DNA from: Armatimonadota bacterium | GTDB lineage: Bacteria > Armatimonadota > UBA5829 > DTLH01 | Direction: 5' to 3' | DNA length: 64,000 nt | Assembly: GCA_039680575.1 (NCBI GenBank) | Contig: JBDKSP010000095.1 | Location: 12,910-76,909 of the forward strand | In this document: one piece after another, positions 1 through 64,000 of the stretch | Layout of the letters: every line of letters starts with the position of its first letter | Position numbering within the stretch: the first letter of the stretch is position 1 | Made by a program: the position numbers and the translations under genes | Notes under the pieces: model-generated | Databases searched by the model: none | What the model was told of the DNA's origin: nothing | What the model saw: the letters and a program-made list of their open reading frames with translations, nothing else

Positions 1-8
1 TATGCTTA

Positions 9-2927
9 ATGGTAGCAGCTATAATGCTGCTGTGTTTGTATTTACCTGCCTCGGTCTTTTGTGAGCCGATGGGAAATATTCAAGTTACGCTTCTTCCCGC
101 TGATGCGATAAGTGCAGATGCGACGTGGCGGGTTGTTGGTGAGACAACATGGCATGCAAGTAGCGATAGTGTCAGCTATGCGATAAGCAGCTACCCGCAG
201 GGCTGCACTCTCGAGTTCAGTCGCGTAGCCGGTTGGCGTACTCCGCAGACAAGAACCCTGACGCTCGCCGATGGTAATACTACAACCTCCACGGCGACAT
301 ACCACAACTCCACTTACCTAGTTGCCGATTCCTATGCTGATTTTTCGCTCGTCCAAGGGAGCAAGGACTGGTATTATGGCTTCTATTATCCCTACAATGT
401 TCCCAGTTTCTATCCATTCAGCCTGACCGGCAGCGATGCCTACGGTTCTCTCTGGTATCAAGGTGGAACGGCTCGCGTTTGGGCTGCAGGTGCTCATCCT
501 GAGACATCTGTGCAAACGGTGCGAAGATGGGTCAGCAATATCGATTCAGAGGCCAATATTTCCGGTGTAATGTGGAAATTGATCAGCGGCGGCAATGGAT
601 TTTTCGGCTTTGTTGGTATTAATGGCGCTTTGCAGGTTAGCAACACTATCGCTGGCACAAACACAACAGGAATAGCATATAGTTTCAATACTCGTCTTGC
701 GTCAGGAGACAACGTCGACTTTTTTGTTGATGCGGCCGGAGACGCAAGCTACGATCACTGCGGCTTCATAGGCACAATAAAGGTGCCAATGTCGACCGGT
801 TCTCTGCGTGTAAATATTCAACCAGCCGGGGCAGTTGCCGCGGGAGCAAAATGGCGGAGACAAGGAACGGCCCAGTGGTTTACAAGCGGCGAGACGGAAT
901 ACGATATTGCCGTGGGAGACTATTGTGTTGAGTTCGCCGACGCCACCAATTGGGGGACGCCTGCCAGGCAGATGGTTACAATCGCGGCTGATCTAACGAA
1001 AAATATTACCAGCACATATCTGCCGATGGGTGATATAAAGGTCAATATTATGCCTGCTCTGGCAGTAACCCAGAAAGGGCAGTGGAGGCCTGTCGGTACG
1101 GCTATCTGGCACAACAGTGGAGATTCAGTAAGATTTGCGGTTGGAAATCACAGCATTGAGTTTAAGGATATCATCGGCTGGAAAGAACCGATGAAAAGGA
1201 CCATAACAGTATCTGAAAATCAAACTACTCAGACAATCGCCACATATCACGGCGGCAGTGTTGTTGCCTGGGGCAATAACGATTATGGTCAATGCAATCC
1301 GGCTGCTCCTAACTCGGAATACGTTGCGGTCTCTGGAGGCTATGATTTTGCCGTCGGCTTGAAATCCGACGGTTCAGTCACCCAATGGGGACAGATCGGT
1401 GGCATCATACCATCTCCAAATTCTGACTTCACAGCGATATCCTGTGGCAACTGGCATACCGTGGGCTTGAAATCCGATGGATCTGCTGTCTGCTGGGCTA
1501 ACAATATTTGGGGTAGTTATTCTGGCCAGTGCAATATGCCGTCGCCGAACAGTGGCTTCACAGCAATTAGTAGTTCCGCATATAACTCGCTTGGCCTGAA
1601 ATCTGACGGAAGTATAGTTTGCTGGGGTGACAATACTGACAGCCAGCGTATTGTCCCAGCTCCAAACTCAGGTTTCGTGTCGGTTGCAGGCGGTGGAAAC
1701 CACTTCATTGGTTTGAAATCCGACGGCACGATTGTCTGCTGGGGCACCAATAAATTCGGTGAGCGTGATATACCATCACCCAACTCTGGTTTTAAAGCGG
1801 TTGCCTGCGGCAACATTCATTCGCTTAGTTTGAAAACCGATGGCGGTATTGTCTGCTGGGGTGACAACTATTACGGAGAGTGCACTGCACCAACTTCCAC
1901 TGACTTTGTGTCGGTTGCCGGGGATGGAGGCATATCCATTGCCCTTAGAACCAATGGCTCAGTCGCAGTATGGGGGAATGGCACTGCGCCGATTCCCAAC
2001 GAAGGATTTTTGGCTGTCGACGTCGGGCCAAGCTTCTATTTTGCTATTAAAAAGACAGATGCCGGATCGCTGACTGTAACAATCGCTCCAACCGAAGCAG
2101 CTGCCGCAGGAACAAAATGGCGGCGCGCAGGAACGAGCACGTGGTTTGCAAGCGGCGAGACTGAGTATGACATTCCGGTAGGTGATTATACTATCGAACT
2201 CAGCGATTTGCCCGGATGGACAAAGCCATCACCAACTGTAACCATAACCGCTGACCAAAACATGGCGTGTACTGCGACCTATATTGCCCCCGATGCGATA
2301 GCACTACCCAACGCGAAGAAATCCGCTGATGGTACACCCATTCGGATAACAGGCGCGATAGTCTCAGCGGCATGGCCTGATGTTTTCTATATCGAGGCGG
2401 ATAACAGAGCCTCGGGCATACGCGTAGAGAAGACTGCTCACGGCTTAATCTGTGGAAAACTGGCCGATGTAGTCGGAATATTGGGCACAAATGCCGACGG
2501 CGAACGCTTCATACAAGCATCCACCGCAATTAGTAATGGAGACGGTGACGTTAAACCGCTTGGGATGACAAATAAGCTTATTGGCGGTGGAAGTCTGCTA
2601 GATTCTGTAACTGGTATAGGGCAAATGGGAGTGCTAAAGGGATTCGGTTTGAACAATATCGGCCTGCTTGTCCGCACATTTGGCAGAGTTGTAGAAATCG
2701 AACAGGTGATTGCCCCGGCTCTTCCGACGTGGTTCATAATCGATGATGGAAGCGACGCTCAAGTCAAATGTATAGTTCCTGATGGTGTGTCGATAAACTC
2801 AGAATGGGATTATGTATCGGTAACCGGCATTTCATCTTGCGAGAAAGATGGAACAGATATCATCAGATTAGTTCGCATCCGTAAAATAGATGATGTAGCA
2901 TCTATAGATTATCGGCTGATTAATTAA
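9..2927 (+). CDS. Secreted multidomain protein: four ~75-aa beta-rich repeats, RCC1/BLIP-II-type beta-propeller, C-terminal ~200-aa OB-fold-like module (start may lie upstream of the window)
   Basis: Signal-peptide-like N-terminus. Repeated GLKSDG(S/T)xVCWGxNxxG(Q/E) blades. Four repeats of G-x-(L/I)-x-V-x-I-x-P...WR...GT..W..SG..EF..GW..P. The frame is open back to the window edge. Confidence 0.8.
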   Translation: MVAAIMLLCLYLPASVFCEPMGNIQVTLLPADAISADATWRVVGETTWHASSDSVSYAISSYPQGCTLEFSRVAGWRTPQTRTLTLADGNTTTSTATYHNSTYLVADSYADFSLVQGSKDWYYGFYYPYNVPSFYPFSLTGSDAYGSLWYQGGTARVWAAGAHPETSVQTVRRWVSNIDSEANISGVMWKLISGGNGFFGFVGINGALQVSNTIAGTNTTGIAYSFNTRLASGDNVDFFVDAAGDASYDHCGFIGTIKVPMSTGSLRVNIQPAGAVAAGAKWRRQGTAQWFTSGETEYDIAVGDYCVEFADATNWGTPARQMVTIAADLTKNITSTYLPMGDIKVNIMPALAVTQKGQWRPVGTAIWHNSGDSVRFAVGNHSIEFKDIIGWKEPMKRTITVSENQTTQTIATYHGGSVVAWGNNDYGQCNPAAPNSEYVAVSGGYDFAVGLKSDGSVTQWGQIGGIIPSPNSDFTAISCGNWHTVGLKSDGSAVCWANNIWGSYSGQCNMPSPNSGFTAISSSAYNSLGLKSDGSIVCWGDNTDSQRIVPAPNSGFVSVAGGGNHFIGLKSDGTIVCWGTNKFGERDIPSPNSGFKAVACGNIHSLSLKTDGGIVCWGDNYYGECTAPTSTDFVSVAGDGGISIALRTNGSVAVWGNGTAPIPNEGFLAVDVGPSFYFAIKKTDAGSLTVTIAPTEAAAAGTKWRRAGTSTWFASGETEYDIPVGDYTIELSDLPGWTKPSPTVTITADQNMACTATYIAPDAIALPNAKKSADGTPIRITGAIVSAAWPDVFYIEADNRASGIRVEKTAHGLICGKLADVVGILGTNADGERFIQASTAISNGDGDVKPLGMTNKLIGGGSLLDSVTGIGQMGVLKGFGLNNIGLLVRTFGRVVEIEQVIAPALPTWFIIDDGSDAQVKCIVPDGVSINSEWDYVSVTGISSCEKDGTDIIRLVRIRKIDDVASIDYRLIN

Positions 2928-2943
2928 CGGCCAATCATATATT

Positions 2944-3090
2944 GGCTGTTGCCGAAAATCTTCCGGAAGAGTTTCAGGTGTAAGTGTAAAATTAACAGAT
3001 AAAGCTATATCAGAGAACTGTTTATATAACTGTAAGGCTGTTACTTTATCTCCTGAAACTCTATAAATAGGAAAAATCCTCGGCATCTAC
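2944..3090. mobile_element. MITE-like / IS-end remnant with imperfect terminal inverted repeats
   Basis: Left end 2944-2980 partly mirrored at 3052-3085 (cctgaaactct...tcggca). Left end matches the reverse complement of 30229-30265 at 34/37. Confidence 0.45.
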
Positions 3091-3214
3091 TTGTTGTCCA
3101 TAATGCGACATTAATAGTTCATAGAGTGGTTCGTGATTTTAACTCTTGGCCAACCATTAAACTCTGTTGAATATTCAATAGAGTCTTTATTTGTTTGTAT
3201 AGGGGATAGCGTGG

Positions 3215-4168
3215 ATGAAGAAGCCTACCAGTTTTGAGACTGCCTACAGATCATTGTGGCGTATTGAATCGGGCAATATGGACGATGAAGCCATATCTGA
3301 ACTCAAAAGCGCGATCAATGGGAAAAACAGCCTGCTCGCATCAAAAGCTGCCGATCTAGCCGCAAACTATGGTTTTAGCAACCTGATCCCCGACATGATC
3401 TCCGCGTTCGAACGGTTCATGATAGATGGAGTCCGAAATGACAAGCTCTGTAACGCTAAAATCTCCATCGTAAATGCGCTGAACAAGTTTGAATATATGG
3501 GTGATGAGGTCTTTCGTAAAGGGGCTTACTATATCCAGATGGAGCCCGCGTATGGCAAACCAATCGACGCAGCCGTCAAGGTGCGTATAGGCTGCGCTTA
3601 TGGTCTGGCACGGATCATCTGCCTGGATGCTTCTTATATACTCACCGATCTTCTTGTCGATGCTGACCCGGAAGTGCGTACAGCTGCGGTTAAGTCGCTC
3701 AGTTATCTTGGCAATCCTGAAAGCGAACTCCTGCTTAGGCTGAAAGTCCTTACCGGTGATGAAGACCCTAATGTGATCAGTGAATGCTTCGACGGATTGA
3801 TTACAATGGCCCCAGACCGCTCTTTAGGATTCGTTTCGCGCTATTTGCGAACTGCTGATGCTGCTATGGCCCAATCCGCCGCAATCGCTATAGGAAACTC
3901 AAGACTATCAAGAGCCTACGATGTGCTGCGGGAATATTGGGACGATTTTCCATCACCATCGACTCGCCGGATGCTCATTCTGCCCATCGCACTTGTGAGA
4001 AGCACTGAAGCATTCAACTTTTTGCTCGATATAGTCCGAGATGCCGATAGCAAAACCGCCTCAGAGGCTATTGATGCGCTTCGAATTTACCCCTCAACTG
4101 AAAACATAGAACAAGTCCGGGAAGTAATGGAAAGCAGAAACGACCCCGCGCTTATGAAACTGATTTAG
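3215..4168 (+). CDS. HEAT-repeat (PBS lyase-like) protein
   Basis: 317-aa helical ORF with HEAT-like motifs (LLVDADPEVRTAAVKSLSYLG; AQSAAIAIG); purine-rich RBS upstream. Confidence 0.75.
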   Translation: MKKPTSFETAYRSLWRIESGNMDDEAISELKSAINGKNSLLASKAADLAANYGFSNLIPDMISAFERFMIDGVRNDKLCNAKISIVNALNKFEYMGDEVFRKGAYYIQMEPAYGKPIDAAVKVRIGCAYGLARIICLDASYILTDLLVDADPEVRTAAVKSLSYLGNPESELLLRLKVLTGDEDPNVISECFDGLITMAPDRSLGFVSRYLRTADAAMAQSAAIAIGNSRLSRAYDVLREYWDDFPSPSTRRMLILPIALVRSTEAFNFLLDIVRDADSKTASEAIDALRIYPSTENIEQVREVMESRNDPALMKLI

Positions 4169-4446
4169 CTGACAGCCATCAGCTTTTGAACCGCGGAAAC
4201 GCGGAACGAATAGAAACGCGGAGGGTGGAGACTTAAAGCATTTACCCTTTCTTCGGGACCGTAGTTCTACCACGGAGAGAAGCACACTTCCCTATGCTAT
4301 TCGGGACCGCTTTTCGTCCCGAAGCACGATTTTGCGCAGACTCGAAAAGTTGGCTTCGGCGCAAACTACACGCACCAAGCATAAGAGGTGTCCCAGTACA
4401 ACTTCGAACAATCTCTTCTGTTCTCTGTTTCCCTGTCATCTGTTCC
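4166..4446. repeat. Mosaic intergenic repeat: module A (tagctgacagccatcagc), module B REP-like palindrome (4295-4326, half copy at 4251), module C (atctcttctgttc... heptamer-derived)
   Basis: The same three modules occur in the same order at 27051-27170; B and C also occur at 63722-63791. Confidence 0.7.
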
Positions 4447-5608
4447 CTATAAAAGCGGCAATAGCCGCGTCGTACACCTGTTTTACCGGCACTCCGCGCT
4501 CACTGGCAGCCCGTTTGCAGTCGTCGTATTCCGGAGATGCGTTCATTATTCGGCCGTTTAGCTGGCCGATTTTGATCCTAACCTTACCGAACTCCGTTTC
4601 GACCTCCTGCCACTGACGCTCCAGGCATGCGCGCTCCATACGCTGTATCCGCACGCCTAGAGTCGATGTCTCTCGCAGTAATGTCTCTATGACCTTCTGC
4701 TCAAGTTCCGGTGAGCAGATAACCGATAGTAGCATTCCCGGCCGGTTTTTCTTCATCTGGATGGGGCTTAAGAAAACATCTAGCGCTCCAACTGCGAAGA
4801 GCCGGTCCATAACAAAGTCGTAAATCTGAGGGTTAAGGTCGTCAATATTGGTCTGTATTACGGAAACTTCATCCGCTGGGGTCTTCTTGTCCACGGTCTC
4901 GCCCAGCATCACCCTCAGAACGTTCGGAAAACCATGGTCTTGAGTTCCTGCGCCGTAGCCGACCTTCTCGACCGACATTGGAGGCATCGGACCGAAGTCT
5001 GACGAGAGAGTAGTAATAATAGCCGCGCCTGTTGGGGTAACAAGCTCACCCTCTGCGCCAACTTCGCGCCAGGGAACACCCTTTAGCAACTCCATTGTAG
5101 CAGGCGCAGGCAGTGGAAATGTCCCATGTGAGCCGGTAGCAAAGCCGTGAAATGTGGGCATGGGGCTTGAGACGATCTTTGGCCGTCCAATGAGCTCAAG
5201 ACAGATTGCAGTCCCGATTATATCGATTATTGCATCGACCGCACCTACTTCGTGAAAATGCACATCATCCGGGCTGGAACCATGGACTGTCGCTTCCGCC
5301 TCAGCAAGCCGTTTGAATATCGCGCCGGACTTCTCTTTCACCCAGTCAGAAAGGCTAGAGCCATCGATTATGGATAGAATATCCCCCAGCCTTCTATGAT
5401 GATGGTGATGGTGCTCCATTACGACTTCAACATCGGTCGCCGCTATATGGTTCTTCTCAGTCCTCTTGACATCAAGTGTGTAGCCTTCTACACCCAGGCA
5501 GGAGAGCGCCTCACGAAGCTTTTCCGGATCCGCCCCCACCCCAATGAGCGCGCCGAGGGTCATGTCTCCGCTTATGCCTGCAAAACAATCGAAATATGCG
5601 GTTTTCAT
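4436..5608 (-). CDS. larC: Nickel pincer cofactor nickel insertase LarC (single uninterrupted ORF)
   Basis: YFDCFAGISGDMTLGAL, His-rich EHHHHHHRR, VHFHEVGAVDAIIDI, GELVTPTGAA, TNIDD, MKKNRPG, PEYDDC. Confidence 0.95.
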   Translation of the reverse strand: MKTAYFDCFAGISGDMTLGALIGVGADPEKLREALSCLGVEGYTLDVKRTEKNHIAATDVEVVMEHHHHHHRRLGDILSIIDGSSLSDWVKEKSGAIFKRLAEAEATVHGSSPDDVHFHEVGAVDAIIDIIGTAICLELIGRPKIVSSPMPTFHGFATGSHGTFPLPAPATMELLKGVPWREVGAEGELVTPTGAAIITTLSSDFGPMPPMSVEKVGYGAGTQDHGFPNVLRVMLGETVDKKTPADEVSVIQTNIDDLNPQIYDFVMDRLFAVGALDVFLSPIQMKKNRPGMLLSVICSPELEQKVIETLLRETSTLGVRIQRMERACLERQWQEVETEFGKVRIKIGQLNGRIMNASPEYDDCKRAASERGVPVKQVYDAAIAAFIGNR

Positions 5609-6357
5609 TTATTCACCTGATGTGCGAAGTAACCTGCGCCGAATCCATTGTCGATATTAGTCACAGCGACCCCGGCTGCACAGGAATTGAGCATTGCAAG
5701 AAGCGCGGAAAGCCCGCCGAAGCTCGCGCCGTAACCAACACTCGTCGGAACGGCTATAACCGGCTTTGAAACAAGCCCGCCGACCACGCTCGCAAGAGCG
5801 CCTTCCATACCAGCCACAACGATCAGCACGTTTGCATTCATAAGCCGTTCTTTTTGATCCAGAAGCCTGTGGATTCCGGCGACACCGATGTCATAAGCCC
5901 GCTCTACACGGCTCCCCATTGTCTCCGCCGTGATTGCTGCTTCTTCAGCAACCGGCACATCGGCTGTCCCTGCGCAGACTACCATTATGTATTTATCATC
6001 AGCAGGCTTTGCCGTTTCAACCTCTTTGTTCACGACTACTACTCTTGCGAGTTCGTGATAAGTCGAGTTATCGACTTCGGACACTATCCGAATGGCTGTC
6101 TCTTTTGACACTCTCGTGGCGAGCACCTTTGAATTGCGTTCTGAAAGCCGTTTGACTATCTCTACAGCCTGCTCGCAGGTCTTTCCCTGGCAGAAAACGA
6201 CCTCTGGAAATCCTGTCCGAATCTCTCTATGCATATCGAGCTTGGCATATCCTATATCTTCATAGGGCAGTGTGCGAAGCTGCATCATAGCGTCTTCTAT
6301 CGGAACTCCGCCGCATTTTACATCCTCAAGCAGCTTTTGGAGTCGTTCAGTGTCCAT
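5605..6357 (-). CDS. larB: NPN biosynthesis carboxylase/hydrolase LarB (PurE-like)
   Basis: RTGFPEVVFCQGK, AGTADVPVAEEA, DIGVAGIHRL, AGMEGALASVVGG, PTSVGYG, NSCAAGVAVTNIDNGFGA. Confidence 0.95.
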   Translation of the reverse strand: MDTERLQKLLEDVKCGGVPIEDAMMQLRTLPYEDIGYAKLDMHREIRTGFPEVVFCQGKTCEQAVEIVKRLSERNSKVLATRVSKETAIRIVSEVDNSTYHELARVVVVNKEVETAKPADDKYIMVVCAGTADVPVAEEAAITAETMGSRVERAYDIGVAGIHRLLDQKERLMNANVLIVVAGMEGALASVVGGLVSKPVIAVPTSVGYGASFGGLSALLAMLNSCAAGVAVTNIDNGFGAGYFAHQVNK

Positions 6358-7183
6358 TATTCTCTACCTCAGACGGCTTCAACACAGCGTTCATGCTACC
6401 TGTGCGATAGCCATTCATGTCTAATGTTGTATATGTATATCCTATATTCTTGAACTTATCAGCAACCAATTGCCGTATTTCATTGGATGCGAGCCGCGGT
6501 ATTTCATCCGGTTCTACTTCTATCCTAGCGACTGTGCCGTGGTGCCGGACTCTGACCTGGCGGAAACCAAGGTCCTTCAAGTATTTTTCAGCTTCTTCGA
6601 GCTTTTTCAATACTTCCAGCTCTATTCGGGTCCCGTAAGGTATTCGAGACGCGAGGCATGCAAATGCAGGTTTATCCCAGGTCGAGAGCCTCATTCCTTG
6701 TGATAATTTTCTGATCTCATCCTTATTTAGCCCTGCTTCTCTGAGTGGGTTCCTTACTCCAAGCTCGGCTGCTGCACGGCTGCCGGGTCGAAAATCGCTC
6801 AAATCATCGACATTGGCACCATCGGCGACCCAGCGTATCTCACGCTCTTTTGCAATCGCTATCAACTTCCCGAAGAGCTCCGACTTACAGAAATAGCATC
6901 TATCCGAAGTATTACAGGCGAAGTTCTCGCTTTTAAGCTCATCGGTGTGTATACGAACCAGGTTCAGTCCAAGATTTGCAGCGGTTTTCTCCGCTTCCAG
7001 GACTTCTGATGCAGGATATGTCTCCGAAGACGCCAGGACGCACACCGCATGGTCCTTCAAAACTTCCGTTGCGACCGCTGCAAGAAATGTGCTGTCTACT
7101 CCACCGGAGTATCCGAGCACCAGCCCACCCATATCCGATAGAATTACCCTCAGTCGTTCCAACTTACCGTCAATTATGCTCAT
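6347..7183 (-). CDS. larE: ATP-dependent sulfur transferase LarE (CXXC...C type)
   Basis: PP-loop SGGVDS, DRCYFCK, DFRPG, ACLASRIPYG, QVRVRHHG. Confidence 0.95.
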   Translation of the reverse strand: MSIIDGKLERLRVILSDMGGLVLGYSGGVDSTFLAAVATEVLKDHAVCVLASSETYPASEVLEAEKTAANLGLNLVRIHTDELKSENFACNTSDRCYFCKSELFGKLIAIAKEREIRWVADGANVDDLSDFRPGSRAAAELGVRNPLREAGLNKDEIRKLSQGMRLSTWDKPAFACLASRIPYGTRIELEVLKKLEEAEKYLKDLGFRQVRVRHHGTVARIEVEPDEIPRLASNEIRQLVADKFKNIGYTYTTLDMNGYRTGSMNAVLKPSEVENNGH

Positions 7184-7195
7184 AATGCCTCAGAC

Positions 7196-7316
7196 AAAAA
7201 AAGCCATCAAGCTCGTCGCCCGTTTTGGACGGCGCCTTCATGGCCTCAGATTCAGTTTAATGATATTTATAACTTGACTCCAGCTTCAGCCGGAGACTCA
7301 AGAGCCTTCACAACTC
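7196..7316 (-). promoter_or_regulatory. Structured 5' leader / attenuator of larEBC ending in an intrinsic terminator (stem 7244-7203, U7 tail 7202-7196)
   Basis: Minus-strand hairpins GAGUU-GUGAA-GGCUC and CUCCGGC-UGAA-GCUGGAG, then terminator GCCAUGAAG...CUUGAUGGC-UUUUUUU just before the larE RBS. Confidence 0.7.
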
Positions 7317-7323
7317 AGTCGAT

Positions 7324-7353
7324 AGTATATACCGAAGAGAGGATTCACGTCAA
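7324..7353 (-). promoter_or_regulatory. Sigma70-type promoter for larEBC
   Basis: TTGACG (7353-7348) - 18 nt - TATACT (7329-7324); predicted start ~7317, at the first leader hairpin. Confidence 0.65.
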
Positions 7354-7439
7354 ACTGTGAAATCCATCGCTCAGCCGCTCTATTTATATGATAATATATA
7401 GCAACTGAGCTTTCATAAATATCCATTTGGAGATTGAAT

Positions 7440-9782
7440 ATGCGCGTTATCATCAACGAGGAACCATTTATCGATCCATCCAAACATTGGGCCCAAAGAG
7501 GCTATTGGCCTGCTAAGGTAATCGCTCATCCAGAAATAACGACGGATGAAGCATCCGTGACGGCTTACCGCAGATACTTCAACCTGCCAAAAGACACGAA
7601 AATTCGCATCCATGTCACTGCAGATGAACGGTATGAACTGTTCCTTGATGGCATGCGGATCGGGCGCGGCCCGGAACGTGGAGACAGAGATAACTGGTTT
7701 TACGAGACATACGGTCTGGACCTGAAAGCTGGAGAACATACACTTGTCGCTCGGACATGGTGGCTCGGCTCGGACAGCCCAGCACCCTACGCGCAGATTA
7801 TGGTACGCCCTGGCTTCGTCCTTGCTGCAGAAGGAATCGAGCCGGAGGTCCTGAACACCGGTGTTGCCGAGTGGGACAGCAAGATCATCGGTGGATATTC
7901 AACCGTCAGCCCTGATGGTGCAGCTTGGGGAGCCGGTGCGAAGGTCCATATAAAAGGTGATGAGTTCGCATGGGGGTTCGAGACAGGAAACGGTGATGGC
8001 TGGTCCCCAGCTAAAGCAATATGCAGGATAGCAGCCGCATCGTATGCAAACGAATATCCGCCCATCTGGATGCTTCGCCCTGCGGTCCTTCCTCCGATGA
8101 TGGAAGAACCAAGGAAAGTGGGAGTTGCGAGGCATATTCAGGGTGTTGATACCGAAGATACTTCACCTATCCGTGTTGCAAGTGCGGATAACATCCCCGC
8201 CGAAGCTGATAGTTGGAACAGGCTCCTTAAAGGCGAGAGCACGGTTGTTATTCCGAAAAATACCATGCGCCGCCTTATAATAGACCTTGAGAACTACTAT
8301 ACAGCCTATCCTGAGTTTACCGTATCGGAAGGAAAAGGCTCAAAAATCAGAATATTCTGGGCTGAGGCGCTGTATCTCAACATCGATAATAGAAAATCGG
8401 GAAAAGGAAACCGCAACGAAGTAGAGGGTAAATACTTCTTCGGAATGGGCGATACTTTCGAGCCGGACGGAGGCAAATCCCGAAGGTTTGACACTCTCTG
8501 GTGGGAAGCGGGACGTTATCTGGAGGTCTTCATCTCGACTGCTGACCAACCGCTTATAATAGAAGACTTTACACTTCGCGAGACTCATTTTCCATACGAT
8601 TTTGAGAGTAAAATCGACGCAAGCGACTCCAAACTTGCCGAAGTAATACCGATAGCGCTGAGGACTCTTGAAATGTGCTCACACGAGACTTACATGGACT
8701 GCCCATACTATGAGCAGTTGATGTATGTGGGAGATACCAGGCTCGAAGTGCTGACTTCATATACCACAACCAGAGATGACAGGCTCCCTAAGAAGTCTCT
8801 TTTGATGTTTGACCGGTCGCGAAGGTTATCCGGGCTTACGCAGTCCCGCTATCCGAGCCGGGTGACACAGGTAATCCCACCGTTTTCGCTCTGGTGGGTC
8901 GGGATGGTCCACGACTTTGCGATGTGGAGGGATGACCCTGAGTTCGTCAGAAGCCTCATCCCCGGCGTTAGGACGGTGCTCAATGCTTTTATCGGTTATA
9001 TAAATACTGACGGGCTTGTAGAAGGTCCCAGGGGATGGAATTTCACGGACTGGGTACCAAACTGGTGGGACGGTATTCCGCCGGATGGGCACCTGGGCGT
9101 GAGCGGGATCCTCAACTGGCAGACCGCGCTGATACTCGGCCTTGCTGCAGATCTTGAAAATACTTTCGGAGACCCGGAAATCGCCCAGAGGAACTTGAGA
9201 ATACGTGATAGGATAGCAGCAATAGCAAAAGAGGCATTCTGGAATGAAGACCGAGGCATATTCGCTGACGATCTCTCTAAAGAGCACTACAGTGAGCATT
9301 CGCAGTGCCTCGCTCTCCTCAGTGGAACAGTCGATGGCTCCAAACGCGCAAGAATGATAGAGGGACTCTTGACTGACCCTAACCTTGAACGGACGACCAT
9401 CTATTTCAGCCACTATCTCTTCGAGACTTACCGGTTGATAGGGAGGATCGACAAGCTCTTTGAACGGATGGGGCTGTGGTTCGGACTGAAAGACCAGGGG
9501 TTCAAGACAACGCTTGAAATGCCGGAGCCGAGCAGGTCCGACTGCCATGCATGGGGAGCCCATCCCGTATATCATTACTTTGCCTCAGTGCTTGGAATCC
9601 GCCCCGCATCACCAGGGTTCAAGACGGTCAAAATCGAGCCGCAGCTTGGGCACTTGACATATGCAAAAGGTGAGCTGGCGCATCCATGGGGTATGATCAA
9701 AGTGGAGTTCGAGCAGAAAGACGGCGGATATTCAAGCAATATATCGCTTCCTGATGGAGTCGAGTTAGTATCAAAAGTTTAG
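7440..9782 (+). CDS. Alpha-L-rhamnosidase (GH78), cytoplasmic
   Basis: HVTADERYELFLDG...GRGP, YMDCPYYEQLMYVGD, SDCHAWGA, LGIRPASPGF; ATG at 7440 follows GGAG. Confidence 0.88.
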   Translation: MRVIINEEPFIDPSKHWAQRGYWPAKVIAHPEITTDEASVTAYRRYFNLPKDTKIRIHVTADERYELFLDGMRIGRGPERGDRDNWFYETYGLDLKAGEHTLVARTWWLGSDSPAPYAQIMVRPGFVLAAEGIEPEVLNTGVAEWDSKIIGGYSTVSPDGAAWGAGAKVHIKGDEFAWGFETGNGDGWSPAKAICRIAAASYANEYPPIWMLRPAVLPPMMEEPRKVGVARHIQGVDTEDTSPIRVASADNIPAEADSWNRLLKGESTVVIPKNTMRRLIIDLENYYTAYPEFTVSEGKGSKIRIFWAEALYLNIDNRKSGKGNRNEVEGKYFFGMGDTFEPDGGKSRRFDTLWWEAGRYLEVFISTADQPLIIEDFTLRETHFPYDFESKIDASDSKLAEVIPIALRTLEMCSHETYMDCPYYEQLMYVGDTRLEVLTSYTTTRDDRLPKKSLLMFDRSRRLSGLTQSRYPSRVTQVIPPFSLWWVGMVHDFAMWRDDPEFVRSLIPGVRTVLNAFIGYINTDGLVEGPRGWNFTDWVPNWWDGIPPDGHLGVSGILNWQTALILGLAADLENTFGDPEIAQRNLRIRDRIAAIAKEAFWNEDRGIFADDLSKEHYSEHSQCLALLSGTVDGSKRARMIEGLLTDPNLERTTIYFSHYLFETYRLIGRIDKLFERMGLWFGLKDQGFKTTLEMPEPSRSDCHAWGAHPVYHYFASVLGIRPASPGFKTVKIEPQLGHLTYAKGELAHPWGMIKVEFEQKDGGYSSNISLPDGVELVSKV

Positions 9783-9989
9783 GAACGAAGAGTTGTCAGA
9801 GACTTGTGCTTCTCCACGTGGTCCGGTAGTCGCGCGGTAGGATGGAAAGCAATCCCAAAGCAGATAAGCAGCGCATAAAGAAGCCGTGCTTTATCCCAGC
9901 CTCTGCATTTTCGTTACCAACTGATTGCTGAAGGCCGATAGCAGAGATAGTCATTATTATTCTGTCAAATTCTGTCAGTCTTATGAGAT

Positions 9990-10041
9990 AAGAAACACGC
10001 GGGTTCACTCAGTTCTCGACTTTTCTTCCCGCGCGTATCTT
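9990..10041 (-). terminator. Possible terminator hairpin after the cold-shock gene
   Basis: AAGAUACGCGCGGG / CCCGCGUGUUUCUU arms with a large loop directly after the stop codon. Confidence 0.4.
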
Positions 10042-10042
10042 T

Positions 10043-10261
10043 CTAGATTATGCCGACATTAACAGCTTGAGGGCCTTTCGCGCCATCTATAAGCTCAAAT
10101 TCGACATTTTGACCTTCACTCAGGGATTTATACCCTTCCTTCCTTATTGCAGTATAATGGACAAATACGTCTCTATTTCCATCTACCTCAAGGAAACCAT
10201 ATCCCTTGGAATCATTGAACCACTTGACCTTCCCGGTCATCATAATACTGCTTGAATCCAT
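10043..10261 (-). CDS. csp: Cold-shock domain protein (CspA family)
   Basis: [15 protein letters not shown] (RNP1), DVFVHYTAI (RNP2), [10 protein letters not shown]. Start could be the ATG at 10243/10240. Confidence 0.95.
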
Positions 10262-10315
10262 ATCTTATCGCATCCTCCGTTACATGCCAAAACAAGCAGG
10301 CTTGCAATGTCAGAT

Positions 10316-10344
10316 ATTGTAACATCAGTCAGCCTGCCTGTCAA
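10316..10344 (-). promoter_or_regulatory. Near-consensus sigma70 promoter for csp
   Basis: TTGACA - 17 nt - TACAAT with an extended TG. Confidence 0.7.
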
Positions 10345-10618
10345 CCTTTTTAGGAAGATTTATAGCGCTTATTGTTATACCTGAGGACTTAATTCATATA
10401 TTACACGCATTTGAGCTTGAGGTATGAGCATTCGTGTTCAGATATTATCATTATTCTGTATATCTGGGGTTGATGACGAGGGACTTCATCCATTCTATCG
10501 CCGCCTCAACTATATTGCCAATACATGCATATCGCAGTAACAAGATAGTCTCTCATATCGGCATTAGTATGACAAGATCATGTAGTGTGCTCTTAAATCG
10601 AGAATGTGTTATGAGGTT

Positions 10619-11605
10619 TTATTTTTCCTTTTTGTCAGCAGCCAGAGCGCGTATTTCACCGCAGGTTACGGCGGCTACTCCGACCTTTCGCACCGCAGCG
10701 CCACCTGCGAGGTTTCCAATCTTTGCAGCATCCACCGGCGATGCTCCTGCGGCAAGCGCAAGGCTGATTGCACTGATCACAGTATCCCCTGCACCGGCGA
10801 CATCATACACCTCTATGGGTATTGCAGGAACGGTAGTAGCGGAATCTTCGTTGAATATGGTCAACCCGGCAGATCCACGAGTAACAACAAGACAATCCAG
10901 TGCCAAGTCGGACAGCATACGCTGCCCTGCTGACTTGATTATACCCTCACTGTGAAATTTGGTTCCGGCCACTGCCTCAGCTTCTGACCGATTCAGCGTA
11001 ACAAGCTTTGCGCCCTCAAATCCATTGATATTGACTGGTTTCGGGTTCGCTGTACATATCTTCCCCATTTCGCGGGCAAGCGCAACGGCTCTCTTCGCCA
11101 CGGCAGGAACCAGCACGCCTTTGTTATAGTCCGAGAGGATGAGAACATCGCAGTCAGCCAGTTTTTTGCGTATTTCTCTCAGAAGTCTCTCGACAATGCC
11201 TTCATTCACTGGTTCATGCGTTTCTCTGTCAACTCGCACGACTTGCTGGCGATGTGATACCCATATTCTGGTTTTGCGAGTAGTCACACGTGACGGGTCC
11301 ACTACAAGGCCGGTGGTATCCACACCGGTATCCTGAAGCTTCTTCTCGAGCTCTTCTCCATATGAATCGTCGCCGACTACCCCGACTATTGCTGCGTTTC
11401 CACCAAGCGCTCTAATGTTATTCACTACATTTGCGGCTCCGCCGGGAAGCACCTCCGATTCGCCGTTTGCGTCTACCACAAGCACTGGTGCCTCCGGCGA
11501 TACACGGCTGGTTGTCCCCCAGATGTGCTCATCCACCATTAAATCACCTGCTACAAGCACTTTTATCCGGCTGAAACGTTCCAGAATATGAGACAAGCTA
11601 TCCAA
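10619..11605 (-). CDS. rfaE1: D-glycero-beta-D-manno-heptose-7-phosphate kinase (stand-alone HldE/RfaE domain I)
   Basis: VAGDLMVD, RVSPEAPV, GGAANV, SDYNKG, VYDVAGAGDTV; no adenylyltransferase half. Confidence 0.9.
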   Translation of the reverse strand: MDSLSHILERFSRIKVLVAGDLMVDEHIWGTTSRVSPEAPVLVVDANGESEVLPGGAANVVNNIRALGGNAAIVGVVGDDSYGEELEKKLQDTGVDTTGLVVDPSRVTTRKTRIWVSHRQQVVRVDRETHEPVNEGIVERLLREIRKKLADCDVLILSDYNKGVLVPAVAKRAVALAREMGKICTANPKPVNINGFEGAKLVTLNRSEAEAVAGTKFHSEGIIKSAGQRMLSDLALDCLVVTRGSAGLTIFNEDSATTVPAIPIEVYDVAGAGDTVISAISLALAAGASPVDAAKIGNLAGGAAVRKVGVAAVTCGEIRALAADKKEK

Positions 11606-11609
11606 AGAC

Positions 11610-12566
11610 CTAACCCTCCTGTGACTCGATCACCGCAGCCGCGATCAAAGGCAGCATGATCTCATGATGCCCCACCAGCGATACCGACCGGCCTCCAAGC
11701 GTGCGTACCCGCCTGACAATCTGTTCTTCTGACCGGTACTGACGTATAAAGTCCAAGTTCACTGCAAATACTTTATCTAAATTGCACCCTACATTTGTAC
11801 CCATTGCAAATGATTTCAGTGCAACCTCTGGAAGCACTACAGCGGAACCTACATTAAGGAGCACCCCACCCCGCTGCATTAAATCCTCTATCGAAGCTGC
11901 GAATATCCTGAAATCACGCATAGAACAATCACCTATAGCGGAACCATCGGCTCCCGGATGCATGTGGACTATATCCGTACCTATCCCGACATGCACTGTC
12001 GCCGGGATTCCGGCTATACTTGCCGCAACGAGCAGGCTGGAGGATATACCAGGCGCATTTGACTTGATAAGCCTTTCACCAAGGGATTCACCGAACCCCT
12101 GCGACAGATCCCTACCGGCTACTGCCGCAGAGTTTACGAACTCCGCAGTCTCTAGCCCCATGCCGAACCTGCCTTCCTTCAGACCGGCAACTACATCCTC
12201 CGATGTGCGGCCGAAGAGCGCTATTTCCGTATCGTGTATCGCTCCAGCGCCGTTCATAGCAAGTCCGGTGACAATCCCTCTTGCAATAAGGTCCGCTATA
12301 ACCGGAGACAGCCCGCACTTTATGACATGAGCTCCGATTGAAAGGATAATTGGACGTTTCTCACGGACTGCATCCGATATGGCCGTTATCGCAGTCTTTA
12401 TATCTTTACCGGCCAGAATGTCAGGAAATGATGAGATGAGACCAGTTATGGTGCCACCCGCTCGCCATGCAGACGCTGCGCTTCCAATCTCGACCTTCCT
12501 AGGCTGTTTTCCGACCTCATGAGCCTTTATCCGGCTGCAATCAAATTCTCTAAACTTCGATGACAT
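11610..12566 (-). CDS. Deoxyhypusine-synthase-like fold protein of unknown function
   Basis: IGAHVIKCGL, LAMNGAGAIHD, TVHVGIGTDIVHMHP, GSAVVLPEV, GHHEIMLP. Confidence 0.7.
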   Translation of the reverse strand: MSSKFREFDCSRIKAHEVGKQPRKVEIGSAASAWRAGGTITGLISSFPDILAGKDIKTAITAISDAVREKRPIILSIGAHVIKCGLSPVIADLIARGIVTGLAMNGAGAIHDTEIALFGRTSEDVVAGLKEGRFGMGLETAEFVNSAAVAGRDLSQGFGESLGERLIKSNAPGISSSLLVAASIAGIPATVHVGIGTDIVHMHPGADGSAIGDCSMRDFRIFAASIEDLMQRGGVLLNVGSAVVLPEVALKSFAMGTNVGCNLDKVFAVNLDFIRQYRSEEQIVRRVRTLGGRSVSLVGHHEIMLPLIAAAVIESQEG

Positions 12567-12587
12567 CTATATCTATCCTTATGGCGG

Positions 12588-13550
12588 TCAACTCTTCTGC
12601 CAACTGCCGAACAACTTTACATACAACCAGCTTTCGCGCTTTGGCCTGCCCAATATATACCAAAGAGCGATCAATCCATTTACAACTGCTTTCCGGCGGC
12701 AGCTTTCAGCAAGACCGAGTGTTACTACCACACCAAACGCATTCATGAGAGACTTTGTCAGCGTATTGGTAAACTGGAAACACCCTACCATCAACGCAGG
12801 TCCGATACCGAAATGTTTACGCATGTAATAACACCTGCCGCGATGACGCTCGATGTAGGATGCTATACGTATGCGCCTTACAGAAACTCCGACGAAATGT
12901 ATGATCTTTGCCTCAGGCACATACTCCATCTGCCAGCCGGCGCCAGCGATCATTTTGGACAGGTCCGGGTCTTCACAATAGAAGAAAAATGACTCGTCAA
13001 AGCCGCCGACTTCTTCAAATGCTGCCCGCCTGACCATAATAGCTGCCCCGCAGAAATACGCAATTCCGGCAAGCTGCTCTTTTTGCTCCACCATGCGGAC
13101 GATTTCTTTCCTGACGCTCTTCCTGGCGCTCGAAAAAAGCACCGTTTTGGGAGTCATCAGGAGCGCCACGACCTCCTGGTCCTTGTCATCGGCGCCCACA
13201 ATCCGAGGCGCAGCTATACCGGCTTTCGGGTTGGATTCCAGTGCCGAAGCAAGACGATCAAGAGCGTAAGGGCATGCCAGCGTATCGCTGTTTAGAATGA
13301 AAAGAAATTCCCCCTGCGCTTTTTTTGCGCCGAGATTATTTGCCCGTCCAAACCCAAGGTTTTTACTGCACTTTATTACCTTGACCGATGGAAACCGCTC
13401 ACTAATAGCCTCCGCAGACCCATCGGCCGACGCGTTGTCTACAACGATTATCTCGTAAGATCTCGGGGGGACCGTCTCTTCGAGCGATGCTATGCAATCA
13501 ATTACAAGCTGCTTCGTATTATAGTTGACTATGATAACGCTAATATCCAA
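12588..13550 (-). CDS. GT2 glycosyltransferase (WbbL-like)
   Basis: ISVIIVNYN, VVDNASADGS, NLGFGRANN, LNSD, GGFDESFFFYCED. Confidence 0.9.
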   Translation of the reverse strand: MDISVIIVNYNTKQLVIDCIASLEETVPPRSYEIIVVDNASADGSAEAISERFPSVKVIKCSKNLGFGRANNLGAKKAQGEFLFILNSDTLACPYALDRLASALESNPKAGIAAPRIVGADDKDQEVVALLMTPKTVLFSSARKSVRKEIVRMVEQKEQLAGIAYFCGAAIMVRRAAFEEVGGFDESFFFYCEDPDLSKMIAGAGWQMEYVPEAKIIHFVGVSVRRIRIASYIERHRGRCYYMRKHFGIGPALMVGCFQFTNTLTKSLMNAFGVVVTLGLAESCRRKAVVNGLIALWYILGRPKRESWLYVKLFGSWQKS

Positions 13551-13567
13551 TTTATCTCTGCTGGTAA

Positions 13568-14338
13568 CTACTGTTTAGGCTGCTTTTCCCCGCGGCTGTT
13601 GCTCTGGAGTTCCCACATAATGGAGTAATGCACCAGCCTGAAGAAGACCGGCATTGCCGAAAAGACCAGCCCCGGCACACCGTGCAAGAACCCACGCCAC
13701 AAAATGTAACGTCTGAAAAAAAGGTTCGGAAGTCCTGCAAAGTGACGGAATCCGACACGTTTACCCTTAGTAAAATCGTCTTCAGCGCAGGCCCTGGCGT
13801 ACCGAAGGTTCTTCTCATACCACTCTTTAAGCTCTGTGATATTGTAATGCTCAAGATAACCCTTAACAGAGCCGCTTTTACCGCTGTAAACAAGCTTTGC
13901 GTGAGTCGATCTGTCGATAAACTTCACTCGGTCCCGGCGGAAGAGCCTTATCTCAGGCTTGGGATGCATGACCCCATATTCAGCCGGTCTATCTCTGTAA
14001 TAATTCCTCCTGAGTACCTTATAGACGTCACACTTGGGCTCTGTTTTGAGCAGAGACTGTATGTTTTTTGCAAGCTCAGGAGATACAGCTTCATCCGAAT
14101 CGATAAAAATCGTCCAGAGGTTCGAGCATTTGTCCGCAGCAAGCTGCCTCTGCCTGTTCGAACCCGGCCACTCGTTATAGAAAAACTTATCAGTATACTC
14201 ACGGCATATCTCTTCGGTCTTATCAGTGCTACCGGAGTCGACAACAACTATTTCATCCGCCCATTTGACCGATTCCAGGCACTCACGGATGCAATTCTCT
14301 TCATTCTTCGTAATGATAATAACCGAAAGCTTTTCTAT
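13568..14338 (-). CDS. GT2 LPS core glycosyltransferase (WaaE/KdtX-like), 256 aa, predicted ATA start codon
   Basis: The frame of the 133-aa ORF extends without stops to I-EKLSVIIITKNEENCIRECLESVKWADEIVVVDSGSTD...FIDSDE. GGAGG sits 8 nt before ATA(14338). In-frame TGA at 14368-14366. Confidence 0.85.
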   Translation of the reverse strand: MEKLSVIIITKNEENCIRECLESVKWADEIVVVDSGSTDKTEEICREYTDKFFYNEWPGSNRQRQLAADKCSNLWTIFIDSDEAVSPELAKNIQSLLKTEPKCDVYKVLRRNYYRDRPAEYGVMHPKPEIRLFRRDRVKFIDRSTHAKLVYSGKSGSVKGYLEHYNITELKEWYEKNLRYARACAEDDFTKGKRVGFRHFAGLPNLFFRRYILWRGFLHGVPGLVFSAMPVFFRLVHYSIMWELQSNSRGEKQPKQ

Positions 14339-15354
14339 TTTTCTTTCCTCCGTTGGGAGATGAGTTCAGATGCAGCATCGAATGCCCGCTCAACCGTAAT
14401 AGCCTGAAGACACTTGAAATCGCCGCAGGTGGGCTTATGTCCACACGGGGCGCATGGCAGTTGCTCCCAGAGCACCTTCGACTTATCACAATACGGCCCC
14501 GTTATCCTCGGATCAGTCGGCCCAAAGACCGCAACCACCGGGGTTCCGACTGAAACCGCGAGATGCATCGGTCCGGTATCGTTGCTGACTACCGCGTCGC
14601 ATCTTTCGAGGACCGCCGCGAGCTGCCCGATCTTCGTGCGCCCTGCGATGTCTATCGGCGGGTTCTTTGCCCTACGCATCACATCGTCTACCGTTTCGCG
14701 TTCGGACTCCGACCCTACTATTAGCACATTTAGGCCATCCGAAGCAAGCCTGTCAGCAAGTGCCGCATATCGATCAGGAAACCACTGCTTCGCGGCAACA
14801 CTCGATCCGGGACTGATGGCTACTGTCGGTCTGTCTTCCGATATTCCGACAGATTCAAGCAGATCTGCTGCAAAATCACGCTCCTTATCCGATGTAAACA
14901 TCTCCATTTTAGGATTTCGGACATCCGCGCCTATTGCTCGCGCGAGATCGAGATACCATTCCACCCTGTGACAGCCGGGTCTGCGTGAAACGGGATGCGT
15001 CAAGAACTTGGTCAACCCAGGCTCATCGAAGCCGACTCTAGTAGTAGCACCCGCCCACTTTCCAAGCGCGGCCATTCTGACAGAACTGAAGGTAAACAGC
15101 ACACTCTTATCGCATCCACCTGCACGTACCTTAGGAATCATCTTGATAATCGAGAGAGGTCCCCTTTTACGTGTCAAAACCTCATCAACGCATGGATTAT
15201 GCTTGAGGAGGTCTTCCATACCGGAAAGCACGACATTACGGATGCGTGCGCCAGGAAAACTTTCTTTCAGTGCTCGTATCGCTGGTGTCGTGAAAAGAAT
15301 ATCACCTATGTGGTTGAGATTGAGCAGAAGCAGGCTGCCATGATTGTTATGCAA
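14335..15354 (-). CDS. GT9 heptosyltransferase (WaaF/WaaQ-like)
   Basis: HIGDILFTTP, KQWF, VSNDTGPMHLA, VFGPT, CAPC. Confidence 0.88.
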   Translation of the reverse strand: MHNNHGSLLLLNLNHIGDILFTTPAIRALKESFPGARIRNVVLSGMEDLLKHNPCVDEVLTRKRGPLSIIKMIPKVRAGGCDKSVLFTFSSVRMAALGKWAGATTRVGFDEPGLTKFLTHPVSRRPGCHRVEWYLDLARAIGADVRNPKMEMFTSDKERDFAADLLESVGISEDRPTVAISPGSSVAAKQWFPDRYAALADRLASDGLNVLIVGSESERETVDDVMRRAKNPPIDIAGRTKIGQLAAVLERCDAVVSNDTGPMHLAVSVGTPVVAVFGPTDPRITGPYCDKSKVLWEQLPCAPCGHKPTCGDFKCLQAITVERAFDAASELISQRRKEK

Positions 15355-15356
15355 AA

Positions 15357-16496
15357 TCAGGCAACCTCTTTTCGTGTATTAGGCAGAAGTGCATTCCGCA
15401 AAACATCGCGATAGATGCGCAGATTGCCCTCGACCATCTGATCGACGCTGAATTCTGACTGTACCAACAGTCGTCCGTTCTCTCCGAACCGCTTCCCCAG
15501 GTCTCTATCACGGAATAGCTTAAGAACCGACTGCTTTATCGCCTCTTTATCCTCAGGCGAGATCAAAAACCCGGTTTCCCCATCTTTGACTATCTCCGGT
15601 ATACCGCCGACAGCCGATGCAACTATCGGAACACCGGCATGCGCAGCCTGTAACAGGGATACTCCAAGCCCTTCACGAAGAGCGGGATGCACTACGGCAT
15701 CCAGATTGGGAAGGATTCTGTCCATATCGTTCCTGAATCCCGCAAACTGTACTGCCTCCGATATTCCCAACTCCTGAACATTACTTTCCAGTTGAGACCG
15801 GAGCGGGCCTTTACCAAAGATCAGGAACCGTGCCTCAGGAAACTCCTTCAATATATCCGGTATGACTGAAAAGAGATATCTGTGGCCTTTTCGGTCAATA
15901 AGCTGGGCTATCACACCTGCTACCGGCGCATCCTGTGAGACACCGAATTCGGACCTAAACCACTCTCTATCCCTGTCATACTGAGGCCGGGTTGTCACGA
16001 TAGCGCTGTGGACAAGCTCAAGCCGTTTTTCGTCGATGCCACAGTCACTGAGCACCTTCCTAATCCCATCAGAGATAGTTATGATCTTGTCCGGCAGCAC
16101 ATTATACTTAAAGCGACCGAAAGCGCCCAGGCTGATCCTGTCATCTACACGGCGGGACAGGACCACTGCGGGGACTCGCGCCATTCTTGCTGCCACTCCG
16201 CCCAAGACTTCCGCGCCCCTCCTGCTGTGCAGATGCACTACATCAGGCTTTACCTTCCGCACCGCACTGTAGACTCTCAGGACAAGCGATGGATCGCAGT
16301 CACACAATACACTCACAGGATGAACGGCTATGCCCGACCTGCGAGCTTCTGCCTCTATAGCGCTTCCTTTAGCACATACGAGATCGACACCATGTCCTCT
16401 CTCAGCCAGACCGCGCATAAGATAGACGACCTGCAGAGCACCGCCGTACATATGTCTGCCGAACTCGATATGCAGTGTATTTATACGGCCTTTCAA
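15357..16496 (-). CDS. GT4 glycosyltransferase
   Basis: YGGALQV, RKGH, EGLGVSLLQA, GGIPE. Start moved to TTG 16496 (TTGA overlap, GGAGG upstream). Confidence 0.88.
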   Translation of the reverse strand: MKGRINTLHIEFGRHMYGGALQVVYLMRGLAERGHGVDLVCAKGSAIEAEARRSGIAVHPVSVLCDCDPSLVLRVYSAVRKVKPDVVHLHSRRGAEVLGGVAARMARVPAVVLSRRVDDRISLGAFGRFKYNVLPDKIITISDGIRKVLSDCGIDEKRLELVHSAIVTTRPQYDRDREWFRSEFGVSQDAPVAGVIAQLIDRKGHRYLFSVIPDILKEFPEARFLIFGKGPLRSQLESNVQELGISEAVQFAGFRNDMDRILPNLDAVVHPALREGLGVSLLQAAHAGVPIVASAVGGIPEIVKDGETGFLISPEDKEAIKQSVLKLFRDRDLGKRFGENGRLLVQSEFSVDQMVEGNLRIYRDVLRNALLPNTRKEVA

Positions 16497-17551
16497 CTCT
16501 CTGCTCCCTCCAAACTGTGCGAATACAGTACTGATTGCGCTGCCGATAGTACATCCTCCGGTGTTACATCCGTTATACACTCAAAACGTTCGCATTTCGG
16601 CTTCTTATAGCACGGTACACAATCCATATCTTTTCTGACCACTGCGAAGTTATAACGATGAATATGGTTCTGCCATGCAGTTGTAGGACCGAATATCCCT
16701 ACCGACGGCTTTCCGATCGCAACGCTGGTGTGAAGTAGTCCCGTATCGACCGCAACTATTAAAGAACATCTGTCCTGCACTGCCACAGCCTGTTTCAGCG
16801 TTGTACATCCAGCCAGATTGATCGCCGGAGCTTCCGTCTTAGCCAGGATCCTATCGATCAACTCACGGTCTTTTTTTACGCCGAGGAATACACCTCTCAA
16901 GCCCATCTCTTTCCACAAGGAGTCCGCGAGCTTCGACCATCCCTCTTCAGACCAGTGTTTGTTAGCCCTTGTAGTCGCCGGACAGAGGGCTACCGCATGT
17001 TCTCCCACGCCCAATCCTGCTTCGAACGCTATCTCCGCTGCTGACTCACGTTCTTCATCACTGATAGCTATCCGCATATCCCCATCCCGGTCGTCCGGGA
17101 CGATGCCCAGCGGCTCAAGAAGCTTCATATAGCAGGCCATACCGTGCCTGCATCGGCGCTTCGAAGTGGTTTTTGCGCATGCTACGGTCTCATTATAGGC
17201 TACACCGCTGAACTCTCTGCTGTCTGCATAGCCTATCCGCCGCTTTGCTCCTGATGCCGCGGTCACCAGAGCGCTCCGCGCCAGCCCCTGGAAGTCAAGA
17301 GCCACATCAAACTTGCTTTTTCTCAGCACTTGCGCAAGTTTCAGAAAAGACGCAGGACCGCTTCTGTCAAAGGCAATCTTCTCATCTATATCGGGGTTGC
17401 CGTCAAGAATACCTGCCGATTTAGGCTCGACTACCCAGGTAATCCTGGCACCCGGCATACGCCGCCTGAGCGCACGGACAGCAGCCGTAGTCATAACTAC
17501 GTCCCCTATCGCACTCAGTCTGACGATCAATATTGATAAGTCGTTTGACAT
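16493..17551 (-). CDS. GT9 heptosyltransferase (WaaC-like)
   Basis: IVRLSAIGDVV, DFQGLARS, NKHW, VDTGLLH, IFGPT. Confidence 0.88.
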   Translation of the reverse strand: MSNDLSILIVRLSAIGDVVMTTAAVRALRRRMPGARITWVVEPKSAGILDGNPDIDEKIAFDRSGPASFLKLAQVLRKSKFDVALDFQGLARSALVTAASGAKRRIGYADSREFSGVAYNETVACAKTTSKRRCRHGMACYMKLLEPLGIVPDDRDGDMRIAISDEERESAAEIAFEAGLGVGEHAVALCPATTRANKHWSEEGWSKLADSLWKEMGLRGVFLGVKKDRELIDRILAKTEAPAINLAGCTTLKQAVAVQDRCSLIVAVDTGLLHTSVAIGKPSVGIFGPTTAWQNHIHRYNFAVVRKDMDCVPCYKKPKCERFECITDVTPEDVLSAAQSVLYSHSLEGAES

Positions 17552-17569
17552 AAAATTTCAACCGGTTAC

Positions 17570-18310
17570 CTACTCGAACTCTTTTGGTTCCACGCCCGTA
17601 TTCACAGCGATATTCTTTGTTTCTGTCGTTGCCGCCAGTTTACCTTCACTGTTGTATACCTCAGCCTTGGATGGGGACCAAATCCCGTTTACCCTGATAT
17701 GGTCAAAATACAGCGTCTTTACTTTGAGTGAGTCATCTCCAAGCATACGATCGCGTCTCAACAATTTACAATCCTTACCGTCGATCCAGATCAGTTGATA
17801 TTTGCTGCTCTTGGCTGTCTGCAGCTTCAAAACATAAACAGGCGAACCGTCTTCGTTCTTTTCCGTCCGAACCAGGCTGATTTTATATATTTTCCAGATA
17901 GCATCGGATACTACGCCCACATCCAGCGGGCTCATTCGTTTCTCCTGCTCCTTCGATATATCTTCCTGCTTCTTGTACCTCATCGACGGTATTCGGATGT
18001 GTCTGGTATTTCCCGCTGTGATGAATTCGACCTTCACCATACCGAGTGCGCCGTTTATTTTAAGGTTGTCAGGAGTCATAAATACGACTTTTGCACTCTT
18101 GAACTCATAAAGTTCCGCGAAGACCTTACCCATTTTCTTGAGTTCATGCTTGTTTGAATTAACAACGACCAGATTGCATCTCATGTCTTTCAGACTACCG
18201 GCAGCATCTTGAACACGAGACTTAAGACTCTCCAGCTCATCTGCTGCAAAAAGTGTGGATGAAATTGTTATTAAGGCTATAATTGCCGCGAATCCGAATA
18301 ACTTTTTCAA
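17570..18310 (-). CDS. Periplasmic LolA-like / lipoprotein-sorting-fold protein
   Basis: Signal peptide MKKLFGFAAIIALITISSTLFA from TTG 18310; YVLKL...LIWIDGK...NGIWSP...NIAVNTGV...F C-terminal pattern. Confidence 0.6.
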   Translation of the reverse strand: MKKLFGFAAIIALITISSTLFAADELESLKSRVQDAAGSLKDMRCNLVVVNSNKHELKKMGKVFAELYEFKSAKVVFMTPDNLKINGALGMVKVEFITAGNTRHIRIPSMRYKKQEDISKEQEKRMSPLDVGVVSDAIWKIYKISLVRTEKNEDGSPVYVLKLQTAKSSKYQLIWIDGKDCKLLRRDRMLGDDSLKVKTLYFDHIRVNGIWSPSKAEVYNSEGKLAATTETKNIAVNTGVEPKEFE

Positions 18311-19236
18311 CTGCTTGTCTCCATTGATTCTTTGGCTGCTTCCGATGCTCGTCTCCATCTGTCATGGAGCCACAACCACTGAGACGGATCTTTTCTTATC
18401 TCGTCTTCTATTGCCGTGGTCAGTGCCTGTGTCAGCCTGTGAATATCTTCTTTTTCATTACCCGTGGGCGGTACATCTAAAGGCGGATACACCTTTGCTT
18501 TAAACCGGCCTTCTTCATTCCTGCGGGCAAACCCACAGACAACCGGAGCGCCGGTTCTGAGCGCAAATACAGCCGGACCCGTTGCCGTAGCGCAGGGCTT
18601 GCCGAAAAAGTCGACAAATATACCGGTGAACGTATTCTGGTCCGGCAGTATTCCTAAAACCTCATTTCTCTTAAGAGACCTGACCGCCGGAAGTGCGGAA
18701 TTGTTCTTGTCCAGCACGTGGTATCCGGCTGTCTCCCGCATCTTGTTGGCAACACCCGTCATCGCCGGGTCGTCGCTGTTTCGGGCTATCACGCTCACTT
18801 TATAACCGGATAGAACCAGTTTTCTGGCAAATATCTCCCAGTTGCCCAGGTGAGCCGTTATAAGAATAACACCATGACCCTTGGCCAGAGCTTCATCCAG
18901 ATATTCTCTTCCTTCAAGATCTATCCAACTGTCGAGTTCCTCAGGCGGCAGGTGCAGGATATGCAGAAACTCCAGCGCCCCTTTTGCAAAATGCCTGCAG
19001 GTGTTTCTGGCGGTCGCGCGGACCTTTTTCTCGTCCCATTCAGGATATGCCGCCGTGAGGTTTTTTATGGCTACCCGCCGGTACCTTCGGGACATAAGAA
19101 ACATAAAATCTCCCAGTCTTTTGCCCCACCTGCTGATATTCGATTTGTTCAACTTGCTCGACAAACGCAGGAGTACCCATACCGCTGTCCTCCCGCCTAG
19201 TAATTCCAGTCTTTTACTCAGCTTTCGGTGTTTCAT
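18307..19236 (-). CDS. lpxL: Lipid A secondary acyltransferase (LpxL/HtrB family)
   Basis: TAHLGNWE, LPDQ, FFG, PSQWLWLHDRW. Confidence 0.9.
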   Translation of the reverse strand: MKHRKLSKRLELLGGRTAVWVLLRLSSKLNKSNISRWGKRLGDFMFLMSRRYRRVAIKNLTAAYPEWDEKKVRATARNTCRHFAKGALEFLHILHLPPEELDSWIDLEGREYLDEALAKGHGVILITAHLGNWEIFARKLVLSGYKVSVIARNSDDPAMTGVANKMRETAGYHVLDKNNSALPAVRSLKRNEVLGILPDQNTFTGIFVDFFGKPCATATGPAVFALRTGAPVVCGFARRNEEGRFKAKVYPPLDVPPTGNEKEDIHRLTQALTTAIEDEIRKDPSQWLWLHDRWRRASEAAKESMETSS

Positions 19237-21584
19237 AAACCAACCACCATATCCAAAAGCCGGTCCATATTATCTATCATAAGCTCAATGTCCAACACAT
19301 ACATGTTTTCTAGACGCAGTTTTACAGCATCTTTTGCCGTTGTTACTATAGCTTGTGCCCCACTTGTCTCAAATGCCCGCTGAACAGCATCCACTTGCTC
19401 TTTGGAATACGAACAATGGTCCCCGAAGGTCATTCTTTTCTTTATATCCGCGCCGCACTCGTTGAGGAGAATATCAAATGATTCAGGGCTTGCTATACCG
19501 GACACCGCTACTATCGCCATCCCCTGAATCTTCGAAACGGGAAGCCGCTCACCCGTTTTACAGTCGATCAAGGCGCTCGGAGCTTTACCCGCTGTGAATA
19601 TTTCGGCGTCAGGTGCTTGGTATGCCAACTCGGACTTAAGACCGGCTGAGCGGTCGGTATCAACCAGTTCCTTGCCCGTGATCATAACCGCGTTGGCTCG
19701 TTTGATCCCGCTTACCGGCTCACGGAGGTCGCCGGCGGGTAATAACATGCCCATTCCAAACGGTTTGTCCGCGCGCACAAGTGTTATCTCGACATCCCGG
19801 TGAAGCTGCCAGTACTGCATTCCGTCATCTAGCACTATCACATCCGGGCTGAACCTCTCGATAAGAGCCAGTCCCATCTTTCGCCTGTCTTTTCCTATAG
19901 CAACCGGGACACCGGGAAGCGCATCAGCAAGAAGCGCGGGCTCATCCCCACACTCGGCTGCATCCAGATACCGCATATCACCGTTCGAAACAAGCGCACC
20001 CACTTTGCAAAGGCTTCCACCGTGTCCCCTGCTGAGTATCGCAGGCTTCAGCCCACGTCGTATCAAACCTTCACATATCGCTCGGACCGCTGGGGATTTC
20101 CCAGTCCCCCCGAATGTCAGGTTCCCAACGCTTACGACGCGGCATGGCAGTCTGTAGCGCTCACGATAACCGAGCTTGTAAGGCAACAGATACACCCATA
20201 ACCCGAAGCCATATAACCACGAAAACGGCAAAAGCAGGATACTGGGGGACAGTACGTGTTCAGATGCTCCGCGATCCTTCTGTTCCCTGTTCCCTGTTCC
20301 CTGTTTACTCGCCTCGACTATCCTCTCCGCGTATCTCCTTGACGCACCTCTGTTTGCACTCATCATCTCAAGAGCAAATTTTCGTATATCATCCAGTGCA
20401 GGAGCGTGTAATTGCAGATTCTTTATGTGTTTCGCAATCTCTTCTGCATCCTTGACTTCAAAACCAACTCCAGCATCCACAGCCTGTCTGACCAGATCGC
20501 GCGCCTTAAACGTGTAAGGCCCGAAAAGGACCGGCTTCCCCTGCGCTATCGGCTGGAGGATATTATGGCCGCCTTTCGGGATCAGGCTTCCCCCGACGAA
20601 CGCCACATCACCAACCGCATAGACTGCGGCAAGCTCACCGAAGGTATCGAGGATGATAACGTCCTCTTTTCCTGATATACTCTCTGGACGGCTTCTTCTT
20701 CCACAGGATAGACCTCTGGCATTCGCCATTTCAGCTATTTCATCGGCGCGTTCTATCTGCCTTGGGGCGAGTATCATTCTGAGATCGGGAATAGACTGCC
20801 GCGCTAGCTTGAATGCATCCAGCACTGGCTCATCTTCGCCTGGATTGATGCTTCCGGCGATAAATACTCTCTGGCCTTTTACTAGGCCAAAGCGCATTCT
20901 TATCTCTTCGATCTCCGGCTCAGAAAGCGGGTCTGACTCTTGATCGAACTTGCAGTTACCGACGACCTCTACCCGTTTTTTTGAAGCGCCAAGTGCGATT
21001 ATCCGCTCTGCATCGGCATCCGTCTGCATGAGCATCTTTTGCACGTTGGAAAGAGCCCACTGATAGAGCGGCTTTATCATTCTACCTGTTCTTACAGTGC
21101 GGTCGGAGACAATTCCGTTCACTATCAGCGTTCGAACACCGATTCTTCTGGCCAAATTGAGGAAATTCGGCCAGATCTCGCTTTCGATGCTTACAAAAAC
21201 ATCCGGATCGACTACATCCAGCGACTTTAGCACGAAAAATGGGATATCCAGCGGGAAATATATGATATTATCCGCCTCAGGAAGTGATTTCCTGGCCATC
21301 TCCTGGCCTGTACTCGTCGTGGTGGAAACTATAATCTCCGCATCAGGAGAAATAGCCTTTATCTCGCGGAGTATCGGCGCGCTTGCGACTACTTCACCGA
21401 CCGATACGGCTTGAATCCAGATACGCGGCCGTTTTATTGATCTTCTGCATACACTTTCGGGGAGCATGCCCATCTGCTGCCGCCACGCTTTACGGGATTT
21501 CCCTGATCCAAAGACTCTCCAGATATAATATGCAGCTAGAATCGGGCTGAACAAAAGGAGCAGGAGGTTATAGACAATCAGCAT
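19233..21584 (-). CDS. waaA-lpxK: Fused Kdo transferase - tetraacyldisaccharide 4'-kinase (WaaA-LpxK)
   Basis: N half: IWIQAVSVGEV, ESEIWPN, GNCKFD, FVGGSL...GGHN. C half: SVGNLTFGGTGKSP, LSRGHG, GDEP, LDDGMQ, LLPAGDLREP, TTAKDAVK. Start set at ATG 21584. Confidence 0.92.
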   Translation of the reverse strand: MLIVYNLLLLLFSPILAAYYIWRVFGSGKSRKAWRQQMGMLPESVCRRSIKRPRIWIQAVSVGEVVASAPILREIKAISPDAEIIVSTTTSTGQEMARKSLPEADNIIYFPLDIPFFVLKSLDVVDPDVFVSIESEIWPNFLNLARRIGVRTLIVNGIVSDRTVRTGRMIKPLYQWALSNVQKMLMQTDADAERIIALGASKKRVEVVGNCKFDQESDPLSEPEIEEIRMRFGLVKGQRVFIAGSINPGEDEPVLDAFKLARQSIPDLRMILAPRQIERADEIAEMANARGLSCGRRSRPESISGKEDVIILDTFGELAAVYAVGDVAFVGGSLIPKGGHNILQPIAQGKPVLFGPYTFKARDLVRQAVDAGVGFEVKDAEEIAKHIKNLQLHAPALDDIRKFALEMMSANRGASRRYAERIVEASKQGTGNREQKDRGASEHVLSPSILLLPFSWLYGFGLWVYLLPYKLGYRERYRLPCRVVSVGNLTFGGTGKSPAVRAICEGLIRRGLKPAILSRGHGGSLCKVGALVSNGDMRYLDAAECGDEPALLADALPGVPVAIGKDRRKMGLALIERFSPDVIVLDDGMQYWQLHRDVEITLVRADKPFGMGMLLPAGDLREPVSGIKRANAVMITGKELVDTDRSAGLKSELAYQAPDAEIFTAGKAPSALIDCKTGERLPVSKIQGMAIVAVSGIASPESFDILLNECGADIKKRMTFGDHCSYSKEQVDAVQRAFETSGAQAIVTTAKDAVKLRLENMYVLDIELMIDNMDRLLDMVVGL
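20274..20305. repeat. (CTGTTCC)n heptamer tract encoding the WaaA-LpxK linker KQGTGNREQKD
   Basis: About 3.7 tandem units at 20280-20305; 20274-20289 is the exact reverse complement of 63734-63749. Confidence 0.8.
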
Positions 21585-22263
21585 CCTGCTTTCCCTTTCC
21601 AAACAGTTCCACAGCGGCTTTTTCATCGGCCGCGCTTATTGCTTTTCCTATCACTTCGGACCATTTCGCCCGGTCTTCATCCGTCTCGCAGGCCTCGACA
21701 TGCACCAGCTCACCGAATACAACAACAGCTTTCGAAAATGGCTTCGGAACCTCGTGCTTATCCCATGAATTAAAACGCCACACGCGGGAGCATGCAATAC
21801 CGACGGGTAGAATTCCGCAGCCTGACCTCTCAGCCATCATTACTATCCCTTGCTGCACTACTTTTGCCGGACCGCGAGGTCCGTCCGGCGTAAGCGTTAT
21901 GATCCCGCCGTCCTTTATGCGTTTCACTGATTCGAGCAGCGCCTTTGCGCCATGCGCACGGCTGGAACCGTGGATTATGTTATAACCACGGGACTGAAGA
22001 AGTCTTGCCTGAAGCTCTCCATCGCGAGATACGGATACAATCGCCCAAAGCCCCTTGTGACGGCAGTAGTATATTGGTAGTATAGTCGTCCCGTGCCATG
22101 TGCCCAGTATGCCGCCTTGTCCGGAGCCGAGCATTTCTTCAAGCCGTTCGAGTCCAACGGACCTGATCCTCACCGTACAGGCGATCCCCGTAGAAACAAG
22201 CCACAGCAGCCGCCAGATTATCTCAGCTCTGAGTTTTTTCCAGATGTCCTTCACTGGAAGCAA
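21568..22263 (-). CDS. DUF374 acyltransferase (LpxJ-like)
   Basis: TWHG, VSVSRDGE, IHGSS, TPDGPRGP, SWDKHEVPKPFS; lipid A context. Confidence 0.8.
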   Translation of the reverse strand: MLPVKDIWKKLRAEIIWRLLWLVSTGIACTVRIRSVGLERLEEMLGSGQGGILGTWHGTTILPIYYCRHKGLWAIVSVSRDGELQARLLQSRGYNIIHGSSRAHGAKALLESVKRIKDGGIITLTPDGPRGPAKVVQQGIVMMAERSGCGILPVGIACSRVWRFNSWDKHEVPKPFSKAVVVFGELVHVEACETDEDRAKWSEVIGKAISAADEKAAVELFGKGKQDADCL

Positions 22264-23992
22264 CTACCTCTTCTTTTTCTAAATCGAACTGTGTATGGTA
22301 CAACCCGGCGAAAACGCCTCCCTGCTGCATCAGTTCATCAAAACTCCCCTGTTCGACTATTTTGCCGTCTCCGAGGACGATAATAGAATCAGCCTGCTTT
22401 ATGGTAGATAGCCTGTGGGCAATAACAAGCGTCGTCCGCCCGACCATTAGCTTATCGAGTGCTTCCTGTACCAATCGCTCGGAAGTCGCATCGAGAGAGC
22501 TTGTAGCTTCATCGAGTATAAGTATGCGAGGGTCCTTAAGGATTGCTCTTGCTATGGCAATCCTCTGTCTTTCACCACCCGAAAGCCTTGCTCCCCGTTC
22601 GCCAAGCACAGTCTTGTAGCCGTCATCGAACTGTGTAATGAACATATGAGCATTTGCTGCACGAGCGGCCTGCTCTACTTCATCATCATTTGCATCCGGC
22701 CTTCCATAAGCTATGTTGTCCCGGATTGTCCCGCTGAACAGGATCGTCTCCTGCGGAACTATACCGATATGCCTTCTAAGAGACTCCATAGTCACAGAAC
22801 GGACGTCATGCCCATCGACCATCACTGCTCCGCCTGAAACCTCGTAGAACCTTGGGATCAGGTTCGCAACAGTGGATTTTCCGGCACCGCTTGGTCCAAC
22901 TACGGCGACTGCCTTACCCGGCTCCATCGCAAATGAAAGATTCCTCAGAACCTGCTCGCCGGTCTGGTAAGAGAATGCGACATCATTAAACTCGACACGG
23001 CCAACTATATCACCAAGGTCAGCGGCGACGGATGAATCCGTAATATCCGGTGCTTCACCCAATACTTCGAATATACGCTCAATACCAGCCATTGTCTGGT
23101 GATATGTTACATTCAATCTACCGATCTTTTTTGCTGAACTGGCGACATAGATCGCCAGCCCACCGAATTCGAACAACCCACCGACGGTCATTCGGTGCTG
23201 TGCTGTTAAGTACCCACCAACCAGAAGTATTACAACAACTGCAAGAGAACCAAAAAACTCAGTTACTGGAGTAACTGCAGCGTTGCGGCGCGCACCCTTT
23301 AGGGCAGCCTTGAGGCTCGCATCGTTCTGTTCTTTAAAACGCTCAATTTCCTGCTTTTCCATACCGAAAGATTTTACAATCCTGATACCGGCCATTGTTT
23401 CTTCCAGTACGGCAGTCACATCCGCGAGCTTCAGTTGGAGCATCATTGTCAGTTTTCGCATCTTCCGAGTAATCTTGCTGATTAATAAGCCCATTAATGG
23501 CACGAAAACGACACCCACCAGCGCCAGAATCCAGTTTATTGAAAACATCCTGGCAATTCCGCCGATTACCAGTAATGGAGCGTTTATGGCATCTGTCGCG
23601 GCTCCTGAGCCGTTTTGGATCAGTCCTACATCGTTTGTCATCCTCGACATAAGGTGTCCAATCCTGTTTCTCTCGAAGAAGCTGAGCGACATTGCCTGCA
23701 AGTGGGAATACATTTTATTGCGTATATCAACGGCAATGCGGTTTGTAGCAAGCGCGATCAGGTAAAACTGCCAGTATCCTGCAATCCCTTTCGGAAACTG
23801 AAGTCCGACAAAAAACACAGCAACCATTGTGATGGTGTTCCAGTCGCCCTTACCTGCGGCATCCGTAAACAATCGCAACAGATACATAGTCACTATATCG
23901 CTGCCGGTTGCTATTCCACCAAGTAGCGCTCCCCAAAGAAAACACCATTTGTGTTCCAGCAAATATTCTAACAGTCGTTTCCGATTATCCAA
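22223..23992 (-). CDS. msbA: Lipid A flippase ABC transporter MsbA
   Basis: TM domain plus GPSGAGKST, LSGGERQR, ILDEATSSLD; context. Confidence 0.88.
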   Translation of the reverse strand: MDNRKRLLEYLLEHKWCFLWGALLGGIATGSDIVTMYLLRLFTDAAGKGDWNTITMVAVFFVGLQFPKGIAGYWQFYLIALATNRIAVDIRNKMYSHLQAMSLSFFERNRIGHLMSRMTNDVGLIQNGSGAATDAINAPLLVIGGIARMFSINWILALVGVVFVPLMGLLISKITRKMRKLTMMLQLKLADVTAVLEETMAGIRIVKSFGMEKQEIERFKEQNDASLKAALKGARRNAAVTPVTEFFGSLAVVVILLVGGYLTAQHRMTVGGLFEFGGLAIYVASSAKKIGRLNVTYHQTMAGIERIFEVLGEAPDITDSSVAADLGDIVGRVEFNDVAFSYQTGEQVLRNLSFAMEPGKAVAVVGPSGAGKSTVANLIPRFYEVSGGAVMVDGHDVRSVTMESLRRHIGIVPQETILFSGTIRDNIAYGRPDANDDEVEQAARAANAHMFITQFDDGYKTVLGERGARLSGGERQRIAIARAILKDPRILILDEATSSLDATSERLVQEALDKLMVGRTTLVIAHRLSTIKQADSIIVLGDGKIVEQGSFDELMQQGGVFAGLYHTQFDLEKEEVVASSEGHLEKTQS

Positions 23993-24001
23993 TGTTGCTT
24001 C

Positions 24002-24541
24002 CTAACTGCCAAGCATCATTTTGACGACAAATGCAATTACTATAATCAGGGTTCCTATAATCGTTTTACCTTCTTTGTTCAAGTTGGCTTGTTTGATCGA
24101 GAACCGATGACCTTCCGCCTCAACATTTGCTTTGATGCTGGGAATTATCCGTGGGACTCTTTCGCAATACAGCTTGAAATCATCGCCGAACTGCTCAACT
24201 AAAAACCGCTCTTCCCATATGACTGCCGCACCGTGGAATGCAAAGAAGAGAGGCATCACAATAGCCCATACCAGCCACCCGGCAGTCATTGTGCAATAGC
24301 CGCATGTTATGAAAAAGCTGCCGATGTAAAGCGGGTTCCTAACATAAGAGAAGGGGCCTGAAACCGTCAGCACTTCTGATTTAATAAGATGTCCAGCAGA
24401 CCATATTCTGATTGCCTCGCCAAATACAACCAAAACAAGCCCTGCGAGGAAAGTCGAAAACACGGGCTTTCCGAATAGCAGCATTATTATGGGCGCAGCT
24501 AATAAGAAGAATGTCCTGCGCCTGAAAAGAAAAAAGCTCAG
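24002..24541 (-). CDS. ICMT/Ste14/PEMT-family membrane methyltransferase (LmtA-like); start uncertain (CTG 24541 or ATG 24736)
   Basis: IRIWSAGH, LTVSGPFSYVRNPLYIG, EERFL..FG..F..Y...VPR. Confidence 0.75.
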   Translation of the reverse strand: MSFFLFRRRTFFLLAAPIIMLLFGKPVFSTFLAGLVLVVFGEAIRIWSAGHLIKSEVLTVSGPFSYVRNPLYIGSFFITCGYCTMTAGWLVWAIVMPLFFAFHGAAVIWEERFLVEQFGDDFKLYCERVPRIIPSIKANVEAEGHRFSIKQANLNKEGKTIIGTLIIVIAFVVKMMLGS

Positions 24542-25761
24542 GCTCTTGGCAGCAGACCCGCCGCCGCCAATACCACTTTCGCGGCTCTGCCTGTCCCTCC
24601 AGGTACGCCAAGTACCTCCCGTGCGGACTGGAGTGCCTGCTTCATTCTCTGGAGTTCCACCGGTTCCCTCAGATTCTTGACAGCAAGCTCCGCTATCTTC
24701 TCGGGTGACGCCTGGTTCCCTAGTAATTCCGGACATATTTCCCTCCCAGCAACAATGTTGGGCATCCCAATAAATTGCTCAAGTATACTTTTCCTAAATA
24801 GGTATTCTATTTTCATAAGCGAGGAACCACGATACACAATGATCATCGGTGTTGTCAATATCATTGCTTCAAGCGTCGCGGTCCCCGAACAACTGATTAA
24901 AAGGTCTGAATTGGCCATCACATCGTATGTCCGGCCTTGCAAAACATAAATATTCTCTGGAAATGAATTCGTGCCGGCTTTAAAATCTTTCAGTATCTGA
25001 TTGATTTTCCCAGCGGCTTTATCGGACCCGGCCGCGATTATAAAGCAGCACTTGTAAGGAACTTCATTTTCGATAATCGACGTGGCTTTCAGCATTGTGG
25101 GCAGTATATTGTCGATCTCATGCATTCTGCTGCCTGGTAAGATCCCCACTATCCGCATACCCTTTGGTATATCTAATCCGGGATCAAACGCGTCGATCAA
25201 TTGCTTTATATCCATCGACGGCACTACCTGGTCCAAATGAGGATGCCCTAAGAAATGAGCGTCCGCTCCCGCTTTGGCCAGTATTTCAGCAGACCACGGG
25301 AACGGCGTAATAATCTTGTCCGATGCTGCCAGAAGGCTGGAATTCTTGCCAGGTCGCTTCCGCCATGAACCTGGCGGGAAATAGTAGACTGTTGGTATCC
25401 CTTGCTTTCTTGCGAATTTACCCAGCTTGACGTTAAAAGCACCGAAATCTATCGGTACAAATACATCAGGCCGCCGTTTGCAGAACTCTCTCTTAAGTCC
25501 GGCCAGTTCGCCTAGAAGCCTTGGGACCAACTTGAGAGATTCGACTATTCCTATTGCACCGACACTCGAAAAGTCCGAGACAAGTTCGATACCGGCGGCG
25601 CGCATCCTTGGCCCACCTGCTCCCCATATAGAAATATCCGGGCAAAGCTTCCGAAGTTCAACGGCTAGAGCGCTGCCGCTCGCATCCCCGGAGGCTTCAC
25701 CTGCGACTATTGCTATCGATGGCACTGTGATCTTAGCCACGGTGTTCTGATTGCCTGCCAT
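24538..25761 (-). CDS. lpxB: Lipid-A-disaccharide synthase
   Basis: VAGEASGD, IDFGAFN, FLGHP, ILPGSRMHE, SGTATLE, IGMPNI. Confidence 0.93.
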   Translation of the reverse strand: MAGNQNTVAKITVPSIAIVAGEASGDASGSALAVELRKLCPDISIWGAGGPRMRAAGIELVSDFSSVGAIGIVESLKLVPRLLGELAGLKREFCKRRPDVFVPIDFGAFNVKLGKFARKQGIPTVYYFPPGSWRKRPGKNSSLLAASDKIITPFPWSAEILAKAGADAHFLGHPHLDQVVPSMDIKQLIDAFDPGLDIPKGMRIVGILPGSRMHEIDNILPTMLKATSIIENEVPYKCCFIIAAGSDKAAGKINQILKDFKAGTNSFPENIYVLQGRTYDVMANSDLLISCSGTATLEAMILTTPMIIVYRGSSLMKIEYLFRKSILEQFIGMPNIVAGREICPELLGNQASPEKIAELAVKNLREPVELQRMKQALQSAREVLGVPGGTGRAAKVVLAAAGLLPRA

Positions 25762-26557
25762 TACGGCCGCACTTCATGTTCTTGACGAAGTCCAGGAGAT
25801 ATTCCAGTTCTTCGCATGGCTCCACTTCGGCCTCGATCCTCTCGATCGCCTGAGTTATGTTAAGAGACGATCTGTAAAGCAGTTTGTAGCTCTGCCTCAG
25901 CGCCGCGCGCGATCTGGGCACTACGCCGCTTCTTCGCAGTCCAATTACATTGAGGTCGTAGACCTTGATCGGCCTGCCATCTGCCAGCATAAACGGCGGA
26001 ATATCCTGCACTACCTTTGACATTCCACCGACCATAGCGAGCTTTCCTATGCGTACATTTTGGTGCACACCGGCCATACCGCTCAAGATCACTTTATCTT
26101 CGACCTGTACATGACCGCTAATGCCTGCCATATTTGCCATTGTGATGTAGTTGGCGAGCCTGCAGTTATGCGCGACATGGCAGTAGGCCATCAGCATGTT
26201 GTTATTACCGATAACAGTGCTGTTACCCTCTCCACTTGCGCGATGAATTGTACAGAACTCCCTTATGATATTTTCATCGCCGATTTCGAGATAACTCTGC
26301 TCTCCATGGAACTTATAGTCCTGAGGCGCGCCACCAAGCACAGCGCTTACACCGATATGGCAATTGCGACCAATCGTCGTATTGCACTCTATAACGGCAT
26401 GGTGCTCAATCTTGGTCCCATCACCTATTTTCACATCAGGACCAATGACGCAGTATGATCCAACCGCGACACTATCACCAATCTCTGCAGATGGATGGAT
26501 TATCGCCGTTGAATGTATCCCGGTCGCAACTTCCGGATTCATCATTCCATTCCTCAC
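25733..26557 (-). CDS. lpxA: UDP-N-acetylglucosamine acyltransferase (start may be ATG 26545)
   Basis: Hexapeptide repeats, GGAPQDYKF, IREFCTIHR, HVAHNC, LNVIGLRR. Confidence 0.95.
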   Translation of the reverse strand: MRNGMMNPEVATGIHSTAIIHPSAEIGDSVAVGSYCVIGPDVKIGDGTKIEHHAVIECNTTIGRNCHIGVSAVLGGAPQDYKFHGEQSYLEIGDENIIREFCTIHRASGEGNSTVIGNNNMLMAYCHVAHNCRLANYITMANMAGISGHVQVEDKVILSGMAGVHQNVRIGKLAMVGGMSKVVQDIPPFMLADGRPIKVYDLNVIGLRRSGVVPRSRAALRQSYKLLYRSSLNITQAIERIEAEVEPCEELEYLLDFVKNMKCGRNGRQSEHRG

Positions 26558-27030
26558 TCATGCACACTGCCGACTTCTACGTCGACCTTATGTTTATTCT
26601 GTTTTCTTTCAACAAGAGCGAAGATAAACTCACCTTCAGCTACGACCTCATTGTCGACGCTGGAAACCGCTTTGACTCTTCCGATGGTCCCGCGAGTCTT
26701 GAGTAGTTCTACTTCGGTGATAAGAGTATCTCCAGGCAGAACCGGCTTTCGGAATCGCATATTATCCACACCACCTAAGTATGCGAGCTTGCCGGTATTT
26801 CCAGTAAGTGATAAAAGGAGGACTCCACCGACCTGCGCCATAGCCTCTATCACCAATACACCAGGCATAACAGCATGTCCAGGGAAATGTCCCTGGAAGA
26901 ACTCCTCATTAATGGTCACATTCTTTAAACCAACAATCTTCTTGGTGCCTTCGACCTTTAGAATCTTGTCAACTAAAAGAAACGGGTATCTGTGTGGCAG
27001 TATCCCTCTTATTTCCTCGATCTCAATCAA
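26554..27030 (-). CDS. fabZ: 3-hydroxyacyl-ACP dehydratase
   Basis: LPHRYPFLLVD, FFQGHFP, MPGVLVIEAMAQ, FRKPVLPGD. Confidence 0.96.
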   Translation of the reverse strand: MIEIEEIRGILPHRYPFLLVDKILKVEGTKKIVGLKNVTINEEFFQGHFPGHAVMPGVLVIEAMAQVGGVLLLSLTGNTGKLAYLGGVDNMRFRKPVLPGDTLITEVELLKTRGTIGRVKAVSSVDNEVVAEGEFIFALVERKQNKHKVDVEVGSVHE

Positions 27031-27050
27031 CGCTCTCGCCCCCTGTTTTT

Positions 27051-27170
27051 TAGCTGACGGCTATCAGCCGTCAGCCGTCAGCCGTCAGAAACTGATAACT
27101 ATTTTATGCTTCGGGACCGCAGTTCGTCCCGAAGCAGGATTCTCCATCTATCTCTTCTGTTCCCTGTCTA
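27051..27170. repeat. Mosaic repeat copy: module A plus (TCAGCCG)n, perfect REP-like palindrome 27107-27136, module C
   Basis: TGCTTCGGGAC-cgcagttc-GTCCCGAAGCA 11-bp stem; atctcttctgttc at 27150 is identical to 4411. Confidence 0.75.
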
Positions 27171-27173
27171 TCT

Positions 27174-28037
27174 CTACGCCGCCTGTTTGCTCTCTCCGCC
27201 GGCAAAGTGCCTCATCAGTTCTTGAGCAAACACGACGTTTAAAGCATGCCCAGACTTCACTGCTAAAATCTCCGCATTCATTCGTCCGCCGACCAGTGCC
27301 AGATCACCGATTATGTCCAGTACCTTGTGTCTGGATAACTCATCCTTGAACCGTAAATCCGATGAATATTTGTCCTGCCATATCACAATCGCATTATCTA
27401 TGCTCCCGCCGCGAGCAAGATGCTGTGATAAGAGAGCTGCTATCTCTTCATACATCACAAATGTCCGCGCCGGAGCTATTTCTTTTGTAAAACCATCCTC
27501 GCTTAGCTCAAAGGTGGTGGTCTGCAGCCCAATCATAGGATGCTCATACTTGAGAACATATGTAATCTTCATACGATCCGACGGTACCGCCAGAATAAAG
27601 CTGTCATTCCGCCTAGCATAGATGGGCTCTGTCAACTTGAAGATATTTCGCGGCTTCGCAAGAGTGATGATACCAGCGGTGAGGATTGCCTCGACATACG
27701 GCATTGAACTGCCATCCAGAGCAGGCATTTCGGGACCAAGGACTTCGACATAGCAGTTGTCGACACCAAGACCACTAAGCGCGGCCATAAGGTGTTCTAC
27801 TGTTCTATATTTCGTTCCATTATATCCGAGCGTTGTGCCTCTTGCTGTCTCGACAACGTTCGTTGCGAGTCCGGCAACCTGCTCTCCATTTCCGATAAAG
27901 ACAATACCGTTGTCCTCATCGGCCGGATGCAGAATTACCTCGCACCTGTCTCCGCTGTGCAGACCGGTGCCGCGTATATTCACTTGTACACCAATTGTCC
28001 GCTGTAGATTACTTTGATTGCGACTCAATCTCTTCAC
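27174..28037 (-). CDS. lpxC: UDP-3-O-acyl-N-acetylglucosamine deacetylase
   Basis: [42 protein letters not shown]. Confidence 0.96.
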
Positions 28038-29079
28038 CGCCCAACTGAGCTAACCGTCGAGTCAACTGCTCGACTTCCTTTTTAAGCATTTCGACCGTCT
28101 TCTGCAATTCCGGCAGCCTTAGCTGTACTGCCTGCGCTCTTAAAGCTTCTTTATGAGGCCTTGCCGGATATCCCGAATACATACCGCCGCCAGACGGCAA
28201 GTCACCAAAAATAGCGGATTGTGCAGCGACTACAACACCATCACCTATCTTAATGTGGTTCTTTACACCAGCCTGTCCAGCAATTGTGACTCCACTGCCT
28301 ATCTCAGCACTCCCGGCTATTCCGACCTGGGCGACAATGACAGAGGACTCGCCGATTTTGACATTATGCGCAATCTGCACAAGGTTGTCTATCTTGGAGC
28401 CTCTTCCTATTCTTGTCGATCCGGTCTTTGCGCGGTCTACAGTGGTACATGACCCGATCTCTACATCATCCTCGATGACTACATTACCGATCTGCGGAAC
28501 CTTGCTCAATCTACCATCCACCGGGATATAACCGAAGCCATCACTTCCTATCACGGTGCCTGAATGCACGGTAACATTCGATCCCAGCTCACAACCGAAA
28601 TATATAGTAACATTCGGATGTATTACACAGCCGGCTCCGATACGAACGCCATCTCCCAGAAAAACAAGCGGATGGATTATGGTGCCGTCTCCTATCGACA
28701 CATCGTCGCCGATATAAGACCCGTATCCGACAGAAGCGCCTTTGCCTATAGCTATCCGCTCCCCTACCCTGCAGTTTGGGTCTATTCCGGCTCTAGGCGC
28801 GGACACTACAGGAGCGAAGACTTTTAGAATCTCGACGAACGCTTTCCGAGGATTATCGACATGGATGACAGATTTCCCCTCACATGCTCCGCTCTCAGCC
28901 AGAATAGCCGAGGCTTTGCACCGGGCTGCGGCATCAAAGTATCTTTGGTCCTCCGCGAGAACGATATCACCCTGTTCTGCATCTGATATGCTCGCAGCAC
29001 CGGTAATCGGTATATCATCAGGACCATCGACCGATCCGCCAACTATCTCTGCAAGCTCACGAACTCTAATGCCTGTCAT
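28009..29079 (-). CDS. lpxD: UDP-3-O-acyl-glucosamine N-acyltransferase
   Basis: [29 protein letters not shown]. Confidence 0.96.
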
Positions 29080-30199
29080 ACTTTTTCACCCGGCTCGAAA
29101 GATACGGAAGTCTCTCTCGAAACCAGTCTGTCCTATCCTCTACCTCTCCAGTGTTTTTGAACACTACATTCAGACCGTTCTGCCGTGCGATTCTCCGCAC
29201 AGCGGCTTCCAGCTCAGAACGGATCCTGATATGAAGCGATTTCTCCAAATCCAGCGAATCATTGCAGCCCGCATTTACAGAAGACTTCAACACGATTCCT
29301 GAAGAAACATATCTCCAGCCTGTATTATCACTATCAAATGCAGTGGTGCGCGAACTTGCCAAATGCTTCCCGCTTTCTCCAAAGCTGTTATTCACCAGGT
29401 CATATCTGAGCCGTTCGCTCTTTTTTCTAATTAAATCGTTTATCCTTCGTGTTTCCTCATTGCGGATAGATGCCAGTTCTCTTTCAATTGATTTCCGGCG
29501 TTTTTCCCCTGCTTGCAATGATTTCTCGGCCATCTTGGTAACAAGATCTTTTTCACTCTGAGTCAGCTTTGATTTTATATCGTTAAGCTCATTCTCTCTT
29601 GAAGCAATAGCCTGTTTTACTTCATCAAGAGAAAGACCGTCTACTACAAGCTGTGCTTTCAATGCGTACAGTTTTATCGCCGCATCCACTCGCTCGTATT
29701 GACGCTCCTCATTCAAGGCACGCAGGTCTACCGCAAGCTCCTTCTCGGATTCCCGCCTTGCTTCAGCCTCTGCTGCGCCTGCTTGAGCCTCAAGATCCTG
29801 CCGCCGCTCATTCAAACGCTTTTCAAGAGCGTCCTCCAGATGTGAACTTATCTGTTTCATCTCCTGCTGAGCTTTTTTTTCAATCTTCGTCTGAAGTGAT
29901 GTCCTAGATTCCGATACAACAGCCGGATCCCGTAACTCACTATCTATGCTTCGTGATACGGATGAGTTTTTCTGGAACCGGACATTCCTTTGAGTAAGCG
30001 ACATCATCTCCCGGACCTGAACCAGTTGATTCCAGGCGGGATGGCATGGTTCCAACTCATCCATATTACAGAAAACCTGCTTTTTGGCGGCTTCAGGCGC
30101 TCTCTGACTCTCAAAATAAACGCCTGAACCTACAATAGCCAGAGCGATAATACAAATGACACCCAGTGATCCATACAAAACCCGTAGATTCACGGGCAA
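29066..30199 (-). CDS. Elongated coiled-coil Skp/OmpH-like protein with N-terminal hydrophobic anchor
   Basis: TM segment, VFCNMDEL strand, ~250 aa of E/K/R/L-rich helix, C-terminal [16 protein letters not shown]...EDRT resembling the Skp C-terminus. Confidence 0.55.
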
Positions 30200-30228
30200 A
30201 CCTGCTCAATCTAATAAGTCTCAGGAGT

Positions 30229-30265
30229 CACCTGAAACTATCCCGGAAGATTTTCGGCAATAGCC
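30229..30265. repeat. Solo copy of the 37-bp IS/MITE-like end
   Basis: Reverse complement matches 2944-2980 at 34/37. Confidence 0.7.
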
Positions 30266-30307
30266 CAGCATGCGACTATTTTTATAGAACAGCCAAAAAT
30301 CTCTAAA

Positions 30308-30949
30308 CTAGTTCTTTTTGCCGTTCAGTTTATCAAGTACCTGCTGTGTCAGATCGACACCGCCATAGAAAACGGCAATTTTATCGACAACGAAGCTCAC
30401 TTTTTTCTGCTTCGCTACTTCTTCAACTGCCTTCATAAAGTCGTTGCGGATCTCCGTCAGCGTGCTTTCTTTCTTGGTGTTGAACTCTGTATCCGCGGAC
30501 TGACTCATCTGCTTAAGATTTTCATCCGATTTTGAAGCTCGATCCATCAGCTCTTTCTGCCGTGCCTTTTCCTGGTCTGTAGGCTCTTGCTTAGACTGGA
30601 GCCCCTTAAGCTCGGAATCGAGTGCCTTTTCCTTGTCCTGGAGTTCTTTTATCCGCGCTTTTTCGCTTTCGTTCGGATTAGGTTTGATTACGAGAGATAT
30701 AAGCTCTTTAGAATCGTTCTCATCAAGCAGCTTGTTCGCATCGAGGGTCCTTAGCTGCAGCTCAAGCTGCCGTCCGAAGGCATCGAGATCAGCCTTTGCT
30801 TTTTCCGTCTTGGTATACTTCTCGAATACCGTCGTAACATCCACATATCCGAAAGATACGGAAGCGTCCGCCGCTCTTGCAGGCGTAAAAGACAAAACAA
30901 ACACTGCCAATACAGCGATAACTACTAGTTCGAATGATCGTTTCACCAT
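30308..30949 (-). CDS. skp: Periplasmic chaperone Skp/OmpH
   Basis: Signal peptide, FGYVDVTTVF, AVEEVAKQKKVSFVVDK..VFYGGVDLTQQV; lies between bamA and lpxD. Confidence 0.88.
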   Translation of the reverse strand: MVKRSFELVVIAVLAVFVLSFTPARAADASVSFGYVDVTTVFEKYTKTEKAKADLDAFGRQLELQLRTLDANKLLDENDSKELISLVIKPNPNESEKARIKELQDKEKALDSELKGLQSKQEPTDQEKARQKELMDRASKSDENLKQMSQSADTEFNTKKESTLTEIRNDFMKAVEEVAKQKKVSFVVDKIAVFYGGVDLTQQVLDKLNGKKN

Positions 30950-31032
30950 TTCTGGTTGATTCCCCTTTTAAATAATCAATAACGGAGGACGACCGATGCC
31001 ATTAGCGCTCGATTACCGCCTCCGCCGCTTGC

Positions 31033-31062
31033 ATTATATCAAAAACGGCTGGGCTTGGACAA
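31033..31062 (-). promoter_or_regulatory. Sigma70 promoter for the skp-lpx segment
   Basis: TTGTCC - 18 nt - TATAAT with an extended TG. Confidence 0.6.
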
Positions 31063-31165
31063 GTGCCGGCCCGACTAGCCGCCGTCTCCGACTATAGATA
31101 GACGGGTCATCAAGACATTCATTGCCGGGTAAGATCAGGTTTGAGAATTTGGAATGTAGAATTTT

Positions 31166-31196
31166 AAAAACCCTGGATTTTATTGTCCAGGGTTTT
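31166..31196 (-). terminator. Intrinsic terminator after bamA (potentially bidirectional)
   Basis: aaaaccctgga / tccagggtttt inverted repeat with T runs on both strands. Confidence 0.7.
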
Positions 31197-31229
31197 CTGT
31201 ATGTCACAAGAGACCACTAACGCATAGAA

Positions 31230-33107
31230 TCAGAACGCTTGGCCTATGCTGAAATGGGTTCTAGCTCCATCGCTTCCTATTCCGTAATCCAGGCGGAGGT
31301 TACCGATAGGAGTATTTACGCGAAGACCTATCCCAGTCCCGATTTTCGGACTGAATCCTGAGTGCTGGTCGAGATCATCGGATATGCTGTATGTCCTTGG
31401 CGCGCCCCAGGCGTCGCCATAGTCTACGAATAAAACACCTGTCAGCCCCTGTGAAACTGGGCGGCGGTATTCCAGGCTCAAAATAGCCATCTTATCGCCC
31501 CAGAACCTGTCTTCCCTGTAACCTCTCAGGCTTTCAGCTCCTCCGACAAAGAATTGCTCAAAGAACGGAAGATCACCGTTAGATACACCGGCAAGCAGTC
31601 TCGCCGCGATGGTAGTCCGTTTGTCCGTCGGGGCTTCTTTTCGACCGCCCTTGCTCCAGTAATGCCTGATATCGATCTGCAGTTTCTGGAACATACCTTC
31701 GATCTCCGCATCATTCACAATCAGCCCGTTTTCATTTTCAGGTGGGACATTCAGGTCCTTAGCAGTATACTTTTCAACTACATCCGAATTGCCGGCTTCA
31801 AGCGACACGGACTTGTACCATCCGACTGCCGGATCATTGTCGAAATCTCTTGTGTTATTAACGACCCTGGCCGTCGCGCTGTGTACCGGCCCACTCTGTG
31901 CGACAAACTTGTTTATATCACTCGACGATAAACTGCTTATATCAAGAGTTGTAGTGTCTACTGTTTCCGTCCTCAATGTAATGTATCCTCTCGTGAAATC
32001 GTTGAAAGGACGGCTTACACCCAGAGTGGCTCCTTTTCGCCTTTCGTTATATGACTCATCAGTGTCATTATCGAAAAGCGCTGATGAGAACCTGTAAACC
32101 AGTTTATTGAAAGCATTTACGGAAAGAGATGTGTGGTGTTTGTCGATCCACGGCTCATGAAACCCGATCTCATAGCTGCTAGATCCGTCGAGCCCATTAT
32201 CTGTACCTGTCTCCCAAAGGAGTGTCAGACCCTGTCCGCGTCCACGGAAGTTTGTTTCCGTCATCTCAGCGCGCCCAACAAGCCTGCTCCGCGAACTGTA
32301 ACCTACACCAACCGCTACGTTCCCGGTCTTTTTCTCGGTCACCGGTATTGCGATGCCGATTTTACCTATCGAAGATCCTGGTTCAATTTTGGGAGCCTGG
32401 ATATCTTCCAGAATGTCCAGATTGTAGATTCGAGATATATCTGATCGAAGTTTCTTCATATTGAAGTAATCACCCGGTTTCTGGTTCATCTCGCGGGTGA
32501 ACACTTCTTCGCGTGTTTTCTTGTTTCCGACTATATCGATCTTCTCGATAGTACTTACAAGTATTGCAATCGTCAGCGTTCCGGTCTTTGGATCTATCCC
32601 ACTATCTTCTGTAACATGAGCGACATATCCAAGGTCGCGATAGTAGTTCTGGATAGCGGATATATCAATATCGACCGTATTCGTGTTCAGCACCTGGTTT
32701 GGCTTCGTCCTCATAAGGTCCAGTATTGTATCTTTACCGACAGGCTCCGAACCGACGATATTTATCTCCTTGACCAATGGATTTTCCACAACATCAAAGA
32801 TTACTCTCACTCCTTCAGGAGTGTCCTCTGTCCTGACCGGGACTGCACTGAAATAACCAAGCGCGGTTATGGCTTCACGGTCTTTCTCCACAGCCTCCTT
32901 CGTATAGAGCTCTCCCGGTGCCAGTTTGATAACATTTTCAACCGTTTCCCTGTTGATATTCCGGTTGCCGGTGATGACTACCTGAGTCACCTTTACACCT
33001 TCCTGCGCCAAGGCGGGAAGACTCAGAGACGGGATCAGTGTCATGGTCACTGCCAAAACCAGAACCAGGGACAGTCTCCGTCCGAACCGAGATTTATTGC
33101 ATAACAT
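31230..33107 (-). CDS. bamA: Omp85 family outer-membrane assembly factor with about 3 POTRA domains
   Basis: Signal peptide, POTRA motifs (ITGN, IVGN-KKTR), LRGY motif, TPIGNLRLDYG, terminal FSIGQAF. Confidence 0.93.
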   Translation of the reverse strand: MLCNKSRFGRRLSLVLVLAVTMTLIPSLSLPALAQEGVKVTQVVITGNRNINRETVENVIKLAPGELYTKEAVEKDREAITALGYFSAVPVRTEDTPEGVRVIFDVVENPLVKEINIVGSEPVGKDTILDLMRTKPNQVLNTNTVDIDISAIQNYYRDLGYVAHVTEDSGIDPKTGTLTIAILVSTIEKIDIVGNKKTREEVFTREMNQKPGDYFNMKKLRSDISRIYNLDILEDIQAPKIEPGSSIGKIGIAIPVTEKKTGNVAVGVGYSSRSRLVGRAEMTETNFRGRGQGLTLLWETGTDNGLDGSSSYEIGFHEPWIDKHHTSLSVNAFNKLVYRFSSALFDNDTDESYNERRKGATLGVSRPFNDFTRGYITLRTETVDTTTLDISSLSSSDINKFVAQSGPVHSATARVVNNTRDFDNDPAVGWYKSVSLEAGNSDVVEKYTAKDLNVPPENENGLIVNDAEIEGMFQKLQIDIRHYWSKGGRKEAPTDKRTTIAARLLAGVSNGDLPFFEQFFVGGAESLRGYREDRFWGDKMAILSLEYRRPVSQGLTGVLFVDYGDAWGAPRTYSISDDLDQHSGFSPKIGTGIGLRVNTPIGNLRLDYGIGSDGARTHFSIGQAF

Positions 33108-33248
33108 TGGTCAACGCACCTCCAGTGTATTGTCCATCATATCCTGAACTATAACAAAACGAAACCTATTTTTGCAGACGTTCTTGCAGTGTAGATATAG
33201 CCAATTGTTCAGTCATAAGTTCATAATCCAGTCTGCGCTCTTTGGCTT

Positions 33249-36200
33249 TCAGAACCTCCTGTTATACGATGTTTCCAGTATATTCACGCGGCGAGAGTCC
33301 GTGACATATGATAATTCCAGCCAATCACGGATCCTGTAGCTCAGACTCATCGAATAAGTCGCTCCGGTTATTGTCTGCGAGCCGGTCACTATCCTCCAGT
33401 ATGAAAGATAAAAATCGTCGAATAATCTCCTTGATAAAAATACGGCAAGTGGCTGCTCGAAACCGTATTCAATTGAGAAATCCTCAAGTCCAAGGGCTTC
33501 TATAAATGTTGATTCCAGCGGATCGAACAGGCGTGGAGATACCGCTACACTGAACAACTCTCTAAGCTGATCTCTTAACTCTGTCTCACCTGTTCCGAAA
33601 ATATCCTCAAAATGGCCGAGAGCTGCCAGCATCTGGGTTCTGGATAGTCCCGACGGCTCACTCTTGAGTGAGATATTTTCTGGTTCAAGATTGGCTAGCG
33701 GACCTGATACATCAAGGATAATCTTGTATCGCTGCTGCGTTCCCAGCGTCGAGGCCGTTGTAATATTTGTCTGAGCGTGCAGATCGACAGTCACCCCTGA
33801 TGCCTGCCTTCCAGGAGTCCAGTTGACATTGATATTTCCGCGTGTGATCCTCATTCTCGCTGTCGCAAGACGCAATGTCCCACTGTTAATACGTATTCCC
33901 GCCGTTATGAGCGGCTTCTCCAGCGAGCCCGCGATTCGTCCATCTCCACTCAAAAGCGCTATGATACTTGGGTTTCTGAACCAGACATTATCCTCCATGC
34001 TAAAGCCGATATCAAACTTCGGATTCATGGCATACCTGGTAATCCCTGTCGAGCTGACGGCTGGAACGCGGGAAAGAATAACCGATGCATCGCTTACCGT
34101 GACCAGTCCTGAGATCAAAGGCTCCGTAACTGCACCAGAGACCGCAAGACTGTTTACTGTTGAGAAAGTACCTGTCACACGCTCCTGATAACCCAGCAGG
34201 TTCTGCTCGATAAGTTTCAGATTGTTGAGGTTAAAAACCAGGTTCACGACCCCTCCCTGACTGCCGGGCGCGGGTCTGAACAGATTATGCAGCGATATTG
34301 TACCACCCGGAACAACATCGAATGTCCCGCCGCCGCTCGATCCGCCGGACAGACTCTCCACACGGACCAGGTCCTGATCGAAAACAAGATTTGCCTGTAT
34401 GTTTGTAAATTGCGTCTGGAAATCCTTGATGTTGATATTACCGTCCTTAACAGCCATCTGCCCGCTAAGGTCCGGGTTGCTTACTGAACCGGTGAGGTCC
34501 AGCGTCGCGGAAATGCGCCCGGGATATTTCGGATCAGCGGTGACAGCATCCGACAGGAGAGTAAGGACCTCCAGCGTCTGCTCCTCCAGTGCCGCATGGA
34601 ATGCGATTGGCTGGTCTGTTGGTATAGTGAATTTCTGCCAGTCCCAGGGAAGCGTTCCGTAGAATGCGGCAGATTGCTCGTCTCTCGTCACAAGTGCCCT
34701 GCTGATTTCAATAGAGTTGCGCCCGACAGTGATTTGGCTGGCGCGAAGCCTGTCGAATGCGATGCCGTAGATTACCGGATTCACGACCTCGGCTGATGCC
34801 ATGATAAGCGGCGTATCGATAGGCCCCTTCACGGTTGCGCGGACCGTAGCTGTGCCTCTTATGTGAGTCGGCCCGGTAGCGGGAGTAAGCGCATCCAGGT
34901 CCACGTTGTAAGCATCGACTTCGAGATCGGTCTGGCCATTGGCGATCAAAACCCCTCGCGCTGATACACTCAAAGCCTCCGCGGTAGCTTCGAATGACTC
35001 CAGCACGACTTCACCCTGTCGGGAAACCGCCGAAAGCTCGATCCGCGCATTTTTAATCTCCGAAATGTCAACATCCTGAGCTGTAAGGCTGAACTTTGCT
35101 TCTGGTTCATCTACCGGACCAGATATATTAAATGCGGCTGAAATAATCCCAGTATCCGGCCGCCTTAACCTCGCAAGAAGCGATCTCAGTCCCTCGCCTG
35201 CAGGCTGATCTATATATGGACTCTCAGACACAGCCGTGTAGATGACAGGATATGAGAAGTTTTTCAGTACACCACCCTCTACCTGAACCGATCTGGTTGC
35301 AGTATCGAATGCTGCACGCTCTACAGAAAGGACACCGCTCGCTGATTGCAGATTAATGTCCGCGACAACGAGCGCTTTTCCGCTCCATCCAACTTCTGCG
35401 GCGAACCTGTCGAACTTCACTGTATTAATCACAGGATTATTCGAAACGACAGTCGCTGCCACTGTGGGGTTGTCTGCTGTACCAGTTATATGTCCTTTTG
35501 CGTCTACCGTTCCTGAGAGAAGCGTATAAGGCTGCGTGTAACGGCTTAATTGAACAAGAGCGATATTGTTCGCTATAAAGTTAAAGGCAATATTACCTTT
35601 GGCGTCTATCATTCCATCCGCGCTGAATACCGCATTATCGCTTTGAGCCAGAAGATCGGTTAACCGAAGCTGCTTATCGGCATAAGAAAAAGCAGCGCGA
35701 GCCTGTGCGACAGGGTAGCCGGCAACAGAACCGTCTGTTAATTTCAATGTCCCCATTGCAGTTATATTCGGAGCCGTGCCTCGTATCGTTACACGGCCTG
35801 TAACATCGCCGGTAATAGCTGCATTAACCTGCAGGACAGAGAGTATTCGTTCTGCGGGAGCTTCTACAACCTCAATATCGAAGTTGATAGCCGGTGAAGG
35901 TGTGCCTATCCCGGTTATCCTACCGCGAAGTGCTATTTCAGCAGGCAAAACACGGACAACTGCATCTTCCAGGATAATTCCGGATGAATTTGCTATGAGG
36001 CGGCCTCTGGCATAATCGAATGCAAAACGCTGGAACTGGCCATTGAAGACCTCCGCGCTGCCGTTTACTACCGGCTTACTGAAAAGGCCTGTAACGCTGC
36101 CGTTGAAATTGACTATTCCTCTATAGCCTGTCAACCCGAGAGGTCTCTGCAGGATACTCAGATCAACCCCTACTGCAGATGCGCGTATATTCAGCCGTGT

Positions 36201-37811
36201 CGGAGTTATCTCTCCTGTTGCTCTTATGACCCCACTTGCAACTGAAGCTGCTATGCTCCGTACACTCACACGATTATCACTGATCGTTAGCCGTGCTATG
36301 GCATCGCTGTATACAATATTGTTCAGGGTTCCACGTGAAACTTGAACATTAGCATCTAGCACAGGACTCGATGATAGCCCGCTTACGGTAAACCGCCCAG
36401 TTGCGGCGCCTCTCAGCCCGGATTTACTTAACTGAGGTATCCGGCTTAGTTCCACACCAGAACCTGTGCCGGAAAGCGCCAATCTTGCAGCACCATTAAT
36501 GAGCGTAACCGAACCGAATGCCGTAATCCTCCCGTTCAGCGCTCTCGCGGATGCGCTTTGCACAAGTATTACTCTGTCCGCATATGCGGCTCTCAGGCTA
36601 ATGTCTGCTGCCCGGTAGCCGTTGAATCCCACTGATGGGATTCTGCCTCTTGCAGCTATGACGATGTGCTTGCTGGGACCGATTATATCAAGAGAAAGCG
36701 GGCCTTTTCCTGTAATCCTGACTCTGTTCAGGTTTGCTGGAGCTTCAAAAGCGGTGATAAGGCTTGAATAGTCGAAACTGCCGGATGTAATATGCAAATC
36801 GAACCTGGGGGCTGCAAAACCCGCCATCGTGCCGGTCATGCGCATCTGAGAACTCGTAATGGAGCCTGTAAGATTGAAGTCCAGCGTCTGATTGACCAGT
36901 CTTATCCTGCCATTGATGTTGTTGGCCGGTTTTCTTAGCCCTGAAACAACCGCCTGGGCGTTTCTGATATCCGCTGATCCCGCGTAACTCCAGATTCTTC
37001 TTCCTTTTACCAACCGTCCGGTCAAGCTCAACCTGACATCTCCGCGCCCGCTTCGGACTCTGACCGCTCCTTGCTTTATAAAATAGTCCATCCAGTAGGA
37101 AGCCGCTGCGTTATCGGCTGCTATATCTGCGGCTATTACTCCTGCAGTGTTGTCAATGGAGCCTGAAATGCTGACTGTGCTAAAGAGCTTTTTACCCGGT
37201 CCTTTAGCAGTGAGATTATATTCGTAGAAAGGAGCATTTGACGCGTCAAACGTACCGTTTATGTTAGCAGTTCGTGTGGCTATTGGCCTGGATCCTGGTG
37301 TACGCGACAGCCAGTCCCTGAATATGAGTGTGCCGTCCGAAATATCGACCACACCGATGAACGGGGGACGGCGAGGGCCTGGTTTTCTTTTAAAGAGATC
37401 GCTGATATTGAGGCGTCCGTTTCTGAAGCGCTCCAGCCGAATGGCCGGAGAGATGAGTCTGACAGAATCCACGCTCTGGATTGCCGGGACTCGTCCGAAC
37501 ACAATGTCTCTTAAGCGAAAGTTGATGATAACCCGCTTAGTTTCGAGAAGCGAGCCATTTTTGAAGGACTTGCCGTTAGCAATTCGCAGGTCGTGTACAG
37601 TAGCAGTGCCTTTTAATGGAGATACGTCCACTTTGCCGACTTCGACCGCACGGTTCGTCTGCTTTTCGATCTGTTCGACTAGTATGACATCTAAATGCTG
37701 AACAGTATGCCTGACCTGGTTTATTATGTAGAATACAGTGGCGGAGAGAAGCACCGTGATCGGGATCACGATAAGTAAAAAGATTGTCAGCCTTCTCCGT
37801 CTTGCATTCAT
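33249..37811 (-). CDS. tamB: Translocation/assembly module TamB (AsmA-like)
   Basis: 1520 aa, N-terminal TM, beta-taco repeats (G.L.G....P...G), DUF490-like end (LKSEPSGLS...YNRRF); adjacent to bamA. Confidence 0.85.
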   Translation of the reverse strand: MNARRRRLTIFLLIVIPITVLLSATVFYIINQVRHTVQHLDVILVEQIEKQTNRAVEVGKVDVSPLKGTATVHDLRIANGKSFKNGSLLETKRVIINFRLRDIVFGRVPAIQSVDSVRLISPAIRLERFRNGRLNISDLFKRKPGPRRPPFIGVVDISDGTLIFRDWLSRTPGSRPIATRTANINGTFDASNAPFYEYNLTAKGPGKKLFSTVSISGSIDNTAGVIAADIAADNAAASYWMDYFIKQGAVRVRSGRGDVRLSLTGRLVKGRRIWSYAGSADIRNAQAVVSGLRKPANNINGRIRLVNQTLDFNLTGSITSSQMRMTGTMAGFAAPRFDLHITSGSFDYSSLITAFEAPANLNRVRITGKGPLSLDIIGPSKHIVIAARGRIPSVGFNGYRAADISLRAAYADRVILVQSASARALNGRITAFGSVTLINGAARLALSGTGSGVELSRIPQLSKSGLRGAATGRFTVSGLSSSPVLDANVQVSRGTLNNIVYSDAIARLTISDNRVSVRSIAASVASGVIRATGEITPTRLNIRASAVGVDLSILQRPLGLTGYRGIVNFNGSVTGLFSKPVVNGSAEVFNGQFQRFAFDYARGRLIANSSGIILEDAVVRVLPAEIALRGRITGIGTPSPAINFDIEVVEAPAERILSVLQVNAAITGDVTGRVTIRGTAPNITAMGTLKLTDGSVAGYPVAQARAAFSYADKQLRLTDLLAQSDNAVFSADGMIDAKGNIAFNFIANNIALVQLSRYTQPYTLLSGTVDAKGHITGTADNPTVAATVVSNNPVINTVKFDRFAAEVGWSGKALVVADINLQSASGVLSVERAAFDTATRSVQVEGGVLKNFSYPVIYTAVSESPYIDQPAGEGLRSLLARLRRPDTGIISAAFNISGPVDEPEAKFSLTAQDVDISEIKNARIELSAVSRQGEVVLESFEATAEALSVSARGVLIANGQTDLEVDAYNVDLDALTPATGPTHIRGTATVRATVKGPIDTPLIMASAEVVNPVIYGIAFDRLRASQITVGRNSIEISRALVTRDEQSAAFYGTLPWDWQKFTIPTDQPIAFHAALEEQTLEVLTLLSDAVTADPKYPGRISATLDLTGSVSNPDLSGQMAVKDGNINIKDFQTQFTNIQANLVFDQDLVRVESLSGGSSGGGTFDVVPGGTISLHNLFRPAPGSQGGVVNLVFNLNNLKLIEQNLLGYQERVTGTFSTVNSLAVSGAVTEPLISGLVTVSDASVILSRVPAVSSTGITRYAMNPKFDIGFSMEDNVWFRNPSIIALLSGDGRIAGSLEKPLITAGIRINSGTLRLATARMRITRGNINVNWTPGRQASGVTVDLHAQTNITTASTLGTQQRYKIILDVSGPLANLEPENISLKSEPSGLSRTQMLAALGHFEDIFGTGETELRDQLRELFSVAVSPRLFDPLESTFIEALGLEDFSIEYGFEQPLAVFLSRRLFDDFYLSYWRIVTGSQTITGATYSMSLSYRIRDWLELSYVTDSRRVNILETSYNRRF

Positions 37812-37821
37812 TGCAGGTCTA

Positions 37822-38517
37822 CTATCCTACCCCATCCTTGAGGTCCAGAAAATGTGTAAAATGGGCCATAACCCGTTCCTTCACCGTTTTCATATCGGGT
37901 GTTGGATCAAGCAGTCGCTTGAGCGAAGTAATCTGCTCCGATTCAAGCCCACATGGATTGATGAAATTGAAGTGACTCAGGTTTGGATCGACATTGAACG
38001 CGAAACCGTGGTAAGTAACGCCTCCCCGGACCGCAATCCCGATGGAACAGACCTTCTTACCGCACGTCCAAACCCCTGCAAGACCGTTCTTGCATCCTTC
38101 GAGGCCGAAATCGGCAAGTGTCGAGATAATTATACTTTCTACTAGACGCAGAAAGCCGTGTACATCGCTTTTTATAAGGCGAAGATCGATTATAAGATAG
38201 CCGGTAAGCTGCCCTGGTCCGTGATATGTAACATCACCGCCGCGGTCTGTCCTGACTATTTCTATCCCGTTTTTCTCGAGTGTACTCTCAGAGACCAGGA
38301 GATTCTCGGAATGGGTACTGACTCCGAGAGTCATCACAGGATAATGCTCCAGCAGCACCAGCGCGCCGCCGAGTTTTTTAGCCTTGACATCCGCATGAAG
38401 CGACAACTGCAGATCGAGCGCGTCATTGTAACTTATCAGTCCTGCATCGATTACTTTGAACAGGGAATTTCCGGCGTCAGACTGGCGAATGTAAGGTCGT
38501 TCCAAATACTCGTTCAA
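37822..38517 (-). CDS. lipB: Lipoyl(octanoyl) transferase
   Basis: LEHYPVMTLG, RGGDVTYHGPGQ, KVCSIGI, HGFAFNV, INPCG. Confidence 0.95.
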   Translation of the reverse strand: MNEYLERPYIRQSDAGNSLFKVIDAGLISYNDALDLQLSLHADVKAKKLGGALVLLEHYPVMTLGVSTHSENLLVSESTLEKNGIEIVRTDRGGDVTYHGPGQLTGYLIIDLRLIKSDVHGFLRLVESIIISTLADFGLEGCKNGLAGVWTCGKKVCSIGIAVRGGVTYHGFAFNVDPNLSHFNFINPCGLESEQITSLKRLLDPTPDMKTVKERVMAHFTHFLDLKDGVG

Positions 38518-38570
38518 GTGTTTTTTCTCCGGGCAATAATCATTGTCACACTTTTTGATGACCTAACCCT

Positions 38571-38599
38571 AGTATACCCAGCAGTATGAGGCGGGTCAA
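38571..38599 (-). promoter_or_regulatory. Sigma70 promoter heading lipB-tamB
   Basis: TTGACC - 17 nt - TATACT. Confidence 0.65.
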
Positions 38600-38633
38600 C
38601 TAAACGTAAGAGTTCGTTCACTCTTACCTAAAC
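38600..38633. repeat. 22-bp palindrome flanked by a 6-bp direct repeat
   Basis: ctaaac-GTAAGAGT-tcgttc-ACTCTTAC-ctaaac; related sequence at 63813-63846. Confidence 0.55.
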
Positions 38634-38727
38634 ATGACCTTTGTAATGGGGCGTACTTGCTTGAAATTGAGACTGTATATGCGGTCTACTAAGTTTTACT
38701 TATCGTGATAATCTTATACACTAATAC

Positions 38728-39447
38728 TCATATTCTCTTCAGCAGCGACTTTGCATTCTCTATAGCGAAGCCTTTGTAGTCATTGTTGAAGTACACATAA
38801 ACATCCCCGTTATCCAGCAGGCGGTGTATATGACCCGACCACCAGTCCAATCTATCATCAGTATACCAGCCCTCGGTCTCATAGCCCCCGCTGTGCATCC
38901 GAATATAAGAATAATCGGCTGTCGAGATAATATGACATGGCAGATCGGGAGCACTCATTATGCAATACCCCATTTTATACCGTCGGAGCAGATCGAAGAC
39001 CTGTTCCGACTGCCATGAAGAGTCGCGAAACTCGAAAACATGCCTCATGTTCGCAGGAAGAACCTCTAGAAAGCTCTCCAATCGTTCCTGATTGGCTCGC
39101 CAACCCGGAGGAAGCTGGTATAGAATCGGCCCATGCTTTTCAGCCAATGCGCTGCTTCTACTGAGCATCCGCTCAAGCGGCTCCGCCGGCTCCGTCAATT
39201 TCTTCATATGGGTCAGATACCTGCTTGCTTTTACCGCAAAAGTGAACCCTGAAGGAGCCTGATCATACCACACCTGAAATGTTTGCCTTTCCGGGAGCCG
39301 ATAGAACGAATTATTGATCTCGACCGTATCGAAATCAGACCCGTAATACCGAAGCCAGCGCGACTGTGGCAGCGCCTCCGGATAGTATATCCCTTTCCAG
39401 TGTTTATAGTTCCACCCGCTGGTACCGCAATAGATTCTGCCGGACAT
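38728..39447 (-). CDS. DUF72 (YecE family) protein
   Basis: IYCGTSGWNY, TVEINNSFY, VKASRYLTH, LYQLPP, EFR, YFNND; start ATG 39447 with GGAG. Confidence 0.9.
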   Translation of the reverse strand: MSGRIYCGTSGWNYKHWKGIYYPEALPQSRWLRYYGSDFDTVEINNSFYRLPERQTFQVWYDQAPSGFTFAVKASRYLTHMKKLTEPAEPLERMLSRSSALAEKHGPILYQLPPGWRANQERLESFLEVLPANMRHVFEFRDSSWQSEQVFDLLRRYKMGYCIMSAPDLPCHIISTADYSYIRMHSGGYETEGWYTDDRLDWWSGHIHRLLDNGDVYVYFNNDYKGFAIENAKSLLKRI

Positions 39448-39586
39448 TCTGTATCTCCGTTCAGCCGCTTGTTCGCATGCATCAGTATCACAAAATAGTA
39501 TACCCTTATAATAATATGGAAGAATTAATATACAAGTATCGATTTCGGCTATACTATAGATGTAAACAAAATATTCGAGCGAATGA

Positions 39587-40552
39587 ATGACTAATACTAT
39601 TCTGAGAGTATCTTTTATAATATTTGCGCTTCTGCTTCTCGCAGCGGTTCCGGCTGCCGGTGAGATCACCTGTGAAGACTGTACCCCGGTTACGGTTTAC
39701 AACCCCCTCGCGTGGGACCGGACGGATGTTGTGGATATGGCTTCACCATTCTGCGGAGAAGCAGTAACAGCCATTAGCGTTACTGACGGAACTGAGACCT
39801 ATCCGGCACAAATAGTCGCGGACAGGATTATCTTCACCGCACGCAATGTACCCGCGCTAGGCCACAAAGTATTCCGGTTGATAAAATCCGATAAACCTAC
39901 CGTAACTTCTATTAAGTCGGGCAACGATTATATCGAAAACGAGTTCTTCCGGGTTAAAATCGACCTTTCGAAAGGCATCATAGAAAGCATCTATGATAAA
40001 ATCAATAAACGCGAGGTAGCTTCACAGACCGGAATAATGCAGATCGTCTCCGGCAAGCATACCAAGGACCTGGACCCTGACGAAAGCGAAGTCCTCGAGG
40101 TTGGTCCAACCAGAACAATGGCACGTCTAGACCACGCTTACGGCAAGTCATCGTTCGTGCAGGACATCATTCTCTATGAAGGCCTTCCGCGCATTGATAT
40201 TAAGCTGACTGCCTATTTACGGGAACAGGCTTCGCTCGAAATCACCTTCAGGACTGCACTTTCCAATCCAATAGCTGCTTTTGACGACCCTTGCCGGACG
40301 GATGCTCAAAAATGGATCGATCTTTCGGAGAATAAATACGGAATATCGATCCTAAACTATTGTAAATATGCCTGCAGCATCACGGATAACACAATACACA
40401 TACTTATTCCAACCAAATCATCCAACCAGCGGTTCTACGAAGCATCTTATTCGATCTATCCTCATTCCGGCAATTGGAACGCAGTATACGCTTCCCGTTA
40501 TACGGATGAATTGAACAACCCACTGAATGCTATTGCCCAAACAAATAAATAA
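39587..40552 (+). CDS. Secreted protein made only of GH38 alpha-mannosidase C-terminal beta-domain segments
   Basis: Signal peptide then VYNPLAWDRTDVV, VPALG, IENEFFRVKID, GLPRIDIK, AQKWIDLS, YSIYPH; no catalytic N-domain. Confidence 0.65.
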   Translation: MTNTILRVSFIIFALLLLAAVPAAGEITCEDCTPVTVYNPLAWDRTDVVDMASPFCGEAVTAISVTDGTETYPAQIVADRIIFTARNVPALGHKVFRLIKSDKPTVTSIKSGNDYIENEFFRVKIDLSKGIIESIYDKINKREVASQTGIMQIVSGKHTKDLDPDESEVLEVGPTRTMARLDHAYGKSSFVQDIILYEGLPRIDIKLTAYLREQASLEITFRTALSNPIAAFDDPCRTDAQKWIDLSENKYGISILNYCKYACSITDNTIHILIPTKSSNQRFYEASYSIYPHSGNWNAVYASRYTDELNNPLNAIAQTNK

Positions 40553-40686
40553 TCCGCCTGCTCGGATTAATAATCATCTTGTTATATACGCACTGTTCTC
40601 AGCTTTGTCTATATATGATAAAATTTTCAGACGTAAATGACCCTCCAACAACCTCATACATAACATCATACCTTAAATAATTATGC

Positions 40687-40893
40687 TTGACTTGCTAACT
40701 GGCACATGGTATATAAGGAATTAGAGCATTAATCTAAAGTTATTGCCTTGTGCTTCAGACAGACCAGAAAGTCAAACACATAGAGGCAATAGCATGTGTC
40801 GCCATACATTCTGCAATATAGTGGCCGGATAGAATGAATTGCATGAGGCTGACTGTAACCGAATAAAGGAAGAGGCAGCCGAGGTAAATGGCG
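40687..40893 (+). promoter_or_regulatory. Promoter (TTGACT-17-TATATA) and ~200-nt structured leader
   Basis: Stems 40739-48/40784-93 and 40800-05/40888-93, the latter enclosing two inner stems. Confidence 0.45.
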
Positions 40894-40925
40894 GTAAATA
40901 TCTCCATAGAGGAGGCGAAAGGAAA

Positions 40926-43139
40926 ATGAGCAATTATTCATATGCTGCTTCAGCTCGCAGACTGATGCTGACAGCAGCGGTTATGCTGATCCTTGTCCTC
41001 TGCGTGGGAACAGTCTCTTACGCGCAGTCAACAGTAACAGGGACAGTAACTCGCGGCGGCATACCATGCCCGAATGTCCGCGTAGTCATAACAGATGATA
41101 TTACGTACAGCTCCGGCAGGACCGGCGCTGATGGGACTTACACCATAGAAGGTTCTCCTATGGGAATCAGCAGGGTCATATTCAATGCTGTAAACGCGGT
41201 TCCTAAGATCATTTATAATGTTGATATTCTTGCAAACCCAATTCAGAATGCGGATCTGCAATATGGTTACACTCCGCTGGTTGACGATTTCTCCAGCGCA
41301 GAAGTCGATACAACCAATAGATGGAGTTTCTTTAATGCCTATCCATATCCCGATGCATCAGCGCCTGATTCAACGGTTTCCATAACCAGCCAGGGGTGGT
41401 TACAGATCACTGCCTCCAGAAAAAGGGGCGGCATAAAGAGTATTACTACTTTCCCATCGATTGCTGCATTCGAGTGCACAATCCCGCAGAAGGCTACAAC
41501 CGGTTATATGCAGCAGGGTATGGGAATCAAGGGCGCCAGTTCTGACTTAACTCAATTGATATGCATAGAAGACCAGGCCAGCTCCAGCGTCACAGTACCT
41601 TATATCAATTGTTGTTACGGAACTGATTCCACCTCGAACCCATCCAAGGTCTGGAGTCCAACAAGCATGTATTGGGGAAGTGCATACCAATACCCATGCA
41701 GGCTTACAATCCTTAGGACTATGGATGATTACGACTACTTCATCAATGGAACATGGCTAGCCGAAAAGACATTTTTCATGAATATTGCCGATAACGCATA
41801 TCTTTACCTTTATGGTATCAGCAGTTCAAGCACCAGCACAGCGTTAACAAATGCATTCTTCGATGACGTAAGAGCCGGTGCAGGCTTGGCCATTGCAGCT
41901 ACTACTGTCTCCGGTGCAAAAACAACATCTGAAGGAGATATGGTCACCATACCTGAGGCTGTAGTAACAGCTTCTTTCCCGGGTTGCTTCTGGATCGAAA
42001 ACACGGACAGATCATCCGGCATCAAAGTCATTTGCAATGCCAGTTCCGTTGCAGGAGAAAATAATAGCCCTGCAATAGGAGATAAAGTCTTAGTTTCCGG
42101 AAAAATCATAAAGAGCAACTCCGAAATATCGATCTATGCTGATAATATAGTCTATACAGGTAGAGTTACACCTCCTGCCCCTGTGGGAATAACCGGCAAA
42201 GTGGCTGCGGAGTGTAACAAAGCAGGCGCTGCCGCTCAAGGTCTTTTCGTTAAGATCGCAGGCAATATCACACATGTCGACACGGACGCCACCAATTATG
42301 TCACGGGGTATTGTCTCGACGATGGAAGCGGTGTCGTTACTACAGTCGGACTTCAGCAGTACAAAGGGATATACGTAATCATGGATCCCGCTTTCAAATA
42401 CACTACGGATGATATAAAAGAAAATGACTTCCAAATAGTCTCAGGTCCTTTGACTATTTATGCGAACAGTGGGGTTCCTGTACCGGCTGTGAAATCCATC
42501 CCGGTTGTCGAACCGGCTGCATTCAAGTCATACAATGACTTTTTTTATTCATCAACGTCTGCTCTCGCTGCCAATAATTCCACCTGCACCGCGAAATCCG
42601 GGCTGTCAAAATGCTATTTGATAGATTATGCAACCGGGAAGGCACTTCCTGTTAATGTTGCGTTAACTTCCAGTGGGCTGCGGCCTGAGACAACAGGCGG
42701 ACCTACGGCGTTTGCTACCGGAACGGATGCCTATAATATTTTCAATGGCAAAGTAAATACCTATGGCGGCCTTATCCACATTGACAGTAATGTCACCAAC
42801 TGGTTCGCGGAACTTGAATTCAGCGGGTTGAATCCTGGTTCACTGTATACATTTGCATGCACCGGAGCCAAGTCGTCCACCACAACCGGTGTTTCCGCCA
42901 TTTATACTATCTCGGGTGCTAGAAGTTTCATTAATTCAAGCAGTTCAGGAGCAGTGATGAGCGCTGACGGCTATAGCACCACTATTACAAACGTCTCCAA
43001 TATGACCAATGGTTTCATTGCAAAATGGAGCAGCATCCAGCCTTCAGTCGATGGCAGGTTCAAGCTAAGGGTGGTATCCACATCACCATCATCATCCACC
43101 GGATATCCGCTCACAGCTTTCATGCTCCAAAAGCAGTAA
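40926..43139 (+). CDS. Secreted Ser/Thr-rich multidomain protein (carboxypeptidase-regulatory-like Ig, lectin-like beta domain, internal OB-fold-like module, C-terminal beta domain)
   Basis: ATG 40926 after AGGAGG/AGGA; signal peptide ending SYA; TVTGTVT...GADGTYTI; module similar to the C-terminus of ORF 9-2927. Confidence 0.7.
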   Translation: MSNYSYAASARRLMLTAAVMLILVLCVGTVSYAQSTVTGTVTRGGIPCPNVRVVITDDITYSSGRTGADGTYTIEGSPMGISRVIFNAVNAVPKIIYNVDILANPIQNADLQYGYTPLVDDFSSAEVDTTNRWSFFNAYPYPDASAPDSTVSITSQGWLQITASRKRGGIKSITTFPSIAAFECTIPQKATTGYMQQGMGIKGASSDLTQLICIEDQASSSVTVPYINCCYGTDSTSNPSKVWSPTSMYWGSAYQYPCRLTILRTMDDYDYFINGTWLAEKTFFMNIADNAYLYLYGISSSSTSTALTNAFFDDVRAGAGLAIAATTVSGAKTTSEGDMVTIPEAVVTASFPGCFWIENTDRSSGIKVICNASSVAGENNSPAIGDKVLVSGKIIKSNSEISIYADNIVYTGRVTPPAPVGITGKVAAECNKAGAAAQGLFVKIAGNITHVDTDATNYVTGYCLDDGSGVVTTVGLQQYKGIYVIMDPAFKYTTDDIKENDFQIVSGPLTIYANSGVPVPAVKSIPVVEPAAFKSYNDFFYSSTSALAANNSTCTAKSGLSKCYLIDYATGKALPVNVALTSSGLRPETTGGPTAFATGTDAYNIFNGKVNTYGGLIHIDSNVTNWFAELEFSGLNPGSLYTFACTGAKSSTTTGVSAIYTISGARSFINSSSSGAVMSADGYSTTITNVSNMTNGFIAKWSSIQPSVDGRFKLRVVSTSPSSSTGYPLTAFMLQKQ

Positions 43140-43192
43140 TCCAACGTGTCGATACCTGCTGAATCAGGTATCTTCTATCAGTCAATAATGGC

Positions 43193-43239
43193 ATACCGCC
43201 GCCCGGAAGTCCTACCTATCGGGCGGCGGTATATCCTTT
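43193..43239 (+). terminator. Strong hairpin/terminator after the secreted-protein gene
   Basis: 13-bp perfect stem ataccgccgcccg / cgggcggcggtat; a second hairpin lies at 43151-43172. Confidence 0.6.
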
Positions 43240-43449
43240 ATCACCCGAACATTTGTTTTGCCTTGACACGAATGAGCCTCCATAGTAGCATTACTTATGA
43301 TAAAATCAGCAGATAAGTCACTGTTTTATGCAATCGAAGGCTGAAGATTATCGGCTTCGAATACGATAATTGTATATCAGAGCATCTTCTACATGCTTAA
43401 TCAAATGACTCGCCACGCTGCAGATTGATATCGCTGCAGCAGGATAAAA

Positions 43450-45237
43450 GTGTTGAGATTAATTAAAAATACACATCGACTGATAACAGCATTCTGTAAC
43501 TCAGTCATAAAACGGCGCATCCTCACCGACCCCACCAAGTCCGCAAACATGAAACATAATGTGCGGCGGACTCTGGCGAGGATATTACCTACGCTTGCCG
43601 TAATGGTAATATCTCTTATAATCGCGCATTTTTACTACCAGCCTTTTTTTGTCCCGCAGAAGGTCCTTGCAGTCATTTATGGTGGAGCAGCCATTATTGT
43701 CCTCATGCTTCTCTGGCCGCGGCTGATACCTGCATTTTTTGCTACCGGCGCTTCTGTTATATTGGCTCTGGCAGTTATTCACTCAACGCCTGGCAAGATC
43801 ATTACGGGGTTTTGCGCGCTTTTCGCCTTCGCGCTCATCGCCCGTAGGCTGGAAATCGGCATTATCGCTATCCTTATCCTCAATGCCAGCATAATAAGTT
43901 CATCTGTAATTCCAAAACCTATTACGTTCGGTGGTATGGGGTTTAGTATAACAGAATTACTGCTCTTGTTCATGCTTGTGCTCGTGCTGTTTCGCACGGG
44001 TGCCGATCGCAAATTGAATCTTTTTCTAAACCCGATGGCAGGGATGCTATTCCTGTTCTACATAATGATATTAGGGTCCGTATGCCTGACACTAATAAAA
44101 AACAGCATCAATCATTTCTCTGCGGTTGATTTCCGAACCATATATAATGCAGCACGACCACTATTCCAATATTCATTCTTCTTCGTGCTTCTTCTTGGTA
44201 TTCAAAGTAAGGAACAACTAACCAGGGTAATTCGATCTGCAATATGGATTGCAGCTATCGTTTCGGTTCTTATGATAATCCAATATTTTATTGCACCCAG
44301 CGGAAAATCGGTTTTTCTTGGAAGACCAGACTATATAATAACAATAAGCGATTCTAAAGAAGATGCCAATGTTGCTCGTTCCGTCCCTCCTGGACTTGCA
44401 CTGATAGTGCCACTTTTCATTGTTACTATATTAGACGTAGCAAACAAAAAGATTCGCAATGCAAGCCTCAGTACAATAACAACAGCTATCCTAGGGCTGG
44501 GAATATTGTTCAGTTTCTATAGGAGTTTTTGGTTATCAACTATTATTGGTTTGTTTATCGCTTGGCTGTTTTCAAAGCGCCTTATAAAAGCAAGGCTAAC
44601 ATTATTCATCATTTCCAGTATTGTGCTTATGTTCGTTGGAAGCGTTGTGATAACAAATGTCGCATCTCCAATGGCCGGCCGTTTTGACCAAGCAATAATA
44701 CATCGTTTCGCCTCTGTATTCAATTTATCAGCATTTAATTCTACATCTCTAAAAACCCGCTTTAATGAAAACCATAAAGCGATTAGTAATATTAAAAAAA
44801 ATCCAGTCTTTGGCATTGGAGTTGGCAATCCAATTCGATATGTACGAGCCGTAAATCCTATAACAAGAGGACAAGTATTAGTGCCAGTAAATATGATGCA
44901 CAATAGTTTTTTAGAATTATGGCTTGTATACGGCATATTCGGCGTTTTTTGTTTTGGAGGATTATCAACAATTTTCCTATTGAGATGTTACCAGCTATTC
45001 AAAAAGGTGAACGACCCAATCTATAAGTCTTTTACACTTGCCTTTTTTGTCGCATATATTGGATATCTTCTTAGGTGTCAAACACAAATGCACATTCTGC
45101 ATGACATATCACAAATATCCACAGTAGCCTTTTTATGGGGCTTCATTGAAGTTGTATTGAGGTTTTACAGAGAAGGAAAGCTGCATGAAAACCCACCGAA
45201 TTCCACTAAATGCAAGAACAGCCTTGTGCAACGCTAG
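43450..45237 (+). CDS. O-antigen ligase / Wzy_C family polytopic membrane protein (start GTG 43450 or ATG 43549)
   Basis: Many TM helices; FSFYRS..., SLKTRF, NPVFGIGVG, MHNSFLELW..YGIFG. Confidence 0.8.
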   Translation: MLRLIKNTHRLITAFCNSVIKRRILTDPTKSANMKHNVRRTLARILPTLAVMVISLIIAHFYYQPFFVPQKVLAVIYGGAAIIVLMLLWPRLIPAFFATGASVILALAVIHSTPGKIITGFCALFAFALIARRLEIGIIAILILNASIISSSVIPKPITFGGMGFSITELLLLFMLVLVLFRTGADRKLNLFLNPMAGMLFLFYIMILGSVCLTLIKNSINHFSAVDFRTIYNAARPLFQYSFFFVLLLGIQSKEQLTRVIRSAIWIAAIVSVLMIIQYFIAPSGKSVFLGRPDYIITISDSKEDANVARSVPPGLALIVPLFIVTILDVANKKIRNASLSTITTAILGLGILFSFYRSFWLSTIIGLFIAWLFSKRLIKARLTLFIISSIVLMFVGSVVITNVASPMAGRFDQAIIHRFASVFNLSAFNSTSLKTRFNENHKAISNIKKNPVFGIGVGNPIRYVRAVNPITRGQVLVPVNMMHNSFLELWLVYGIFGVFCFGGLSTIFLLRCYQLFKKVNDPIYKSFTLAFFVAYIGYLLRCQTQMHILHDISQISTVAFLWGFIEVVLRFYREGKLHENPPNSTKCKNSLVQR

Positions 45238-45304
45238 AAGCCTTTATTATTGCATTTGAACACTCTTAAATGAATCCAAGCGTTATGAAAGGTGTGATAG
45301 TTTT

Positions 45305-46495
45305 ATGCAAAAGGATAATAAACCACGAGACTACATAAATAAACAACCAACTGTTGCGTTATTGCTAGGAACAATGGCGCATCGTCGTATAACTAATACT
45401 TTCAAAGGTATTGAACCGCGATATAATGCATATGTAGTATCGGCTCAAAACACATATCCAACTGGCGGAGATCTTGGTTTTCCTGAAAAAAAGTGTACTA
45501 CTCTTTCTGACATTACAAAACACATACCTAAAATAAGGCACAATATTTCATGGGACCTAAAACATTACACATTCGGTATTGAGTCAGCTTTAGCTGATGC
45601 AGATGCTGTTATATCTCATTCAATAGATGCACTATATGCATATCAAGCAACTCTCTATTGTGAGAAAAGAGAAATACCTTCAATTATACAGGAAGTAACA
45701 CTTATACCGCTTTTGCACCTCGGTAGTCGGTATTATAAATATAGAGAGAAAACGATATCCTCTGCAAAATATATAATTGCCGTAACAGAGAGAGCTAAAA
45801 TTACGCTTGAACTTGAAGGAGTACCTTCTGACAAGATAAGGGTGGTACCATTCGGCATAGATACTGAAATGTTCAACCCTAATGTATCCACTGTTGGCGT
45901 ACGCGAGAGTCTCGGACTTAGCGAGGAGGACATTGTAGTTCTTTATGTCGGGAACATTCACTGGGAAAAAGGTCTATATGATTTACTAAACGCAGCGAAA
46001 CTACTTTCTGATGATCCTACTGTCAAAAAACGAAGACTGCGTTTTGTATTATTTGGTAGTACCGGCGCCGCATCAGAAGAACTACGAAAACGAATAAGTT
46101 ATTTTGGTTTATCAGAGCAATTTATACTGCCAGGGGCAATAGATTATGATAAACTACCACCAATATATGCATCATCTGATATGGTAGTATTAGCCAGCAT
46201 TCCTGGGAAAGTGGTCCTTGAATCAGCACCTCTTGTTCTACTTGAAGCAATGGCATCCGGTGTACCGGTGATAGGTACTTACTGCGGAGGAATACCGGAA
46301 ATACTCGGCAATGACGGTATACTTGTCCAACCTGCCGATACCATTAGTTTACGTGATGCAATAAAACAACTGGCTATTGATTCTGAATATCGGCGCGAGC
46401 TTGGTTCTGCTGGACTCGCAAGAATCAAACGGCTTCACGACTCCAGAATCGTAAGTGCCCAATATGCAGACATCCTGGATGAGGCGCGTTCATAA
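45305..46495 (+). CDS. GT4 glycosyltransferase
   Basis: YVGNIHWEKG, ESAPLVLLEAMASG, GGIPE. Confidence 0.88.
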   Translation: MQKDNKPRDYINKQPTVALLLGTMAHRRITNTFKGIEPRYNAYVVSAQNTYPTGGDLGFPEKKCTTLSDITKHIPKIRHNISWDLKHYTFGIESALADADAVISHSIDALYAYQATLYCEKREIPSIIQEVTLIPLLHLGSRYYKYREKTISSAKYIIAVTERAKITLELEGVPSDKIRVVPFGIDTEMFNPNVSTVGVRESLGLSEEDIVVLYVGNIHWEKGLYDLLNAAKLLSDDPTVKKRRLRFVLFGSTGAASEELRKRISYFGLSEQFILPGAIDYDKLPPIYASSDMVVLASIPGKVVLESAPLVLLEAMASGVPVIGTYCGGIPEILGNDGILVQPADTISLRDAIKQLAIDSEYRRELGSAGLARIKRLHDSRIVSAQYADILDEARS

Positions 46496-46528
46496 TGATC
46501 GCAAGCAAGATTTACCAGGTGATTATTC

Positions 46529-47992
46529 ATGGGTGATACTGCACGTAGTGTATTGCGCAATTCATTCGCTAGCACGGCAGGGCAATTCATAAATCTAGCA
46601 GTTGGTATTATATCTAATGTTTACGTAGCCAGATCGCTTGGCGTAAGCCAGTTTGGGATGTTCAACTGGGGTCTGGGCATGGCGACACTTGTTGGTCCTC
46701 TTGCTAATGCAAGTATAGACAATGTCATTGTCCGGAATGTTGCACGCAACAAACGCGAACTACCTGAATTATTCGCCAGCGCAATGTTTATAAAAGCACT
46801 GGCATCAACCATCTGCTACTTTGGAATAATCTTATACATATATTTACGGGGTTATACTGGACTTCAACTTTTTGTGGGTTATATACTCTGTGCTATTGTT
46901 ATAACTGAAAGTCTTGGTTATGCCTGCCGTTCAAGTCTGGTGGCACTTGAGCAACAAACTATTACCGCAACCATCTCTGTAATTGTCAATACATTACGAG
47001 TTGCACTGGTAGTAACCTTCGTAAGATATGGGTTCAATATCCTAGCAGTTTCGATCATATCATTTGGGGCATCAGCGGCTACATTCATTGCACAAACTGC
47101 AGCTATCAAAAAATATTCGCACCCCAGTGATAGTTGGGTGCCAAGAATGCGCTCCATAAAGTGTCTTCTGGTTGGTGGCATGTCGTATATGGCCTCAACT
47201 GTCTTTGCTGGGGTGTTCGACCGTATAGATTTTGTACTTCTAGAAATATATTGTGGTGTGAATGAGGTTGGCATTTATAGCGCAGCTTATCGTATTCTGG
47301 AGATTATGACGATGATTGCGCTTAACTTCGGGTGTGCAATATTCCCAATACTGTCCCGTCAGGTCAAAGATTCCAGATCGGCACACGCAACGACTTTATT
47401 AAGAGCAACGAAGTATCTTTTAATCTTTGGCATTCCTTTTTCCACTAGTATTTGTCTCTTGAGCCATGACCTTATGGTTGGTCTGTATTCATCACGTTTC
47501 TCCGCAGCGGGAACATGTCTAGCAATGCTAGCCTGCAGCCGTATATTATTATTTGCAATAATTCCCGGGCAACAGTCCGTTCAAGCGCGTAACGCCCAAA
47601 TCTGGCTTGCTCCACCCGCAATTATAAGGACTATAGTCAATCTTGGTATAAATCTACTCCTTATACCACGCTATGGATTTCTCGGTGCAAGCATCGCAAT
47701 GCTGATTTCCGAACCCATATACCATATACTGATTTACCTATTTGCATTCAGAGGAATCGAACGATTTAACCCTCTTGCGCTTATGATACGGCCTGTTCTT
47801 GCAAGTATATTTATGGCTGGTGAAATTTTATTACTGCGTCCCTATAGTGCTATTTTTAGTGCTATTATCGCTATTCCAACATACTTACTCGCGTTTTATT
47901 TCCTCGGTGGAATAGATGTCTATGATAAACAGCTTATCATAAAACTTATCAGTAATATCAAACCGTCAAAAAAGAATCGATGTGAATCATAA
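46529..47992 (+). CDS. wzx: Wzx-type oligosaccharide flippase
   Basis: ARSLGVSQFG, DRIDFVLL, VGIYSAAYRI, LIPRYGFLGASIA. Confidence 0.85.
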   Translation: MGDTARSVLRNSFASTAGQFINLAVGIISNVYVARSLGVSQFGMFNWGLGMATLVGPLANASIDNVIVRNVARNKRELPELFASAMFIKALASTICYFGIILYIYLRGYTGLQLFVGYILCAIVITESLGYACRSSLVALEQQTITATISVIVNTLRVALVVTFVRYGFNILAVSIISFGASAATFIAQTAAIKKYSHPSDSWVPRMRSIKCLLVGGMSYMASTVFAGVFDRIDFVLLEIYCGVNEVGIYSAAYRILEIMTMIALNFGCAIFPILSRQVKDSRSAHATTLLRATKYLLIFGIPFSTSICLLSHDLMVGLYSSRFSAAGTCLAMLACSRILLFAIIPGQQSVQARNAQIWLAPPAIIRTIVNLGINLLLIPRYGFLGASIAMLISEPIYHILIYLFAFRGIERFNPLALMIRPVLASIFMAGEILLLRPYSAIFSAIIAIPTYLLAFYFLGGIDVYDKQLIIKLISNIKPSKKNRCES

Positions 47993-48033
47993 CACTATCT
48001 AGATAACGTCAATAGCATTGATGAGGTATTCAC

Positions 48034-48618
48034 ATGTTGAATGAGCAAGTTGTAAATGAACTTAAAGAAAGCGCCAATGTCAAGCTCAAACTTGCTGAAG
48101 AGGGCGCTGAAACAATAATCGAAATAGCGAATATACTCGTGGATGCACTTTCCAAAGGACATACTGTGCTTTTCTGCGGGAATGGCGGAAGTGCGGCTGA
48201 CGCACAGCATCTTGCCGCAGAACTCCTTGGCAAGTTTAAAATGGAGCGTAAAGCACTTCCTGCTATAGCGCTGACCGTCAACACATCCGCTTTGACGGCA
48301 ATTGGCAACGATTATTCCTACGACAACATATTCGAGCGGCTGGTAGAGGCACATGGACGTGAGGGAGATGTAATTCTAGGCATATCGACCAGCGGGAACT
48401 CGAAAAACGTTGTAAAAGCTATTGTAAAAGCACGGGAAATCGGGATGAAGACAGTGGCATTCTGCGGTTTTACGCCTGGCGCTATCGGAGAAAAGGCCGA
48501 TATATGCCTTACAGTTCCGTCCAAAGATACCCCGCGGATTCAAGAAGCTCATATCACAGCAGGACATATTATCTGCGGGCTTGTCGAACGCAAGCTGTTC
48601 GGAGACTTGAAGCAATGA
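48034..48618 (+). CDS. gmhA: Phosphoheptose isomerase
   Basis: CGNGGSAADAQH, TAIGNDY, ISTSGNS, RIQEAH. Confidence 0.96.
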   Translation: MLNEQVVNELKESANVKLKLAEEGAETIIEIANILVDALSKGHTVLFCGNGGSAADAQHLAAELLGKFKMERKALPAIALTVNTSALTAIGNDYSYDNIFERLVEAHGREGDVILGISTSGNSKNVVKAIVKAREIGMKTVAFCGFTPGAIGEKADICLTVPSKDTPRIQEAHITAGHIICGLVERKLFGDLKQ

Positions 48619-49706
48619 GCACTACCGCGCTAATACTCGCCGGAGGCGCTGGGACAAGGCTCAGGCCTCTTACTTATCACCGGCCAAAACCGATGGTGCC
48701 TATAGCAAATAAGCCTATTCTGCAGTATCAGATGGAACTTATGAGAAGACATGGTATTAGCGAAATCGTCCTATGTGTCGGCGCAGGCACTGATGCCGTT
48801 AGGGACTACTTCGGAAACGGCGATAGCCTTGGGATCAAAATCCATTATTCCATTGAGGATACTCCTCTTGGTACTGCCGGCGCGGTCAAAAATGCTGAAC
48901 AATACCTGGGCAGTGGCAGCTTTCTGATTATGAATGGCGATGGACTTGTTGATTATGACTTGTCCTCCATAATAAGCTTCCACTACTACAAAAATGCCGA
49001 TGTTACAATCGGTCTGATGAAAGTCCCCACCCCCACCCCTTGCGGTATCGTAAAGACAGATAGTGACAACCGGGTGATTTCGTTCGAAGAACCCGATAAA
49101 ACGCAAAAGAAGACGCTCGGGACAAATGCTGCCACAACCGGCTTCGCATTAGTCAATGCCGGTGTATATCTCATCTCATCCGAGTCACTTAGGTCGATAC
49201 CAAAAGGCCGTGAATTTTCGATGGAAAGTGAATTCTTCCCATCGATGATTGCAAACGGTAAAAATGTCTATGCATCGCTTTTATTTGGTAAAGGGCTCGA
49301 TATCGGCGCTCCGAACCAGTATCTTAACGCGCATTATGAGCTGTTTGCAGGGAAGATCGACGCGGAAATTGCCGGACAACCCACCGAAGGCGGCTACCGG
49401 ATGGAAGGCGATTCCGAAATCGATCCATCGGCGAAAATTGACTCGGGTGTATATATCGGCCCCGGCTGCAGAATCGGACCTCATGCGAAAATCAGTGAAT
49501 ATTCGTCGGTTGGTCCTGGCTGTATCATCGGAGAGAATACGGTGATAAATGCCAGCGCGTTGCTTGAAAATGTAACAATAGGCAATAATTGCCTGCTCAG
49601 GGCATGCATAATCGACTGTGATAGCACTGTCGGTGATGATATCACGCTGGGAAATGAATCGATCTTACCAAAAGGGAGTGTGCTTAAAGCCATTTCCAAC
49701 CGATAA
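48615..49706 (+). CDS. Sugar-1-phosphate guanylyltransferase family (HddC-like) with C-terminal left-handed beta-helix
   Basis: LAGGAGTRLRPLT..RPKPM, PLGTAGAV, NGD, DIG, hexapeptide repeats; ATGA overlap with gmhA. Confidence 0.8.
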   Translation: MSTTALILAGGAGTRLRPLTYHRPKPMVPIANKPILQYQMELMRRHGISEIVLCVGAGTDAVRDYFGNGDSLGIKIHYSIEDTPLGTAGAVKNAEQYLGSGSFLIMNGDGLVDYDLSSIISFHYYKNADVTIGLMKVPTPTPCGIVKTDSDNRVISFEEPDKTQKKTLGTNAATTGFALVNAGVYLISSESLRSIPKGREFSMESEFFPSMIANGKNVYASLLFGKGLDIGAPNQYLNAHYELFAGKIDAEIAGQPTEGGYRMEGDSEIDPSAKIDSGVYIGPGCRIGPHAKISEYSSVGPGCIIGENTVINASALLENVTIGNNCLLRACIIDCDSTVGDDITLGNESILPKGSVLKAISNR

Positions 49707-49848
49707 ATATGTTGTGCTGTCTCATCAGCAGCTCGCATGCTTTATGTATAATTCTGATATGCTACAATAGAAGAGCTTAAGCTGCGATCCCGGTGTTATC
49801 TCACTAACAAATGCAGCTTAGCTTGGAAATGAGGAAGTTTTTATCGGT

Positions 49849-50886
49849 ATGATAGTAAGGAGCAAAGCGCCACTAAGGATTAGTTTCGGCGGGGGCGGCA
49901 CCGATGTATCGCCTTATTGCGAAGAGTACGGCGGCGCAGTACTTAGCACTACAATAAACAAGTATGCTTATGCCACACTCAGCACTCGTGAGGACTCCAC
50001 GATTACCGTTACATCGTTGGACTACGACATCGTGGCAAAATACGGCTGTAATGACCGCCTCGTATATGACGGTGAACTCGACCTTGTAAAGGCAGCGATC
50101 AACAATATACGCGAAAAATGCGGCAAGAACAGCGACCCGACACAAAGCGGGCTTGATATATTCATGCACTCCGATGCTCCTCCCGGCAGCGGACTTGGTT
50201 CCTCGTCAACGATGGTTGTCGCACTCATCGGTATGCTTCAGCGCTATCTCAATCTCCCACTGACCAGCTATGAAATTGCCCAATTGGCCTACACGGCTGA
50301 AAGGGTCGATCTCGGCATCAAGGGTGGTAAACAGGACCAGTATGCCGCTACGTTCGGCGGGTTCAATTACATAGAGTTTTACAGCTCATCCGTCGTCGTG
50401 AACCCACTTAGAATCAATTCCGAATACCTTAATGAGCTTGAATACAACCTGCTGCTCTGTTACACAGGAAAGACCCGGCTCTCCGCTCATATTCTGGACC
50501 GGCAGATAGGTTCTGTCGAAAGCAATAAGGTTTCTGTAATGGATGCCCTTCATCAATCGAAGGAATTAGCGTTTTCTATGAAGAATGCGCTTCTCCAGGG
50601 CCGGACAAATGACTTCGGCGCTCTCCTACATGAAGCATGGGAGCAAAAGAAGCATCTCGATTCGTGTATAACGAACGAGCAGATCGACGAGCTATACGAT
50701 GTAGCGAGAAAAAACGGCGCGATCGGAGGTAAAATCCTCGGAGCCGGCGGCGGTGGGTATCTGCTCATATACTGCGACTTCCGAAAGAAGCACATAATTG
50801 CTGAAGAACTGGAGAAACACGGCGGACAGGTGGTACAGTTCAACTTTGATACTGCCGGACTTCAGACATGGTGCAGTTCCAGGTAA
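49849..50886 (+). CDS. hddA: D-glycero-alpha-D-manno-heptose-7-phosphate kinase (GHMP)
   Basis: APLRISFGGGGTD, PPGSGLGSSS, GGKQDQYAA.FGG, GGKILGAGGGG. Confidence 0.9.
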   Translation: MIVRSKAPLRISFGGGGTDVSPYCEEYGGAVLSTTINKYAYATLSTREDSTITVTSLDYDIVAKYGCNDRLVYDGELDLVKAAINNIREKCGKNSDPTQSGLDIFMHSDAPPGSGLGSSSTMVVALIGMLQRYLNLPLTSYEIAQLAYTAERVDLGIKGGKQDQYAATFGGFNYIEFYSSSVVVNPLRINSEYLNELEYNLLLCYTGKTRLSAHILDRQIGSVESNKVSVMDALHQSKELAFSMKNALLQGRTNDFGALLHEAWEQKKHLDSCITNEQIDELYDVARKNGAIGGKILGAGGGGYLLIYCDFRKKHIIAEELEKHGGQVVQFNFDTAGLQTWCSSR

Positions 50887-50964
50887 GCAGGCAAAGAAGT
50901 TGGAAAACACCTCGATTATATGGTGAATTTTCGATAGCTGCATAGTTGTGGAAGGAGTGCTTCC

Positions 50965-52185
50965 TTGATCGATGTATTGATACTTGTCCCCAAGCTTCCG
51001 TATCCGGTTATGGATGGAGACAGTGTAAGGCATTACAACCTGATAAAGAGACTCTCGAATGATTGCAATATATCACTGATCTGCTATTGCGATGAAAAAT
51101 ACAGCGATGTCGGAATAGCAGAAATGGAGAAGTACTGCAAGAACATTCGGGCAATCCCGCACAAGAAGCGCTCGAAACTCGAGTGGCTTAAGCGATTTGC
51201 TTCCAGTTACATAAAAGGATCTCCTTCCACCACAGCGGTTCACTATTCACCGGATATGAAACATGCGGTTGTTTCTCTCCTCAAGGAGCATAAATTCGAT
51301 ATAGTCCAGATAGAACACACATTTATGTCGGAGTATATCGACGATGTAAAAAGGTTCTCCTCTGCGCACACGATATTGACCGTGCATAACTTGGAAGCAA
51401 TAAATGTGAGACGAAAATTCAAGCATCAGACATGGGGGCACCTTAAAGTCCGTCACATGATTGACACCGCAGTATATCCCGGTTTTGAAAAACGGGCCAT
51501 AAATAGCTTCAATGCGTGCGTTACCGTGTCCGAGTTAAACGCAGAGCTTATCAGACCAATCAGAAAAGATGTAATAGTCGTAGAAAATGGTGTGGATATA
51601 GCATTAAACAGTCAATTGCCTGTCAACCCGGAACTTTGCGATCTTGTTTTTATTGGCGGAATGGACTACCTGCCGAACATTGATGGCGCGACATTTATGG
51701 TGGAAAGCATCCTGCCGCTGATCAGACAAAAGATGATGGAAACAAAACTATACATAGTCGGCAGAAATCCGGTTCCAGAAGTGATGGCTCTTGGAGCTTC
51801 CGATGGGGTCGAAATACATGCGGATGTGCCGGATGTTAAGCCATGGTATGAAAAAGCTGCCATTACCGTCGTGCCTTTGCGTTCCGGTGGAGGAACTCGA
51901 CTCAAAATACTTGAATCTATGGCACTTGGAGTGCCGGTAGTATCTACCAGCATCGGGTGTGAAGGACTTGATGTTACAGACAAAGAAAATATACTTATAG
52001 CGGACACTCCGTCTGAATTTGCGGAATGCGTATGCAGGCTTCTGCAAAATCCGGAGCTTAGAACTCAATTATCACAGAACGCACGCTCGCTGGTTGAACA
52101 CCGATACAGTTGGGATGCGATCGCGCCTAAGCTGATGGATGTTTATACGTCACTTCTTGAGACAAATCATCCAGCACAAGGCTGA
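50965..52185 (+). CDS. GT4 glycosyltransferase
   Basis: LPYP..DG, HNLE, DYLPNIDG, PLRSGGGTRLKILESMALG. Confidence 0.88.
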   Translation: MIDVLILVPKLPYPVMDGDSVRHYNLIKRLSNDCNISLICYCDEKYSDVGIAEMEKYCKNIRAIPHKKRSKLEWLKRFASSYIKGSPSTTAVHYSPDMKHAVVSLLKEHKFDIVQIEHTFMSEYIDDVKRFSSAHTILTVHNLEAINVRRKFKHQTWGHLKVRHMIDTAVYPGFEKRAINSFNACVTVSELNAELIRPIRKDVIVVENGVDIALNSQLPVNPELCDLVFIGGMDYLPNIDGATFMVESILPLIRQKMMETKLYIVGRNPVPEVMALGASDGVEIHADVPDVKPWYEKAAITVVPLRSGGGTRLKILESMALGVPVVSTSIGCEGLDVTDKENILIADTPSEFAECVCRLLQNPELRTQLSQNARSLVEHRYSWDAIAPKLMDVYTSLLETNHPAQG

Positions 52186-52217
52186 TTTGCAGATCCATTT
52201 AGCACTGCGAAACTAAT

Positions 52218-53378
52218 ATGAGAATTACTTTAGTCCAACCATATATCACAACAAAATCAATTCCGAAGGAATATTATAATATCCAGAGCTTTGGGCTCTC
52301 GGCTGAACTGATAAAGCGTGGTTTTGATGTTACCATACTCACCACAAACCTCATCAGGCCAGAGGTTCGGTCGTATAAGGACAGGCTAAGGCGTTTCGAG
52401 GAAAACATAAATGGGCTAAAGGTCGCATATATTCCCACACTTGCCACACCAGGAGCGCTACCGATATTCCCTACCCTCCCAATGGAGATTAACAAGAGCA
52501 AACCTGATCTAGTCCAGGCAGCGGAAGACTCTCAGCTTGCGACTCTATCTGCAGTGATGTGCTGCAAGGCTATGCGAATACCACTGGTTGTCTATCAGGG
52601 AATGTACAGCTTCACACATAGTCACGCACGTATTCGTAAGCTGTACAGCAAGACTGCCGGACAGTTTGTGTATAAGCTGGCAAATGCGTTTGTCTGCAAA
52701 AGCAATGCAGCGAAAGAATATGTTATTACGCAAGGAGTCCACCCAGAGCGAGTACATGTGGTCCCTGTAGGATTTAGGACAAACAACTATAAACGTTTGG
52801 ATGATGGCTCTCTGCAAAAATACGTAAAGCATTCAGGTGGCAAGACACTGATTTCTGTTGGAAGGCTTAACTACGAAAAGGGTTTCGATACAGCAATACT
52901 GGCGATGAAAAATGTCGTGCAAGAATTCCCTGACACTTCCTATGTAATCTTCGGAGACGGGCCTGAGCATAATAAACTTACAAGGCTTATTGAAGAGAAT
53001 GGCCTTACGGATAATGTCTTCATCATTACAGAGAAGATATTGAACACGAAGATGAGTTTTATCTATAGCGGAGCATATCTGCATTTGATTCCGTCTACAT
53101 ACGAGATATTCAACATGACAATGCTGGAAGCGCTTGCATGCGGTACTCCAGTAGTTGCCTGCAAAGTTGGCGGTATGAAGGATACCATAAAACATGGCGC
53201 CACAGGCTTTTTATTTACTCCTGACTCTGTGGATGAACTGACGAATCATATATGCAATTTACTGGAAGACGAGAAAAAGTGGCAAATGCTTAGCCTGCAA
53301 GCTCAAAGTGATATGGACAACTACGATTGGTCGATGATAGCTGAGCAATTCATGCATGTATATGATTCCCTGGTATAA
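52218..53378 (+). CDS. GT4 glycosyltransferase
   Basis: VGRLNYEKG, PSTYEIFNMTMLEALACG. Confidence 0.88.
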   Translation: MRITLVQPYITTKSIPKEYYNIQSFGLSAELIKRGFDVTILTTNLIRPEVRSYKDRLRRFEENINGLKVAYIPTLATPGALPIFPTLPMEINKSKPDLVQAAEDSQLATLSAVMCCKAMRIPLVVYQGMYSFTHSHARIRKLYSKTAGQFVYKLANAFVCKSNAAKEYVITQGVHPERVHVVPVGFRTNNYKRLDDGSLQKYVKHSGGKTLISVGRLNYEKGFDTAILAMKNVVQEFPDTSYVIFGDGPEHNKLTRLIEENGLTDNVFIITEKILNTKMSFIYSGAYLHLIPSTYEIFNMTMLEALACGTPVVACKVGGMKDTIKHGATGFLFTPDSVDELTNHICNLLEDEKKWQMLSLQAQSDMDNYDWSMIAEQFMHVYDSLV

Positions 53379-53402
53379 TGTTTTACTCTTGGAGAGAGAT
53401 AA

Positions 53403-54047
53403 TTGAGCAAAATAGATTATTCGGCATTTAAAGAAAGATTAACTCCCTGCCAGAGGCTTGCTTCTTTCGAATTGGTACGGCCATTTACAGACAATAAGCA
53501 CGTTCTCGACATAGGCTGTGCCACCGGAGATTACCTAATGACATTCGGAGAAGGATCAATAGGCACAGACTTCTCTATGCGTGCAATCGAAACCTGCAAT
53601 AATAAGGGATTACGGGCAATCGAAGCTAACTTCAACGAGAGTCTGCCTTTCCCGGATAGTACATTCGATGTAGTATTTTGCTCGCATGTGATGGAGCACG
53701 TAGAGTCTCCGTTTAGACTCCTTAAAGAGATGAACAGGTTGCTGGTTTCGGATGGTACTGTTGTTATTGGCTTGCCAACCGAGGCAAGTATTGTCCGGCA
53801 TCTAAAGGATGGCTATTTCAGCGATCATGACAGCCATATCTATGGATTTTCGCTGAACTGTGTTAGGAGACTACTGGAAATAATGGGTTTCGAGCCTGTA
53901 AAGACTATTGTCGACTTCAATCTGGTGCATAAGCTAAAGCTGTACTGGCTTATGAGACTCGCACAGAGTCTTCCGCCTTCACTTACACTCCCAATATCAA
54001 ATGCGTATTGGGTAATCGGCAAAAAAACGGCCACGGGAGAAAGCTAA
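53403..54047 (+). CDS. Class I SAM-dependent methyltransferase
   Basis: VLDIGCATG, LPFPDSTFDVV, HVMEHV. Confidence 0.88.
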   Translation: MSKIDYSAFKERLTPCQRLASFELVRPFTDNKHVLDIGCATGDYLMTFGEGSIGTDFSMRAIETCNNKGLRAIEANFNESLPFPDSTFDVVFCSHVMEHVESPFRLLKEMNRLLVSDGTVVIGLPTEASIVRHLKDGYFSDHDSHIYGFSLNCVRRLLEIMGFEPVKTIVDFNLVHKLKLYWLMRLAQSLPPSLTLPISNAYWVIGKKTATGES

Positions 54048-54059
54048 CAGTATATCGAA

Positions 54060-55139
54060 ATGAAAGTTTTCGTGCTAACAATGAGCCGTAAAGGTCTTTG
54101 TCATGTGGCTGCCCAGTTGGTAGATTCTCTGGCAACTCATTGTGACGCCACCCTCATCGCACCAAACGAAACAGCAGACTATGTGGAACGAGGAAGAGCG
54201 ATTGAAATCGATTTGCCATTCAGAAGATGGAACCCTCTTTATGCATTTGGGCTACTGAAAATCATACTACTGGTGCGCAAGTACAAGCCCGACATAGTGC
54301 ATATCCAGGATCTTCATCCACTGTTTTATCTTATATCGCTCTTTTTCGGAAAAGCACGCGTCGTCCTGACATTACATGACATAAACGAACATCCTGGTGA
54401 AGAGCTTTGGTATTCTTCCATTACCAGGAAGCTGATGCTCAAGCGGTGCAGCGCAATAGTAATTCATGGGACAGCACTTCGTAATTTATTCATATCCAGA
54501 TATCCGGATCTTGCGAATAAGCTGTATGTACTATATCATCCCGTAAATAAAGTCTTTGATAAATGGCGTAGCAACGGAGTGCAGGAAGAAAAACAGATTC
54601 TGTTCTTCGGTAGAATAGTAAAATATAAGGGTCTGGATATCCTGCTGAAGTCTGTTCCTATGCTTCGCAAAGCGTTGCCTGATTTTAAAGTCGTCGTGGC
54701 AGGAAGCGGTAATATTTCCGAATATACCGATCTACTGAAAGAGTGTGGAGATTATGTGGAAGTCGACAACAGGCAAATTCCTGATGATATGGTAGCCCAG
54801 TATTACCAAAAGTCTGAAATCATTGTTATACCCTACATCGAGGCTTCCCAGAGCGGTATTCTTGCTACGGCATATGCATTTCAAAAGCCGGTTGTCGTTA
54901 CAAAGATCGGAAGCCTGCCGGAAGTCGTAGATGATGGCAAAACCGGCCTGTTAATTGAGCCTAGTGACCCTGTTGCACTTGCCGAAGCAATCATAAAGCT
55001 CGCGTCAAATAAAGAACTCAGAGAAAAGATGAAAATCGCAATCCGGCACAAAGTCGAGAAAGAACTAAGCTGGGAAGCAGCCGCACAACGATTGTTCGAG
55101 ATGTATCAAGCAATAATCGAGGGAAATTTTCCAAGGTAG
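54060..55139 (+). CDS. GT4 glycosyltransferase
   Basis: LFFGRIVKYKG, PYIEASQSGI. Confidence 0.88.
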   Translation: MKVFVLTMSRKGLCHVAAQLVDSLATHCDATLIAPNETADYVERGRAIEIDLPFRRWNPLYAFGLLKIILLVRKYKPDIVHIQDLHPLFYLISLFFGKARVVLTLHDINEHPGEELWYSSITRKLMLKRCSAIVIHGTALRNLFISRYPDLANKLYVLYHPVNKVFDKWRSNGVQEEKQILFFGRIVKYKGLDILLKSVPMLRKALPDFKVVVAGSGNISEYTDLLKECGDYVEVDNRQIPDDMVAQYYQKSEIIVIPYIEASQSGILATAYAFQKPVVVTKIGSLPEVVDDGKTGLLIEPSDPVALAEAIIKLASNKELREKMKIAIRHKVEKELSWEAAAQRLFEMYQAIIEGNFPR

Positions 55140-55144
55140 TTTTT

Positions 55145-56377
55145 ATGAATATTCTTCTCTGTAACAAATTCTACCGGCCATTCGGTGGTCCTGAGACCAT
55201 ACTCTTTGATTGTGTCAGGGAATTTACTGCGTTAGGTCATAATGTAATACCATTTGCCATGGCACACCCGGACAATGTGGCGTCACCATATTCCGATTAT
55301 TTTGTGTCGAATGTCGATTACAACAAAAAAGGCGCAAAGGGCATACGGAAATTGCTGAACGAAGCGACTGATCTGGTCTACTCAACAAAAGCTCGTGCAC
55401 AGATTGAGAAACTCATCGCTGATACACATCCTGATGTTGCGCATGCCCATAATATATACCATCAACTGTCGCCATCCATTTTGGTCGCACTGAAAAAAGC
55501 AGGAATTCCTACTGTGATGACACTGCATGACGGCAAACTTGTCTGTGCCAGTATGTTGTTCCTTACGCACGGTAGAATTTGCGAAAAATGCGCCGGACGA
55601 AAGTTCTACAATGCGGTCCTCAACAAGTGCGTTAAGGACTCATACTCAGCAAGCCTGCTCTGTTTTATAGAAGAGACCTTGCACAGGTGGTTTAGAATAT
55701 ACGAAAAGAATGTCGATATCTTTATTACACCCAGCCACTTTCTGAAATCCAGAATGGTTGAAAATGGCAGACTAAAGGATGAAAAGGTTCGTGTTCTACC
55801 GAACTATGCAAATGTACAGGGAATAACTCCCGATTATCGCCCGGGAGATTATGGTTTTTTTGCGGGGCACGTGGAACTCTACAAGGGAGCTGGAACACTG
55901 CTTGAGGCATGCAGGCACATCCCTGACTTTGAGGTCCGGCTTGCGGGACGGGGCTCATTTTATGAGAACAGGAAACAGATAATCGAGTCAATGGGGCTAA
56001 AAAACGTAATTTTCCTGGGTTTCCAGACTGGAGTTCATCTCAAGCAACTCTTCCAGAAATCGAGGTTCGTAATAGTCCCTTCCGAATGCTACGAAAATTG
56101 CCCTATGACTATTCTGGAAGCTTTTGCTGCAGGAAAGCCGGTTATAGCATCCAGGATCGGTGGAATTCCCGAACTCGTAAAGCATGGCACAGACGGTTTT
56201 CTTTTTGAGCCCGGAAATGTCGATGAACTCGCGCAGTGCATGAAAACACTCATCGATGATCCTGAGCTGGCATCCGAGATGGGTATGCAGGGACGAAAAA
56301 AAGTGGAGCAGCATTATTCGATAGAAAACTACATTAACTCGACTCTAGATATGTATAATGAGGTAATCAACAGATGA
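55145..56377 (+). CDS. GT4 glycosyltransferase with Cys-rich insert
   Basis: HAHNIYHQLSPS, TLHD.KLVC...CEKC...C, PSECYENCPMTILEA. Confidence 0.88.
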   Translation: MNILLCNKFYRPFGGPETILFDCVREFTALGHNVIPFAMAHPDNVASPYSDYFVSNVDYNKKGAKGIRKLLNEATDLVYSTKARAQIEKLIADTHPDVAHAHNIYHQLSPSILVALKKAGIPTVMTLHDGKLVCASMLFLTHGRICEKCAGRKFYNAVLNKCVKDSYSASLLCFIEETLHRWFRIYEKNVDIFITPSHFLKSRMVENGRLKDEKVRVLPNYANVQGITPDYRPGDYGFFAGHVELYKGAGTLLEACRHIPDFEVRLAGRGSFYENRKQIIESMGLKNVIFLGFQTGVHLKQLFQKSRFVIVPSECYENCPMTILEAFAAGKPVIASRIGGIPELVKHGTDGFLFEPGNVDELAQCMKTLIDDPELASEMGMQGRKKVEQHYSIENYINSTLDMYNEVINR

Positions 56378-58317
56378 TGTTAGCAATGCACAATGAAATA
56401 TCTAGTAAGTATCTTCGATTGGCGCTCTTCTTTATTCTGGTATTGGGTTGCAGTTCATTTGCGCAGAGCCAGCCATCAGCTTCGATAGAGATTAATGCTC
56501 ATAAGACTATTGGGAAAGTCAGTCCTCTTCTTCTCGGGAACAACATCCTTGTATCCCGGAACGCCTGCGGTCTTTTAAGCACGGACGCCGGAGATTATAA
56601 TTCCTACGCTTTGGCAAAAATTAAAGGGCTAAAGATAAACTTATTACGTTTTCCCGGGGGCGGACAGGCAGATGGATACCACTGGCGTCTGGGAATAGGT
56701 CCAAAAGCCCGGAGGCCGAATGTAAAGGATAAGTTCGGGTATTTATCGAACTACAACCTCGGTACCGATGAGTTTCTCGACTTCTGCAAGCTTATCGGTT
56801 GTAAAGAACAGATCATAACCGTCAATATCGTATCCGGCACAGCACAGGAGGCTGCAAACTGGGTCGAATACTGTAATGTACCTGTCCCGTCAAACCCTGA
56901 CCCGTACTGGAAGTTCGATTCCTATGGCGGAGGAGACAAAGCTCCCAAAGGATACTTCGCTTGGTTGAGGGCACAATACGGGCAAAAAGAACCATACGCT
57001 GTCAAATACTGGGAAATAGGTAATGAGCCGTATATTATCATACCCAGGATGACGCCTCAACAGTACTCTGATATCCTCGTCAAGTTTTCCACCGCCATGA
57101 AGAAAGTAGATGGCAATATTACCGTAGGCGCAGTCTTGTGTGGAATCGCCAGCAGCGCTTCCTGGCGGCAAACGCTGCTGAAATCCGCTGCCAGCTATTT
57201 TGATTTCTGGGCACCGCACTATTATGCCACGCTTAATACAACAACTCCATTTATGGCATATTATGCTAATGATTCTCACTCAAGCAATGTTGTCATCGAT
57301 AAACCAGGCAATTATGTGGTAACAGTAACAGCCAGAGGCACAATGTGCGAAGGTGTTGGAGCCTTCATGGATATAAGTATCGACAATAAAGTTATACATA
57401 CATTTACCGTCGACAGTCCTGAATATCGAACTTATCATCACACCTGTCACCTCAATAAGGGAACACACACCGTCTCACTTGCTTTCACCAACGACAGAGT
57501 GGCTGGAGGTGAGGACAGAAATGCGTTCATATCCAGCGTAAGAGTCGGTCCAACCGAATCCGAAGGTCAGGAATTATGGTTCCCGGGTAACGCGGAGATG
57601 AGGATTCTGGCTTCAGATGGCAGGCGGTTCGCGCATTACATCGAAGAAGTTAAAAATGACCCTCTCGCTGTACAGGTAAAAGGAAACATCCCCATCATGG
57701 TTACTGAAGGTAATATGGGTTATAGTGCCAAAGACCAGATATCTCATACACGCCACCTAAAGGCAGCATTATGGGTCGCAGGATTTCTTAACGCAATGGC
57801 TCGCGAGCAAATCTCAGCTTACTGTCACTGGGACCTTATAGATAGAGGACCATGGGGAACGATCCGAGCAGATCCTGATTACCTGACTCCTTCTTATAAC
57901 ACACTTCAGTTATACTCTCAGTATTTACACTCGAGATTGGTTAGTGTTAAGATCAATATGGAAATGTTCCATATTCCGAAGCTTGCTCCTTTCGCGCCTG
58001 ACTTAGGGACGATGCCGTACGTTGATGCAATTGCAACTGTGGACGACAACAACAACTCTTTAAGTGTTATTGCAATAAACTGGCATTCATCCATTATCAA
58101 ATCGTGCATTCGTATAAATGACGTGCAAAGTAGCACAAAGTTTAAAGCATCGGTCCTCTATACAAAGGATAAGCGCGGAGCAGATGCAGCCAATGAGCCT
58201 GGTAAGACTAATATCCGTATTCGTACAGCGGAAGGGGTTGTCAAAAACGGCAGCTTCGAATATGCTTTACCCGGATACTCTATCAGCGCGTTCGAGATAC
58301 CTTTAAATAAGAAGTGA
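56374..58317 (+). CDS. Secreted clan GH-A glycoside hydrolase (GH51/GH79-like) with inserted carbohydrate-binding module
   Basis: Signal peptide, LRFPGG..ADGYHW, GTDEF, YWEIGNEP, VTEGN; insert HTVSLAFTND....EDRN. Confidence 0.75.
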   Translation: MMLAMHNEISSKYLRLALFFILVLGCSSFAQSQPSASIEINAHKTIGKVSPLLLGNNILVSRNACGLLSTDAGDYNSYALAKIKGLKINLLRFPGGGQADGYHWRLGIGPKARRPNVKDKFGYLSNYNLGTDEFLDFCKLIGCKEQIITVNIVSGTAQEAANWVEYCNVPVPSNPDPYWKFDSYGGGDKAPKGYFAWLRAQYGQKEPYAVKYWEIGNEPYIIIPRMTPQQYSDILVKFSTAMKKVDGNITVGAVLCGIASSASWRQTLLKSAASYFDFWAPHYYATLNTTTPFMAYYANDSHSSNVVIDKPGNYVVTVTARGTMCEGVGAFMDISIDNKVIHTFTVDSPEYRTYHHTCHLNKGTHTVSLAFTNDRVAGGEDRNAFISSVRVGPTESEGQELWFPGNAEMRILASDGRRFAHYIEEVKNDPLAVQVKGNIPIMVTEGNMGYSAKDQISHTRHLKAALWVAGFLNAMAREQISAYCHWDLIDRGPWGTIRADPDYLTPSYNTLQLYSQYLHSRLVSVKINMEMFHIPKLAPFAPDLGTMPYVDAIATVDDNNNSLSVIAINWHSSIIKSCIRINDVQSSTKFKASVLYTKDKRGADAANEPGKTNIRIRTAEGVVKNGSFEYALPGYSISAFEIPLNKK

Positions 58318-58386
58318 AAATAAGTTCCGCCATTCCGGTCTTGCTCAACTTATCGAGATCGCGGAATATCTGGAGAATAACACAAT

Positions 58387-59691
58387 ATGAAATTAGCTAT
58401 TATCGGAACCGGTTATGTAGGTCTGGTCAGTGGAGCGTGCTTATCCGAATTCGGGCACACAGTTACATGCGTTGATACGGATGAGCGCCGGATCTCGGCA
58501 CTTAATGCTGGTGAGATACCAATATATGAGCCAGGCCTTCACGAACTGGTTATAAATAATAGCGCGAACGGACGGCTTCGATTCAGCCTGGATATCAAAG
58601 ATGCGGTACCGTCTGCAGATGCCGTATTCATCGCTGTCGGGACTCCGACATCGAGGCGTGGAGACGGGTATGCTGATATGTCATATGTCTACAACGCGGC
58701 AAAGGACATCGCATCGAACCTGTCGGGCTATACTGTTATCGTGAATAAAAGTACGGTCCCTGTAGGCACGGCAAAACAGGTTGCGCGGATTATCCAGGAG
58801 ACCAACCCCGGTGCTGATTTCGATGTAGTATCCAACCCGGAATTCCTCCGTGAAGGTGCTGCAATCGATGATTTCATGCACCCGGACAGGGTCGTAATCG
58901 GACGCGAGTCCGACCGGGCCGCAGAAGTGATGATGCAGATTTATAAACCGCTCTATCTTCTGGAGCGGCCGTTCTTAGTTACGAACCTGGAAACGGCAGA
59001 GCTTATAAAATATTCGGCGAACGCATTTTTAGCAACGAAAATCAGCTTCATAAACGAAATATCCAGTCTTTGTGAGGCTGTCGGAGCTGATGTGACTGAT
59101 GTCGCTCGCGGTATCGGGCTCGATGGGCGTATCGGCAAAAAGTTCCTCCATGCCGGTCCCGGTTATGGGGGTTCCTGCTTCCCCAAGGATACTCGTGCTC
59201 TTCTCAGGATCGGTCAGGAGCACGGCGCTGCCATGCGAATTGTCGAGACGACCGTCGAAGTCAACGAAGCCCAAAAAGCGCGGATGGTACAGAAAATCCG
59301 AAAAGCTCTTGGCGGCTCTGAAGCAGGTAAAACAATCGGCATCCTGGGTCTCAGCTTCAAACCAGAGACGGATGATATGAGAGAAGCCCCTTCTCTGACA
59401 ATAATACCGAGGCTTATCGAAAATGGCGCGCGTGTCAAAGCTCACGATCCTGTCAGTATGAGCGCCGCAGCCAATCTTCTTCCCGGCGTTCAGTTCGTGG
59501 AAAGCGAATATGCCGCAGCAGAAGAAGCCGATGCTATTGTCCTTTTGACCGAGTGGAACCAGTACAGAGCTCTCGATATTAGTAGGATCAAGAACTCTAT
59601 GAAAGACCCTGTTTTCATCGACCTTAGGAATGTTTATGAACCTGTTCAGATGACTGCGATTGGCTTCCGTTATTTCTCGATCGGTCGCTAA
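58387..59691 (+). CDS. ugd: UDP-glucose 6-dehydrogenase
   Basis: IGTGYVG, KSTVPVG, SNPEFLREG, GYGGSCFPKD. Confidence 0.95.
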   Translation: MKLAIIGTGYVGLVSGACLSEFGHTVTCVDTDERRISALNAGEIPIYEPGLHELVINNSANGRLRFSLDIKDAVPSADAVFIAVGTPTSRRGDGYADMSYVYNAAKDIASNLSGYTVIVNKSTVPVGTAKQVARIIQETNPGADFDVVSNPEFLREGAAIDDFMHPDRVVIGRESDRAAEVMMQIYKPLYLLERPFLVTNLETAELIKYSANAFLATKISFINEISSLCEAVGADVTDVARGIGLDGRIGKKFLHAGPGYGGSCFPKDTRALLRIGQEHGAAMRIVETTVEVNEAQKARMVQKIRKALGGSEAGKTIGILGLSFKPETDDMREAPSLTIIPRLIENGARVKAHDPVSMSAAANLLPGVQFVESEYAAAEEADAIVLLTEWNQYRALDISRIKNSMKDPVFIDLRNVYEPVQMTAIGFRYFSIGR

Positions 59692-59772
59692 GCATCATCA
59701 TTCACAGAAACTCTGACTACTAGACATTGCCACAATAAACAACGTGGTTTATTATTGCGATCCGGAGATATT

Positions 59773-60462
59773 ATGAATAAAAAGGTGCTACTGGTCGAAG
59801 ATGAGGCCCCAATCGCGGATTCTATCGAATATTCACTCAAAAACGACGGGTTCGATGTAGTGATTGCCCGGAATGGAATTGCAGGGCTTACCGCTGCAAG
59901 AAACATGTTCCCGAGCATTATAATACTCGACCTGATGCTTCCTGATATTTCGGGTATGGACCTCTGCCGAATCCTTCGCAGAGAAACCAACATTCCTATC
60001 ATCATTTTGACGGCAAAAGCAGAGGAAGTGGACCGCATCATGGGGCTTGAGTTCGGCGCGGACGACTATATCACCAAACCATTCAGCGCCCGAGAACTTA
60101 TTGCACGCATCCGCGCGGTCCTTCGGAGGTCTAAAAATACTCTTAACGAAGATAGTAAGACTCGCTTAACCGCTGGTGATATCATCATGGACATACCGAA
60201 GAGAAGTGTGACCATCAGGGATAACCGGATCCACCTGCCATTGAAACAATTCGAGCTTCTCAAAACATTTATGATACACCCCGACGAAGCGCTTACACGA
60301 AACTTCCTGTTCCAGACCGTCTGGAACAGCGATTCCGAGTATGACACCGGCACACTTGATGTCCATATCCGGTGGCTGAGAGAAAAGATCGAAAACGACC
60401 CTGCAAAACCGGATTATATTCGGACGATCCGCAGAGTAGGCTATAAGTTCGTCGCCGGATAA
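59773..60462 (+). CDS. OmpR/PhoB-family response regulator
   Basis: LLVEDE, LDLMLP, LTAK, GADDYITKPF, DVHIRWLREKIE, IRTIRRVGY; ATG 59773 after GGAG. Confidence 0.93.
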   Translation: MNKKVLLVEDEAPIADSIEYSLKNDGFDVVIARNGIAGLTAARNMFPSIIILDLMLPDISGMDLCRILRRETNIPIIILTAKAEEVDRIMGLEFGADDYITKPFSARELIARIRAVLRRSKNTLNEDSKTRLTAGDIIMDIPKRSVTIRDNRIHLPLKQFELLKTFMIHPDEALTRNFLFQTVWNSDSEYDTGTLDVHIRWLREKIENDPAKPDYIRTIRRVGYKFVAG

Positions 60463-60465
60463 AGA

Positions 60466-61248
60466 ATGCCCAAAAAAGATACAAAACTGCATAGAATCCT
60501 GCCCGCTGATCCGGCAATCGCCAATCAGGTTTCCACCAATGATACCCGCAGCCGCGAAGAAGCGCAAAAGGAGTTTCTTGACAATATTGGGCATGAAATG
60601 CGTACACCCCTTACCGCCATAAGACTGACGGCAGAGGTGCTTCTATCGGGAGCAAAAGACGACCCTGAGCTTTTGGCCATGTTCCTTAGGAACCTCGTAA
60701 AGGAAAGTGAGCGTTTATCACTTCTGATTGAAGACCTGCTTGAGATCGCTAATGGTGTCAGCCGAAGCCGTAAACTGCGAATGACAAGCATCGATATAAA
60801 CTCGCTTGTATCAAGAGTAACCAATCTCAACACAAGTAAAGCTGTTGATGACCAAGTCACGCTTATCATTAAAACACCAGGCAACATCGTTGTAAATGCA
60901 GATGAACAGCAAGTGGAGCAGGTATTGGATAATCTCCTTAGAAATGCGATAAAGTATACCCAAGCGGGCGGCATGGTCACGATAAACGCAAAGGAAGACA
61001 GCAATTCCGTCTCGCTCATTGTTTCCGATACCGGCATCGGAATCCCTGAGAATGAGGTCCCGAAGATTTTCGAGCGGTTTTACAGAGTGAATAAGGCCCA
61101 TTCCAGAAAGCTCGGAGGTACAGGTCTGGGGCTCTCGATAGTGAAGGATATTGTTGAAGCACACAATGGGACAATCACGGTCGAAACCGAACTCGGTAAA
61201 GGAAGTACATTCACTGTTTCTTTCCCAAAGAATGTATCCGCTCAGTGA
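60466..61248 (+). CDS. PhoR/WalK-like histidine kinase lacking sensor and TM domains
   Basis: HEMRTPLT, NLLRNAIKYT, DTGIGI, FERFYRV, GTGLGL; only ~35 aa precede the H box. Confidence 0.88.
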   Translation: MPKKDTKLHRILPADPAIANQVSTNDTRSREEAQKEFLDNIGHEMRTPLTAIRLTAEVLLSGAKDDPELLAMFLRNLVKESERLSLLIEDLLEIANGVSRSRKLRMTSIDINSLVSRVTNLNTSKAVDDQVTLIIKTPGNIVVNADEQQVEQVLDNLLRNAIKYTQAGGMVTINAKEDSNSVSLIVSDTGIGIPENEVPKIFERFYRVNKAHSRKLGGTGLGLSIVKDIVEAHNGTITVETELGKGSTFTVSFPKNVSAQ

Positions 61249-62603
61249 ATCCGGTAATAGGCCGCGATTCCGTGAAGTACACCCAGATTTGCTGCAAGAA
61301 GCCCGATAACCAGGAGTATTCCCAGCGCCGCGCTGATTCTCGCTTGCACTGCTTCATACCTTACAGGCTTTGTCCTGCTCGTAATTCGCATTATAACCCT
61401 GCTGACAGGCTTGATTATCAGCATATTTAATGCGATAACCACACCTACAGACAAAATACCGGCAGCAGGCAAGAGCAACCTGCCCTGCTGGAATGCCCCC
61501 CGGTCCACCCAAATCGTGTGCCTGAACAAAAACATGTAAATCAGTATCCCCGGCAGCGCCATAAACGCCAAGACATCTTCCCGGCAGTCGAGTCCTGTCG
61601 ATCTAGAGCAGCGACAGCTCCTAAGATGAACCAAAACGCCGATTAAAACAAATACGCAGAACACCATCAGGAGTCTTTGATACAATATCACATCTATGAA
61701 CTCGGAAATCAACCAGAACGGAGTCCAGAAGTAGTCGAAAAGCTGTCTCGTAACCAGTTGTATTATGAATATCCACTCTGGGAGTGCCAAATTACCGCTC
61801 GATAAGTCCATGGGATTATGCAATGACTGCGTTATGAACGAGCCGCACACATACCGGTTTCGAACGAACCATACCGAGCTCACCAAACCTGCAATCAATA
61901 CCGCAATTGCAGCATTCCCTGCCGTCGTCCCCCACCCTTTGCGCCTCATTATTATAAATGCGGCTATTACTATTAGTGGCAGAAGAAACAGTCCCTGTGA
62001 TTTTGAGAGAATTGCGAGGCCGGAAACGATCCCGATCTGCAGCGCTGCCTTTCTGTTGATACATCCGCGTCTTATAGACTTTACAATCAACCAGAGCGCT
62101 GCCGTAAAGAACAGCGATATCAAGGCATCGTTATTTATTACGCCGCCGATGTACGTCGATAGAGGCATCAGTCCGACGCAAGCCGCACCGAGAACTGCGA
62201 AGTATCTATTCTTAGGAAAAAACTCTCTCGAAAGCCTGTAAAGGAAATAAACCCAGCCTGCGCCGATAAGAACGGTGAATAAACGGACAGCAAGCCAGGA
62301 AGTGTCTATACCAGCTCCAAACGAGCGTGAAACGAAATACGGCACTGCTGCAAGCGCATAATATAGCGGCGGTTGATGCGCTTCATGACTCGAATGAAGC
62401 GATATTTCGTGTGTTTCCACATGCGACAACTCCGGTAACCTGAAGTGCTCACCTATCTCGCGCACATAGATAAAATGCGCCGGTTCATCCGGGCCGCAGC
62501 GAAGCCTCGTCACTAACGCTGAGGCGACAGACAGCACTATGTACACAAGCAGCAAGGCAATTATTGCGTATTTTGAGTGGAATTGTCTATGTATTTTATT
62601 CAC
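61242..62603 (-). CDS. GT-C (ArnT/PMT-like) membrane glycosyltransferase
   Basis: PDEPAH, HQPPLYY, INND, LSK, QGRLL; multiple TM helices. Confidence 0.75.
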   Translation of the reverse strand: MNKIHRQFHSKYAIIALLLVYIVLSVASALVTRLRCGPDEPAHFIYVREIGEHFRLPELSHVETHEISLHSSHEAHQPPLYYALAAVPYFVSRSFGAGIDTSWLAVRLFTVLIGAGWVYFLYRLSREFFPKNRYFAVLGAACVGLMPLSTYIGGVINNDALISLFFTAALWLIVKSIRRGCINRKAALQIGIVSGLAILSKSQGLFLLPLIVIAAFIIMRRKGWGTTAGNAAIAVLIAGLVSSVWFVRNRYVCGSFITQSLHNPMDLSSGNLALPEWIFIIQLVTRQLFDYFWTPFWLISEFIDVILYQRLLMVFCVFVLIGVLVHLRSCRCSRSTGLDCREDVLAFMALPGILIYMFLFRHTIWVDRGAFQQGRLLLPAAGILSVGVVIALNMLIIKPVSRVIMRITSRTKPVRYEAVQARISAALGILLVIGLLAANLGVLHGIAAYYRIH

Positions 62604-62666
62604 ATTTCGAGTATATCAAAATGGTTCGGCATTAGCAATCTGTGATGAAATAACGGTAAAAACATA

Positions 62667-62695
62667 TTGTGTATTACCTGGAAAGTTGATATAAT
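62667..62695 (+). promoter_or_regulatory. Sigma70 promoter for riboswitch-CDF transcript
   Basis: TTGTGT - 17 nt - TATAAT with an extended TG. Confidence 0.65.
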
Positions 62696-62708
62696 CCGTA
62701 AGATATCG

Positions 62709-62783
62709 AATCTACTGATCAGGCGGTCTTACATTTAATTCGTAAGGCGCTGCCGGGCTCAGCTTAACGTGAGCAGCAGGTTG
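62709..62783 (+). ncRNA. NiCo (czcD) riboswitch aptamer
   Basis: CUGAUCAGGC...stem(GUCUUAC/GUAAGGC)...GCCGGGC-stem(GCUCA/UGAGC)-AGCAG signature upstream of a CDF gene. Confidence 0.85.
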
Positions 62784-62826
62784 GACCTGTGGGACTGTTA
62801 AAACAGACTCACAGGTCTATTTGTTT
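62782..62826 (+). terminator. Riboswitch expression-platform terminator
   Basis: GACCUGUGGG...CUCACAGGUC followed by UAUUUGUUU, immediately before the RBS. Confidence 0.75.
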
Positions 62827-62836
62827 GAGGTAGCAG

Positions 62837-63733
62837 ATGAAAACCAAACGCGGCGCGGCAGCGCTGTCCATTCTATCTAACTCCATCTTGGTCGCGCTGA
62901 AGCTCATTATTGGGCTGATTACGGGCTCGGTCAGTATTATTTCCGAGGCGATTCACTCAGCCACGGATCTTGCGGCATCGCTTATCGCTTTTTTCTCTGT
63001 CAGCGCAGCCGATATCCCCGCTGATGAAGAGCATCCCTTTGGCCATGGGAAAATCGAGAATATCTCCGGCGTAGTCGAAGCTATTCTTATATTTGTCGCA
63101 GCCGTATATATACTATACGATGCGTTTCTCAAGTTCCGATCCGGGCGCGAGATCGATACGCTTCCCGGTATCATAGTGATGTTCGTCTCGATGGCTGCGA
63201 ACTTCCTTATATCCAACTGGCTTTTCAAAGTTTCCGAGGAGACCGATTCCATTGCGCTTGCAGCTGATGCGCATCACCTTCGTATCGATGTCTGGACATC
63301 CGCTGGAGTTTTCGCAGGCCTTGTACTCATTAAAATCACTGGGCTTTTCGTTCTCGACCCCGTTATAGCGGTTGTCGTAGCCGGGTTGATATTCAAAGTA
63401 GCATACGACCTTACGAAGGAAGCAGGCGGGCCGCTTGTCGATATTCGGCTTCCCGCAAAAGAAATAGAGATCGTCACCGATATTCTTCATTCTGAACCGA
63501 AGATCGTCGCATTCCACAAGCTCCGCACCCGTAAATCCGGCGCGCACAGACACATCGATGTCCACCTGATCGTGCCCAAAATGATGAACATCGGTGATGC
63601 GCATGATCTCGCGGAAGAGCTGGAGGACCGCATACGCGACAGATTTCCCGGAGCGCATGTCATCACGCACGTCGAACCCGATACTGAAGACAACCTTTGT
63701 GATACGCCACCGGAGGAATTAGGAAACAGGTGA
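62837..63733 (+). CDS. Cation diffusion facilitator (FieF/CzcD family) metal exporter
   Basis: SEAIHSATD, HPFGHGKIE, ADAHHLRID, HKLRTRKSG, THVEP. Confidence 0.93.
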   Translation: MKTKRGAAALSILSNSILVALKLIIGLITGSVSIISEAIHSATDLAASLIAFFSVSAADIPADEEHPFGHGKIENISGVVEAILIFVAAVYILYDAFLKFRSGREIDTLPGIIVMFVSMAANFLISNWLFKVSEETDSIALAADAHHLRIDVWTSAGVFAGLVLIKITGLFVLDPVIAVVVAGLIFKVAYDLTKEAGGPLVDIRLPAKEIEIVTDILHSEPKIVAFHKLRTRKSGAHRHIDVHLIVPKMMNIGDAHDLAEELEDRIRDRFPGAHVITHVEPDTEDNLCDTPPEELGNR

Positions 63734-63791
63734 CAGGGAACAGAAGGATTAGCGGATGGTATGCTTCGAGACCGCTTTTCATCCCAAAACA
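63722..63791. repeat. Mosaic repeat copy: inverted module C plus degenerate palindrome B
   Basis: ggaaacaggTGAcagggaacagaaggat; tgcttcgagaccgcttttcatcccaaaaca. Confidence 0.6.
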
Positions 63792-63812
63792 CGTGATATA
63801 TAATCTCTCATT

Positions 63813-63844
63813 AAGGGTGAACTCTTACGTAATAGTTCACTCTT
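63813..63844. repeat. Near-perfect palindrome related to 38604-38627
   Basis: GTGAACT-C-TTACGTAA-T-AGTTCAC; shares gaactcttacgt (inverted) and gttcactctt with the 38.6-kb site. Confidence 0.55.
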
Positions 63845-64000
63845 GCAAGAATTATATATCACTCTGAACAACTAACACGTCACCCTGAACTAATCGCGCC
63901 TACGGCGCGGCACGCTCCGCGTGAATCCACCACAGCGGGTACATAATGCCAGGACAGGATTGACACTGAAAAGTCGCCGGTTGTCCTGGCAGCCCCGGAT

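Follow-up and report, generated by a model that had tools for sequence, protein, structure and literature searches.

The leader of the larEBC operon in the Armatimonadota genome studied here is, as far as comparison of homologous leaders can establish, a real, conserved and uncatalogued attenuator that ends in a predicted intrinsic terminator. It displays three hairpins with loops ending in GAA, the last of which overlaps the terminator, and leaders of the same type are found in several phyla together with a protein family, DUF3842. The attenuator probably works by antitermination of the ANTAR kind with DUF3842 as the protein that reads the RNA, and it likely responds to nickel status; we infer the binding, the signal and the sign of the signal. 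The original prediction, made from the DNA sequence alone, was that of an undescribed attenuator, and it stands: the leader matches no Rfam family, is conserved, and shows covariation in the predicted terminator. No description of a GAA-hairpin RNA was found in the titles and abstracts searched, a scope that leaves subscription papers and the supplements of RNA-motif surveys outside, or in the passages of PMC11770544 and PMC11247825 examined.

Organization and folding of the larEBC leader

Positions refer to the window, the whole 64,000-nucleotide stretch of DNA that was analyzed, and all parts of the leader and operon are on the minus strand. The larE open reading frame (6347..7183), annotated here as the sulfur insertase of nickel-pincer cofactor synthesis, is followed by larB (5605..6357) and by larC (4436..5608), which carries the C1 and C2 domains in one frame as well as a His-rich stretch. 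All three are above NCBIfam cut-offs (larE, TIGR00268, 321 bits, cut-off 150; larB, NF033503, 299 bits, cut-off 175; larC, TIGR00299, 215 bits and NF052512, 167 bits). A promoter-like site of the sigma-70 type, TTGACG-18-TATACT (−35 at 7353-7348, −10 at 7329-7324), scores 10/12 and is the best of 4 sites in 2 kb, where 2.2 are expected by chance; similar promoter-like sites are found ahead of larE in many relatives.

Hairpin 1 (7316-7302) has a GUGAA pentaloop closed by a U-G pair; its stem changes between genomes and its loop retains GAA. The core of hairpin 2 (7295-7278) shows a UGAA tetraloop closed by a C-G pair and can be extended to 7302-7273, base 7302 being common to hairpin 1 and the extended form. 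An A/U-rich linker (7248..7272), predicted to be unstructured and not conserved in sequence, leads to hairpin 3 (7244-7234), which consists of 3 bp and an AUGAA loop and is predicted to be both antiterminator and terminator 5′ arm. The predicted intrinsic terminator (7196..7246) pairs its 5′ arm at 7246-7236 with 7211-7201 save for a G-G mismatch, encloses an inner hairpin (7231-7217) and finishes in a U7 tail (7202-7196) whose end is 12 nt ahead of the larE ATG at 7183. A GAGG sequence resembling a ribosome-binding site (7188..7191) is situated 3′ of the U tail. The promoter, hairpins 1-3, the terminator, the U7 tail and the spacing to larE all lie where the original prediction had placed them. 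One correction concerns hairpin 2, whose position is right but which had been labelled a pentaloop; the loops are 5, 4 and 5 nt in size, and the label holds for hairpins 1 and 3.

Hairpin 3 and the terminator had been proposed to be mutually exclusive, and computed folding agrees. Hairpin 3 pairs with a probability of 0.92-0.96 in transcripts ending before the 3′ arm and of 0.0 once the arm is included. The terminator form has a computed energy of −37.5 vs −25.8 kcal/mol for the three-hairpin form and is ~12 kcal/mol more stable. In the computed ensemble hairpin 2 pairs at ~1.0 and hairpin 1 only at ~0.2. Folding energy alone is not exceptional and is mildly better than that of shuffled sequences: the whole leader gives z = −1.68, with 13 of 200 shuffles equally good, and the terminator part z = −2.14, with 8 of 200 equally good. 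Mismatches in the terminator stem meant that a simple terminator scan picked up the inner hairpin alone.

Conservation, not energy, is what appears to raise the leader above chance, since the layout is found ahead of larE in six further genomes of Armatimonadota and similar elements occur at ~100 loci in other phyla. Five of the best 30 larE loci from 61 genomes carry the layout with stems changed and loops kept, and in four families of the phylum the stems differ while both upstream hairpins and the terminator persist. A covariance model, R1, built from five larE leaders, gives one copy in each of its five source genomes and none elsewhere in the 61 genomes; the genome from which the window comes (G000) has a single copy. 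R1 missed the G019 leader and is thus insensitive to diverged copies. The G019 larE leader shows three hairpins and a terminator, whereas the hairpins and DUF3842 are both missing from the four members of its genus that were examined. The G346 larE leader displays an upstream and an apical GAA hairpin, a terminator and a diverged hairpin 3. Of 14 candidates from a descriptor scan of G000, only the larE leader shows upstream hairpins.

Near-identical GGAA-loop hairpins with U tails are found on the minus strand of G000:C18 and G000:C32 (reversed-contig positions ~14231 and ~12014), just 3′ of unrelated genes, and are likely plain terminators. DUF3842-free relatives, represented by L005 (G005), L008 (G048), L018, L020, L021 and L029 (G010, G013, G017, G016), keep a terminator-like hairpin ahead of larE while the GAA hairpins are absent. 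These terminator-like hairpins are either decayed copies of the element or another switch.

No Rfam 15 family, PyrR and the known riboswitches included, reaches its gathering score on the leader or, in 20 homologous loci, on the element, as had been anticipated. The NiCo riboswitch (RF02683) is also a nickel/cobalt-related leader with a terminator; it is a protein-free multi-stem junction ahead of efflux genes, and its model gives no match at 7100-7500 up to an E-value of 10. The model does find a NiCo riboswitch at 62705-62799 on the plus strand (48.5 bits), which precedes a CDF-family exporter (62837-63733) and serves as a positive control.

The GAA-hairpin family and its downstream genes

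The family signature is GCC-RNGAA-GGC inside the 5′ arm of a terminator, with stem-variable GAA-loop hairpins upstream. A search pattern consisting of hairpin 3 and the terminator 3′ arm was matched at 118 loci in a set of 185,579 species genomes, mainly in Desulfobacterota, Nitrospirota and Bacillota, with some in Chloroflexota and Armatimonadota. Fourteen of the 118 loci were removed by eye or by open reading frame check as coding sequence, non-complementary arms or unrelated palindromes (L078, 084, 094, 095, 099, 109, 115, 126, 130, 136, 145, 153, 166 and 170). A viral scan with the pattern gave 3 matches, which are taken as chance hits within coding frames. Of 19 matches in a metagenome scan, 15 were dropped and 4 accepted; two of these precede larE, and the others a TonB receptor and exbB respectively.

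The upstream hairpin is absent from the search pattern. A GAA-loop hairpin within 100 nt upstream is found in 52 of 75 distinct leaders (the first 80 loci with 11 dropped, duplicates and truncated copies removed and four added), compared with 3.0 ± 1.7 (maximum 9) in 200 shuffles; 23 of the 75 show none within this distance. Over 103 distinct leaders there are 75 upstream loops, consisting of 50 pentaloops, 21 tetraloops, 2 hexaloops and 2 heptaloops. The stems of these hairpins are unrelated in sequence but the loops are conserved, with the GAA ending shared by upstream hairpins and hairpin 3. The hairpins are spaced ~31 to 64 nt apart through an A/U-rich linker.

In an alignment of the terminator (70 of 130 extracted copies), 97.6% of 700 cells are paired, and there are 35 double changes vs 8.2 in shuffled alignments, counts of a kind that relatedness inflates. 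Twenty-five of the 35 are at loop position 2 and are compensated in the terminator 3′ arm. Together with the layout in relatives, this covariation is what the original prediction had called for. Because the pattern demands the 3-bp stem of hairpin 3, which never varies, this stem yields no covariation evidence; support for hairpin 3 as a structure comes instead, on comparative grounds, from the same loop on the free upstream hairpins and from the G019 and G346 variants. In many loci (e.g. L067, L070, L119) the apical loop of the terminator is itself a GAA loop with a C-G closing pair, a feature not present in the window.

Outside Armatimonadota the element is found mostly ahead of Ni/Co-type uptake and nickel-binding genes. 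The downstream proteins scanned (n = 34, 33 of 69 candidates plus L054) include eight TonB receptors, three FmdE, three ECF S components, and two each of FecCD, DUF4198, OprB and methyltransferase. CbiM, a NikA-like binding protein, TonB, ExbB, DUF3842 and four other families occur once each. Three have no family, and two of these carry HWxxHxxxH, which is the motif of the CooJ metal site according to 10.64898/2026.03.10.710785. Small Pfam-less proteins with this CooJ-type motif follow the element in L076, L085, L141 and others. In L069, L080 and L111, from Bacillota genomes where CooT was not found, an unassigned ECF S component follows the element, and L111 has DUF3842 directly upstream. One Anaerolineae locus reads DUF3842, element, fmdE, larE, larB, larC, giving a second lineage with a lar link; CooT was not found in this genome. 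As judged by gene order, what is new here is the element ahead of larEBC, which concerns cofactor biosynthesis and not uptake, in Armatimonadota and one Anaerolineae genome. The original prediction was of a protein- or ligand-controlled system for nickel-pincer synthesis. A protein, DUF3842, is now favoured, but specificity for lar genes does not hold, since most of the targets are uptake genes.

The repeated similar hairpins and the strongly metal-related downstream genes could also suggest a protein-free riboswitch, in which hairpin 3 would be stabilised by a ligand spanning the GAA loops, be it Ni2+, Co2+ or an intermediate of nickel-pincer synthesis, and DUF3842 displays no known RNA-binding fold. 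We regard this as distinctly unlikely. Twin hairpins are known from the guanidine-II class of riboswitches, where the loops are complementary and pair with each other, whereas the upstream and hairpin-3 loops here are alike and not complementary. Conserved loops of 4 or 5 nt on unrelated stems, the variable spacing and the lack of loop complementarity argue for a protein reader. A riboswitch also fits poorly with the leaders that show no upstream hairpin within 100 nt, and tight coupling to a protein family would be unexpected for it. Furthermore, a switch turned on by metal would raise uptake when metal is plentiful.

Co-occurrence with DUF3842

Clustering of neighbouring genes at 71 loci gave DUF3842 and CooT, of which DUF3842 has a clear match in G000 (G000:C4:15026-15448, outside the window) and CooT none. 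DUF3842 is present in 47 of 50 element genomes chosen across taxa and in 0 of 14 control genomes; it was not found in 3 of the 50. At 7 loci the element adjoins or precedes DUF3842 itself.

An even sample of 201 Desulfobacterota genomes, two of them previously known to hold the element, contains DUF3842 in 76 and a relaxed form of the pattern in 34, with 0 matches for a reversed-pattern control. DUF3842 is found in 33 of the 34 pattern-positive genomes vs 43 of the 167 pattern-negative ones, and both are absent in 124. The matches in G145 (the sole DUF3842-free one), G151 and G187 look like coding sequence. A strict pattern match is absent in 43 of the 76 DUF3842-positive genomes. LarC co-occurrence was set aside as non-discriminating, LarC being present in 180 of the 201.

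DUF3842 is rare in Armatimonadota (above cut-off in 9 of 61 and 10 of 251 genomes). Among 34 larE leaders from this phylum, two GAA hairpins are present in 7/7 with DUF3842 and in 0/27 without; one of the 27 has a single GAA hairpin, and two come from genomes in which the only trace of DUF3842 is a remotely similar domain of a membrane protein. The G019 and G346 leaders were looked at once DUF3842 had turned up in these genomes, not before, and hairpins and a terminator are present in both. On a LarE tree the combined DUF3842/leader label needs 6 changes, at least 4 of them forced, and is not more clustered than in shuffles (62/500), though kin are not independent. No element was found in 4 of 11 Armatimonadota genomes with full DUF3842. 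Two of these (G009 and G425) have no larE above cut-off, and the other two (G011 and G029) gave coding or ambiguous matches only. The gene that precedes most Armatimonadota DUF3842 genes is one we take to be maf-like, and this mostly shared position 3′ of the maf-like gene means that inheritance accounts for part of the pattern. In G425, a REC-ANTAR gene, the maf-like gene and DUF3842 form one run (L249:1220-2861). The remote DUF3842-like domain mentioned above is at the C-terminus of a 657-aa membrane protein in G431 (L248:1254-3224) and G493 (G493:C456); it is above the Pfam cut-off, and no element was found in these two genomes.

Genomes that have DUF3842 and no detected element, 4 of 11 in Armatimonadota and 43 of 76 in Desulfobacterota, would be expected if another protein carried out the antitermination and DUF3842 were a protein or co-factor of the nickel pathway that is retained or lost along with the system. 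The resemblance of the DUF3842 fold to small-molecule-binding domains points the same way, and the families compared were DUF3842, CooT, ANTAR, LarC, NikR and CbiM only. Even so, this explanation appears unlikely, because DUF3842 is the only specific neighbour family with a clear match in G000 and because the leaders of G019 and G346 were predicted from its presence.

The logic of the element is that of ANTAR/EutV targets, as originally suggested. In both, taking the EutV targets as described in PMC8934654, one or more upstream hairpins are followed by a like hairpin in the 5′ arm of an intrinsic terminator, expression is off by default, and stems count as structure and loops as sequence. EutV-type targets are described there as two hexaloop hairpins with A as the first and G as the fourth loop base, whereas the element has penta- and tetraloops ending in GAA, a long variable linker and nickel-related targets. 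In the GAA family the G is third from the 3′ end of the loop (position 2 or 3) and position 1 varies. A variant ANTAR target, with a REC-ANTAR regulator binding the hairpins and the GAA-G end resembling the 3′ half of ANTAR loops, would account for the shared layout (PMC8934654). One REC-ANTAR gene each is present in 5/5 genomes tested, the one in G425 is two genes before DUF3842, and L054 has an upstream A1/G4 hexaloop. But hexaloops are only 2 of the 75 upstream loops, a size filter against smaller loops is suggested in PMC8934654, G005 has ANTAR and no element, and the element tracks DUF3842, which does not belong to the ANTAR proteins. Such a variant is thus very unlikely.

DUF3842, CooT and the nickel signal

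The predicted structure of DUF3842 is a small Rossmann-like fold (pLDDT 93.9; single-sequence prediction gives pLDDT 39) with an invariant glycine-rich loop and few conserved basic residues. The best Foldseek match has an E-value of 3.6e-4 and TM 0.52, and the best VIA match Z = 9.4, rmsd 4.0 with 122 aligned residues. Known antiterminator folds are absent among the structure matches listed, which are generic Rossmann-like folds only. Sequence searches of the PDB with DUF3842 gave nothing below an E-value of 0.099, and the Atlas returned only DUF3842 itself. Residues ~64-108 weakly resemble (E = 0.1) a conserved segment of ribosomal protein uL1, a protein absent from the fold matches listed. 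The modelled fold neither shows nor excludes RNA binding and may leave room for a nucleotide-like effector.

CooT is a nickel-binding dimer (PMC6006190). It is found in 44 of 50 other element genomes and directly follows DUF3842 in 35 of 36 regions, often overlapping it; the 36 are those parsed from 40 picked for that adjacency. A modelled complex of DUF3842 with the CooT dimer scores 0.48 vs 0.01 for the best control, with at least 93% of contacts agreeing between runs and a partner pLDDT of at least 85; in a benchmark, 18 of 157 solved complexes scored 0.60 or lower, as did 2 of 215 mismatches. This gives weak support for an association of the two proteins. CooT-linked DUF3842 sequences show LP[HQRP] near the C-terminus in 34/35, while ten other DUF3842 sequences show H[VF][ED] in 9/10 and have fewer basic residues after K46 than the CooT-linked ones.

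CooT may be the nickel sensor in other lineages. It was found in 0 of 11 Armatimonadota genomes searched, and a full HMM scan of G000 gave none. CooT is therefore probably not the reader; as sole reader it is rejected for the Armatimonadota branch, and its absence here, if real, means that it cannot be required for this RNA. LarA was likewise not found in G000 (96.8% complete) by Pfam, tblastn or a 3-sequence profile, and its N-terminal domain was not found in G007 either; larEBC is present in both genomes. With CooT and, in G000, LarA not found, and with decayed terminators kept in DUF3842-free relatives, the leader might be a relic switch in this lineage, read through constitutively after loss of CooT. 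This is highly improbable, since four Armatimonadota families retain both upstream hairpins and the terminator even though the stems have changed.

Antitermination by DUF3842 would proceed as follows. Transcription would stop by default at the terminator in the larEBC leader. DUF3842, probably as an oligomer, would bind the GAA loops and keep hairpin 3 closed, which would allow read-through, and the two upstream GAA hairpins would serve to recruit the protein. Nickel shortage would be the ON signal. In most lineages, where the DUF3842 gene sits beside that of CooT, CooT may be the partner sensor. Because CooT was not found here, the larEBC branch would need another input, either DUF3842 itself or another partner. 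For low nickel to switch cofactor synthesis on is not obviously a useful direction. A far less likely idea, suggested by the modelled fold, is that DUF3842 senses and antiterminates on its own, with the nickel-pincer cofactor or its NaAD-derived precursor binding in the glycine-rich Rossmann-like pocket. If the cofactor does bind there, the result would be feedback shut-off of larEBC here and a report of nickel status to uptake operons elsewhere, and LarBCE would take on a role in signalling in genomes such as G000, where LarA was not found.

Nickel control is known on DNA, through NikR and RcnR, and through the NiCo riboswitch. NikR controls nickel uptake and LarR the lar genes, the latter reportedly on DNA in L. 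plantarum; these are the same kinds of target, but both regulators act on DNA at initiation, whereas the element described here is in the transcript and includes a U-tailed hairpin. NikR is present in 4 of 5 genomes tested. The cbiM-type uptake genes of G000, G003, G004 and G019 have no element, and three of them adjoin nikR, which likewise lacks it; in these genomes the element is thus confined to larEBC.

If true, a protein-read attenuator would be a third route of nickel control, used across several anaerobe-rich phyla, and DUF3842, if it is the reader, would gain its first function. The larEBC branch would offer the simplest test case, with one leader, one candidate reader and no CooT found. 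It also suggests that synthesis of the nickel-pincer cofactor is controlled at the RNA level, in a genome where no LarA client was found.
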